Assembly (NCBI GenBank): GCA_030838075.1
Contig: JAUTXJ010000013.1
Location: 1 to 50,495 of the forward strand
Source of the DNA: Acidobacteriaceae bacterium
GTDB lineage: Bacteria > Acidobacteriota > Terriglobia > Acidiferrales > UBA7541
Length of the DNA stretch: 50,495 nt
Direction: 5' to 3'
Part shown: positions 1 to 50,495 of the stretch, in pieces
How the letters are laid out: every line of letters starts with the position of its first letter
How positions within the stretch are numbered: position 1 is the first letter of the stretch
Notes under the pieces: model-generated
Databases searched by the model: none
What the model saw: only the letters and a program-made list of their open reading frames with translations
Told to the model about the DNA's origin: nothing
Translations under genes and position numbers: made by a program

Positions 1-69
1 ATAGTCAGCGTCCCGGCACGGAGAACGTTCTTTCGAAACCGGCCCAGTTGCACCGATCAGTGGGAGAGT

Positions 70-231
70 CTATGCGCTGGCGCAGGCTCTAAGGATTAGC
101 AGAGATAGGCCGATCAGGCGGAGCAACGCCAGTGCTACGAAAGCGCAGAGCAAACCGATCACCATCGCGAGCGCGGAGATAGGGATTACCCGGGGGGTGG
201 TGGTGAAGTCGCCTAGGCTCTCGTTCCGCAA
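70..231 (-). pseudogene. Truncated N-terminal fragment resembling a ClC-type chloride channel
   Basis: The 3' part of ORF 70..525 reads LGDFTTTPRVIPISALAMVIGLLCAFVALALLRLIGL, one hydrophobic helix resembling from memory the start of MarR-associated ClC proteins, then stops after about 53 codons from TTG at 231. Confidence 0.45.
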
Positions 232-269
232 TTTAGCCGCGGAGTTCTTCCCCGGGCGCGGATAAATCC

Positions 270-815
270 TTAGGCACGCCTTTTTCTCCCACGTGGCAAT
301 GACTGCCTGTTTTTTTTCCGCGGTGTCCCGCTGTGCGAGATCCCTGGTCGATGCAGTGCCTCGGTCAACTCGTTTATTTCCGCGACCATTGGTGAAGGGC
401 GTTTGTGTTTCACAAGTGCGGTGATGGCATTGGCGAGGGCTACTCCGCTGGCTCTCAATTCGCTGATGCGCTCGCTTGCGACGCGGTCCAACAACTTTGA
501 GCCTTTCGGCAGCAGGGATACGCATACTTCTCGCTGGTCTCCTTGACTCCGGCGTCTGCGCACCAATCCATGCGATTCTAGACGGTCAATCAATTCGACG
601 GCGCTGTGATGCTTGAGCGCCATGCGCTCTGACAACGTGCGTATGGTCGCCACCGCGCCCAAGGGCAAACCGCGAATGGCCAGGAGCATTAGATATTGTT
701 GTGGTTCCAGATTTGACCGTCGAGCCGCCGCATCCCCCTCCTGGATGAAATGGCGTATGCGGTAGCGCAGCTCACCAAGGGCTCGATATTCGGTATCGGA
801 GATAGCATTTGCCAT
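270..815 (-). CDS. MarR-family transcriptional regulator
   Basis: wHTH signature (LEPQQYLMLLAI...LSERMALKHHSAVELIDRLESHGLVRRRRSQGDQREVCVSL). Start moved to ATG at 815 (MANAISDTEY). Confidence 0.88.
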   Translation of the reverse strand: MANAISDTEYRALGELRYRIRHFIQEGDAAARRSNLEPQQYLMLLAIRGLPLGAVATIRTLSERMALKHHSAVELIDRLESHGLVRRRRSQGDQREVCVSLLPKGSKLLDRVASERISELRASGVALANAITALVKHKRPSPMVAEINELTEALHRPGISHSGTPRKKNRQSLPRGRKRRA

Positions 816-827
816 CTTCCGCACAAT

Positions 828-844
828 ATATCGTAATACGATAT
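828..844. promoter_or_regulatory. Palindromic operator ATATCGT-N3-ACGATAT, likely MarR autoregulatory site
   Basis: Perfect 7-bp inverted repeat 12 bp upstream of the marR start. Confidence 0.65.
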
Positions 845-1029
845 TTAATGTCAATGGGGATTGTTCGATTACTGTACTGTTACGTACCACGTATGATACT
901 CGCTGCAAAAGGAAAACAAATCACCGCCATTCTTCCAAAGCGTTGAACTGATTTCCACGAAACGATCGGGGGCGCCAGGGGGCCCGTTCTGGTCTTACCT
1001 CGGCGTGAGACTCGGGAATTAGCGTTTGC

Positions 1030-1057
1030 CAATGTATATACATTGTTGTATATATAC
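1030..1057. promoter_or_regulatory. Tandem vapBC operators
   Basis: Perfect palindromes CAATGTATATACATTG (1030-1045) and GTATATATAC (1048-1057) just upstream of the vapB RBS (GGAGG), typical of VapBC autorepression. Confidence 0.75.
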
Positions 1058-1071
1058 TCGGAGGGGCAATC

Positions 1072-1302
1072 ATGGCCATCGCTCGCGTATTTAAGTCGGG
1101 GAACAGCCAAGCTGTGAGGCTGCCGAAGAAGTTCCGGGTCAAAAGCTCGGAAGTGGAAATTTTCCGGCGCGGCGACGAAATCGTATTACGAGAGAAAGCT
1201 GGTGGAATGGTCCGCGTGCTGGATTTGCTAGCGGAGTTGCCAGCGGACATGTTCCCCAAGAAGCGCAAAGACCCGAAACCACAGCGCCGCAAAGGTCTCT
1301 AA
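1072..1302 (+). CDS. vapB: VapB antitoxin (AbrB/SpoVT-like)
   Basis: N-terminal ARVFKSGNSQAVRLPK motif; stop overlaps the vapC start. Confidence 0.95.
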   Translation: MAIARVFKSGNSQAVRLPKKFRVKSSEVEIFRRGDEIVLREKAGGMVRVLDLLAELPADMFPKKRKDPKPQRRKGL

Positions 1303-1718
1303 TGGGCTCCCGCTATATGCTCGACACCAATTTCTGCATCTATTTGCGGCAGAACCGGCCTCCAGAAGTGACTACACGATTCCGCCAAATGCAGCATGGC
1401 GACGCCGTTATATCGGTGATTACTTATGGCGAGCTACATTACGGAGCAGAGCGAAGCCAGCAACGCACCCACGCGCTGGAATCTCTCGGGCGCCTTGTAT
1501 CTCTTTTGCCTGTGATTCCCTTGCCGGAGGAGGCAGCAACAGCCTACGGCGAGATTCGCGCAGCGTTGGAAACCCGCGGTGAGATGATCGGTGGCAACGA
1601 TCTCTGGATTGCTGCTCATGCAAGAGCCGCGGCGCTGACTCTCGTCACCAACAATGAACGCGAATTCCAGCGCGTCCCCGGACTTAAGGCCCAGAACTGG
1701 ATCAGACGCCGTCTTTGA
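1302..1718 (+). CDS. vapC: VapC PIN-domain toxin
   Basis: YMLDTN, ITYGEL, GGNDLWIAAHA and LVTNNEREF PIN motifs. Confidence 0.95.
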   Translation: MGSRYMLDTNFCIYLRQNRPPEVTTRFRQMQHGDAVISVITYGELHYGAERSQQRTHALESLGRLVSLLPVIPLPEEAATAYGEIRAALETRGEMIGGNDLWIAAHARAAALTLVTNNEREFQRVPGLKAQNWIRRRL

Positions 1719-1844
1719 TCTTCCCAGCATGGTCCAACTTATCCAACTTATTGTCCAAACTTTCAGCTCTCTCACCGGAACTGTAACATTCCTTTGATGA
1801 GTTAAGCGCATGCTGATGGATTCGGATTTGGGATTGCCGGGAAA

Positions 1845-3305
1845 ATGCCGAAGCCAAACTCCACATCGATAGGCAAGACTGCAAGAAGACTGCGAATCCT
1901 ACTGTGGCTTACGCCTACGGCAATGTTCGCATTCGTTGCTCAGGCACAGGAGCCCAATTCACCGTCGCCAAATGTCCCGGCTCCGTCTGAACATGTCGAC
2001 GATTCGACCAGCGCGCCTCCTGATGCCGATCCTCCAACGATGTTTCCACATCTGAAAGACACGAGATTCTGGCTTTCCGGGCAGGCCAATTTCATCTTCC
2101 AAACGCACCCTGACTTTCACGCCGACTACAGCGGGCAGAACAGTCTTAGGCCGCACTATGAGAAAGCCACTTCGCGACTGATGACTTTGTATACCGGGGT
2201 GCGGGTCAACGATTCCACTGAATTTCTGGCGGATGTCGAAGAAGCTGGTGGCGCCGCGCTCAGCTCTGGTCTTGGCCTCGCTGGGAATACGGACCTGGAC
2301 ATTGTACGCAACCCAATATTAAGCAAAGCAGCGTACCTCGGGCGCGGCATGATCCACGTAGTGTTCGCGCTGAGCGACGATAAAATCGAAAGCCCGCGGA
2401 CTTATCTGTCGCTGTTCGAAGAATTGCCGCGTCGTCGCCTGGAAATTCGGTTCGGCAAATTCAGCCTGCCGGATTTCCTTGATTTGAATTCGGTGGGCTC
2501 CGACACGCATCTTCAATTCACCAACTGGTCCGTGGACAACAATGGCGCCTGGGACTACGCCGCCGATACCCGCGGCTACACTGCCGGCGTCGTAGTGGAC
2601 TACGAGGACCGCAACTGGGGTTTACGCTTTATTGAAGCGCTCATGCCGACAGTGGCGAATGGAATCGATCTGGTGTGGCGGCCGTGGCAAGTTCATGCGG
2701 AAAATTGGGAATACGAGCTTCGTCACGGCGTCATCCCGAAGAAAGCGGGAGTGGTGCGACTGCTCGGATATACGAACTCCGCCAATATGGGGATCTACAG
2801 CCAGGCAGTGGCTCAATTTAAAGAGGGCTTGGTTCCGGTGCCCGACATCACTCATCATCCCTGGCATATCACGCGCAAGTACGGTTTTGGCGTCAATCTG
2901 GAGCAGAATCTCACGCCCAACCTTACCGCCTTTGCGCGCTGGGGATGGGACAACGGAAAAACCGAGTCATTTGCCTACACTGAGATTGATTCAACCATCG
3001 CCGAAGGGATCGGGTTGAATGGTGCACAATGGCATCGCAAGCTAGACCGTGGTGGCATTGCCTTCGTGTCGAACGGAATCAAGAAGGACCACCAGACATA
3101 TCTTGCAGATGGCGGTCTTGGGTTTCTCCTTGGCGATGGCAGGCTCAACTATGGACGGGAAAACATCGTCGAATCGTATTACACGGTACACATTTGGCGC
3201 GGAATTTATGTCGCTCCCGGTGTTCAGCACATAGTTAATCCCGGCTACAACCGCGATCGCGGGCCCGTACTCGTGCCTTCCTTCCGTGCGCACGCGGAGT
3301 TCTAG
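1845..3305 (+). CDS. Carbohydrate-selective porin (OprB family, MnoP-like)
   Basis: Signal peptide (AFVAQAQ), WDYAADTRGY motif, C-terminal NPGYNRDRGPV...RAHAEF with terminal Phe. Confidence 0.85.
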   Translation: MPKPNSTSIGKTARRLRILLWLTPTAMFAFVAQAQEPNSPSPNVPAPSEHVDDSTSAPPDADPPTMFPHLKDTRFWLSGQANFIFQTHPDFHADYSGQNSLRPHYEKATSRLMTLYTGVRVNDSTEFLADVEEAGGAALSSGLGLAGNTDLDIVRNPILSKAAYLGRGMIHVVFALSDDKIESPRTYLSLFEELPRRRLEIRFGKFSLPDFLDLNSVGSDTHLQFTNWSVDNNGAWDYAADTRGYTAGVVVDYEDRNWGLRFIEALMPTVANGIDLVWRPWQVHAENWEYELRHGVIPKKAGVVRLLGYTNSANMGIYSQAVAQFKEGLVPVPDITHHPWHITRKYGFGVNLEQNLTPNLTAFARWGWDNGKTESFAYTEIDSTIAEGIGLNGAQWHRKLDRGGIAFVSNGIKKDHQTYLADGGLGFLLGDGRLNYGRENIVESYYTVHIWRGIYVAPGVQHIVNPGYNRDRGPVLVPSFRAHAEF

Positions 3306-3486
3306 CAGCCTGCCGCCACGGGACGAGGCTGATGAATTCCAGCGATCCCGTCAACAATGCCGACAACAATACATCCAATGCGAGGCTGAACGAAGAAGAT
3401 TCATTCCGTGAAATATTTCCTTCGAACTGAGTGCCCCACCACTAAGAACGATCGGTGCTACAGCTTCAAATCACATTGAATATGCC

Positions 3487-3516
3487 TTGACACGTATATG
3501 CTCTTTGCAGTATATG
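3487..3516 (+). promoter_or_regulatory. Sigma70-like promoter of the arsR-family operon
   Basis: TTGACA (3487-3492), 18-bp spacer, TATATG (3511-3516), immediately before the GAGGA RBS. Confidence 0.5.
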
Positions 3517-3522
3517 AGGAGC

Positions 3523-3906
3523 ATGGAATCTGTATTCGAAATTATTGCGGAGCCGAACCGCCGCGCGATATTGAGCCTGTTAGTTTCGTCCCAACAGTCG
3601 GTTGGAGAGATCGAGCGTCAGCTTCGTATGCCGCAGCCGACTGTATCAAAGCACCTGCGGGTGCTGCGAGACGCCGGCTTCGTGGAATCCACGGTTGACG
3701 CACAGCGCCGCCTCTACCGGCTGAATCCTGAACCGCTTCAGCAGGTGGATGACTGGCTGGCGCCGTTCCGGCGGTTCTGGTCAGCGCACCTGGATGCTCT
3801 CGAACGCCACCTTGACCGCATGGAGCAAGTAACGCAGACGAAAAAGAAGGCCAGGAGAAGACGACGCGGCGCAAACCGCGAACGTGACAAAGGAGAAAAG
3901 AAATGA
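3523..3906 (+). CDS. ArsR/SmtB-family regulator
   Basis: IAEPNRRAILSLL...QPTVSKHLRVLRDAGFV; ATG at 3523 after GAGGA. Confidence 0.92.
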   Translation: MESVFEIIAEPNRRAILSLLVSSQQSVGEIERQLRMPQPTVSKHLRVLRDAGFVESTVDAQRRLYRLNPEPLQQVDDWLAPFRRFWSAHLDALERHLDRMEQVTQTKKKARRRRRGANRERDKGEKK

Positions 3907-4301
3907 AAATCAAAATGACCAGCGTATACGTGGACGATCAGGAAAAAGCCCTGCGCTTCTATACGGAGGTACTGGGATTTGCCAAGAAAGCCGATTTCAG
4001 CCAGGGCCCATATCGTTGGCTGACCGTTGCCTCGCCCGAGGAGCCGGACGGCACTGAGCTACAGTTGGCGCTGAACAATAACCCCGCAGCCAAGACCTAT
4101 CAGCAGGCGATCTTTCAACAGGGCCAGCCCGCGGCAATGTTTTTCACCGACGACATCAAAGGTGACTACGAGCGCATCAAGGCTCGCGGCGGCGTGTTCA
4201 CGATGCCGCCCACCGACGTTACCGCCTCGATCATTGCGATGCTCAACGACACCTGCGGCAACCTCATTCAACTCACCCAGCTGGCACGCTATTCGCGCTA
4301 A
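3903..4301 (+). CDS. VOC/glyoxalase family protein
   Basis: SVYVDDQEKALRFYTEVLGF...DTCGNLIQL; overlaps the upstream stop (ATGA). Confidence 0.92.
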   Translation: MKIKMTSVYVDDQEKALRFYTEVLGFAKKADFSQGPYRWLTVASPEEPDGTELQLALNNNPAAKTYQQAIFQQGQPAAMFFTDDIKGDYERIKARGGVFTMPPTDVTASIIAMLNDTCGNLIQLTQLARYSR

Positions 4302-4311
4302 GGAGAAGAAC

Positions 4312-4896
4312 GTGACCAATCGCGCGCAATACACACCGGGTCCGGCCAGCGGAGCGCAGGTACGAAAGGATGGAGAGAGCTGGACGCTCATTCTCGTCAG
4401 AGAATTGCGCCACTCGCCAGAAAAAGTCTGGCAGGCGCTTACCGACCCTGCTCAACTTCGCGAATGGGCACCCTTTGATGCCGATGGGAGCCTGGGTACC
4501 GTTGGCGCCACGGTGAAGCTCACCACGGTGGCAGCACCCACCGCGCAAGTTTCCGAAACAAAAGTGACGCGGGCCAATCCTCCAAAGTTGCTTGAGTACA
4601 ACTGGGGTGGCAACGATCTCCGGTGGCAACTCGAAGCGTTCGGCGGCGGCACGCGCCTGACACTGTGGCACAACATCGATCGCCGCTTCATCTCCATGGG
4701 TGCTGCCGGGTGGCACATTTGCTTCGATGTCCTGGATCACCTTCTCAGTGGAGTTCCGATCGACCGCATAGTTGGTGGTGAGGCGATGAAGTTCGGCTGG
4801 CAGCGCCTGAACGCCGAATACGCCAAACAGTTCGGTATCGAAACGCCCAACCGCCCGTCTCAGGCGAAACGACAATTCGAGGTAGAAGATCAATGA
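4312..4896 (+). CDS. SRPBCC (AHSA1-like) domain protein
   Basis: RELRHSPEKVWQALTDP...GAAGWHICFDVL; GTG at 4312 after AAGGAG. Confidence 0.9.
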   Translation: MTNRAQYTPGPASGAQVRKDGESWTLILVRELRHSPEKVWQALTDPAQLREWAPFDADGSLGTVGATVKLTTVAAPTAQVSETKVTRANPPKLLEYNWGGNDLRWQLEAFGGGTRLTLWHNIDRRFISMGAAGWHICFDVLDHLLSGVPIDRIVGGEAMKFGWQRLNAEYAKQFGIETPNRPSQAKRQFEVEDQ

Positions 4897-5309
4897 ATCC
4901 ATCGGAACGTATTGACCAACTGATCGCCGGACTCACAGACTGGCGTGGCAAAACGTTAGCCAGCGTCCGCAAAATCATCCTTGCGGCCGACCCGGAAATC
5001 ATCGAGGAATGGAAGTGGATGGGGAGTCCAGTGTGGTCTCGCGACGGAATGATCGCGATCGGCAACGCCCACAAAGACAAGGTAAAGCTTACCTTTTCCA
5101 ACGGGGCGAGGCTCTCGGATCCTGACAAGCTCTTCAACGCGGGCCTCGGAGGCAACGCGTGGCGAGCGATCGATCTTTTCGAGGGCGATAAAATTAATGA
5201 GCGCGCTCTAAAAAATCTTGTTCGTGCCGCCATTGAATACAATCAGAGCAAACTGAAGAAGAAAGCGCCTGCCGGTACTAGAGCGAAAGTAAAGAAAAGT
5301 AAAAAGTAA
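4893..5309 (+). CDS. DUF1801 domain protein
   Basis: EEWKWMGSPVW...GARLSDPDKLFNAGL motifs; coupled to the upstream gene by ATGA. Confidence 0.88.
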   Translation: MNPSERIDQLIAGLTDWRGKTLASVRKIILAADPEIIEEWKWMGSPVWSRDGMIAIGNAHKDKVKLTFSNGARLSDPDKLFNAGLGGNAWRAIDLFEGDKINERALKNLVRAAIEYNQSKLKKKAPAGTRAKVKKSKK

Positions 5310-5312
5310 TCC

Positions 5313-6956
5313 TTACCGGGTAATCTCCGCCTTAGCCAGAACCATGGCGGACCGCCGCGCTGCAGCTTCGTAATACCGCACGAGGCGTTGCGGTTCTTCC
5401 GCCTTGTAAGGCGCGAGATTATGCGCCCAGCGAAATCCGATTGGCTGAAACCACAGCTCCGCCTCAATCTTGAACGGTCCTGCGGAATTCCCGGTCGATA
5501 CAACGTACCGCACGGAGCTCCCCTTGTCTGTGAATCCCGGATCCTCAGCCGCGTCGCCCGTGACGGCGATGTCCTTTTCCGCGGTCGCCTTGTCGAAACC
5601 GTGCGGCAGCAGACGGTTGTCCTTCAGGTATCCGACCGCGTGCAGCAGACCGGTCGTGACCTTGCCTTCGGAATCCTTCAGGATCGGTTCGTAAATCTCA
5701 ACTTGCTGCGGACTGGTGATCTCGCGGTAATGCGGCTCGAACTTCAGTGGGTCTTCGTCGTTATGATTTCCGACGATCGAACCGTCCGGATTCAGCGCGC
5801 CTGACTCAAACACTAGCTGCCCGTTGCTATCCTTTACTGAAACATGCAGCCACGCCCGCCGCGAGGGATAAGCTGTCGGGAGTTTATGGCCGCCCAGATT
5901 CTCCACATGCACATCCACCGCAAGCCCATTCGTGGTCGCATCCACGTTTGTAATCGTCACTTTCGCCGCTTGTGTTTTCAGAAATTCCGCTGTGCGCTTC
6001 ATCGCTGCATCCAGCTCTTCGGGTAGCGCCGCTGTAGCCAACTCATCGCGGTGATCTTGCAGCATTCCTTCCATAACGAAATTCGATCCAACAAACACAT
6101 GTCGATGCATGCCCTCTCGCGGCGGGCCGTAAAGCGCGGTCACAGCCACAGCCTCATCCACGCGGGGCATGTGACAATCCTGGCAAGTCTGCGTAGTCCA
6201 GTAGTCGCTGTGCTGCCACTCCTGGAACGGCACTTGTTCAGGGAACCTTGCCACCTTCTCGCCGTGGGGTCCAAGCGCTGCCGTGATCAGCGTATGGCAG
6301 CTGCCGCATAGACCCGCATCGCGAATGTGGTCGCCCCTTGTCGGAAGATATGTGGCGGTTGAAGAGTGCATCACCGTCTGGTGCCCTTTGTCGATGTCGA
6401 ACGGTCCATATTCCGGACGCAGGTCGTTTTCGATCGGCTTCGCGATCACCACGTTTCCAACGAAGGTCGCTTCCGTGCCCAGTCCTGTCTTTTCAATTTG
6501 GTGACAAACCGAACAAGTAACGCCGTCTGCGGCTGCGTGGTCCCCCTTCGGAAATTTCTGCAACGGAAGCCGCGAAAAAACCTGAGTCTGCCTTCCCTCG
6601 TCCCGGTCTCTAAAGTGGACCGCGGGCATATGGCAAATCGAGCACTCATTCTCGATGGCCGCCGTTGACTCGGGATGATCAATTGATTCGCGCCGCACAC
6701 TTCCCTGCCAATAAGGATCGCGTGAGGAGTTGGCCATAATGCTCGCGCGCCACTCCAACCCGATGGAGACGTCCTCGCCTGAACTGGTAGTTAAACCGTT
6801 GTGACAAGCCACGCAGCGATCCGACGTCCGAAACACCGGCCCATGTGGCGTCTTGTCACCCTTCGCATTTTCCGTGGGAGTTTGGCCGCGGAGGATCAAC
6901 GGAATTCCCACCACCGCGACCGCCAAAATAATTGCACCGCCAGAATGCAGCCTCAT
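5313..6956 (-). CDS. Multiheme c-type cytochrome (5 CxxCH)
   Basis: CVACH, CSICH, CSVCH, CGSCH, CQDCH; hydrophobic signal; ATG at 6956 overlaps the upstream TGA. Confidence 0.9.
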   Translation of the reverse strand: MRLHSGGAIILAVAVVGIPLILRGQTPTENAKGDKTPHGPVFRTSDRCVACHNGLTTSSGEDVSIGLEWRASIMANSSRDPYWQGSVRRESIDHPESTAAIENECSICHMPAVHFRDRDEGRQTQVFSRLPLQKFPKGDHAAADGVTCSVCHQIEKTGLGTEATFVGNVVIAKPIENDLRPEYGPFDIDKGHQTVMHSSTATYLPTRGDHIRDAGLCGSCHTLITAALGPHGEKVARFPEQVPFQEWQHSDYWTTQTCQDCHMPRVDEAVAVTALYGPPREGMHRHVFVGSNFVMEGMLQDHRDELATAALPEELDAAMKRTAEFLKTQAAKVTITNVDATTNGLAVDVHVENLGGHKLPTAYPSRRAWLHVSVKDSNGQLVFESGALNPDGSIVGNHNDEDPLKFEPHYREITSPQQVEIYEPILKDSEGKVTTGLLHAVGYLKDNRLLPHGFDKATAEKDIAVTGDAAEDPGFTDKGSSVRYVVSTGNSAGPFKIEAELWFQPIGFRWAHNLAPYKAEEPQRLVRYYEAAARRSAMVLAKAEITR

Positions 6957-8137
6957 CGCCAACCTTCCCAGAACTTTCCGTCGGCGCGGTCCCAAAGCAG
7001 GTAAAACATAACCTGCGGATTTCGCCCGCTTGTGTTCGTGAACGGCGCCCTCACGCCCAACGCGCCTCGGATGTGTTGTCGCCTGCTAATGGTGACTTGC
7101 ATTTCCGGCATAACATCCCAATTCGTGCTCGCCCCGTTCCTAAAATCGCGTACCGCCAGAAACTCCACCATCGGCGAAAACAGCCGACCCAGCATATGAT
7201 CCGGGGCCATCGCTTGCCCGACCGCAACCCGCCAGAACATGCTTCGCGGAGCCACACTTGTGTCCACCGGGAGATCAGCCCCCAGTTGAGTTTGTATAAA
7301 CGTATTTTCTTTGAACAACTGATCGAAGGCGGCGAACGGCTCGAACTGTGTGGTGCCGGCACCGAAGCCCCGCTTACTATCGCCAGTCGGCAGAAGAATG
7401 CCGCCTTGCAAACTCAGAATCGACCCTGTCCGTAAATTGGAAAACATCTCCCGCTTCACCGCGACGGTGATATCGCCAAGCCCCGCGGTCCAGTTGTGAT
7501 TCTGATCGGCATAATTTATGGGCACATCGGTTTCAAGCTGCGTGCGCGCATCAAAAATAGTCCGCTCATCAATGACGTCGGTCGTCCACGATGGAGCGCC
7601 TGAAGCGTTCCCGGCTGTCGAGACCACCAGCTCATTTTCCGGGAAGGCTTTTTCAGTGACAATCGCCCGCGGCAGATTCAGCTCGCCCAGCGGATCATGG
7701 TGGACGTTTTTGCAGAATCCGCGCATGTATGCGATCACATCATTGATCTGGTCGTCGGTCAGCAGATCCCCAAACGCAGGCATAATTTGCGAGAGCCCGC
7801 GGGATGGGCCGCCATGTACGATGACGGCCTTCCAGTTGCCGTTCGGCTCAGGCGTAGTGCCGGCGCAATCCGTGAAATCCGGAAACGTATCCGGCCTGAC
7901 GAATACTGTGCTGGCCGGGGGAGCACCCTTCCCATCGCTGCCGTGACATGCGATGCAACCACCCTTGTAAACTTTCTCCCCGTTCTTCACGTCCGGACGC
8001 TTGGTATAGCGGAGGGTCTGCGCGGAAAGAAGCAAGTGTCGGCCGAGAAGCACGATCATGAACACTATTACGGCACGCGCCGATCCCTTCAGAACCGTCG
8101 TGGCGAATCTGCGCAGGGGCGCTTCGCGGATAACCAT
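6953..8137 (-). CDS. Monoheme cytochrome c fused to a predicted outer-membrane beta-barrel
   Basis: Signal peptide, CIACH plus distal Met (IMPAFG), then about 240 aa of alternating beta-strand pattern ending in aromatic residues. Start approximate. Confidence 0.75.
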   Translation of the reverse strand: MVIREAPLRRFATTVLKGSARAVIVFMIVLLGRHLLLSAQTLRYTKRPDVKNGEKVYKGGCIACHGSDGKGAPPASTVFVRPDTFPDFTDCAGTTPEPNGNWKAVIVHGGPSRGLSQIMPAFGDLLTDDQINDVIAYMRGFCKNVHHDPLGELNLPRAIVTEKAFPENELVVSTAGNASGAPSWTTDVIDERTIFDARTQLETDVPINYADQNHNWTAGLGDITVAVKREMFSNLRTGSILSLQGGILLPTGDSKRGFGAGTTQFEPFAAFDQLFKENTFIQTQLGADLPVDTSVAPRSMFWRVAVGQAMAPDHMLGRLFSPMVEFLAVRDFRNGASTNWDVMPEMQVTISRRQHIRGALGVRAPFTNTSGRNPQVMFYLLWDRADGKFWEGWR

Positions 8138-8585
8138 CAGCACCAACCCTCCCTTTAGTACCGCGACTCCAGCTGCCCCATGACGCCCAGATTCAAGCTG
8201 CGACGGGATTTGCACGGTCCAGTCGTCCCTTCGGCATTTCCGCGACCGAGCGAAAAGCTTACAAATTCGGTGACCTGAACGAACAATTTAGTACATCTCG
8301 GAATGAGACAACAAAAACGAAAATTGAATGGCTTCGGCGACTTTACCCTAACACATCGAGCAAACTTTACCTTTTGCCGTGGCTTTCGAGAGATTGGATG
8401 CGGACGGGTGGACTTGGTTTGATCCTTAAAATGTACCAAACTATGCCTCAGTTTATGCGAACCAAAATGATACCAGACGATAGACGCTGCATTTTACGGA
8501 AGCGGTATTTCACGTGTGCAATTATCGCTCGTCAGATGGCTGATTTGTTTCCGCTTAGTTCTTCAAAGCCGGTTGTGTCCGCGGG

Positions 8586-10247
8586 ATGCCTCTGCGCATC
8601 GAATACGTGATGCGTGTCTTAATCCTCAATCTGCGCTCGGAATCCCTTGAGGCAACCAGTCGCGCCTTGTCTGGCCAAGGCTACGAAGTCCTCACCGAAA
8701 CCGGGCTGACCGTCGAGCAAGTCCTGGCCCTTTCCCCCGAAGTATTAGTAACCGAAGTCACCCCTTCCGATCTCAGTTGCTGTGCTCTGGTCACGCAGCT
8801 TAAATCGCGCCCCGATACCGAGTCGCCACTCAAGATCGTGATCCTCGTCGAGGGTGGCGCGCTGGAGCGTGCTCGCGCACTGGACCTCGGCGCTGATGAC
8901 GCGATTTCCTTTCCTTTCGAACCAGTGGAATTTGCCGCCAGGATCCGCGCCCAATTCCGCGAGCGTAAGCCGCAAGAAGAGCTCAATACAATGCTCAAGT
9001 ACGCCGTGCAACGAGAGCATTTCGCGGATATCGCCGTCGAATCGCTGGGCGGCCCGGTCGCCAAACGACGCTTGTGGATGATCCCCGCCATTTTAGTGCT
9101 CAGCGCAGCTGCACTGATCGCGGCCGTCTATCTGGGCATTTCCGGCCGCGGTACGCGCAAGGAGACACGCCAGCTGCGGGCCGAAATCACGCGCCTGAGC
9201 TCCAGTGTGGGTCAACAAGGCGACTTCCAGCGCCGCACGGAGTTCACTCGCGGGGTGCTCGACGCGCAGTCGAAGTCCGCATCGGCCACCCGTGAATCTC
9301 TGAAAGCGCAATCTGCAGATCTCAACAAACGCGTCGCTCGCGGTGGCTCCGATGCCGACTCCCTGAAGCACCAGCTCGCAGACACCCAGAATCGTCTCAA
9401 GCTTCTGGAAAGCGAGGGCAAGATCGCCGAAAACGTCGTCCAGACCTACGGGCCCAGCGTTTGCTTGTTGCATGTTGTCGTTGAATTTCTCGACAAGGAG
9501 TCCGGCCGTCCAATCCAAGTCGCTGTAGATTCCGCCGGCAAACCACTGGTCGACGCCAAAGGCATGGTGACGCTCGATGAGGGCGGCCCAGGACCTCATC
9601 TTCAAATTGACGTGTTCGGTACCGGCTTTCCCGTCAAACGCGATGGCAAAATCATTACCAATCACCACGTGGTCGAACCTTGGTGGAAAGATGACGATCT
9701 GAAGAAACTTCTTGACCAGGGCGCCACCGCCTACGTTTTGTCCTACGAAGTTTACTTTCCCGGGAAAGCGGAGGGTGTGCGCGCCAAACTGGATCGCATT
9801 TCTCCGAAGGCTGACCTTGCTACTCTTCAGCTCGAAGCTCCGCTCCCGCCCAAAACCGCAGTGCTCGAACTGGACGATCGCACCCAAGCCACGGTGACTG
9901 GAGATGCGGTGGTGTTGATTGGTTATCCCACAGGAATCGAAGGCATTCTCGCCAGGGCCGGTAGCGATGTGTCCCAGAAAATCATCAACGGCACCCCAGA
10001 CGTGAATCTCATCATGTCGCAGCTCGCTTCGCAGCATCTCATCCGCCCCACCACCACGCAGGGCCACATCGGCGACGTGCTTGACGACAAGATTGTCTAC
10101 GACGCCGCCACTACCTCCGGCGGTTCAGGGGGACCGCTATTCAACCGCGATGGAAAAGTCATCGGAATAAATTTCGCGGTGCTCAGAGATTTCGGCGGCT
10201 CAAACCTCGCTGTCCCCGTCAAATACGCCAAAGACCTGCTAAGGTAA
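8586..10247 (+). CDS. Receiver-like domain + TM + coiled coil + trypsin-like serine protease
   Basis: ARALDLGADD receiver remnant, TM helix at about residues 164-184, protease motifs GTGF, ITNHHVV, ADLATL, TSGGSGGPL. Confidence 0.85.
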   Translation: MPLRIEYVMRVLILNLRSESLEATSRALSGQGYEVLTETGLTVEQVLALSPEVLVTEVTPSDLSCCALVTQLKSRPDTESPLKIVILVEGGALERARALDLGADDAISFPFEPVEFAARIRAQFRERKPQEELNTMLKYAVQREHFADIAVESLGGPVAKRRLWMIPAILVLSAAALIAAVYLGISGRGTRKETRQLRAEITRLSSSVGQQGDFQRRTEFTRGVLDAQSKSASATRESLKAQSADLNKRVARGGSDADSLKHQLADTQNRLKLLESEGKIAENVVQTYGPSVCLLHVVVEFLDKESGRPIQVAVDSAGKPLVDAKGMVTLDEGGPGPHLQIDVFGTGFPVKRDGKIITNHHVVEPWWKDDDLKKLLDQGATAYVLSYEVYFPGKAEGVRAKLDRISPKADLATLQLEAPLPPKTAVLELDDRTQATVTGDAVVLIGYPTGIEGILARAGSDVSQKIINGTPDVNLIMSQLASQHLIRPTTTQGHIGDVLDDKIVYDAATTSGGSGGPLFNRDGKVIGINFAVLRDFGGSNLAVPVKYAKDLLR

Positions 10248-10259
10248 AACCCTCGACGC

Positions 10260-11790
10260 GTGACGTGTCGGCTGGAGACTCTACAGTTGAGTGAAAGGAT
10301 CACATCGCGGCGTGATTTTATTGCGCTAACGGGAGTTGCCGCATGCTCTGCGCTGCTGTCCGCGAGCGCAAAGCTGAGGCCGGCGACGACGCATCCTGAG
10401 CTCTCAGGGTCAGAAGAAACTACACCGGATTACATCTTGCGTATTGCTGCAAGTCCGGTTGAAATCGCGCCAAAGCATATCGTCTCGACGATAACGTATA
10501 ACGGTCAGTTCCCAGGACCGTTGTTGCGTTTCAAAGAAAATCAGCCCACCACCGTTGAGATCCACAACGACACCGATGCCCCCGAGCAGTTGCATTGGCA
10601 CGGTCAGATGGTCTCTACAGAGGTGGATGGCGCGGCGGAAGAAGGTACACCATTCATTCCGGCGCATGGGATGCGCCGAATTTCGTTTACTCCTCGTCCG
10701 TCTGGTTTCCGGTTCTATCACACACATATTCGAGGCGGGGCCAACCTTAACGGTGGACAGTACAGCGGTCAGGTGGGCGGAGTTTACACTCGAGCCCCAA
10801 CACGAGCCGGGAAATTATGACCGCGAAGTTTTTCTGGTCCTTAAAGAATTTGAACCGTCTTTCAGTCAAGGTGGCGACATGGCTCAGGATTTTCTCGCGC
10901 CAGCCACGCGCGTCAAAGAGTTGGAGACGAGCGGCGAGTCTGCGATGAAGACGTCGCTGGCGAGGGGTATGCCGCACGGTTATGAGGTGGGCTATCAATA
11001 TTTCACAGTCAATGGACGCATGTTAGGACACGGGGAGCCGGTACGGGTCAAACAAGGCGAGCGCGTTCTCTTCCACGTGCTGAACGGAAGTGCCACTGAG
11101 ATTCGCAGTCTTGCATTACCCGGGCACACCTTTAGAGTCGTCGCGCTGGACGGCAACGCAGTTCCGAGTCTTGCCGAAGTGCCGGTGCTTTGGCTCGGGA
11201 CTGCGGAGCGGGTTTCAGTAGTCGTAGAGATGAATCATCCCGGTGTCTGGATCATGGGTGATTTGGCCGATGATGACCGCGGTCACGGAATGGGCATTGT
11301 CGTGGAGTATGCCGGCCATAGGGGAAAGGCGCTGTGGACGCCGCCAAAAGCCTCTCACTGGGATTATTCGCGTTTCGCAAAAACCGAGGCAACGACATCG
11401 GCGCCTGACGATACATTCGAGATGACGTTTGCGAAGGACAATGCCTCCGAAAAAGGTTTTAATCGCTGGACGATCAATGGAGTTGCTTTTCCGATGAGTC
11501 AGAGTGTCGCCCCTGCCTCTTTTCACTTGCGGCAGGGAAAGCGCTATCGCATCCGGATGCGTAACGCTAGCGACGACATTCATCCCATCCATCTTCATCG
11601 GCACAGTTTCGAGCTGACCAAGCTGGCCGGTAAATCCACCTCTGGCGTGATGAAGGATGTAGTGATGGTGGGCGGATACCAAGAGGTCGAGGTGGACTTT
11701 ACAGCCGCCAATCCTGGACTCACCTTATTTCATTGTCATCAGCAGTTGCACATGGACTTTGGCTTCATGACGTTGTTCGACTACGTTTGA
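10260..11790 (+). pseudogene. Tat-exported multicopper oxidase interrupted by a +1 frameshift at about 10789
   Basis: First frame has SRRDFI, LHWHG and FYHTH; second frame has HPIHLHRH and FHCHQQLHM. Removing one C in TACACTCGAG restores YIEP. Confidence 0.85.
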
Positions 11791-11834
11791 ACCATATTGA
11801 ATTCGCTTCGAATAACCGAGGCTTTCCAAGAGCG

Positions 11835-12287
11835 ATGTCGGTGAACCGAGAAGACGCCTGGCCGAATCGAGCGAGCAAGGCAATCCTGCTTATCCGTATT
11901 CTTGTCGGCTGGGTTTTTCTTGCCGAGGGCATTCAGAAATTTTTGTTCCCAGATTCCCTGGGCGTCGGGCGTTTTGTGAAGATCGGCATACCGTGGCCAC
12001 AAGTCATGGCTCCCTTTGTCGGAGTCGTCGAGATTGCCTGTGGCTCACTCCTGTTGGTCGGTCTTCTTACGCGGCTGATGACCGTACCGCTCCTCATCGA
12101 CATCGTTGTCGCGTTGTATTCCACCAAAATCGTGACGTTTGCAAAGATCGCGTTCTGGGGAACGCTGCATGAAGCCCGAATAGATGTAAGCATGCTATTG
12201 GGTCTAATCTTTTTGCCGTTGGTTGGTGGTGGCGCGTGGTCTGTAGACGCCTGGTTGGCAGAAAGACGAAACGCAATTCATGCCTGA
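11835..12287 (+). CDS. DoxX family membrane protein
   Basis: LLIRILVGWVFLAEGIQKF...GGGAWSVD. Confidence 0.88.
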   Translation: MSVNREDAWPNRASKAILLIRILVGWVFLAEGIQKFLFPDSLGVGRFVKIGIPWPQVMAPFVGVVEIACGSLLLVGLLTRLMTVPLLIDIVVALYSTKIVTFAKIAFWGTLHEARIDVSMLLGLIFLPLVGGGAWSVDAWLAERRNAIHA

Positions 12288-13449
12288 ACAACCAGCACTC
12301 CACTCCGAAAATCTCATCTCCGAAAAAAGACAAGTTCCTCTTGGCGAGCTTGCATTGTTCTTTCTCCGGCTAGGCACGACAGCGTTTGGAGGGCCCGCGG
12401 CGCACATCGCCGTCATGGAATATGAACTGGTTCGCAGACGAGCTTGGCTTTCACGAGAAAAATTTCTCGATCTCCTTGGCGCGAGCAATCTCATTCCTGG
12501 CCCGAGCTCAAGTGAATTGGCGATTCACATCGGTTATCTCTGCGCTGGTTGGAGAGGGCTGCTGGTTGCAGGAAGTTGTTTCATCCTCCCCGCAACGCTG
12601 ATGGTCGGTGGCCTGGCGTCGTTATACGTCCGTTTTGGGAAGCTCCCGGCGATGGCGGGCATTCTGTTTGGCATCAAGCCGGTGGTCATCAGTGTCATTT
12701 TGCAAGCGCTGTGGAACCTCGGACGAACAGCGGTAAAGACAACGTTTCTCGCCATTGTTGCGGGAATCTCTTTATTGTTATCTGCCTTCGGTTTGCATCC
12801 TCTGCTGTTGCTTGTTTTGGCTGGAGTGGTAGCGTGCCTCCCTGCTCTAAAGACCTCTCGTGCACTCTTTTCGATCCATGCCACGGGCTTGATAAGCTCA
12901 GCAGCGGCAACAGCCGTATCGTTCAGTTTGATTTCGTTGTTTCTGGTCTTTTTAAAAATCGGCGCGACCGTATTCGGAAGCGGCTATGTTCTGTTGGCTT
13001 TCCTTAGGGCTGACCTGGTAACCCATAGGGGGTGGCTGACGGACGCGCAACTCGTCGACGCAGTTGCTGTTGGGCAAGTGACGCCTGGGCCAGTTTTCAC
13101 CACAGCTACTTTTATTGGTTTCGTCTTGGGTGGTATTCGCGGTGCTGTCCTTTCCACTGTGGGCATCTTCCTTCCTGCATTTCTGCTGGTCGCAGTGAGC
13201 GGCCCGATTGTGCCGCGAATTCGACAATCGAAAATTGCGGGGGCCTTTCTCGATGGCGTTAACGTCGGATCGCTAGCACTGATGGCTGCGGTCACGTGGC
13301 AGCTGGGTCGCGCGTCTCTCGTTGACACGATTACCGTGCTTTTGGCAGTGGTGTCGCTGATCGCCTTGTTGCGGTTTCGCGTGAATTCCGTTTGGCTTAT
13401 CTTGCTCGGTGCGATTACCGGTTTGATCGCGACTGCATTTCATCGATAG
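12280..13449 (+). CDS. chrA: Chromate efflux transporter (CHR family)
   Basis: Two CHR repeats: AFGGPAAH...IPGPSSSE and FGSGY...GQVTPGP. Confidence 0.93.
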   Translation: MPEQPALHSENLISEKRQVPLGELALFFLRLGTTAFGGPAAHIAVMEYELVRRRAWLSREKFLDLLGASNLIPGPSSSELAIHIGYLCAGWRGLLVAGSCFILPATLMVGGLASLYVRFGKLPAMAGILFGIKPVVISVILQALWNLGRTAVKTTFLAIVAGISLLLSAFGLHPLLLLVLAGVVACLPALKTSRALFSIHATGLISSAAATAVSFSLISLFLVFLKIGATVFGSGYVLLAFLRADLVTHRGWLTDAQLVDAVAVGQVTPGPVFTTATFIGFVLGGIRGAVLSTVGIFLPAFLLVAVSGPIVPRIRQSKIAGAFLDGVNVGSLALMAAVTWQLGRASLVDTITVLLAVVSLIALLRFRVNSVWLILLGAITGLIATAFHR

Positions 13450-13585
13450 CAAGACTCTGGATCGCAACCACTCTGGTCGGGTCGCCTGCCAGCGCGATCA
13501 CGAAAGATTTTCGGAGCTTGCACACATCCACAACCGGAAATAGCCGCGAAGACAAAAGTATTCCCCTCGGATTACACTTACTACC

Positions 13586-15130
13586 ATGTCGACGATTAGC
13601 AGACGCGGATTCCTGGCCACATCTGCACTGTCTCTTGCTGGCTCCCGTCTTTATTCTCAACCCGCCGCGGCTTCGGCAGTCACGCTGAAAATTTCAACCG
13701 ACGCCACGGGGCCGCACATGCCTGCGGATTTCGTGGGACTGTCCTATGAAGTGCAGCAACTCACTGACCCGACTTTCTTCGCAGCCAGCAATGATGGATT
13801 AATCCGCCAATTCAAAGCGCTGGCGCCGCACGGCGTGCTTCGACTCGGAGGCAATACCAGCGAGTTCGGCTGGTGGAAACCCGCGCCCGACTCCGCTGAG
13901 CCTGAGCACTCGCAACTCCCCGAGGTCGAAGGCTGGCCCAAGCCGCAGTATTACGCCGTAACCCCCGAGGCAGTGCGAAATCTGGCGGCATTTTTGAGCG
14001 CCACCGGGTGGAGCTGTCTTTATGGCATCGGCATGGGAACCAACACGCCTCAGCGCGCGACCGAAGAAGCTGCGTTCGTGGCAGAGACTCTCGGCGCAAG
14101 CTTGCAGTATTTCCAGATTGGCAACGAAGCCGATTTCTTCGGCCGCCACAACATGCGCGATCCAAAGACCTGGTCCGCGAAAACTTATTTGGAGGAGTGG
14201 CTCTCTCTTGCCCGGGCCGTCACTTCCCGTGTGCCCGCCGCAAAGTTCGGAATGCCTGATGTTGGATCGGAAGCTTCGTGGCTGACGGAGATCGCGGATT
14301 TATGGCCTTCGGTCCAGAATCCGCCGCAGGTGACAACGCTTTCTCACCACTATTACTTTGGAGGGCCAGCGACAAATCCCGAGGTCAACATTCCCAACCT
14401 GCTAAAGCCCGCGACTATGGCCAGAGTCCAGCACACCGCTGATGTCGCGACCACTGCGGCAAATAAGATGGGCGTCCGTGTGCGGATGACCGAAGGCAAC
14501 ACTTGTTATCGTGGCGGCAAGCCCGGTGTGTCCGACGTTTTCGCTGCGGCATTGTGGGCTGCGGACTATTCGCTCTTGCTCGCCAGCAACAACTATTCCG
14601 GCATCAATTTGCACGGCGGCACCGGCAAATCCGTCGCAAACTCCGTGGGAGGTTTCCTCCCGGGCGACGTCCTTCTCAAAGAAAAAGGCGAAAGCCCGGA
14701 GCTGATCGCCACTCATCCTCATCCCTTCTACACTCCCATTGCGACGTTCGGCTCAGAGTACCTGATGGAGCCGGTCGCCTATGGCCTGAAGTTCGCCGGC
14801 GAGCTCAGTGGCGGCACCCTTATCAAGGGTGACTTCACCTCTCAACTTCAGGCCACGGGAGTGGACGCAACCGCGTATGCCGCGACACTTCCCGGCGGGC
14901 AAGTGTCGGGAATTGTTCTTAACAAAGACACCCAGCAGAATGCTCAAGTGACTTTCGATTTTGGAACCGGAAGAACAGGAACAGTTGAGACGAAGACGCT
15001 GCGGGCTTCAGCACTGGATAGCCGCGAGGCTCACATCACATCGTCTTCAGAGTCCGGCCATCTCCAGGGCGGCAAGTACACCGTGACCGTGCCTCGCGCG
15101 ACAGGAGTCTGCCTGACCCTTAGCAAATAA
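13586..15130 (+). CDS. Tat-exported glycoside hydrolase family 79
   Basis: SRRGFL Tat motif; LRLGGN, IGNEAD (acid/base), MTEGN (nucleophile), GVSDVFAAALW. Confidence 0.85.
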   Translation: MSTISRRGFLATSALSLAGSRLYSQPAAASAVTLKISTDATGPHMPADFVGLSYEVQQLTDPTFFAASNDGLIRQFKALAPHGVLRLGGNTSEFGWWKPAPDSAEPEHSQLPEVEGWPKPQYYAVTPEAVRNLAAFLSATGWSCLYGIGMGTNTPQRATEEAAFVAETLGASLQYFQIGNEADFFGRHNMRDPKTWSAKTYLEEWLSLARAVTSRVPAAKFGMPDVGSEASWLTEIADLWPSVQNPPQVTTLSHHYYFGGPATNPEVNIPNLLKPATMARVQHTADVATTAANKMGVRVRMTEGNTCYRGGKPGVSDVFAAALWAADYSLLLASNNYSGINLHGGTGKSVANSVGGFLPGDVLLKEKGESPELIATHPHPFYTPIATFGSEYLMEPVAYGLKFAGELSGGTLIKGDFTSQLQATGVDATAYAATLPGGQVSGIVLNKDTQQNAQVTFDFGTGRTGTVETKTLRASALDSREAHITSSSESGHLQGGKYTVTVPRATGVCLTLSK

Positions 15131-15233
15131 TCCGACATGCAGCTCGGCCTTCCAATACTCGAGCATCTGTCTCGTGGTTATTCCGCTTCCAACCAGGTAC
15201 ATCTGCGTAGTGACGATAGGCGAGTAACGTTTC

Positions 15234-15977
15234 GTGACCTGGATTTCTGGATCGAAGACCCGAGACGCTGTTGAATTGGCCGTCGGTTATGTGCTCGTTT
15301 TGCTTGCCGAGTGGATTCCCAATCCGGCAGCGCAGCGGTTTTTGTTCTGGTTCACGCTAGCGTGGGTAATTGTCGCGACATTTCTCGCAAAGCCGGATGT
15401 ACGAACGCTTGGTCTCCGGCCTTCGAATGCGCATTCTGCCTGGATCGTTCCGGCCATAGTGCTTCTTGGCGCAGTCGCTATTTGGATGGCGTCTCAGCTC
15501 CATACCCTCCATGATTTTTCTATGGGCACGCTGATGGGTCGGGTGCGTGGATATTTAGTGTGGTCGTTGCTGCAACAATTCATGCTGCAGGATTATTTTC
15601 TTCTTCGGCTATTACGGTTAATGCCCGGCAAAGCCGTCGCAGTATCGGCGACAGCCATCCTGTTCGCAAGCGTGCACATTCCAAACCCGGTTCTTATTTT
15701 AGGCACTTTGTTGTGGGGCATGGCGGCGTGCATTTTATTTTTACGTTACCGCGATCTGTACTCCCTGGGAGTTGCGCACTGCCTTCTGGGCATATGTATC
15801 GCGGTCACAGTTCCGGCCCACATACATCACGGGATGCGCGTGGGCCTTGGTTATTTCCTGTATCGGCCGCGCGTGGAACGCACTCACTTCAGCCAGATGG
15901 ACCAGATGGTGTCGACGGAAGCATGGGTGATCGCGGATGCCGCCAATCGGTGTTCGGCTCGCCAGGCTCGACCATAG
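15234..15977 (+). CDS. CPBP (Abi/CAAX) family intramembrane protease-like protein
   Basis: Multiple TM helices, LFASVHIPN and AHCLLG motifs; QQ where active members have EE. Confidence 0.75.
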   Translation: MTWISGSKTRDAVELAVGYVLVLLAEWIPNPAAQRFLFWFTLAWVIVATFLAKPDVRTLGLRPSNAHSAWIVPAIVLLGAVAIWMASQLHTLHDFSMGTLMGRVRGYLVWSLLQQFMLQDYFLLRLLRLMPGKAVAVSATAILFASVHIPNPVLILGTLLWGMAACILFLRYRDLYSLGVAHCLLGICIAVTVPAHIHHGMRVGLGYFLYRPRVERTHFSQMDQMVSTEAWVIADAANRCSARQARP

Positions 15978-16762
15978 AAAATGCCCGCGAACGTGGCTAA
16001 TAAAACATAGCGCCAGTTGAAGTGCGTCGCGCCTTTGTTGAAGTGCGATAAACCAAATATGGGAGACGTCACCAACAACGACCATCGCGGCCCGATGCGG
16101 CGTTCCAGCAGATTCTGCAGCAGCCCGCGAAAATAGGTTTCCTCCAGCACGGCTATGACGGCGAAAATAGCAAGCCACGATAGCGCAAAGCGGACAAACG
16201 ACGGCAGCACTGCGTGCCAATGCAAAAACTCTAACCACAGTCCTAAGGGAACGGCGATCGGCGTATAGAAAACTAACTCGCGCAGGCCAATCTTCACGTC
16301 CGAGAACCTAGGCACAAAGTGAAATCCAACATTGGTGAGCTGGCGGATCACCAGGAATCCATACACTGCCGTATCCAGCAAAATCAGCCGATTGAACGAA
16401 CCCCTACCAGTCGGCCACGCCCCTTCGAACAGTTTAAACTCCACCACTACACCCAGAATTAGCAGCACCAGAAAATCGCGCCAGTCACCGCGCTGCTCTG
16501 GATCGCGCCTGCTCGCATCCCACATGAGGATCACCAGAGCGACCGGTAGTAGCGCGTACAGGGCGACAAACGACCACCTGAAATTTTCGCTGGAATGTGC
16601 GACCAGGTAATACGGAATCGCCGCGAGAACTGGTAAGCCCACCCGCACCGGCAAGGGGAAGCGCGTCACGGCCCGTCGGGATGGCTCGCCAAGAAATGCG
16701 AGCGCCAACAACGGAAAAAGCAGGAAGGCTTCAGCTGCTACTTCTAAAGGCGTGAAATGCAT
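15884..16762 (-). CDS. CPBP (Abi/CAAX) family intramembrane metalloprotease
   Basis: LEETYFRG, FGLSHF and THASVD motifs. Confidence 0.9.
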   Translation of the reverse strand: MHFTPLEVAAEAFLLFPLLALAFLGEPSRRAVTRFPLPVRVGLPVLAAIPYYLVAHSSENFRWSFVALYALLPVALVILMWDASRRDPEQRGDWRDFLVLLILGVVVEFKLFEGAWPTGRGSFNRLILLDTAVYGFLVIRQLTNVGFHFVPRFSDVKIGLRELVFYTPIAVPLGLWLEFLHWHAVLPSFVRFALSWLAIFAVIAVLEETYFRGLLQNLLERRIGPRWSLLVTSPIFGLSHFNKGATHFNWRYVLLATFAGIFYGRAWRAEHRLAASAITHASVDTIWSIWLK

Positions 16763-16823
16763 GCTTCATAACCGCGCACCGGTCTGTCGCTGCTAAAGGT
16801 AGAGTGCCGGAACGATGCGAGGC

Positions 16824-18878
16824 TCACCAGATCTTACAGGCCTGCTCGCGAACCATCGGGTCGCCCTTTTTGCACCCGAAGGCTTTGGCAAATGCTTCCA
16901 TGTTGGAAACGGGCCCATTCCCGCGGAAATGCGCCAGCGGATGAGGATCCGTATTGGTTTGGAGCCGCGCCGCCTCGGCACGCTGATTCGTACCCCACAC
17001 CTGTTCCCATCCCAGGAAAAACCGCTGCTCCGGCGTAAAGCCATCGATATCTTTCGGGCGCTTCGCTTCAATCGATCTTTCGTAAGCCGCGTACGCGATG
17101 GACAATCCGCCGAGATCGCCAATGCTTTCGCCCAGCACCAGCTTGCCGTTCTGATGTAAACCCGGTTCCACTTCATAACTATTGAACTGGTTCACAACGC
17201 AATCGCCGCGCTCCGTAAAATTTTTGCGGTCGTCCGGCGTCCACCACTCGTGCAGATTTCCCTTGCCATCAAATTTGGAACCCTGGTCGTCAAAGCCATG
17301 GCTGATTTCGTGGCCGATTACCGCGCCAATTCCGCCATAATTCACGGCGTCGTCCGCTTTGGGATCATAAAAAGGCGGCTGAAGTATTCCCGCGGGAAAA
17401 ACAATCTCATTCATCGTTCCGCTGTAGTAGGCATTCACAGTGGGCGGCGTCATCCCCCACTCGGTGCGGTCCACGGGCTTTCCAATTTTGCTGAGCTGCC
17501 GCGCGGTTTCAAAGGTCCTGGCGCGCCGCACGTTGGCGTCATACGAGCCGCGATCAATTGTCAACTTGGAATAATCCCGCCACTTATCGGTGTAGCCGAT
17601 CTTCACGTTGAACGCTTCGAGCTTGTCCAGCGCCTCTTTCTTGGTCTCTGGCCCCATCCACGAGAGTGTGGGGATATCCGCGCGCAGCGCAGCAATCAGA
17701 TTGTTGACCATTTCTTTTGCCCGGGCTTTGGCCGCAGGCGGGAAATATTTCTCGACGTAAACTTGCCCCAGCGCTTCCCCGAGGTTGCGGTCCGTCGAGA
17801 GCGCACAGCGCTTCCACCGCGGCAACATCTCCTTCGTTCCGGAAAGCTTGCGCTCATAGAAATCAAAATCTTCTTGCACAAATTTCTCCGGCAAAGCTGG
17901 AGCATTTTCGTGAATCACATGCCAGCGCAAATAAGTTTTCCAGTCGTTCAGCGAAACGCTGCCGAGCTCCTGATTCATTTCCTTGAAAAACTCCGGCTGA
18001 CGGATGTTCACTTGCTCCACCGGTGGAGCGCCGACAGCTTTCAAATATCCTTCCCAGGACCAGTCCGGAGTAACGCTCTTCGTCTCCGAAATCGGCATCA
18101 GGTTGTAATTTTTCTCCGGATCGCGCAACTCCACACGGGTCTTCGAAGCCTTGGCCAGCGCCGTTTCAATGCCCATGATCGTCTTGGCTTCAGCCTCCGC
18201 TTTGTCCGTCGGATCCCCAGCCAGTTCCATCATTTTCGCGATGTGTTTTTCGTAGTCCTCTCGCAACTGTTTGGATTTCGCGTCGTCGCGCAAATAATAA
18301 TCGCGATCCGGCATGCCCAGTCCACCCTGGCTGGCAATGGCAATAATTCGGGTGCTGTCCTTGATGTCTTGTCCCGAGCCAAAGCGAAAAACCGCGTTAC
18401 TGCCTTCGCGCTGCAGGTGAGCGATCACGGCGTCCAGCGATTTACGATCGGTGATGCCATTCACCGCGGCAAGTTCGCCCTCGATCGGTTTCAGCCCCGC
18501 AGTTTCAATCGCCGAAGTGTCCATGCAGCTCGCGTAAAACGCGCCGATTTTCTGCTCATTCGAACCCGCGGGCGCGTTACTCTTCACCGCGGCATCCAGA
18601 ATGGTTCGCATCGCCGTCAAATTAGTGTCCCGCAGTTGAGTGAACGTGCCCCAAGTCGCATACTCCGCTGGAATGGGATTTGCTTTCAGCCATCCGCCCA
18701 TCGCAAATTCATAAAAATCGTCGCAAGGTTTGCAGGTCCTATCCAGATTACTCAACGCGAAACCCCACGACGTGTCACCAGCAGCCCGAGCCTTGACGTG
18801 CCCGCCAAACGTGAGCAGCAACCCCAGGCACAACAACACCGCGAATCCAGCTCCCGGCAGCAAACGCTTCGATCGCAT
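16824..18878 (-). CDS. M13 family metallopeptidase (neprilysin/PepO-like)
   Basis: VNAYY, GHEISHGFD (HExxH), GESIGDLGG and DPHP motifs; signal peptide. Confidence 0.96.
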   Translation of the reverse strand: MRSKRLLPGAGFAVLLCLGLLLTFGGHVKARAAGDTSWGFALSNLDRTCKPCDDFYEFAMGGWLKANPIPAEYATWGTFTQLRDTNLTAMRTILDAAVKSNAPAGSNEQKIGAFYASCMDTSAIETAGLKPIEGELAAVNGITDRKSLDAVIAHLQREGSNAVFRFGSGQDIKDSTRIIAIASQGGLGMPDRDYYLRDDAKSKQLREDYEKHIAKMMELAGDPTDKAEAEAKTIMGIETALAKASKTRVELRDPEKNYNLMPISETKSVTPDWSWEGYLKAVGAPPVEQVNIRQPEFFKEMNQELGSVSLNDWKTYLRWHVIHENAPALPEKFVQEDFDFYERKLSGTKEMLPRWKRCALSTDRNLGEALGQVYVEKYFPPAAKARAKEMVNNLIAALRADIPTLSWMGPETKKEALDKLEAFNVKIGYTDKWRDYSKLTIDRGSYDANVRRARTFETARQLSKIGKPVDRTEWGMTPPTVNAYYSGTMNEIVFPAGILQPPFYDPKADDAVNYGGIGAVIGHEISHGFDDQGSKFDGKGNLHEWWTPDDRKNFTERGDCVVNQFNSYEVEPGLHQNGKLVLGESIGDLGGLSIAYAAYERSIEAKRPKDIDGFTPEQRFFLGWEQVWGTNQRAEAARLQTNTDPHPLAHFRGNGPVSNMEAFAKAFGCKKGDPMVREQACKIW

Positions 18879-19080
18879 GCAGAATTTCCTCCGTTAGAAA
18901 ACGCCTTTCCCGCCAACACAAATGTCGGACGCATTTGCCTTGGAACTGAGTGGATAGACTCTATCCTACATCTTTAATTGCTGACATATCTGCCTGCGCC
19001 AGCTAAGCACACCTGCGTATTTGGCTTGCAAAGCGTCGAACGGGCGAATTTGGCCGCACGGTCCCTCCGAGTGTGCGGCC

Positions 19081-20559
19081 CTAGCGTGGCGTTCCTGGCA
19101 TTTCCGCTACGGGCATGTTTATTTCTCGTACCGGGCGGTCGAGTTCACCCGGAATGGCGGGCAAGTCCAGCGGATCGGTGAGCAGGAGCCCTTGCAACGC
19201 TGCAGCTCCCATCCAGGCATTTTCGAGCGCGCCGATGTAGGCGACCTGAAGTTGGAAGAGCGTTCTTTGCGCGATGAGCACCTGGGGATAGGCTGCGGCG
19301 CCTTCATGGTATTTGTGAAGATAAAGGTCATACGCTTTTTGCGCATTTGGAAGTGTGCGGGCTTTATATCGCTCCACTACAGCGCGTGATGTCGTGTAGC
19401 TCTGCAGCACCGGCGCGGCAAGCCGGCGCAAAGTGAGTGAGACGCGCTGGACTTCAAACTGTGCGCGTTCACGATCGGCTTTTGCGGCCGTGATATTTCC
19501 CTGATTCCGGTTGAAGATGTGCAAATTCAAGCCCACCTCGGCGAAACCTTCAGAGCCAACGGCCCTCGGCGGAATGCTGCCAACATCCTCGCGATTGTTT
19601 AGATAGCCGGCGCGAACAGAAATATCGGGAATCACTTCCCTGTTAGCGCGCGTAAACGCCAGATCGGCGCGGCTTGATTCCAGTTGAGCGATTTTCACCG
19701 CGGGACTGTCACGCAGAATGGTTTCAATGGCTTCGTCGGCGTTAATTTGGGGAAGGTCTTCCAGATTGCCCTCAAGCTTTGCGAGTTCCATCGCTGGTTT
19801 ACCCACTACGGAGGTCAACACGCGCCAGGCTCGAAGCTCATCTTGCTCGGCTGCGATCACCGCCAGGTCTGCTTCGTCTGCTTCGACCTGGGCTTGCAGC
19901 AGGTCCGGCTGGTCGGCTTGGCCGACATTGAAGAGCTGCTGGGTGGTGTCCGCCGCATCTTTCGCCAGGCCACTCAACCTCTTACGCGTCTCCAGCATTT
20001 GTTGTGCGGCAAGAGACTGGTAGAAAGCGATGCGCACACCATTTTCGACGCGGAGACGCTGTTCCTCTGCCTCAGCGACAGCTTGCTTCCCTTCTTCGGA
20101 GCGTACCTTGCGGTCCAGATCCAATTTGTTGCCGAGTATCACGTTCTGCTGGATGAAAACACCGTGTTGTCCGCCGCCATAGGAGCCACCTCGAATTTCT
20201 TCTCCGATGTAGCCGACCGTTGGATTGGGCCAAAGCCCCGCCTGCTGCGTGCGGCCCTTTGCCGCGTTTACTCCCGCTTTGGCCTGTCCCAGTGTCGGGT
20301 TATTCGCCAGTGCCATCCGCTGCAGTTCTTCCAGAGTCAACCCTGAACGATTTGCGGCAGCGTCAGGGGCCTTTTGAGGCTGCTCGCTCTGAGGTGCTCC
20401 ACTTGCAAGCACAAGGCTTTGGTTATTCGTGATCGGATCGTGTGGCGGAACAAATTGTTGCGCCGGCAGCGAGGCGGTCACTAACGTCAGCGCCAAAATG
20501 AGTCGCACCGAAAAATTTCGCAAGGAATTACTTTTCATTTCCAATCTCCTGTGTGCCAT
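19081..20559 (-). CDS. TolC-family outer-membrane protein (CzcC-like)
   Basis: LTLEELQRMALANNP...AGLWPNP...IFNRNQGNI repeats; downstream of a copper oxidase. Confidence 0.9.
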   Translation of the reverse strand: MAHRRLEMKSNSLRNFSVRLILALTLVTASLPAQQFVPPHDPITNNQSLVLASGAPQSEQPQKAPDAAANRSGLTLEELQRMALANNPTLGQAKAGVNAAKGRTQQAGLWPNPTVGYIGEEIRGGSYGGGQHGVFIQQNVILGNKLDLDRKVRSEEGKQAVAEAEEQRLRVENGVRIAFYQSLAAQQMLETRKRLSGLAKDAADTTQQLFNVGQADQPDLLQAQVEADEADLAVIAAEQDELRAWRVLTSVVGKPAMELAKLEGNLEDLPQINADEAIETILRDSPAVKIAQLESSRADLAFTRANREVIPDISVRAGYLNNREDVGSIPPRAVGSEGFAEVGLNLHIFNRNQGNITAAKADRERAQFEVQRVSLTLRRLAAPVLQSYTTSRAVVERYKARTLPNAQKAYDLYLHKYHEGAAAYPQVLIAQRTLFQLQVAYIGALENAWMGAAALQGLLLTDPLDLPAIPGELDRPVREINMPVAEMPGTPR

Positions 20560-20578
20560 GTTCTAGCGACCTTAATGA

Positions 20579-22105
20579 CTACATGCCAGGCATCGTGTTA
20601 GGCGTGGTGCCGGGCTTTTCGTTTTTCTTCTGACTACGCAGCTCTTGAATGTGGTCGTACTGATCAGGTGGAAGCACCCGGAGAAGTGTCATCATGCCCA
20701 TCATGAATCCCGTCCAGCCGGGGCGCAGACCGTAAGTCTCGGGTTTCTGGACCATGTCATCCATAGCCATAACCGGACCTTCCATGTAGGCGTCCTGCGG
20801 GAAGCCGGGAACCGAATTCGCATCTTTGCTTACGTCAGCCTTATCCATATGCATCTGCATTCCCGGCATCATGGGCATATCGCCTTGAGCAGCACTGCCG
20901 TCTTTCTGGGAAAGCGGACCATTGGACGTAGCTTGCTCAAGCGTCGAGCCAACGCCCATCCCTCGTCCCATACTTGGACCGTTCGAATCGGAAGTTGCGC
21001 TGCCTGAGCGAAGCATGCCCATACCTTCTTCCATTCCCGCACCGGCAGGCATTCCGGTCCGGCGCGTCATTGGTCCTAACATTGAAGACATCTGATTCAT
21101 CATGTGGTGCGGCATGTGGCAGTGGATCATCCAGGCGCCGGGATTGTTGGCGACAAATTCCACGGTGCGAGCTTGCGCTACTCCAACAAGCACGGTGTTG
21201 TTCGGTCCCCAAGTGGCTTTCGGCTGCCGTCCGCCCTCGGTCCCGGTAATCACAAATTGGTGTCCGTGAAGATGAATGGGGTGATGGTCCATGCCGAGGT
21301 TAATCAGGCGCAGTCGCACACGATCACCGTGACGAACGATCAGCGGCGTCGAGGCCGGACCCGACTTTCCATTGAAAGTGAGCCAATTAAATTCCATGTT
21401 CATGGTGTTGGGCGTGGGGTTGTTTGGCAGCAGGGCGTATTCCTGCAGGATAATGGCGAAGTCTTTGTCGACCGGCGGGTCGTAGGCTTCCTTCGGATGC
21501 ATGATGAACGCGCCAATCATCCCGAGCATTTCCTGCATCGCCATATGCGAGTGATAAAAATAAGTGCCCTCTTGCTGCAGCGTAAATTCATAAACAAAGC
21601 GGCCTCCCGGTGAAATGGGATCTTGGGAAAGCCCGGGCCCGCCATCCATATCAAAGGGAATATCGAAGCCATGCCAGTGCATCGACGTGGGTTCCGGCAG
21701 ATGGTTATCGACGATGATGCGCACACGGTCGCCCTGCGTGACTTGAATGGTTGGACCGGGAGCGCTTCCGTTGTAGCCCCACAGATTTACGATCTTGCCC
21801 GGAAAGATTTCCTGTTTTACGGGCTCGGCGACCAGGTGAAAAACTTTGACCCCGTTGTCCATTTCAAACGGCATATCGGGCACGTCCGGCGTGAATACCG
21901 GCAAAAATCCCGCACCTGACGGTGCTATGTGTTGTGCGGATTTAGAATGCGTGCGCATCTCGCCGCTATCCGTCTTCATCCCCGGCGCCATCTGAGTTTT
22001 TTCTTGTCCACTCTCGAATGGCGTGCTCGCGGCCGCGCGTGTCGCGACGACGCCCGCACCCAGAACGACGCTGCTCTGCAAAAAGTTCCTGCGTGATCGA
22101 TCCAT
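20579..22105 (-). CDS. Tat-exported multicopper oxidase with Met-rich C-terminal tail
   Basis: SRRNFL; MHWHG, FYHSH, HPIHLHGH, HCHMPHHM; ATG at 22105 after GGAGGA. Confidence 0.92.
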   Translation of the reverse strand: MDRSRRNFLQSSVVLGAGVVATRAAASTPFESGQEKTQMAPGMKTDSGEMRTHSKSAQHIAPSGAGFLPVFTPDVPDMPFEMDNGVKVFHLVAEPVKQEIFPGKIVNLWGYNGSAPGPTIQVTQGDRVRIIVDNHLPEPTSMHWHGFDIPFDMDGGPGLSQDPISPGGRFVYEFTLQQEGTYFYHSHMAMQEMLGMIGAFIMHPKEAYDPPVDKDFAIILQEYALLPNNPTPNTMNMEFNWLTFNGKSGPASTPLIVRHGDRVRLRLINLGMDHHPIHLHGHQFVITGTEGGRQPKATWGPNNTVLVGVAQARTVEFVANNPGAWMIHCHMPHHMMNQMSSMLGPMTRRTGMPAGAGMEEGMGMLRSGSATSDSNGPSMGRGMGVGSTLEQATSNGPLSQKDGSAAQGDMPMMPGMQMHMDKADVSKDANSVPGFPQDAYMEGPVMAMDDMVQKPETYGLRPGWTGFMMGMMTLLRVLPPDQYDHIQELRSQKKNEKPGTTPNTMPGM

Positions 22106-22307
22106 AAATCCTCCAAAGATACTTGGCATTATTCTTTTGTAATTTCTGATAGTCGTAGCCTTTAGAGGCCAACTAGGTGATTTAACAAATTGGCGAACTG
22201 CGACTCCACGCCAATGCTCGCGAGTCAGTGGATGTCCAAGAAAACGCGACAATGCGCAGATCGAAATACGCTTAAATATTGCGTTGGAAATTTATTGAAG
22301 GAAAAAA

Positions 22308-22727
22308 CTAGATACGTAGAACGGAGACGCTGTTATAGAGGCTGCTACTCGATTTAATAGGCGGCGCGAGGTCAGATGCGGCCCCGTCGGCCACGTTCAA
22401 AACCAGTTCGTGGGCTTCGCTAAGTGTGATTGGCGAGACGTCCAGCTGACTGGCAACGCTCAGCTGAAATTGGGAAAGTTCGGCGGACTTCGCTAAAAAG
22501 GGCCCGGGATGCTGGTGCGGAGAGCAATCGCTATTCGCAGGTGCGTGTCCGGCAGGAGCCGAGTGATGAGTGCCCGCCTGTTCGCAGTCATGACCGGCGG
22601 TTTGCTGCACCTGGTTGGGGCAAAATCCAATCGAACAGGTAGTAGCACATACCGAAGCGTAGAACACTGCCATCGTGAAGATGGCCACGACAATTCTTGC
22701 CCAATTGTCATTTCTGTTCATAAACAT
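22308..22727 (-). CDS. Small Cys/His-rich exported protein upstream of the copper oxidase (DUF2946-like)
   Basis: Hydrophobic N-terminus, CATTCSIGFC, HDC...HH...DCSPHQH, C-terminal LAPP...VLRI. Confidence 0.55.
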   Translation of the reverse strand: MFMNRNDNWARIVVAIFTMAVFYASVCATTCSIGFCPNQVQQTAGHDCEQAGTHHSAPAGHAPANSDCSPHQHPGPFLAKSAELSQFQLSVASQLDVSPITLSEAHELVLNVADGAASDLAPPIKSSSSLYNSVSVLRI

Positions 22728-22798
22728 CTAAAGCCTACCACAATCGACGCTTGCACTATGTCGTTTGCAACTCGCGGATGCTGCACCAGGAACAGCTT

Positions 22799-23419
22799 TT
22801 ACTTACGCGATTTCGATCCCTGGGCCGGCCGCTTGGTTGAGACGGCCATCTTGCCAGACCAGCGATCCTCGGAAGAAAGATGCAAATTAAACTGGTCCAG
22901 AATGCGCAGGACAGTTTGTTCCACCAGGTCATCTATCGTCTTGGGATGATTGTAGAACGCCGGCACCGGAGGAAAAATTACTGCTCCCATTCGCGACAGT
23001 CTCAGCATATTTTCAAGGTGAATGTCGCTCAGCGGGGTTTCGCGAACGACCAGAACGAGCTTGCGGCGCTCTTTCAGAATTACGTCAGCGGCTCGATGCA
23101 CCAGCGAGTCGCCGTGCCCCTGCGCGATAGCCGCCAGCGACCTTACGCTGCACGGGCAAATCACCATTCCGTCGGTGATGAAAGAACCGCTGGATACCGC
23201 GGCGGCTTGGTCCTGCGCGCCGTAAGACTTCGTGGCCATCTCCTGCACACGAGTCACCGAGTACGGCGTTTCGTGCACGAGGGTACGCGCGCCCCAGTTG
23301 CTGATAATCAGGTGAGTTTCCACGTTATGCTGTTTTAACACCTGTAGCAGGCGCACTCCCAGAATGGTTCCGGTGGCTCCGGTAATTCCAACAATCAATC
23401 GAAAAGGACGCTTGGCCAT
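22799..23419 (-). CDS. ubiX: Flavin prenyltransferase UbiX
   Basis: VGITGATG, SSGSF, RAADVILKERRKLVLVVRETP, PPVPAFY. Confidence 0.95.
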   Translation of the reverse strand: MAKRPFRLIVGITGATGTILGVRLLQVLKQHNVETHLIISNWGARTLVHETPYSVTRVQEMATKSYGAQDQAAAVSSGSFITDGMVICPCSVRSLAAIAQGHGDSLVHRAADVILKERRKLVLVVRETPLSDIHLENMLRLSRMGAVIFPPVPAFYNHPKTIDDLVEQTVLRILDQFNLHLSSEDRWSGKMAVSTKRPAQGSKSRK

Positions 23420-23716
23420 GACGTGTTACTTCGCTCGCTTAATCCCACAAAAATACTTCCCTGCTGTCAGTATTCCCTGCGCTGGCCGATGAAAAGACTC
23501 GACGCAGAAGAACAGCGACTTGTCTTACTGTGACACAAAGAGCTACGAGAAAAACATCGCGAGCTTTGAATCGTATTTGTAGGTTATATCAACGAATACA
23601 CCGGTCGCGACGGATTACACAGCGAATAGTATCCAGATTCTTTCCATTAATCTAAATTGATTCTGCCCGCGTAGGAGAGCACCGGTGGCGGAAAGATGTT
23701 GAAGGGAGAAAAAAAC

Positions 23717-24208
23717 ATGAGCGACGTCGTTTATGTTTCCAAATCGCGTATCGAACGAAAGCAAGGACCACTCCGCATAGCCCATTTGCCGGGCGAAGCG
23801 CAGCCCGTGATTTTTAGCGTCCACGGAGCTATTGCGGAGCACTACAAGGTTGACCCCTCCAAATTGAGGGAGTCACATTCCTCGACCATCGACTACGTCA
23901 TTGCCTCCACCGCTGGCTGAATGATGGGTACATTTGGAGGTGCGCTGGAAGCGCGCCAAATCGATGCCAGCAATGGAAAACTGACGGCCGACGTTACCGG
24001 CGAAGTTGAAACCGAGGAAAATGTTCTGATTATCCGGCGAATCCATGTGGCGATGCGCTTGGTAGCGCCCGAAGACGTGAAGGCGACAGTGGAAAGGGTG
24101 CACGGCATCTACGCCATGCGCTGCCCTCTGTATCGGACTTTTCACAAGGCGCTTGAGCTCACCTCTTCATTCGAACTTGTCGCACCAGGAGCGGAAGCCA
24201 GTCTTTGA
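23717..24208 (+). CDS. OsmC/Ohr-family protein with in-frame TGA (probable selenocysteine, codon 68)
   Basis: ORFs 23696..23920 and 23921..24208 are contiguous and in frame: DYVIASTAG-TGA-MMGTFGG...RCPLY. TGA sits at the first catalytic Cys position and a hairpin follows. Confidence 0.85.
23933..23960 (+). promoter_or_regulatory. Candidate bacterial SECIS element
   Basis: TTTG/CAAA lower stem, GTGCGCT/AGCGCGC upper stem (one G-U pair), apical loop GGA; starts 12 nt after TGA 23918-23920. Confidence 0.7.
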
Positions 24209-24277
24209 AACCTTTCGGCACTCCGCGAGTCGCACTGAGAGCCGCGAGGAACGCGGAGAAGACCGGGGTAAACGGTG

Positions 24278-25762
24278 TCAGTCCGCCGCTACAAATTTAT
24301 CTTCGGAGGCGTTAGGTCTTTCCGTGCTCAGCCCCAGGGCTTTTGCAACGCCAGCGCCGTAAGCGGGATCAGCCTGAAAGAAATGCTGCACCTGCAGCTC
24401 TTGGATTCGCTGCGGAGCGTTTTTCAGACTGGCCGCGATGTTGCCGATCAAGCGTTTGCGCGCGTCAGGCGTCATGAGCCGGAATAGATTGCCCGGTTGT
24501 GTGTAATAGTCCGCGTCCAAGCGGTGACTGTGGCGGTCGACGGTGCCACTGACGGGACGAGGGCGCTCGCGGAATGCCGGGTCCTGAGTAGGACCTCCGA
24601 AACTATTTGGCTCGTAGTTCACGGACGAGCCGGAATTTCCATCGAAGCGCATCGCTCCGTCACGGTTGTAAGTATGAAATGGGCACTGCGGTTTATTGAC
24701 CGGCAGCGAATCGTAATTGACACCCAGCCGATAGCGATGCGCGTCAGGATAAGAAATTAAGCGTGCCTGCAGCATTTTGTCCGGCGAATAGCCCATGCCC
24801 GGCACAATATTCTTGGGGTCGAAAGCGGCTTGCTCCACTTCCGCAAAATAATTTTCAGGGTTGCGCTCGAGTACCAGTTCGCCCACTTCGATCAAAGGAT
24901 AGTCTCCGTGCGGCCAGACTTTTGTCAGGTCGAACGGATTGATGTGATAAGTGTCGGCATCTTTTTCGGGCATGATCTGCACGCACACGCGCCACTCCGG
25001 AAAGTCGCCATTTTTGATAGCTTCAAAAAGATCCCGCTGCGCGTAGTCAGGATCCTGGCCGCGCATGTCGTCAGCGCCTTCGCGGGTAAAATTCTTGATG
25101 CCCTGCTTGGTCTTGAAGTGCCATTTCACGTAGAACAATTCATTCTTCGCGTTGATCAAGCTAAATGTGTGACTGCTGAAGCCGTCCATGTGCCGGTAAC
25201 CATTGGGAGTGCCGCGATCGGAAAACAGGATGGTCACCTGATGGAGCGATTCAGGAGAAAGTGACCAGAAATCCCACATCATCGTCGCAGATTTGAGATT
25301 GGTTTGCGGGTCGCGCTTCTGGGTGTGGATGAAATCGCCAAATTTCAGCGGGTCGCGAATGAAAAAAACCGGCGTATTGTTCCCCACCAGGTCCCAATTT
25401 CCTTCCTCGGTATAAAACTTAAGAGCAAATCCGCGAGGATCCCGCTCGGTATCCGCAGAGCCTTTCTCGCCGCCTACGGTTGAGAATCTCAAAAAGGTTG
25501 GGGTTTTCTTTCCAGCGCTGGAAAACAGTTTGGCAGTGGTGTATTGCGTCAGCGGATTGGTGCACACAAAGTGTCCGTAAGCGCCGGAACCTTTAGCGTG
25601 CACGACGCGCTCAGGAATGCGTTCACGATTGAAGTGCGCCATTTTCTCGAACAATAAAAAATCTTCGAACACTACCGGGCCACGCGGGCCCACGGTTAAG
25701 GAATTCTGGTTGTCGCCTACCGGGCGCCCTGCGTCGGTGGTCATTCTTTTATTTTCTGACAT
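24278..25762 (-). CDS. katA: Monofunctional heme catalase
   Basis: [43 protein letters not shown]; ATG at 25762 after AAGGAG. Confidence 0.96.
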
Positions 25763-25832
25763 TGTTACTCCTTCCGCGGACAGAGTACGGCGCGGCCACC
25801 TATACATCCAATACATTGTTCACATAGAATGG

Positions 25833-25847
25833 ATAGGCATTGCCTAT
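25833..25847. promoter_or_regulatory. OxyR/LysR box ATAG-N7-CTAT
   Basis: ATAGGCATTGCCTAT between the divergent catalase and LysR genes. Confidence 0.75.
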
Positions 25848-25858
25848 AGGACTAGTAA

Positions 25859-26764
25859 ATGGAATTTCACCAACTGCGTTATTTTTGTGCCATAGCAGAC
25901 AGCGGTGGCTTTAGCCGCGCCGCGCGTTTGACCCACGTGTCGCAGCCGTCGCTTTCGCAGCAAATTCACAAACTGGAAGAGGAGCTGGGAGCACAGCTTT
26001 TTGATCGTATCGGGCGCACCGTTCGCCTTACGGAACTGGGACGGGCCTTTCTTCCGCGCGCTAGGGCATTGTTATCTGACCTGGAAGCAGCGCGCAGCGC
26101 CGTCGCGGAAAGTAGCACATCGATCACTGGCTCAGTGTGTGTGGGCGTGATCCCTACCATCGCGCCATACTTTCTGCCTCCGTTGCTTGCTACATTTTCC
26201 CGGAGATATCCCCAAGCGCGGGTAACCGTTGTGGAAGAGATTACGCCGTTATTGCTGGAGAGAATGCGAAGCGGGGCTATAGATGTTGCAGTTGTGGCTG
26301 TGCCGCTACAAGCGCGTGGGCACGAGTTTCAGACATTCCCCTTGATCGAGGAAAAACTTTACGCAGCGCTGCCCAAGCGGCACGCGCTGGCAAAGCGCAA
26401 AAGCATTACGTTGGGAGAGCTTCACGATGAACCGTTTCTGTTGTTACGCGATGGTCATTGCTTCCGCGAGACGGCGGTAGCGGCGTGTAAGCGAGCGCGG
26501 GTCCAACCGAAGATCATTTTTGAAAGCGGTCAATTCAGCAGCATTCTCAGCATGGTGTGCGCCGGTTTGGGAGTATCGATCATTCCCGCCATGGCCCTCG
26601 AGAAACGAAATGGCTGCCAGTTCGTTCCGCTGGAGGACGGACGCGCGACGCGTGCCATCGGTGCTGTTACCCTAAACGGCCGCTCGCTCAGCCGCGTGCA
26701 GCAAGCATTCCTGACCCACCTTACTGCAAAGATCGCCAGCAAGCCTGCGCATCCCGCACAGTGA
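25859..26764 (+). CDS. oxyR: OxyR-like LysR regulator
   Basis: HVSQPSLSQQI HTH; GVIPTIAPY; LLRDGHCFRETAVAAC (two redox Cys); divergent from catalase. Confidence 0.85.
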   Translation: MEFHQLRYFCAIADSGGFSRAARLTHVSQPSLSQQIHKLEEELGAQLFDRIGRTVRLTELGRAFLPRARALLSDLEAARSAVAESSTSITGSVCVGVIPTIAPYFLPPLLATFSRRYPQARVTVVEEITPLLLERMRSGAIDVAVVAVPLQARGHEFQTFPLIEEKLYAALPKRHALAKRKSITLGELHDEPFLLLRDGHCFRETAVAACKRARVQPKIIFESGQFSSILSMVCAGLGVSIIPAMALEKRNGCQFVPLEDGRATRAIGAVTLNGRSLSRVQQAFLTHLTAKIASKPAHPAQ

Positions 26765-27517
26765 AGCCTTGGCAGCTAGGCGGCCATCGCGTGCCTTGGC
26801 GCGCTGAAACTCATGGAGGAAGCCGCGCAATTGCGCGCGCGCTTTGTGCAATTGGGATTTCGAATCACCCACCGAGCGTCCCAGGATTTTTGCAATCTCC
26901 TGATGCTTGTATCCCTGCACGTCATGTAGAACAAATATGGTGCGATAGCCGGTCGGCAAACGCTTTATACAACGCTCCAGATTGATGCGGTCAAGCGCTC
27001 CTTCCAGAATTGAATCCCGGCAACCGAGATCAATGGCCGGCGGACCGCTGGGTTCGTTCGCATCCAGTGGCTCGTCAAGCGACACAGCAGGTAGTGACTT
27101 CCTGCGTAAGCACATCAACACGCGGTTGACGGCTAAACGATGCAGCCATGTCGAGAAAGCCGATTCGCCCCGAAAAGTGTGAATTTTGCGGTACAAGAGC
27201 ATGAAGGCCTCTTGCGTCAGATCTTCGGCCTCGACCGGATCTTTTACCATGCGCACGCAAACGGCATAGACACGCCGGCTATGCAGCCGGTACAGCCGTT
27301 CGAACATGGCGTGATCGCCATTCTGAGCGCGTTTGATAACTTCTGCTTCAGTCGAATTATTTTTGCCTGTGTCAGAAATTGTCGGCGCAGACTTCCTCGA
27401 GGTCGGTTCCGCTGTGGAACGCGTGCTCCCGTTGAAGCTGCGCCGCTTTGGTATAGTGTGCGGCGCCAGCGATTGCGCTGTTGTATTCCTGCACCTGGCG
27501 TTTGCAGTAGCTTGCAT
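26672..27517 (-). CDS. ECF sigma-70 factor
   Basis: AEDLTQEAF, FRGESAFSTWLHRLAVN, GYKHQEIA...SKSQLHKAR. Confidence 0.92.
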   Translation of the reverse strand: MQATANARCRNTTAQSLAPHTIPKRRSFNGSTRSTAEPTSRKSAPTISDTGKNNSTEAEVIKRAQNGDHAMFERLYRLHSRRVYAVCVRMVKDPVEAEDLTQEAFMLLYRKIHTFRGESAFSTWLHRLAVNRVLMCLRRKSLPAVSLDEPLDANEPSGPPAIDLGCRDSILEGALDRINLERCIKRLPTGYRTIFVLHDVQGYKHQEIAKILGRSVGDSKSQLHKARAQLRGFLHEFQRAKARDGRLAAKASLCGMRRLAGDLCSKVGQECLLHAAERAAV

Positions 27518-27526
27518 GACGTTTTC

Positions 27527-28012
27527 TCAGCGACCTGAGGATTGAACAGAAATAGACATTTTGTTTTGGCTTACCTGGGTTGCGGGTTCTGTTTGTGACA
27601 GGTCCTTGTGGCGAACTTCCTTAGGCGCTGCATGTTTCTCTTTAGGAGTGTAATAACTGAATGTAACTCCTACTTCCGGCGCTTCGAAAGTCTTAATGGT
27701 ATGCACGTCGGCGATGTCCACCAGATCTAATTGCGCGCTGCTGGCTACAACTCCAGTGTCGGCTGAAAGAGCCCGGATAATAACATTGGCTTTTGGGCCG
27801 TGAATATAAAGCGTGTAGGGAGAACTCTGCGATGCCAGTTCAAAGGTGTAATCGCCGGCGGGTAGCGTGGAACCTCCCCAGTACACTTCGAATGGCAATG
27901 TGAACTTACCTTGGTAGGCAGTTATTGCGTTTCCACCACCTGCCACAATCCCCAATGCCAGCGCGGCGAAGCCTAACTTTGAAACTACTTTTAGATAACG
28001 AGCCGAACTCAT
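27527..28012 (-). CDS. Hypothetical exported beta-rich protein
   Basis: Signal peptide and GKFTLPFEVYWGGSTLPAGDY motif; ATG at 28012 after AAGGAG. Confidence 0.7.
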   Translation of the reverse strand: MSSARYLKVVSKLGFAALALGIVAGGGNAITAYQGKFTLPFEVYWGGSTLPAGDYTFELASQSSPYTLYIHGPKANVIIRALSADTGVVASSAQLDLVDIADVHTIKTFEAPEVGVTFSYYTPKEKHAAPKEVRHKDLSQTEPATQVSQNKMSISVQSSGR

Positions 28013-28074
28013 GTGAAATCTCCTTGTTCCTTCGCATTTAGATGTCAAGACATTCTCGTGTCTTCAAGATGTAA

Positions 28075-28100
28075 GACCGGATTGGTGACTGGATAATTCC
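28075..28100 (-). promoter_or_regulatory. ECF-type promoter GGAAT-N18-GTCT
   Basis: Minus strand GGAATTATCC...GGTCTTAC upstream of gene 28012; matches six other local sites. Confidence 0.6.
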
Positions 28101-28343
28101 GCGATCAGCGTTCTTTTACGCGAGAATATATTTATCAGTCGGGAACAAGTAATTTGACAAACATTTTGGGTAAAGGGATGAAGATACAAATCAGATAACG
28201 CGCCAACAATTATGAAGGACAGAAGTAGCGAATATTCGAGCGTAGTTGTATGTGTGAAGGCCCAGGTTCATACCTCGACTGCGAACTCGGGCCATCCTGC
28301 GAGGTTGTGTGTCCTAATTCGCTTCGACTAATTTAGCTCAACG

Positions 28344-29132
28344 TCACAGTCTAAAGTCTGAGTGGCGCTCGGTCGCTGGCTGATCGCGCTGTTCAGTATT
28401 TTCGTACAGCTTATAGTCGCCAAATTCTTCGGTCTTCATATCGTCTTCGCTCACCCCGGCGCTGTTGAGCAGGGTGGTCATAGCGATGACCATCGCTGAA
28501 GGTCCGGCGGTGTAGTACACCGGTCCTTTGAGTCCTACTAAATAACGCTTGAGCATTTCATGATTGATGTGGCCTTTCTCATACGGCCAGGCCATAGTTC
28601 TGTGTCCAGTAACTGTTGGAACGAAGATGAAATTGTGATTCTGACCGCCCAGATTTTCCAACTCTTCCATGAAAGCCGCGTCATTCACGTTCCGATTGGA
28701 GTAAAACAAATACAGTCTGTGTTCCAACCGTTCCTGAGCGGCATGTTGCAGAATGCTTCGAATAGGGGCAATTCCAATGCCGCCTGCAAGAAATACCGCG
28801 GGCTTGCTCGCGTCTTTGTGCAGCGTGAACGACCCCCTTGCACGACTGATCACAAACTTAGTACCAAGAGCGGCGGCCTGCAGGGCCGTTTTGAAGGTCG
28901 TCTTGCGCATACGCATGGCGATCATGATCGATTTCTTTTCTTGGGGGGAGCTTGCCAGAGAAAAGGTCCTGAAATTGTCGTTTTCGCATCCTTGTTGTGG
29001 CTGAGCAAAGACAAGGTCAACATGCTGCCCGGCTCGGAATTCAAAGTAGCCGTCCTCCGGTTCGAACCAGAAAGCCATGGTGTCCGAGGCAATTTGTTGA
29101 CGATCGGCTAGAGTCATTCGATATTCGGCCAT
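28344..29132 (-). CDS. FAD/NAD(P)H-dependent ferredoxin-reductase-like oxidoreductase
   Basis: FRAGQ, RTFSLASSP, FLAGGIGIAP, YTAGP, EEF motifs. Confidence 0.9.
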   Translation of the reverse strand: MAEYRMTLADRQQIASDTMAFWFEPEDGYFEFRAGQHVDLVFAQPQQGCENDNFRTFSLASSPQEKKSIMIAMRMRKTTFKTALQAAALGTKFVISRARGSFTLHKDASKPAVFLAGGIGIAPIRSILQHAAQERLEHRLYLFYSNRNVNDAAFMEELENLGGQNHNFIFVPTVTGHRTMAWPYEKGHINHEMLKRYLVGLKGPVYYTAGPSAMVIAMTTLLNSAGVSEDDMKTEEFGDYKLYENTEQRDQPATERHSDFRL

Positions 29133-29185
29133 GGTTTTCTTCCTTGTTTCTGCGTCCGGTTCAATATCCGGGCTTCAGCTATGTA

Positions 29186-29210
29186 GACCATCTTCAGCGA
29201 GATTTATTCC
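29186..29210 (-). promoter_or_regulatory. ECF-type promoter GGAAT-N17-GTCT
   Basis: Minus strand GGAATAAATC...GGTCTAC upstream of gene 29132. Confidence 0.65.
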
Positions 29211-29278
29211 GCTCAGGGCGACAGCGTCTATCGCTCGCGCAAGGCGCATGTAAGTGCAGGACAACCTACAATGCATCC

Positions 29279-29713
29279 TCACCCTACGGGTTCGACGACC
29301 AGCTGACCCTTCATTCCGCCGTGACCGAGTCCGCAACGGTTGCAACAGTGGAATGAATAGGTTCCCGGCGTGCGCGGTACAAATTGCACTACCATGGGCG
29401 TTCCCTTCTCGAGTTTGAAGCAGTCCTCATTCGAACTAAAAACGAGCCCTGGCTCGCCTTTGGCGTCCGCCCCGTCGGGGTACAGGTTGATCTTGAAGCC
29501 GTGAGTCTTATCGAGTGATGTGAACCTCAACTGCACTGGCGCGCCGACTTTTACACGGATCGGCGACGGCGAATATTCATACTTCTTCGCGGTCACTTCT
29601 ATAACTCGTACGCTCTGATCCGATTGGGGGCCATTCGGTGGAGTGGCAGATCCTGCGCTGAGTGCAAACGCACTCAACCAAAATAGAAATGTAATTCGCA
29701 ATGTGCTATTCAC
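29279..29713 (-). CDS. Stand-alone CuA-type cupredoxin
   Basis: HGF plus C-x3-C-x3-H-x2-M (CCNRCGLGHGGM); signal peptide; GTG at 29713 after GGAG. Confidence 0.85.
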   Translation of the reverse strand: MNSTLRITFLFWLSAFALSAGSATPPNGPQSDQSVRVIEVTAKKYEYSPSPIRVKVGAPVQLRFTSLDKTHGFKINLYPDGADAKGEPGLVFSSNEDCFKLEKGTPMVVQFVPRTPGTYSFHCCNRCGLGHGGMKGQLVVEPVG

Positions 29714-29812
29714 TCGGATCTCCTGGGAATCGGATTTGTCGGCGGCCTGTTGCCAAGCGAAGTGCAAATAGCTCGCGCGTGCACCAGCACTAACCCCACC
29801 CGCAGTGACATA

Positions 29813-29837
29813 GACCAGAACGGTGCGGATTTATTTC
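29813..29837 (-). promoter_or_regulatory. ECF-type promoter GAAAT-N17-GTCT
   Basis: Minus strand GAAATAAATC...GGTCTAT, nearly identical in layout to the 29210 site. Confidence 0.6.
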
Positions 29838-29888
29838 ACCTCGGAGTCACAATAAGAACAGACCTGTATCGCCACGGGTGTTCACGGA

Positions 29889-30302
29889 TTATTCCCGGAA
29901 CATATACGGAACGTACCAGCGGGCGTAAGTTGCCACGCCCAACACAAAGACCACCCACCACAGCACTAACACTGTTCGCATCCACAGCTTGTAGTTTCTG
30001 ATGCGTAATCGCGCCGGCAACAGGCTCGTGCCGACGGCCAGCAAGATATATAAACCTCCGCCTTCCGCCAAGGTTCCTAAGGCGGCGTGCGCAGTAGCCA
30101 GAGCGTAGTAAGCCTTGCCAAGTCTCAAGGGAATACGCGGAGCGACGTGAGCAGAAAATGACGGAAGCATCGTGAAGACGATCAATAAAAGATTGACCAG
30201 CACGATGACCGATTGACACCACGCGTGTTGCGTGAAACGCTTCAGTCGCGCGAGGAGCGCACCAGCAAGCAGTCCAACTCCCATCAGCAGTTCCAAAAGC
30301 AA
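29889..30302 (-). CDS. DUF420-like membrane protein
   Basis: Four hydrophobic helices with His in HAWCQ and AHAALG. Start uncertain. Confidence 0.7.
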   Translation of the reverse strand: MLLELLMGVGLLAGALLARLKRFTQHAWCQSVIVLVNLLLIVFTMLPSFSAHVAPRIPLRLGKAYYALATAHAALGTLAEGGGLYILLAVGTSLLPARLRIRNYKLWMRTVLVLWWVVFVLGVATYARWYVPYMFRE

Positions 30303-30424
30303 AACGAGATTGGCGTAAGGAGGGCGGCAGTTGACTGGCCGCTCAAAGGACTATTCCGAGTCTGGCTGCGGTTGGTCCGATCCTGATATCTCGAAACGTG
30401 TGCCGGTGCCGGTTGCGAAATGCT

Positions 30425-30892
30425 TTAATCTCCGCCGTATGCGTCAGCCGTTGAATCATGGTCCGTCCCACCCATCACAGGGCAAGCGTCAAATTCCTTC
30501 CACGATTCCCTGCCCTTTAAAAGACTGTCTGAGTTTTTAAGCTTTACCAGGAACACCCGCTGAATCTTGCCGCTGCTTGCGTTTTCGCCCGGGCCGGCAA
30601 CGCACACGTAGACTTCGGAGGACTTCTGCTCCAACAATTTGATGTTGATTTGCGTTCCCGCCGGTGTGGCTACAACCGCCTGATTCTCGTCCAGCGAGCT
30701 TGTCATGTAGCCATAGTCGCTAAAGGTCTTCTTGTTGTGATCGCGTTTTGGCCGTATCCCAGATGGCAACGTAGTCACATCCAGCTTTTCAACTACAAGC
30801 TTTGTGACCTCGCCTTTGGGATAAGACGCGGTATTGTTTGCTGCTGCCACGGAAGCAGTGGCCAGAGCGATCATTCCGCATAACATTTTCAT
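30425..30892 (-). CDS. Hypothetical exported protein
   Basis: Signal peptide, AAGGA RBS, Cys pair in the mature part. Confidence 0.65.
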   Translation of the reverse strand: MKMLCGMIALATASVAAANNTASYPKGEVTKLVVEKLDVTTLPSGIRPKRDHNKKTFSDYGYMTSSLDENQAVVATPAGTQINIKLLEQKSSEVYVCVAGPGENASSGKIQRVFLVKLKNSDSLLKGRESWKEFDACPVMGGTDHDSTADAYGGD

Positions 30893-30992
30893 AACTGTTC
30901 TCCTTTACTTTTAAGTTTCTGTCGACACTTGTAGCTGTTAACGAATTCCTCGATGCTTAAAGCCGAATGGTGAGTTTTACGTCTCGGATGAG

Positions 30993-31448
30993 CTAGCCGG
31001 GCCCATTCACACCACTGAGAAAGCCGCCGAGATGCGCGGTCACAACGACTAGAAGGACGGCGATGGCCTCCAGCGACAGACGATAGGTGGGCAAGGACCT
31101 TTCAGGATTGCGCCGCGCCCGCAAGTGAATTAGAAACACCACCCAGATAACCACCGTGGATATGCAACCGAGTACCAAATGCATCAGCAGAATTCCTTTT
31201 AGCTTTTGGCCTTCCAGCGCCCATTGCCACGCAGCGAGCCCAGTCGCTACCACCGGCACGGTGAAGCCCGCCGCCAGCAACAAATTGAAGTACGCCGCTG
31301 CGGCCACGGTTCGACTCTTCGCCCACTGGGCGAGAAAGTCGAAGGCCACCGCCACCGTAAACAGCGCGATGGGAAAATGAATCAGCACCACATGCTGCGC
31401 GTGTTTGGCCAGCAGAACAGTCTTGAGGTCGAACGGATTTACACTCAT
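30993..31448 (-). CDS. DUF2231 membrane protein
   Basis: HVVLIHFPIAL...TG...H...AHLGG pattern. Confidence 0.85.
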   Translation of the reverse strand: MSVNPFDLKTVLLAKHAQHVVLIHFPIALFTVAVAFDFLAQWAKSRTVAAAAYFNLLLAAGFTVPVVATGLAAWQWALEGQKLKGILLMHLVLGCISTVVIWVVFLIHLRARRNPERSLPTYRLSLEAIAVLLVVVTAHLGGFLSGVNGPG

Positions 31449-31454
31449 CGACCC

Positions 31455-31814
31455 TCACTGCACTACGACTTTGCCGGTCATCTTTGGGTGAATGGAGCAG
31501 AAATATTCGTAAGTGCCGGGTTTGCTGAAAGTGAACGAAAACTTCTCGTCGGTGTCCAGCACTTTGGATTTGAACGTTTTATCGGTGCTAACGGCGGTAT
31601 GCGGAATATCGTCGCGATTTGTCCAGGTGACTGTCGTTCCCACCGAAACCTTCAGCTCCGCCGGTCCGAAACTGAAATTGTCGATTTTTACTTCTGTCGC
31701 ATCAGGTTTCTGCTGCGCGGCGGCGGATATATTCCTTTCCCCAGCGCGCAGGCCCGCGAATGCAACTCCAAACGTGGTCGCAAACAACACTGCAGTAGAC
31801 ACAATTCTCCTCAT
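31455..31814 (-). CDS. Amicyanin/plastocyanin-like blue copper protein
   Basis: WTNRDDIPHT...YFCSIHPKMTG type-1 Cu ligands. Confidence 0.92.
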   Translation of the reverse strand: MRRIVSTAVLFATTFGVAFAGLRAGERNISAAAQQKPDATEVKIDNFSFGPAELKVSVGTTVTWTNRDDIPHTAVSTDKTFKSKVLDTDEKFSFTFSKPGTYEYFCSIHPKMTGKVVVQ

Positions 31815-31869
31815 GTTTTTTCCCTCTCTTTTATTTAGCTGCTTTTTTGGAACTTTTTTGTGGTGCTTC

Positions 31870-32838
31870 TTAAGCCAGCGAAGAATCCACTACTGCCAAC
31901 GCATGCTGGCCGTGCACGTAATTCACGTCGGTGATTCCGAGCACGCTTTTCAATTGCTCGGCAGGTACTTTCATCGGGCCGGGTGACGGGGCTTTGCCAG
32001 GTTCCGGCTGCGGAAACGCGGTCGACGCGGCAGTGTGGAACGTTACGTTGCCTTCCACCTTTTGCATGGTCTGGTGGATGTGTCCATTCAAGACGGTAAC
32101 GGATCCGAACTTCTTCAGATACGCGAGCGCCTGCGCGCTGTCTTCCGTTCCCCAACCCCACTCCGGATAAACGGACCATAGTGGAATGTGCGCGAACACC
32201 ACGATCGGAGTGCTGCTCTTCAGGTGCTTGACGTCATCTTCCATCCATTCGAGTTGATCGTGTCCCAGCGTGCCTAGTCCCCCGGCCTTCAAGTTCAGCA
32301 CGTTGACCAGCCCGATAAAGTGGACACCCTTCTTGTCGAAGCTGTACCATCCGGCGCCCTTGGTGTTTTTTCCGTAGCGCTCCAGGTACTGCTTGCCGTC
32401 GTCGTTCAGCATGTCGTGCTCGCCGGGGACGTAAAAAATATCTTTAGGAGTGGCGCCTTTCAAAATTTGATCCACGGTGTCGAACTCTTCTGGCTTCGAG
32501 AGATGGCTGATGTCGCCGGTGTGCAACATGAATTCTGCTGGTGTCGACAAGGCGTTGACCTTGTCAATCGCCGTCTTCAACGTCCCGACCACATCCGGGT
32601 TCGCGGCTTTGTTGAAGCCCATGTGGCTATCGCTGATCTGCACGAAGCTCAGCTCGCCCTTTCCTACTTTGCCGCCCATCTGCGCCATTTGGCTCATGCT
32701 ATAGGACTTCAAAACTCCGCCTTGCATGATGCAGAAGGCGCCTGTTCCCGCCCACGCCATACACTTCAAGAACCCACGCCGGTCGACGCCATCGTGGTTG
32801 TGATCGTGAAGCAGCTCATCTTTAGACTTTGCAGTCAT
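31870..32838 (-). CDS. Tat-exported metallophosphoesterase
   Basis: DRRGFLK; SDSH, TGD, PGEHD, FAH and GHIH motifs. Confidence 0.92.
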   Translation of the reverse strand: MTAKSKDELLHDHNHDGVDRRGFLKCMAWAGTGAFCIMQGGVLKSYSMSQMAQMGGKVGKGELSFVQISDSHMGFNKAANPDVVGTLKTAIDKVNALSTPAEFMLHTGDISHLSKPEEFDTVDQILKGATPKDIFYVPGEHDMLNDDGKQYLERYGKNTKGAGWYSFDKKGVHFIGLVNVLNLKAGGLGTLGHDQLEWMEDDVKHLKSSTPIVVFAHIPLWSVYPEWGWGTEDSAQALAYLKKFGSVTVLNGHIHQTMQKVEGNVTFHTAASTAFPQPEPGKAPSPGPMKVPAEQLKSVLGITDVNYVHGQHALAVVDSSLA

Positions 32839-32981
32839 TAATTCCTCCTGTACTTACATTTCTATAATTTTTTGTGTCGTTCAATTTCGGCATCGTCCGG
32901 ATGTAGCGCTGTGAAGCGAGCGGCGCAGGTTCTGGAATCGAGGGGTTTCTGCGCCGCTCGTGGACGTGTTTCATGTATGCA

Positions 32982-33095
32982 GACCAGAGGGGTCCACTTT
33001 TTATTCCATCGACGCGCCGGTGATCTTTTCTGCAAGGTTTAAGAAATTTTAAGAAATAAGAACGAAAAGGGAATAAAGTCAGGCCTCGGGGAGTT
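32982..33095. promoter_or_regulatory. Divergent pair of ECF promoters
   Basis: Minus strand GGAATAAA (33007-33000) with GTCT at 32984; plus strand GGAATAAA (33070-33077) with GTTC at 33093; both GGAAT-N18-GTY. Confidence 0.7.
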
Positions 33096-33102
33096 CCTAA
33101 TA

Positions 33103-33669
33103 GTGAGCAATCCTGTCCAAGGGAAAGGTTCGGACGTGCTGGACTCACAGGAGCAGGTGCGCTTCGAGACGTTGGTGCTGCCGCATCTCGATGCCGCTTT
33201 CAATCTGGCCCGCTGGCTGTTGCGCAGCCGTGCCGACGCCGAAGACGCCGCACAGGAAGCACTGTTGCGGGCGTACCGTTTCTTCCATGGTTTTCATGGC
33301 GGGGATGCCCGGGCCTGGCTCCTGCAAATCGTCCGGAATACCTGTTACACCTGGCTAGACAAAAATCGCAAGGCCAAAGATATGACCGAATTCAATGAAG
33401 AAGTGCACGGGCTGCCAAGCCCTTCACCTGAAACACTGGCCATCGCCAGCAATGACCGCGACCGCCTGTCTGAGGCGCTGAAGGCTTTGCCGCCGCGGTA
33501 CCGCGAGGTCATTGTGCTCCGCGAGCTGGAAGGATGTTCCTACAAAGAGATTGCCTCGATTACCTCGATTCCCATCGGGACGGTGATGTCCACTCTTTCG
33601 CGCGCCCGTAGGCAGCTTCAGATGGCACTAAGTAATGTTGCGCCCAAGGAGGCCACCCATGGCGTGTGA
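33103..33669 (+). CDS. ECF sigma-70 factor
   Basis: HLDAAFNLARWL, AEDAAQEA, AWLLQIVRN, SYKEIA...GTVMSTLSRAR. Confidence 0.95.
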   Translation: MSNPVQGKGSDVLDSQEQVRFETLVLPHLDAAFNLARWLLRSRADAEDAAQEALLRAYRFFHGFHGGDARAWLLQIVRNTCYTWLDKNRKAKDMTEFNEEVHGLPSPSPETLAIASNDRDRLSEALKALPPRYREVIVLRELEGCSYKEIASITSIPIGTVMSTLSRARRQLQMALSNVAPKEATHGV

Positions 33670-34414
33670 ACGCGCCGATACCTTGGTTCACGGTTACTTC
33701 GACAATGAATTGGACGCGCTCAGGGCCGCTGAATTCGAGAGTCATCTCGAACAGTGCCCAGAATGCGTTGCCGCATTGGATGCTCTGGAGTCTCTGCGCT
33801 CGACCATAAACGTCGCGCAACCCTACGAAAAGATGTCTCCGGCGTTGCGCAAGAAGATTCTGGCCGACCTTCATGTCAAGGGCGCTTCGGTGAAGGCCCC
33901 ATTGCGTGCCACGACCGATTGGCGATGGCTAGCCGTGGCGGCCGCATTTCTGTTGTTAATTTACGGCGGGTGGCGAGTCGTGTCTGTCAACCGCTCGGAC
34001 AGCCGCGAAACCATGATGGCCAGCAAGATCGTCGACGCGCACCTGCGATCGCTGCAACCAGGTCACCTGGAAGATGTCATCTCTACCGATCAACACACCG
34101 TCAAACCTTGGTTCGACGGCAAAGTAGACTTTGCTCCGCCAGTCCGCGATTTTGCGGAACAGGGTTATCCACTCCAAGGCGGGCGTCTTGATGTGGTCGA
34201 CAACCGCACCGTCGCAGCACTGGTGTATGGCCGTCGCAAACATCTAGTGAACGTTTTTATTTGGCCTACTTCTGAAAAAGACGCGGCTCCGCGCACCGGC
34301 TCGATCCAAGGGTACCAGTGGATCGATTGGCGCAAACAAGGCATGGAATTCTACGCCGTCTCCGACGCCGCAGCGCCTGACCTCCAGCTGCTTCAGGGTC
34401 TATTCTCTAACTAA
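33659..34414 (+). CDS. Zinc-binding anti-sigma factor (ZAS) with TM helix
   Basis: HLEQCPEC (HxxxCxxC), TM helix, DQHTVKPWFDGK; overlaps the sigma gene. Confidence 0.92.
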   Translation: MACERADTLVHGYFDNELDALRAAEFESHLEQCPECVAALDALESLRSTINVAQPYEKMSPALRKKILADLHVKGASVKAPLRATTDWRWLAVAAAFLLLIYGGWRVVSVNRSDSRETMMASKIVDAHLRSLQPGHLEDVISTDQHTVKPWFDGKVDFAPPVRDFAEQGYPLQGGRLDVVDNRTVAALVYGRRKHLVNVFIWPTSEKDAAPRTGSIQGYQWIDWRKQGMEFYAVSDAAAPDLQLLQGLFSN

Positions 34415-34620
34415 TCCTAGCCCCCGTTCCCGGACGCAAGTGGGTCGGTAACAAACCCCCGGCCTATGAGTTCCCATCAACGGGAACGGCATCGTAACGA
34501 TTCCGGCCCCTAAGAATGAAGGATGGAGTCTATAAATTGTTCTAGATCCATCCCTCTCTGAAGAACAGTCGATGTGATATGTAGGGCCGGGTAAAACTTG
34601 TACTTTGATCGCTGCCGTTA

Positions 34621-35184
34621 CTAATTCAACCTTGACGCCAAAGTGCTCTTGTCGTCGCCGGTTTTCTGCGCGACCACCGCGGACGACCCACAAGCTCCGT
34701 AATTATCGACCCGCTGATGAGCATTGAAGGCGTTGACACCAGACTTTTCGTTTAACACCGCGCCCTGCAATTCAACGCGCTGCCCAGGCTGCACTTTCGT
34801 GCTGCCACTGGAGAGAATGGTATAAGTCAGATTGTCATTTTCGTTCTTTAACGTGAGTCCACTTAACGAAGACTGTGTGCAGCCGATGATCGACGCTTCG
34901 GACTTGGGTGATTGAGCAGCCTGAGCAGCTTCGTTGGCCTTGACGTGGCGGTGATGCATGTACAACGCTACGCCGACCGCGGCGCCTGCTGCAGCTCCTA
35001 CTCCGATGCCAATCGCCTTACCATTGCCGTAACTGTAATTAGTTCCTGGGGCCGCCATATTACCCGTTCCAGTAGCGCCGGGCATTCCGGCGGTTCCACC
35101 GCCATATTGAGCGGATGCCGTAGTGCCCACCGCGAGACAAAACAAAACGACTCCTGAGATTTTACCTAGTGATTGTGAAAACAT
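34621..35184 (-). CDS. Hypothetical membrane-associated protein
   Basis: Signal peptide, Gly-rich segment, second hydrophobic helix, small C-terminal domain with two Cys. Confidence 0.7.
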   Translation of the reverse strand: MFSQSLGKISGVVLFCLAVGTTASAQYGGGTAGMPGATGTGNMAAPGTNYSYGNGKAIGIGVGAAAGAAVGVALYMHHRHVKANEAAQAAQSPKSEASIIGCTQSSLSGLTLKNENDNLTYTILSSGSTKVQPGQRVELQGAVLNEKSGVNAFNAHQRVDNYGACGSSAVVAQKTGDDKSTLASRLN

Positions 35185-35388
35185 AATTTAGGTTTTTCCT
35201 CTCTGAGATTGATTGGAGGCCAGAAACTCTTCCAACCGCCGGCTCTCTTCAGTGGGAATTGTGCTTGGCGGGAAGATCAAGGTTGTCGCGGTACGGCAAA
35301 AACGTTGTCAACAAGCGGCCACTAAATTGTCCCAAGGCGCGCTGGGCCGATAGATGCAAAAACTCGAATGTTTACGCTGTAAAGAATC

Positions 35389-37149
35389 TCAAAGGCTAAT
35401 TGCGTGGGCGGCTTCGTGAATGACTTGTGGCACGCGGGGCAACCTGACCAGGAACGTCGTTCCTGACATGGAAGTCTCTTCCACCGCCACGGAACCGCCG
35501 TGGTCATGAATTACTTTGCTGACTATGGCCAGCCCCAAACCGGTTCCATTTGATTTTCCGAAACTCACAAATGGATCGAACAACGACTGGCAAATGGCCG
35601 ACGGTACTCCGGTGCCGTGATCGATTACCCGAATCTCAAACAGCGTGGACGAGGAATGCAGCTCAATCTCGATTTCACCTTGCGTAGTGACGGAAGCCTC
35701 ACAAGCATTCAGCACCAGATTAAAAAAAGCACGTTCAATCTTTTGCGGATCAAAGGTGCCCCGCATGTCTCCGGTGGTTCGAATCAAGATTTCCCGGTTG
35801 CGCATTTCTGGCCGCGCCCGGACGGCATCCACGGCGTGACGAATGGTGTTATCGATGGCGGCGGGACGTAGCGAAATGGAGCCTTCCCCGCGAGATAGTT
35901 CGCGTAGCGAATCCAGCAGGTCCGTCATTTGCTCCGACGCCGTTTTAATTTCGCCGTAGATGTCGTCCCGATTGAGCTTTAACTTTTCCGCTTCATAAAG
36001 AAATTCTGCATTCGCCACCACGGCGGCCAGGTAGTGCCGCAAATCGTGAGATATGGAACTGGCCGCCCTACCAAGCGCAGTGATTCTTTCGGTAGCAAAG
36101 CGCCGCTGCTCCGCAGCTAGCAATTCACCGCGCATTTTGGAAAAAGCTTCGCCCAGTTCCGCGACTTCGCTGCTGCCTCGAGGATTAATGGAATAGACGT
36201 AGTCCCCACCTGCCAACGCTCGAACGCCCGCGACCAGATCATCAAGTGGATGTGTGATGGTGCGCGAAACGAAACTGAGCAGCAGCCCGGCCAACACAAT
36301 GGCAGACACGCCCAAAAGGATAATGGTGCGATTCAACCGCCGCAGAAAGGCATTGGCAGGTTCGAGTGACATAAGTACATAACACCGCACATCCGCCGGC
36401 GGCCCTGCGTGCAGCAACACATCGGCAGCCTGGTAGGAACTTGCGCCCAGCTCCAGCTCTTGAGACTTGGTGGACCCGGCCCAATCCGTTCGCATCTGGC
36501 CGAGCGCCTTCTGCTCCCGAGCAGAGAGAGTTGTAGCAATGATTTGATCGCCGGTCACCAGCGCGATCTGGCTCCCCGACGCCAGCGACAATTGTGCGGC
36601 AACGCTCGAATCGATTTGATAGCCAACCGCGATGATCCCGACCTGTCTCTGGTTATTCCCGGCCCCCGCAAAAATGGTATGGAGGAACACGCGGTACAGT
36701 TGGCCTTGGCCGTACCACCACGCCGAATCGTCGCCCTGCTCAATGGACCTCTTGAGACTGGTCTCCGCGAGTGTCGCATCCCATCCGTGCTCGGAGACGT
36801 GAAAACCATAAATCTGCCCATCCGGGCTGGACAACACGAAGAGTTGGCTGCCGGCCAGCTTCCAGAACGGCTCCGAGGCGTCTTGAATCGTCAGCGCGTG
36901 CTGCGTTGCCAGTACGGCTTTGAGGGGCGGCAATTCAGCCATCAAGGCTGCCGTCCGCGAAAGTTCAATGTCGCGCTGCCGTTGCACATTTTCAAACGCG
37001 TGCAGTGAGACGTCCGTACTTTGTTGCACGCCATCGGCAATCTCCGCGCGCACAATGTGCCGAACGATTACTAGCAGTGATCCAATCAGTGCGCAGATGA
37101 TCAGCAGCGTGCCCACGAGAAGCTGGGTGCGCAATCGCAGGCGCGCCAT
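35389..37149 (-). CDS. Sensor histidine kinase (periplasmic domain, HAMP)
   Basis: SISHDLRH H-box, NLVLNACEA, DHGTG, GTGLGL; ATG at 37149 after GGAG. Confidence 0.95.
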   Translation of the reverse strand: MARLRLRTQLLVGTLLIICALIGSLLVIVRHIVRAEIADGVQQSTDVSLHAFENVQRQRDIELSRTAALMAELPPLKAVLATQHALTIQDASEPFWKLAGSQLFVLSSPDGQIYGFHVSEHGWDATLAETSLKRSIEQGDDSAWWYGQGQLYRVFLHTIFAGAGNNQRQVGIIAVGYQIDSSVAAQLSLASGSQIALVTGDQIIATTLSAREQKALGQMRTDWAGSTKSQELELGASSYQAADVLLHAGPPADVRCYVLMSLEPANAFLRRLNRTIILLGVSAIVLAGLLLSFVSRTITHPLDDLVAGVRALAGGDYVYSINPRGSSEVAELGEAFSKMRGELLAAEQRRFATERITALGRAASSISHDLRHYLAAVVANAEFLYEAEKLKLNRDDIYGEIKTASEQMTDLLDSLRELSRGEGSISLRPAAIDNTIRHAVDAVRARPEMRNREILIRTTGDMRGTFDPQKIERAFFNLVLNACEASVTTQGEIEIELHSSSTLFEIRVIDHGTGVPSAICQSLFDPFVSFGKSNGTGLGLAIVSKVIHDHGGSVAVEETSMSGTTFLVRLPRVPQVIHEAAHAISL

Positions 37150-37169
37150 GAGTCTCCAGGCGGGCGGCA

Positions 37170-37895
37170 TTACTTCTCGGAAGCGAGCCCCGAATCGGTA
37201 GGTGAGAACTTGTAGCCGGAGCCATGCATGGTGAGGAAGTAGCGCGGATTTGCCGGGTCCGGCTCGAGTTTTTGCCGCAGACGCAATACGTGATTATCCA
37301 CGGTTCGGGTGGTCGGATAATTCTGGTAGCCCCAGACTTCGTTCAGCAATTCCTCCCTTGAAATAACACGCGAGGGAGAATTTGCGAAGTATTTCAGGAG
37401 CTTGTATTCCTGCGCTGTAAAGGTGAGCGATTTTGCGCCGCGGGTAGCCACCATGCTGGTAAAGTCCACCAATACTTCGTCGAAGGCAAGTACATCGTGT
37501 TGGCTTCCGGGACCTGACGCCTCTGCGATCTGCCCACTGCGGCGCATCGCGCGTCGAACCCGCGCAAGTAGTTCCTTGGGGCTGAACGGCTTGGTTACGT
37601 AGTCATCCGCGCCCAGTTCGAGCAAGAGTACTTTGTCTTCCACTTCATTGTTGGCGCTCAGCACAATCACCGGGACAGATGCCGCATGAGCCTTGAACGC
37701 CCGGCAGACTTCCTTGCCAGGCATGTACGGAAGTTTCAGATCCAGCACTACCACGTTGGGGATTTGCTTTCGGAAGGTATCCAGGCCGGCGACGCCGTCC
37801 GAAGCGATCTGCACCGTAAAACCGTCAGCTTCGAACAAGCGCTGCAAGGTTCGTTGCATTGGACGGCTATCTTCGACTACCAGTACCGTATCCAT
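37170..37895 (-). CDS. OmpR/PhoB-family response regulator
   Basis: VLVVEDS, VVLDLKLP, GADDYVTKPF, RTVDNHVLRLRQKLE. Confidence 0.95.
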   Translation of the reverse strand: MDTVLVVEDSRPMQRTLQRLFEADGFTVQIASDGVAGLDTFRKQIPNVVVLDLKLPYMPGKEVCRAFKAHAASVPVIVLSANNEVEDKVLLLELGADDYVTKPFSPKELLARVRRAMRRSGQIAEASGPGSQHDVLAFDEVLVDFTSMVATRGAKSLTFTAQEYKLLKYFANSPSRVISREELLNEVWGYQNYPTTRTVDNHVLRLRQKLEPDPANPRYFLTMHGSGYKFSPTDSGLASEK

Positions 37896-38126
37896 GGTTT
37901 CCTTTTGGACCGGACGGCAAACATCCCGTCCCGCAGCTACGCTTTGCGGTAGAACGGTAGCGTTATTATACAACTACGCTCCAGACCAGCTTTGGTTTCT
38001 ATTTCTTGCCGAGCAGTGCCCGCAAAGACCGCTTGGTCATCCAGTAGACGGCCAAGGCGTTAAATTTATTCCATTCGCATCAAGACTGCCCGGCAGGACC
38101 AAAAATAAGGTATTCCGGGTGACGCC

Positions 38127-38166
38127 TTGTCAGCGCGGTGTTGGGAGATTGTCAACAAATTGTAAA
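38127..38166. promoter_or_regulatory. 11-bp-phased direct repeats (Pho-box-like) upstream of the response regulator
   Basis: TTGTCAG (38127), GTGTTGG (38138), TTGTCAA (38149), TTGTAAA (38160). Confidence 0.55.
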
Positions 38167-38232
38167 ATCGCAGTTTTAGAACAACTTACGAGCCTGGGCG
38201 GCGCTTCGCCTGCTCTGACATGCAGCTTTCAA

Positions 38233-39000
38233 TCACGGGTGCCCGTAGTCGGGATTAGGAGGCGGAACGTAATCGAGTCCGTATTTGTTTTTGTGCGCCA
38301 GCGTGAAATTGGGGATCTCCGTAAGGTGTAACAGCCCCAGACTCCGCGAAGAGTCCGAAACCGTTACCACCCGCGTCAACTCTTGCAATTGCTCCGGCGC
38401 GCTACGTTCGTACCACACGTGCATTTCATACCGCCCGTCCGGAACGTTGTGAATGGTCACGTTTCCGTTGCGGTCCGACAGTGCAAAATAAGGCGTATCG
38501 ACCGACAACACCACCGCGCTCATTTCCGCATGGATGTTGCAGAACAAGAAGCTCACGCCCGGACGGTCGAACCTGACGCTACGCTTGGTCCCTGACTCAT
38601 ACAACCCCAGATCAAAACGCCGTCCATCGTAAAGCGAAAAAATATTGTGAAAGAAGGGATCCTGGTTCGGGAATTCAACCATGGTCCCCAGCCGCACAAT
38701 TAACACATGGGGCTCGAAAGTCTTGTTCCGTTGCACTAGTTTCGGGGAATTTGGCAACCTGCTGGAGACTGGGACAGCCGCGCCCATCGGATCAAGAGGC
38801 ACCAGCCAGATCGCCACGTTGGAGATATCCGGCGCTTTGCTTCCCGAGGTTTTCGACCCGTCTTTCGCGACATCTTTCGAGTCGGACCGCGTAACCGTAA
38901 CTTTCGCGGAAACTATTTTTTGTTGCGCGCAAATTTGCGACCCGCCCAAATACCCTGCCAGCAGGATCAAACTGCCGAGCGCCTTGAAAAACTTGCTCAT
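38233..39000 (-). CDS. Exported cupredoxin-like / carboxypeptidase-regulatory-like domain protein
   Basis: FPNQDPFFHNIFS...LFCNIHAEMSA (H, C, H, M ligands). Confidence 0.8.
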   Translation of the reverse strand: MSKFFKALGSLILLAGYLGGSQICAQQKIVSAKVTVTRSDSKDVAKDGSKTSGSKAPDISNVAIWLVPLDPMGAAVPVSSRLPNSPKLVQRNKTFEPHVLIVRLGTMVEFPNQDPFFHNIFSLYDGRRFDLGLYESGTKRSVRFDRPGVSFLFCNIHAEMSAVVLSVDTPYFALSDRNGNVTIHNVPDGRYEMHVWYERSAPEQLQELTRVVTVSDSSRSLGLLHLTEIPNFTLAHKNKYGLDYVPPPNPDYGHP

Positions 39001-39013
39001 CTTGCGGCCCACA

Positions 39014-40687
39014 TCAAAAGGCATACCCTAAGCTCATGATCACTTGATTGGCAATGTACGCGTTGCCATTCAATGGATTGGTCTGCAAACGTTTGTATTC
39101 GACGGAGGCGAGCACATCTGACCGCATCCGATAAATAAAATTAACAAAAGGACTCTGGTTCCTGGAAATCGAGTAACCATAATAAAGCGCAGTCGCCGGG
39201 AACCGTTTCAACTCGCTGGCAAACGGTACGTCTTCGCCATAGGCGAAGTTTACTTCGAAATTAGGTTTCGGTTTGAACTTCAACTGCAGCCAGCCACCAG
39301 TAGAGTCTAGTCCATAAATCGCGGTGTTTGCGTTGTAGACGGACCCAGAGAGCAGAATACTCTGCCCAACTCCGCCGCCCAATCCGCCGACCGCGCGTCC
39401 GCGATAAAACTCCGCGCTGAAATCAAGGAACTCTCCGAGTGGCACGCTTACATCGGTGACGCCGGCCCACCCATCAACAGCTCGGCCGAATCCCCAGTTC
39501 TGACGTCCATAATAGCCGCCGATTCCAACATTCAGATCCCTTCCAAAAACGCGCTGGCTGTAGCCGATGTGCGTTGCGTAAGCCGGCTGCCCCGATGCTT
39601 CTCCGACGGTTGGGTAACGATAACTCTGAAACCGCGGAATATCGCCGGTTAACGAATCCAGAATGCCCGCCTGAATCCGAATTCCCGAATTTTCGGAGAG
39701 CGCAAACCGATGCTCGATGCGCAGCTGCGGAGTCCAGCTCCACAGATTACCGGAATAAGACAGCGCGGGAATTGCAAGAGAACTGAGTGTCGTGGGACTA
39801 AGCGGCGCGAAGAAGATACCATCCTGTCCTGCAACTATAGAGGTATCCGCCCAATCCAGGCGTATCGTACCGGTGCGCAAACGGACCACTCCGAATGCCG
39901 CGCCATTTGGTACGTTCGGGAAGCCCCCGGCAAAATCGAATTTCACGTTGGCGCTGGTTCGGGCCCCGGCAATATTCGGTCCGAAAGTTTCAACTCCAAT
40001 TTGCGATTGACGAAGTGAGCCCGAAAAAGACCCCGCTACTCCTGGCGCAATCGCAGGCTCCGCAATTTGAGGAATGTCGAGATTGTCCACCGACCCGCGG
40101 GTGACAGCAGTGTTCAGAAGCACAAGTCCAGACAGCCGCACCCGATATTTTGAACCGCTTTCCACTTTGGTCTGACTTTGCTCAACAATTTTGTCATTCA
40201 TCAATTCCTGGTCGTCTTCCAGCTTGGAGACTCTCTGTTGCAAATCTCCATGTGAAGAATCGTCAGGTGACCGTGCTTGCCCCGGTGAACTTGCCGAGGC
40301 TGAGGACAACGATGACGAGTACGGAACGGATGTAGACGACACATGCGATGCTGCCGGACGCACCTCGTAAGGCGCCGGGGTGCTGCCGGTTTTGGCCGCC
40401 AGTTGCTCTGTCGTTTTATTCAATTCGGTCCGCAGCTGTTCGGCCTCTCGCAGCGCTTCCTGCTGCGCATTCCGCAACTCGACCATTTGAGAATTCAGAG
40501 TTTCAACCTGCGACTGCAAGCGGTTCATCGACGCTACCAAAGCCTTTATGTCGACGGCCATCTCCGTCGACGCTGGAGTTGGAGAAGTGGCAGCGTTTTG
40601 ACATCTGGCCGCAAGCGGCAAAAAGGCAAAAAGTGCTGACATCGCAATGAGCTTGAAATGAAGCTGGGAGCGCCGGTTTATTTGCAT
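39014..40687 (-). CDS. Outer-membrane porin-like protein with N-terminal coiled coil (DcaP-like)
   Basis: Signal peptide, long coiled coil, beta-strand pattern, terminal LGYAF. Confidence 0.75.
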   Translation of the reverse strand: MQINRRSQLHFKLIAMSALFAFLPLAARCQNAATSPTPASTEMAVDIKALVASMNRLQSQVETLNSQMVELRNAQQEALREAEQLRTELNKTTEQLAAKTGSTPAPYEVRPAASHVSSTSVPYSSSLSSASASSPGQARSPDDSSHGDLQQRVSKLEDDQELMNDKIVEQSQTKVESGSKYRVRLSGLVLLNTAVTRGSVDNLDIPQIAEPAIAPGVAGSFSGSLRQSQIGVETFGPNIAGARTSANVKFDFAGGFPNVPNGAAFGVVRLRTGTIRLDWADTSIVAGQDGIFFAPLSPTTLSSLAIPALSYSGNLWSWTPQLRIEHRFALSENSGIRIQAGILDSLTGDIPRFQSYRYPTVGEASGQPAYATHIGYSQRVFGRDLNVGIGGYYGRQNWGFGRAVDGWAGVTDVSVPLGEFLDFSAEFYRGRAVGGLGGGVGQSILLSGSVYNANTAIYGLDSTGGWLQLKFKPKPNFEVNFAYGEDVPFASELKRFPATALYYGYSISRNQSPFVNFIYRMRSDVLASVEYKRLQTNPLNGNAYIANQVIMSLGYAF

Positions 40688-41042
40688 GGTGATCCTCTTT
40701 GACGACGATGATTGCTCGTTGACAATCGCTACGAAATTTATCTTCCCGGAGTATAGAGCAGCGTAGGTATTACTGCCGACTCAGCGAACCCTGTATATCT
40801 GTATACGAATCTTGATAATCAAAGTGGCCAGCAGGTCAATCATCTGCGTTTATTGGATGCCAAAACTCTGAAATTCGCCGCGTCCATCGCTTGAAAAGCA
40901 AAACTCTCTGCGCAACGGAGTACCAGAAACATTACACAAATTGGACAATCGCGTGACCACCCCGTGGCACTTCTGCGCTCAGATCCAATTACCGTAGCTC
41001 CTCCGCAGCACAAATTTCAAACAACAGAAAGAAAGGGATGAA

Positions 41043-42224
41043 ATGGAAAAGGAAAAGAGTCTCATGAATCGTTCAGTGAACCGGAGGTCGCTCCTCAAGA
41101 CCGGCGCGTTGGCAGGTGGTGCCGTCGCCATCGGAGCCGGCTTAGCGAGTACCGCCACGAGCGCGTTCGCCGACGAGAGCAAGAGCCGTGTCACCAAGGG
41201 TGATATTGCTATTCTCACGTTTCTAAGCGCCCTCGAGCAGGTCGAGGCCGATCTCTGGATACAGTACGCCGAACTTGGCGGAGCCACGAATCAAGGTCTG
41301 TCCCCCATCGATATCCCATTCAAAACCGGACTTGCTCCCGATTACATCACTGGCCTTCTAGTATTAGACGGCGATATGCCCCAATATATCGTCGACAACA
41401 CCGACGACGAAATCAGCCACCACAGATTCCTGAACAATTACCTGCAGTCCAAGGGCGCAAAATCAATAGATCTGAGCAGTTTTGCCATACTGCCGCCGAG
41501 CCAGGTATCCGGGGTTCCGCAAAATGGCCGCCTTACCAACTTGAAGCAATTAACCATCGACACCTCATGGTGGACCCGTTACCGCAGCGACAGCGCCAAT
41601 CCGGATCTCGGAGGAACCTTCGAGAACGCCGTTCCAGACCTCGCCAAGGGGCAACATCCCGCTATTCCTCTAAGCGACGCCGACCTCGGTATGGACGGAG
41701 CCGGTAACATTTCCAATCACCTCCAGGCCATCGCCAATACCGCCGGCTTCCACTTTGCGTTCATCGAGCAAGGCGGCAGCAGCTTGTATCCCGCGCTCGC
41801 CCAAAAAGTGACAGACGTGGAAGTTTTGCGTGTACTGCTGAGCATCGGTGGTAGCGAAATCATGCACTTCCAAACCTGGCACGACAAAGCTGGCAACGCC
41901 ACCAACATCACGGATGGCAATCTGACCTTCCCCAACCTCAACATCGGTGTCGATCCGAATACCGGAGCGACGGGTGCCAAGGTAGCCGATTCCTTCCAGA
42001 CCAACCTGATCATGCCCGAACCGACGATATTCCTGGATCCCAAGCTGGGGCCGGTATCGATCATCCGTCCAACGTCCACTGCCCAGGGCGGAGCCGTAGC
42101 TTCCGTCGCCAGCTTTGTTCAGGACGGCCTGTTTCTTGACCCCGCTACCGGCAAAAATACCGGAATCGTCTCTGTGCTCATGCGCTTGGCTGAAGAAGCC
42201 GATGAGGCTCAGCGGAAGCTGTAA
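41043..42224 (+). CDS. Tat-exported ferritin-like di-metal protein
   Basis: NRRSLLK Tat motif; LEQVE, DDEISH, FIEQGG and SEIMH four-helix carboxylate/His ligands. Confidence 0.85.
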   Translation: MEKEKSLMNRSVNRRSLLKTGALAGGAVAIGAGLASTATSAFADESKSRVTKGDIAILTFLSALEQVEADLWIQYAELGGATNQGLSPIDIPFKTGLAPDYITGLLVLDGDMPQYIVDNTDDEISHHRFLNNYLQSKGAKSIDLSSFAILPPSQVSGVPQNGRLTNLKQLTIDTSWWTRYRSDSANPDLGGTFENAVPDLAKGQHPAIPLSDADLGMDGAGNISNHLQAIANTAGFHFAFIEQGGSSLYPALAQKVTDVEVLRVLLSIGGSEIMHFQTWHDKAGNATNITDGNLTFPNLNIGVDPNTGATGAKVADSFQTNLIMPEPTIFLDPKLGPVSIIRPTSTAQGGAVASVASFVQDGLFLDPATGKNTGIVSVLMRLAEEADEAQRKL

Positions 42225-42293
42225 GTTCCAAAATGCAAGCATGACTGGGCCTTCCGAGCACACCGCAAGTTCCCGCAAGTGCTACATGATCAG

Positions 42294-42330
42294 AAAGGGC
42301 CGGGTTCTCCGTAAGGAGCCCGGCCCTTTT
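42294..42330 (+). terminator. Rho-independent terminator
   Basis: AAAGGGCCGGG(TT)CTCC-GTAA-GGAGCCCGGCCCTTTT hairpin after the ferritin-like gene. Confidence 0.75.
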
Positions 42331-42409
42331 CACGCCTCGAACCACAAACAAGTTGTAGCCGTTGTTTGCAGTGCGCTATCGTGGCACCCGGGTCGCATAG
42401 CGGAGGTTC

Positions 42410-43237
42410 ATGATGACATCGTCTATAACTTCGTGTGTCTTATGTACTCGTAGAGACATTCTCAAAGCGAGCGGAGCACTGCTTTTGCCGCTCGCAATTC
42501 CTGGCGCGATTCGTGCTCTCGGCGCTCAATCCACCGCGAACGGTGGAACCGATCCATATCCAATTCCCTGGCTTGATAAAAACGGCAGTCACAATCAGCC
42601 CGCGGCCCTCAACCTCGAACCGTCACACATTTATCATTTCAAGGGGCGGGTGGCCCGCTGCAGCACATTCACTGGGATGGGCACGGATAACAAAGGAAAT
42701 CGAATCGCTTTCGGCAGCGCTACGACCGATTACGGCGTGATGCAGGGCGAGTATTGGGCCGCGCGGGCAACGCAACAAGGGGCCTTCACACACATTTGAC
42801 TCACTCTATTTCAGGGACAGGCTGTCCCTGCCAATCAGATTCATGACTTTCATCCTCCCATCTCGCCATCAGGACTTTACTGGGTTGTTGCGGTTCCCGA
42901 TGGTGGAGCGAAATTCAGTTTCGATGGTAATACCTGCACAGTAGAGATGCGCGACGTCGCAGTCGTGGATCAACCGCGCTGGCCGGCGCTCGACTCGGTA
43001 GCCACTCCGGCACGGATGAGCTTCAAGATCATTTGGAAATCGAATGGACAGACCGTGCGCTATGACGACGCTTCGCGGCATTTCCGCTTTTCTGGCACAG
43101 CGGCGACCTGCCAACTGGAAGCACAAGTCGAAGTGCCCCCCGCGGGTTTTTCGTGGAAGTCCGATCCACTCGAAACCTCCAAATGTGACTTTGCCATCAT
43201 CGGCGACGAAACAAACGGACGCTATTACGATAGCTAG
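42410..43237 (+). CDS. Tat-signal protein of unknown family with in-frame TGA at codon 130 (candidate selenoprotein, 275 aa)
   Basis: GGAGG RBS, TRRDILK motif. After TGA 42797-42799 the frame stays open (LTLFQGQAVPANQIHDFHPPISPSGLYWVV...) and runs into ORF 42947..43237. Confidence 0.72.
42812..42830 (+). promoter_or_regulatory. Candidate bacterial SECIS element
   Basis: CAGGGACA-GGC-TGTCCCTG, a perfect 8-bp stem with a GG-starting loop, 12 nt after the TGA. Confidence 0.68.
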
Positions 43238-43284
43238 GTTATTCAGTGTCGCCCCTCCGTTATAACTACCCCGAGTAACCGTAC

Positions 43285-43364
43285 TTCGAACTGCGACGCC
43301 CGTTCGAACGACTGGCGCATTCGAATGACAGTCCGCGTTCGAATGACAGTCCGCGTTCGAATGA
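43285..43364. repeat. Tandem ~18-bp repeat with TTCGAA core
   Basis: TTCGAA at 43285, 43303, 43320, 43338 and 43356; unit TTCGAATGACAGTCCGCG exact twice. Confidence 0.85.
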
Positions 43365-43368
43365 TTTC

Positions 43369-43384
43369 TGTTTCACGTGAAACA
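43369..43384. other. parS: parS centromere site
   Basis: Exact consensus palindrome TGTTTCACGTGAAACA in an intergenic position. Confidence 0.88.
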
Positions 43385-43428
43385 AGAATTTTGTCTTACT
43401 TCTGGCGACTGCTCGATGCAAAAGTACA

Positions 43429-43517
43429 AATTGTCGGCCCTCTGACATTTCTGCGGCCGACATTTCGCGCAATTGTCGACACGCCGACATTTTGTGCAAT
43501 TGTCGGCGCGTCGACAT
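43429..43517. repeat. Array of imperfect palindromes AATTGTCG-N-GACAT
   Basis: Copies start at 43429, 43471 and 43498, plus a half-site CCGACATTT at 43457. Confidence 0.75.
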
Positions 43518-43550
43518 CCACTGTTCGAACGGCGCCGCATGTTCGCGGAT

Positions 43551-43946
43551 TCATTCCCCGGCTTTGGTCGCTAGACCTTCTATGATGGCGATATTTTGCA
43601 TTAGCTCCTGAGGAAGTCCGTGCCGCTCCCTCAAATATTCGGGGCTGTTATACGAAACCCAGACTTTCCCTTGGGCGTCTTCCCAGACCAGCAATTTCAG
43701 CGGAAGGTCGATGGCGCTGCTGGGCGACGCCAACATCAATGGGGTGCCAGCCTTTGGGTTACCAAAAATCAGTAACTTGGTAGGCCGCATTTTCAGTCCC
43801 ACTTTTTCCGCCTCTCCACTGTGGTCGATCAACGCGAACACCGCGACTCCCTTGCTTTTGAGAATATTGCTGAGCGCTTCGACCGTTTGTTCCACAGAGT
43901 GTTTACTGGGTTTGTTAACTATACCGTTGTTTGTTGCGGCCGCCAT
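43551..43946 (-). CDS. DUF302 domain protein
   Basis: FALIDH...IFGNPKAGTPLM...DLPLKLLVWED. Confidence 0.92.
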   Translation of the reverse strand: MAAATNNGIVNKPSKHSVEQTVEALSNILKSKGVAVFALIDHSGEAEKVGLKMRPTKLLIFGNPKAGTPLMLASPSSAIDLPLKLLVWEDAQGKVWVSYNSPEYLRERHGLPQELMQNIAIIEGLATKAGE

Positions 43947-44024
43947 AAATATGCCCTCCTAACCAATCGATGCCGGCACGTACTGAAACCTTTCGCGCGT
44001 TTCTGCGTTCATACCAGTAGACCT

Positions 44025-45566
44025 ATGCGCACGCACTTGCTTCGGGCAATTATCGCGCTCATCCCGGCGTGTATCACCACTCCCGCCCATGCGCAGGACG
44101 CTGCCAAGATTGTAGACCAGTACATCAAAGCTGAGGGCGGTTCAAAAGTTTTAGCGAGGCTCAATACCCTGACGCTCGAAGGTACGTTTGCCAACAGCGC
44201 GAATGAGAAGGCTGGCACGTACACCCTGATTACCAAGCAATCGAACCGCTATTATTCAGAACTCGTCGATGGCGATCGAACTTCGATCGAAGCCTACAAC
44301 GGGAAATCCGCCTGGCACCAAAACGCCGGCGAACTTGCGACCCTGATGGGGCCGGAAGGCGCTCAACTGGAAGCTGCAGGTCAGTACTACAATTCGCGGC
44401 TGCTCAATGCGAAAAAGAACAAACTGGGAATCGCTTTTATCGGTCACGCACAGGTGCGCGGGAAGGACGCACTGCAGATTGAAGTGACCACCTCTGCAGG
44501 TTTGAAGCGGGAGATTTTCTTCGATCCCCAGACGCACCTTATCGTGAAAGAAGCAGCGATGACCGGTGGAATTGATGAACAGATGGTGTACGACGATTAC
44601 CGCACGCAGGACGGAGTGAAGCTCCCGTTCAAGATCGAACTACACCGTGGAAGCGACGTTTACGACATCACCGTCACTCGCACGGTTGTGAACGGCACGG
44701 TGGGCGAGAGAGTTTTCGATTTTCCTAAGAAATCACAGGTACAGTTGCCCGATCTCAAAGCCCTGTTCAAGGAAATCGACGACAATCAGAAAGCCATCGA
44801 CAAAATAAAAGAAAATTACACCGGCACCCGCGCGGAAGAAGAAACCGAATACGACAAAACCGGAAAAGTGACCAAACGCGAGGCCAAGGAGTACACCTTC
44901 TTCTATTTGGATGGCGACGAGATTTCCACGCTGATCAGCAAAGACGGCAAGCCCCTCGGTGAAGAAGAACAAAAAAAGGAAAACGAGAAAACGCAGAAAG
45001 AAATTCGCGAGCACGAGAAAAAGGATGCCAAAGATAAAGAAAAACCAAAGAAAGAAGATGACGACCCAGGCATCGAGGTTTTCTTGCGAGCGTGCCAGTT
45101 TGTGAATCCCAGGCGTGAGCGCTTCCGCGGACAGGACGTACTTGTTTTTGATTTCGAGCCGAATCCAGAGTTTAAAGCCCACAAACTCGCGGAAAAATTG
45201 GTACAGAAGCTCGCGGGCGTTGTTTGGATAGACGAAAAGAGCCACGACGTGGCGCGCCTTGAAGCTTATTTTGTAGGCGACTTCAAGTTAGCCGCCGGTA
45301 TGCTGGCCAATTTGCAGAAAGGTACCAGCTTCGTTTTTGAGCAAGCGTTTACCAACAACGAAGTATGGCTGCCAACGTACGCAGAAGTTCATGTTGGCGT
45401 TCGCGTCTTGCTGGTGAAAGGCTTCAAGGTAAACGCTGTGATCCGCTACTCAGACTACAAAAGATTTAACGTAGAAAGCATATCTACCGTGGGCAAACCA
45501 AAAGGTGGCACTGATACTCCGCCTGTCGGGCCAACAGAAACACCGCGCCCTCCCGAACCACGATAA
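44025..45566 (+). CDS. Hypothetical exported protein (lipoprotein-sorting-like fold plus C-terminal domain)
   Basis: Signal peptide (TPAHAQ), IVDQYIKAEGG, YDDYRTQDGVKLPF, VWLP...YSDYKRF; ATG at 44025. Confidence 0.7.
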   Translation: MRTHLLRAIIALIPACITTPAHAQDAAKIVDQYIKAEGGSKVLARLNTLTLEGTFANSANEKAGTYTLITKQSNRYYSELVDGDRTSIEAYNGKSAWHQNAGELATLMGPEGAQLEAAGQYYNSRLLNAKKNKLGIAFIGHAQVRGKDALQIEVTTSAGLKREIFFDPQTHLIVKEAAMTGGIDEQMVYDDYRTQDGVKLPFKIELHRGSDVYDITVTRTVVNGTVGERVFDFPKKSQVQLPDLKALFKEIDDNQKAIDKIKENYTGTRAEEETEYDKTGKVTKREAKEYTFFYLDGDEISTLISKDGKPLGEEEQKKENEKTQKEIREHEKKDAKDKEKPKKEDDDPGIEVFLRACQFVNPRRERFRGQDVLVFDFEPNPEFKAHKLAEKLVQKLAGVVWIDEKSHDVARLEAYFVGDFKLAAGMLANLQKGTSFVFEQAFTNNEVWLPTYAEVHVGVRVLLVKGFKVNAVIRYSDYKRFNVESISTVGKPKGGTDTPPVGPTETPRPPEPR

Positions 45567-45583
45567 CCGGCGAATCAGTGCCA

Positions 45584-46465
45584 CTACTTCGGAAAGTGGC
45601 GCGAGTGAAATTCCAGTGATGCGGGGAGATGTTCGGCGAAGTACGAGGCGTCATGGCGGCCTGGGTAGATGTGAAATTCGTGAGGAATTTGTCGAGACGT
45701 TAGCACTTTATCGAGAGCAATCGCTCCAGCCTCAAAGCCAAAGTCGTCCTGGTCTCCACAATCAAAATAAATATTCAGATGCGCTAAATTTGCCGTTCGT
45801 GCAATGACGATCGGGTTGTGCGCCTGCCAGAAAACGGGATCGGGCGGATTCCCAAACGCACCGCCCAGCACGCGTGCCCTGGGCGAATTTGGCAGCGCAC
45901 CTGCTAGAAAAGTGGGCAGCTTTTCTATTAACGCGGCACTATGTGCGCTTACCGAGGAAAAAAGTTGCGGGTGTCGGAATGCCAGATACAGAGCGCCGTA
46001 ACCGCCCATCGAAATTCCTGAGATGGCTCGATTGGCCCGGCCGGCCGCGACTCGATAATGCTTTTCCACGTAAGAAAAAAACTCCTGCAGCAGAAAATCC
46101 TCGCAGCGCTCTTGGCCATCACGGGCGTTGATATAAAACGTGGAGCGCGCGTCGGGCGTGGCGATTAGAAAATCTTGGAGCTCGCCTTTGTCGCGCATGT
46201 CCTCCAGCAGATTCCATGCGCCGGAATGGACAAAGAATTGTTCGTTATCTCCTAAACCATGGAAGAAATACAAGACGGGGAAAGTCCGCGCTTTATCAGC
46301 ATCAAACGAAGGTGGAAGAACGATGCAGTAAGGCACGGGACGCGACAGGATTTTGCTGGGCAGAGAATTGCATTCGACGCGGCCGGCCGCCAAGGCCGGT
46401 CGCGGCAGGAAGACGATGCATATTAGTAAACACAATTCGACGCATCGACAAGTCACTCTATTCAT
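45584..46465 (-). CDS. Alpha/beta-hydrolase esterase (Fes/antigen-85-like)
   Basis: VLYFFHG, GISMGG nucleophile elbow, DCGDQD, PGRHD. Confidence 0.9.
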   Translation of the reverse strand: MNRVTCRCVELCLLICIVFLPRPALAAGRVECNSLPSKILSRPVPYCIVLPPSFDADKARTFPVLYFFHGLGDNEQFFVHSGAWNLLEDMRDKGELQDFLIATPDARSTFYINARDGQERCEDFLLQEFFSYVEKHYRVAAGRANRAISGISMGGYGALYLAFRHPQLFSSVSAHSAALIEKLPTFLAGALPNSPRARVLGGAFGNPPDPVFWQAHNPIVIARTANLAHLNIYFDCGDQDDFGFEAGAIALDKVLTSRQIPHEFHIYPGRHDASYFAEHLPASLEFHSRHFPK

Positions 46466-47813
46466 AGCGAAGAGCGTCAACGGGATTGAGCTTGGCTGCA
46501 CGGGAAGCAGGATAGAGCCCCGCAACGAGACTCACAAGCACAGCGAACCCAAGGGCAGCCACCACGAGCCACCACGGAACGGAAGAGAGCTCAATGGAAT
46601 TGAGATTTTGGCGGTGCAGATAAACGTTTGTGCCGTAGGTGACCGCGCGGCCCAATAACCAGCCAAAGGTCACGCCAAGTATTCCGCCAAGCAAACCCAT
46701 GACCCCGGCTTCGACAAAAAAAAGTCGCTGCACATCGGAATCCGCGGCGCCAAGAGCTTTCAACACGCCGATCTCGCGGCGGCGCTCCAGAATTGACATA
46801 ACTAAGGTATTGACGATGCCGAGGGTGGCGACCGCTAGCGCCAAAGCGCCAAAAATGCCAAGAAGCGAATCAAAAACGGAGAAAAAAGTGCGCAGCGATT
46901 TGGAAGCATCCAGTAGAGAGAACGCATTGAAGCCGAGATTCTTGATGGAGGCTTCGACGGTTTCAACCTGCGACGGCGACTTGGCGCGCACCGAAAGCGA
47001 TGCATAAGTGGTCTTATTCGCGGCTGAATCACGCACGATGTCCCGCAGGTCATTCACCTGTGCAGCGCGCAGCGTTGCAGCAGTTTCCAGAGGTATAAGC
47101 AGCCGCGCGTTTCCATACCCGCCGTATCCCGCCGCTGGCTCGGTTTCCACGACGCCGATAATCTTCAGTCGCAATTCTTTCGGAACCACAGAAAAACCGC
47201 CCGAAGACTCGGCTGTGTGATCCGCAGAACTGGCGCCATTCGCTTGCAGCGCTTGGCGTTCTGCATAACGCAGCACCAATTCCTGCCCAATCAGCGAATC
47301 GGTGTTTTCGGAGAGCTCTTTCGCGAATTCAATTTGCAGAATACCTTCATCGGCAGCAGGCGAAGAAAAGAAATGGCCCTTCATGCCATCGAAGGAACCG
47401 GAATTCTTAGAGGATTCCGGCATGCCTGCAACCACTGTGGCAAAGGGTTTGTTGTTGAACCGCACTTCCGTAAAGAAACGAATCTGCGGATAGACTTCAA
47501 TTACGTTCGGTAACTTTTCGATTTCTTTCCGGGCATCTTCGTCAAGTACGCGCACAGGTTTGCCTGGCTGCTGCTCTTCGCGTTGCGGCCGGCCCCCTCC
47601 CCGAAAACTGTTCTTAGGCGACACCAGAATGGTGTCGAACAGCCCACTCTGCGACAGCCGCTTGGAGGCGAGTTCCTGAAGGCCCACGCCGAGTGAAAGC
47701 ATAGCCACGAGAGAAGCTACTCCTACAGCGACGCCGAGAGTAGTAAGCGCGTTGCGAAACAATGCTTCGCGCAGATTGCGCAACGCCAGATCGGTGAGGT
47801 CCCGTGCTTTCAT
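46458..47813 (-). CDS. ABC transporter permease (MacB/FtsX-like)
   Basis: LTTLGVAVGV, GIVNTLVMSILERRREIGVLKALGA, YPASRAAKLNPVDALRYE. Confidence 0.95.
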   Translation of the reverse strand: MKARDLTDLALRNLREALFRNALTTLGVAVGVASLVAMLSLGVGLQELASKRLSQSGLFDTILVSPKNSFRGGGRPQREEQQPGKPVRVLDEDARKEIEKLPNVIEVYPQIRFFTEVRFNNKPFATVVAGMPESSKNSGSFDGMKGHFFSSPAADEGILQIEFAKELSENTDSLIGQELVLRYAERQALQANGASSADHTAESSGGFSVVPKELRLKIIGVVETEPAAGYGGYGNARLLIPLETAATLRAAQVNDLRDIVRDSAANKTTYASLSVRAKSPSQVETVEASIKNLGFNAFSLLDASKSLRTFFSVFDSLLGIFGALALAVATLGIVNTLVMSILERRREIGVLKALGAADSDVQRLFFVEAGVMGLLGGILGVTFGWLLGRAVTYGTNVYLHRQNLNSIELSSVPWWLVVAALGFAVLVSLVAGLYPASRAAKLNPVDALRYE

Positions 47814-48538
47814 TGCGCGAGACCTTTCGCCGCTGATGTCGACAGCAGCTTGCCGTCGCCCATGATGGCCAGGCGGTCGGCGAATTTTTCAGCCAGCGCG
47901 CGCTCGTGGGTGACCATCACGATGGTCATGCCATATTTCGTTTGTTCCTGCAGCAACGTAAGAATGGCTTCACCGGTGGCGGAATCAAGATTCCCAGTCG
48001 GTTCATCGGCCAGCAGAATTTTCGGACGATTGACCAGAGCACGTGCGATGGCCACGCGCTGCTGCTCGCCGCCGGAAAGCTCCGCGGGGCGGTGACCTAA
48101 CCGGTGGGTCAGCTGCACGCGTTCCAGTGCCTCCCGTACACGGCCGGGGCGTTCCGCGCGATCAACTTCCGCAAGCCGAAGCGGCAGCTCTACATTTTCT
48201 TCCAGTGTCATGCGCGTGAGCAGATTGAAGGATTGAAAAATCATCCCCATGGTGTTACGGCGGTAGCGCGCCAGGTCCAGAGAAGAAAGCTCCGCGATAT
48301 TCTGTCCGTTTGAAATGATGGAACCCGACGTGGGGCGATCCAGCCCGCCGATTAAATTTAACAACGTGGACTTGCCGGAACCTGAAGAACCAAGAAGAGC
48401 GAGAAATTCATTCTGAGCGATGAACAGCGAGAGATCATCGACAGCGCGCACGCTGCTCGCACCCATGGTGTAGTGGCGAGAGATATGATCGAGTTGGATG
48501 GCGGGGACGGGAACGGGCACGATTTTATGGTCAATCAA
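47810..48538 (-). CDS. ABC transporter ATP-binding protein (LolD/MacB-like)
   Basis: GSSGSGKS, LSGGEQQR, LLADEPTGNLD. Confidence 0.96.
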   Translation of the reverse strand: MIDHKIVPVPVPAIQLDHISRHYTMGASSVRAVDDLSLFIAQNEFLALLGSSGSGKSTLLNLIGGLDRPTSGSIISNGQNIAELSSLDLARYRRNTMGMIFQSFNLLTRMTLEENVELPLRLAEVDRAERPGRVREALERVQLTHRLGHRPAELSGGEQQRVAIARALVNRPKILLADEPTGNLDSATGEAILTLLQEQTKYGMTIVMVTHERALAEKFADRLAIMGDGKLLSTSAAKGLAQ

Positions 48539-48605
48539 TGATACGTGGGAACGAGGAGAAAGATTTCACGTTGGCTGAATTAATTGCTGGCCCAGGAACT
48601 TGCGC

Positions 48606-49922
48606 ATGAGGAACGCGATTCTCAAGGTCGCGACCTCGCTTGCATTCATCGTGTTTGTGGCGATGGCAGCCCGAATCACCTTCGCGTGGAATCAAACGCA
48701 CAAAATTTCTCAAGACGTTTTGGCCGTTGTTCCATTTCAGCAGGAAACCGGGAACGTCGCCTATTCCCTGGCCCGAGGCCAAGGATTCGGCGGGGTATTT
48801 AGAACGGATACAGGCCCCACTGCCTGGCTCGCGCCGATTTATCCTGTGATACTGGCCGGAATATTTAAGGTTTGGGGAATTTTTACCACGCGAGCTTTTT
48901 TTGCTGCCGTCGCTCTGAATATTCTTTTTTCCTCGGCAGCGTGCGTGCCTATTTTTTTAGCTGGAAAGCGAATTGGCGGATTGGGTGTGGCCAGCTTGGC
49001 AGCATGGCTGTGGGCACTTTTTCCCAACGCCATCATGATCCCCTTCGAGTGGATTTGGGACACCGCACTATCGGCACTCCTCGCAGCCACAATTTTGTGG
49101 GCCACGTTGACGCTTGCAGAATCTAATCGCGTTCGCGATTGGTGCGCATATGGGTTGTTGTGGGGTTTCGCGCTGATGACCAATCCCGCTCTCGGGGCGC
49201 TGTTCCCGTTTCTGCTGGGATGGCTTGCCCACTGCGGTTCCGATGGAAGCGAAAGTCGTCGGCGCTGGAAACTTGTGGCGTTAGCGGCTGGCGTCGCCAT
49301 TTTGTGTTGCGTGCCCTGGACAATTCGCAACTACACCGCTTTTCGTCGATTTATTCCGTTGCGTTCCAACCTGCCATTCGAGCTATGGCTTGGGAACAAC
49401 GACATTTTCGATGAGCATGCCCGGAACGGCAGAAAGATAATAACCAGGACGGAAGAAACTAGAACCTATGCGCAGCTTGGAGAGACCGCTTACATGCGCC
49501 GGAAATGGCAACTGGCCACTTCTTTCATGGCGTCCCATCCCCAGTTGGAATTGAGACTCGCTGGAAATAAATGTGTAATTTTCTGGACCGGCAGGGCGTC
49601 TCCGCTTAAGACTTTCCGCGAAACCGATTCCAACTTAGTGAGGACAATATTGCTGTCTAGTTTTCTTACCGCTATTGAATCGTTAATCGCGATTGTGTCC
49701 TTGTGGCGCGCCCGCAGCCCCATAACTTTCCCGCTCGCATTGTTCCCTGTAATTTTTCCATGTTTGTATTACATAACGCACGCGGACCTTCGCTATCGTC
49801 ATCCCATTGATCCGGCGCTCTGCCTGCTCACCGCCTTCGCGGTGGCTTCGGCGTGGATCCGCCCGCAGGGCGGGATATCCGGAAATCACGAAAACACAAG
49901 GACAGCGTTAGCCTCGCACTGA
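48606..49922 (+). CDS. GT39/ArnT-like polytopic glycosyltransferase
   Basis: Many TM helices, GPTAWLAPIYP, PWTIRNY, RYRHPI. Confidence 0.8.
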   Translation: MRNAILKVATSLAFIVFVAMAARITFAWNQTHKISQDVLAVVPFQQETGNVAYSLARGQGFGGVFRTDTGPTAWLAPIYPVILAGIFKVWGIFTTRAFFAAVALNILFSSAACVPIFLAGKRIGGLGVASLAAWLWALFPNAIMIPFEWIWDTALSALLAATILWATLTLAESNRVRDWCAYGLLWGFALMTNPALGALFPFLLGWLAHCGSDGSESRRRWKLVALAAGVAILCCVPWTIRNYTAFRRFIPLRSNLPFELWLGNNDIFDEHARNGRKIITRTEETRTYAQLGETAYMRRKWQLATSFMASHPQLELRLAGNKCVIFWTGRASPLKTFRETDSNLVRTILLSSFLTAIESLIAIVSLWRARSPITFPLALFPVIFPCLYYITHADLRYRHPIDPALCLLTAFAVASAWIRPQGGISGNHENTRTALASH

Positions 49923-50038
49923 TTTAAAGCACCTCTTCCCTGCTTGCTGCCCAGTCTTTCTTCCGGGCTTGTACCTAGCTATTCGACTGATGTGCCTGTC
50001 CTCAAACTTCTGCAAACTGGGTGCAGGAGGAATTAAAG

Positions 50039-50495
50039 ATGGAAAGCGCACTGGTAGAGATTTCTAATCAATTAGCGGCCGCCGCCGAGCGCGCCGGTTC
50101 TTCAGTCGTAAATGTTGGTGGGCGGTCGCACGGAAGTTCCAGCGGAATCCACTGGCGGCGGGATGTGGTGGTTACCGCCAATCACGCTGTAAAGCGTGAC
50201 GACGATATCGCGGTGACGTTGCCGGACGGACGGTCGTTGAAGGCCACGCTAGTAGGCCGCGATGGCGGCACGGATGTTGCAGTACTAAAGGTGGAGGGGC
50301 TGGGTGAATCTCCCGCGCAATTTAGCGACGCGTCAACGACTCGCGTCGGCAATCTGGCGTTGGTGTTGGGCCGCCACCAGGAAAATGGGTTGATGGCCTC
50401 ACTCGGAGCGGTAAGCCTGGTTGCTGATTCCCGCCGAACGTGGGCGGGCGGAACCCTTGACCGCTACATCCGCCTCGATGTCGCGCTATATCCAG
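50039..50495 (+). CDS. Trypsin-like (S1C) serine protease, 3' end outside the window
   Basis: Not in the ORF track. After AGGAGG, ATG at 50039 gives MESALVEISNQLAAAAERAGSSVV...SSGIHW...VVTANHAV...GRDGGTDVAVL, open to the window edge. Confidence 0.88.
   Translation, partial: MESALVEISNQLAAAAERAGSSVVNVGGRSHGSSSGIHWRRDVVVTANHAVKRDDDIAVTLPDGRSLKATLVGRDGGTDVAVLKVEGLGESPAQFSDASTTRVGNLALVLGRHQENGLMASLGAVSLVADSRRTWAGGTLDRYIRLDVALYP

What the first reader, a model, noticed from the sequence alone, without database searches (positions are those of the whole stretch)
42410..43237. Candidate new selenoprotein family: exported protein hidden by an in-frame TGA with a SECIS-like hairpin
Seen: the 129-aa ORF ends GAFTHI-TGA, yet the same frame stays open for a further 145 codons of protein-like sequence to TAG at 43235-43237. 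The downstream ATG (42947) has no strong RBS. A perfect stem CAGGGACA/TGTCCCTG with loop GGC begins 12 nt after the TGA. Known: bacterial Sec insertion needs a stem-loop just 3' of UGA with G at the start of the apical loop. The context (FTHI-U-LTLF, beta-strand-like, no CxxU/UxxC) matches no selenoprotein family I recognise, and the protein has a Tat signal. Inference: a 275-aa exported selenoprotein, or other programmed UGA readthrough, that annotation pipelines split in two. Novelty cannot be confirmed without a search.
Basis: partly seen in the sequence, partly recalled or inferred. Interest (0 to 1): 0.9.

Follow-up and report, generated by a model that had tools for sequence, protein, structure and literature searches.

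The report
Hidden exported beta-barrel selenoprotein family
Two "hypothetical" ORFs are split by a TGA codon that is kept in nearly every relative across several soil-bacterial phyla and is very likely read as selenocysteine, giving one likely exported protein predicted to fold as a beta-barrel, which would be a large selenoprotein family missing from the catalogues checked and almost without the usual cysteine versions.

Summary
Observation confirmed; interpretation supported. TGA 42797-42799 is in frame in a 275-codon gene.
- Codon: 168 of 169 distinct homologous loci keep TGA here; 1 has TGG. 81 of 163 of these genes also end in TGA, so this is not a code change.
- Hairpin: a SECIS-type stem-loop follows in 89 of 107 distinct sequences, against 14% and 18% in controls, with compensatory changes.
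- Machinery: this genome has selA, selB and tRNA-Sec. 47 of 50 tested hosts have selA or selB. 8 of 80 genome loci lie beside sel genes.
- Fold: the joined protein models as one beta-barrel (pLDDT 96) with no clear structural relative.
- Cys versions are rare: 2 of 44 database domains spanning the site, and both lost the invariant Asp146.
No match in Pfam, NCBIfam or a 2026 inventory. Sec insertion is inferred, not shown; the chemistry is a hypothesis. The scan probably found this family before on another genome (e1-8163770; identity untested).

The parts
42402..42406 (+). Shine-Dalgarno-like GGAGG; spacing favours ATG 42413 over 42410
   Evidence: sequence; choice of start is inference
42410..43237 (+). 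Whole gene, 275 codons (274 from the second ATG) when TGA130 is read through
   Evidence: homologs
42410..42523 (+). Predicted Tat signal peptide (TRRDILK at residues 13-19, 42446-42466); cleavage site approximate
   Evidence: weak PF10518 match; RR pattern in 150 of 163 loci
42542..43234 (+). Mature domain (residues 45-275), predicted single beta-barrel built from both halves
   Evidence: AlphaFold2 pLDDT 96.1, pTM 0.91; fold searches
42728..42730 (+). Asp107, invariant; predicted cross-strand neighbour of residue 130
   Evidence: 79 of 79; register inferred from strand limits
42797..42799 (+). In-frame TGA, codon 130, predicted selenocysteine, in the middle of predicted strand 120-134
   Evidence: 168 of 169 distinct loci TGA
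42812..42830 (+). SECIS-type hairpin: 8-bp stem, 3-nt loop GGC starting 20 nt after the UGA
   Evidence: model from PMC13188914 Fig. 2 legend
42836..42847 (+). Gln143-x-His145-Asp146 motif, invariant in TGA members; Asp146 mostly lost when the TGA is lost
42881..42883 (+). Trp158, invariant in TGA members
   Evidence: 79 of 79

Best explanation
This is one gene whose conserved in-frame UGA is very likely decoded as selenocysteine by the ordinary SelB/tRNA-Sec system through the hairpin just downstream, giving a protein predicted to be Tat-exported and to fold as a single beta-barrel, with Sec130 likely serving as a metal ligand in an active site. Shown: conserved TGA, conserved compensated hairpin, Sec machinery in most hosts, recurrent adjacency to sel genes, no known family. 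Inferred: Sec insertion (about 0.9), Tat export, and the barrel. Hypothesis (about 0.4 given Sec): the selenolate sits between Asp107 and Asp146 on neighbouring strands, with His145, Gln143, Trp158 and Asp187 nearby, and binds a metal loaded before Tat export. No second Cys is conserved, so a thioredoxin-type cycle is unlikely. An acidic extracytoplasmic space, where a thiol (pKa 8.3) is protonated but a selenol (pKa 5.2) largely is not, would explain why Cys rarely substitutes; host habitat pH was not measured.
For: Codon: 80 of 80 metagenome loci (best 80 of 473 confirmed), 80 of 80 GTDB loci found with C-half patterns that do not include the codon (best 80 of 160), 23 of 23 full-length matches among 56 handles, and 7 of 8 spanning matches in a Chloroflexota draw. 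After removing duplicates, 168 of 169. Same gene ends in TGA in 81 of 163. Hairpin: 89 of 107 pass versus 14% at other codons and 18% after synonymous recoding; loop starts 20 nt after UGA in 66 of 89; loop opens GG or GU in 74 of 89. Fixed-register pairing is 75% versus 37-53% when slid, in 92 unselected sequences. In 48 rows picked for the same register it is 84.9%, with 62 double changes versus 23 shuffled. Machinery: own selA, selB, tRNA-Sec; selA or selB in 47 of 50 non-acidobacterial hosts. Adjacency to selA, selB, selD or tRNA-Sec in 8 of 80 GTDB loci, 3 of 80 metagenome loci, and G608. Structure. Asp146 is kept in 79 of 79 TGA members but only 4 of 20 non-Trp sense-codon domains. pKa values: PMC10779653 passages.
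Against: No experimental evidence of Sec. The window's own hairpin is not unusual alone, and 18 of 107 sequences fail my hairpin test (cut-off -5 kcal/mol on the bare stem, looser than the review's -7.5 MFE). The host test is weak where Sec is common: selB in 47 of 56 in the own clade set, selA in 188 of 251 Chloroflexota. Only the Actinomycetes background is low (83 of 301), and that draw held only one family member besides the seed. G399 and G385 gave only selD and G002 (62% complete) nothing clear. Own selD is only a fragment at a contig end. Full-length natural proteins carry Ser, Gly, Arg, Glu, Phe, Lys, Leu, Cys or Trp at the site, so the fold tolerates other residues. I had no model coordinates; the active-site geometry rests on strand register and a noisy mutual-information list. 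No fold match or operon points to a substrate.
Confidence: 0.88

Rival explanations
1. Sec is inserted, but the protein is a metal-free enzyme using Sec130 as nucleophile with His145/Asp146 (hydrolase, lyase or dehalogenase type), or a peroxide or electrophile scavenger. This differs from the best explanation only in chemistry.
For: His145 is kept in 20 of 20 non-Trp sense-codon domains and Asp146 covaries with the site. Barrel enzymes such as CghA and Fsa2 are among the tied fold matches (Z 8.7 and 8.2, rmsd 5.6-5.8, 128-135 aligned).
Against: The fold matches are tied with unrelated barrels at 4-10% identity. Tat export usually means a folded, often cofactor-loaded cargo (established knowledge).
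Confidence: 0.4
2. Programmed UGA readthrough with a standard residue (Trp, or Cys through a UCA-anticodon tRNA-Cys) rather than Sec.
For: 24 of 44 spanning database domains show Trp; one genuine TGG locus exists; hairpins can stimulate readthrough (recalled).
Against: If Trp sufficed, TGG should be common, yet it is 1 of 169 and degenerate. The loop position and G match the bSECIS model. Genes recur beside sel genes. The own UCA tRNA scores as tRNA-Sec and ends GCCA.
Confidence: 0.05
3. Two proteins: the TGA is a real stop and the C-half is re-initiated, the halves assembling in trans; or the short form is the main product and readthrough is a selenium-sensing switch.
For: Databases hold mostly halves. 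ATG, GTG or TTG stands in the first two codons after the site in 15 of 169 loci. Termination competes with Sec insertion in general (PMC4513850, abstract opening seen in listing).
Against: 154 of 169 loci have no such start there. The stop is always TGA, never TAA or TAG, while terminal stops use all three. The site is mid-strand in one barrel. The C-half has no signal peptide. Natural fused versions exist.
Confidence: 0.05
4. Nonsense mutation, sequencing error or genome-wide TGA reassignment.
For: Only the look of a single locus.
Against: TGA in 168 of 169 loci across phyla; TGA also ends 81 of 163 of these genes and 364 of 1088 long frames in G000; other runs read the same letters.
Confidence: 0.01

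Closest known systems
Canonical bacterial selenoprotein genes (UGA plus in-frame bSECIS read by SelB; model E. coli fdhF; consensus in PMC13188914 Fig. 2)
   Same: In-frame UGA; hairpin within the coding region; 3-nt loop opening with G, 20 nt from UGA; 8-bp stem; fold energy -12.9 kcal/mol; hosts with selA, selB, tRNA-Sec.
   Different: No Rfam SECIS model matches. The protein is unrelated to FDH or any listed family.
Listed prokaryotic selenoprotein families (PMC13188914 Table 1, 119 families or subfamilies by its text; NCBIfam selenoprotein models)
   Same: One predicted Sec at a highly conserved site; some listed families are also cell-envelope proteins (outer-membrane barrel GSU2204, substrate-binding SaoB and SaoX).
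   Different: No NCBIfam or Pfam domain match for 98 of 98 aligned members apart from a Tat signal in 2. No CxxU, UxxC or CU motif and no conserved Cys. [quoted passage not shown]
Beta-barrels such as NspA, OmpW, PagL, CghA/Fsa2 pericyclases, AttH-like NE1406
   Same: Same general barrel arrangement: Z 7-9, rmsd 3-6 A, about 120-140 aligned.
   Different: Rows are tied, 2-10% identity, no Foldseek match at E <= 0.001, no sequence match below E 0.02. A shared architecture only; no function transfers.

Membership tests
Bacterial selenoprotein gene (SelB/SECIS) | Conserved in-frame UGA with coding conservation on both sides | tested here: met
   168 of 169 distinct loci; 166 of 169 open for 130 or more codons after the site
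Bacterial selenoprotein gene (SelB/SECIS) | bSECIS: 3-9 nt loop, G in first two positions, 16-37 nt from UGA, 4-16 bp stem, MFE <= -7.5 | tested here: met
   Window element meets all; family 89 of 107 by my own looser energy cut-off; covariation
Bacterial selenoprotein gene (SelB/SECIS) | Host encodes selA, selB, selC, selD | tested here: met
   G000: selA, selB, tRNA-Sec over cut-off; selD only a 3' fragment at a contig end. Hosts 47 of 50 and 21 of 23
Bacterial selenoprotein gene (SelB/SECIS) | Restricted to Sec-positive genomes | tested here: inconclusive
   Three incomplete or unrated MAGs lack the core genes; background is high in two of three groups
Bacterial selenoprotein gene (SelB/SECIS) | Abundant Cys-containing homologs (usual correlate, used by prediction pipelines) | tested here: not met
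   0 of 169 loci, 2 of 44 spanning database domains, both without Asp146. Only the best 120-150 rows of each search were seen, so more may exist
Bacterial selenoprotein gene (SelB/SECIS) | Selenium found in the protein | not testable with these tools
   needs 75Se or mass spectrometry
Thioredoxin-fold and CxxU/UxxC selenoproteins | Redox motif with a second Cys; Trx fold | tested here: not met
   no Cys column at 85% conservation or more besides the site; nearly all-beta model; no family match
Any listed prokaryotic selenoprotein family | Match to its Pfam or NCBIfam model | tested here: not met
   a few listed families have only CDD or PANTHER ids, which were not scanned
Tat substrate | N-terminal twin-arginine motif and hydrophobic stretch | tested here: inconclusive
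   TRRDILK present; PF10518 below cut-off; 6 of 13 members weakly match; RR pattern in 150 of 163; export untested
Known barrel families (OmpW/NspA, pericyclase, AttH) | Clear structural or sequence homology | tested here: inconclusive
   tied Z 7-9; no significant Foldseek or HMM match

The most novel reading that the evidence does not exclude
A large, effectively Sec-only family of exported beta-barrel selenoenzymes in soil bacteria, where loss of Sec goes with collapse of the active site rather than Cys substitution. It would be a counter-example to the view that every selenoprotein has working Cys homologs, and a sign that Cys-filtered pipelines miss a whole class of extracytoplasmic selenium chemistry.
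Probability: 0.55. Interest if true: 0.88.

Novelty: new variant of a known kind. Interest (0 to 1): 0.8.

Why it matters
The decoding looks ordinary, but the protein does not. It is widespread: 2,141 clusters at 50% identity, halves counted separately, in Acidobacteriota, Chloroflexota, Actinomycetota, Dormibacterota and others. It is annotated as truncated hypothetical proteins, for example RefSeq WP_428534895.1, 153 aa, ending at the site (its DNA not seen). It has no redox motif and almost no Cys versions. deep-Sep's authors write that all known selenoproteins now seem to have Cys homologs and that their filter may drop those without (PMC12013277 passages). This family makes the open question of why Sec is kept instead of Cys directly testable: natural Sec, Cys, Ser and Trp variants exist on one scaffold.

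Tried and rejected
Family and fold searches: Pfam and NCBIfam gave only a weak Tat signal. PDB sequence searches gave nothing credible. Foldseek gave no match at E <= 0.001 with either model, and VIA-align only tied generic barrels. Rfam gave no SECIS match. Language-model look-alikes in the ESM Atlas remain unexamined.
Neighbourhood: clustering 2,894 ORFs from 182 loci showed no conserved operon apart from sel genes and generic families. The upstream ferritin-like gene recurs only in the closest relatives.
Coevolution: the first script failed. The rerun is mostly phylogenetic noise, and its 130-146 pair restates, so it is not independent.
Expression: one metatranscriptome holds contigs of relatives, but none bridges the TGA with 31 or more letters on each side, and contigs cannot show transcription.
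Host test: the own-phylum draw gave only 5 of 301 hosts and the Actinomycetes draw 2 of 301, too few for a formal test.
Literature: searches found no description of this family. The BSepDB supplement as held lists genome accessions only and was cut. The BSepDB website, the groundwater-MAG candidates of Deng et al. (cited in PMC13188914) and the supplements of bioRxiv 2026.09.15.751765 could not be seen and might contain members.
Rejected: pseudogene or error, genome-wide recoding, obligatory Trp, two-gene coupling, thioredoxin-like chemistry.

Full report
Observation. The coordinates, the open frame after TGA 42797-42799 and the hairpin 42812-42830 are as described. The hairpin alone is not unusual (z -0.62; 47 of 200 shuffles as good), so the case rests on homologs. 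A named relative of the C-half at 73% identity is from an Acidobacteria MAG (P0313).

The codon. Of the first 120 database homologs listed, most end at the site, and the full-length ones mostly show Trp. DNA resolves this. TGA stands at the site in 80 of 80 metagenome loci (best 80 of 473 confirmed) and in 23 of 23 full-length matches among 56 genome handles. It also stands in 80 of 80 GTDB loci, found with C-half patterns that do not include the codon and titled Acidobacteriota, Chloroflexota, Actinomycetota, Dormibacterota, Eisenbacteria and a delta proteobacterium (best 80 of 160; two rows, L146 and L219, are from unpublished G359 and G404). In a Chloroflexota draw, 7 of 8 spanning matches had TGA and one had TGG. 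After removing duplicates and the two unpublished rows, the count is 168 TGA and 1 TGG of 169, never TAA or TAG. 81 of the 163 genes with a recognisable end also terminate in TGA, and G000 uses TGA after 364 of 1,088 long frames. So the readthrough is site-specific.

The hairpin. [quoted passage not shown] My test used that geometry with a stem of 5 bp or more and -5 kcal/mol or lower. It passed 89 of 107 distinct sequences (one row from unpublished G359), against 14% at other codons of the same genes and 18% after synonymous recoding; the median z against recoding was -2.0. The loop begins 20 nt after UGA in 66 of 89 and opens GG or GU in 74. At a fixed register, 92 unselected sequences pair at 75% versus 37-53% when slid. 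In 48 rows that I picked for sharing the register, 84.9% of cells pair, with 62 double changes against 23 in shuffles (that selection and kinship inflate the contrast).

The machinery. G000 has selA, selB and tRNA-Sec over their cut-offs; selD is only a 3' fragment at a contig end in an 83%-complete assembly. I tested the genomes behind 50 of the 80 GTDB loci, all non-acidobacterial. selA was over cut-off in 44, selB in 39, and either in 47 (45 of 48 without the two unpublished genomes). Of the other three, G381 has tRNA-Sec and selD, while G385 and G399 gave only selD. Among 23 TGA-bearing handles, 21 have selB; G003 has tRNA-Sec and selD, and G002 (62% complete) nothing clear. Backgrounds limit this test: selB in 47 of 56 in that set, selA in 188 of 251 Chloroflexota and 83 of 301 Actinomycetes (these tallies include 1, 3 and 4 unpublished genomes). 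All 7 Chloroflexota hosts and both Actinomycetes hosts in those draws have selA, each count including its seed genome.

Gene adjacency is more telling. selA, selB, selD or tRNA-Sec lie within the fetched flanks of 8 of 80 GTDB loci (L152, L158, L161, L163, L186, L188, L206, L207), 3 of 80 metagenome loci, and G608. About 1% per locus would be expected by a rough count of mine. Several of these loci are kin, so perhaps five or six independent cases. The window's own gene has no such neighbour, and no other operon recurs.

The protein. With a 98-row alignment, residues 45-275 (Cys modelled for Sec) give pLDDT 96.1 and pTM 0.91. The N-half supplies strands 77-93, 98-101 and 107-117, residue 130 is mid-strand 120-134, and the C-half supplies the rest. 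Fold searches give only tied barrels (best Z 9.2, rmsd 4.3, 141 aligned). In 79 non-redundant TGA members, D107, Q143, H145, D146, W158 and G89 are invariant, D187 is kept in 78 and N269 in 77; no other Cys is conserved. Strand limits put D107 opposite residue 130. Mutual information suggests D146 on the other side, but that list is noisy and I had no coordinates.

Sense-codon versions. Among 384 database proteins held, 44 domains span the site: W 24, S 9 (five from one cluster), G 3, C 2, R 2, and E, F, K, L one each. D146 is kept in 21 of 24 W forms but only 4 of 20 others, and both Cys forms lost it. Most W forms are probably TGA read under another code (mixed-length cluster; inference). 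The one real TGG locus shows D107T, W158G and no hairpin in register. I have no DNA for the other sense-codon proteins.

Mechanism. Most likely SelB bound to the hairpin inserts Sec at codon 130 (about 0.9), and the folded barrel leaves by Tat (inference). I commit to a Sec-Asp-Asp-His metal site (about 0.4 given Sec), with a metal-free nucleophilic enzyme as a close rival. The pKa gap, 5.2 versus 8.3 (PMC10779653 passages), could explain the lack of Cys versions outside the cytoplasm in acid soils; this is a hypothesis, and pH was not examined.

Known and new. It works like any SelB/SECIS gene and meets the sequence criteria. It is not a member of any listed family by Pfam, NCBIfam 20.0 or the review's Table 1. 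Seven searches found no description; unseen candidate lists could hold it. An earlier scan note on another genome (e1-8163770) describes what is probably the same family. My reading was fixed before I saw it, the sequence look-up found nothing, and it is not independent support.

Verdict. A real feature and a new variant of a known kind; interest 0.8.

Noticed in passing
window:41043-42224 (+): Upstream 393-aa Tat-signal protein with a Ferritin_2 domain; recurs next to the gene only in the closest relatives.
   Followed up: partly
window:42295-42332: GC-rich stem-loop with a GTAA loop and a T run after the upstream gene, terminator-like by eye; not flagged by the scan. Suggests the selenoprotein gene is transcribed separately.
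   Followed up: no
window:43320-43365 and 43430-43520: An 18-bp unit repeated about 2.4 times with TTCGAA palindromes, then several TGTCGG/CCGACA-type short inverted repeats, between the gene and the convergent DUF302 gene.
   Followed up: no
L126:3695-3772; L215:6168-6245: ARAGORN calls a 'tRNA-Stop (tta)' near the family gene; may be a false call or a pseudo-tRNA.
   Followed up: no
L206:1631-3691: A metallo-beta-lactamase-fold hydrolase-like ORF (motif recognised from memory) and a Cys-type selD lie directly upstream of the family gene in G399, where selA, selB and tRNA-Sec were not found.
   Followed up: partly
P0164: A 547-aa protein with two tandem barrel domains carrying Lys and Arg at the Sec position and lacking Asp146.
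   Followed up: no
L168, L181, L213, L222, L224 and others (8 of 169 loci): The codon after the TGA is ATG in one subgroup, which could allow re-initiation there.
   Followed up: no
L032, L033 (P0126): A subfamily with a signal peptide lacking an obvious twin-arginine consensus and with a long C-terminal tail, and with the hairpin about 5 nt further from the TGA.
   Followed up: no
L177/L211, L173/L205, L189/L220, L232/L238: Several genomes carry two paralogs, both with TGA.
   Followed up: no
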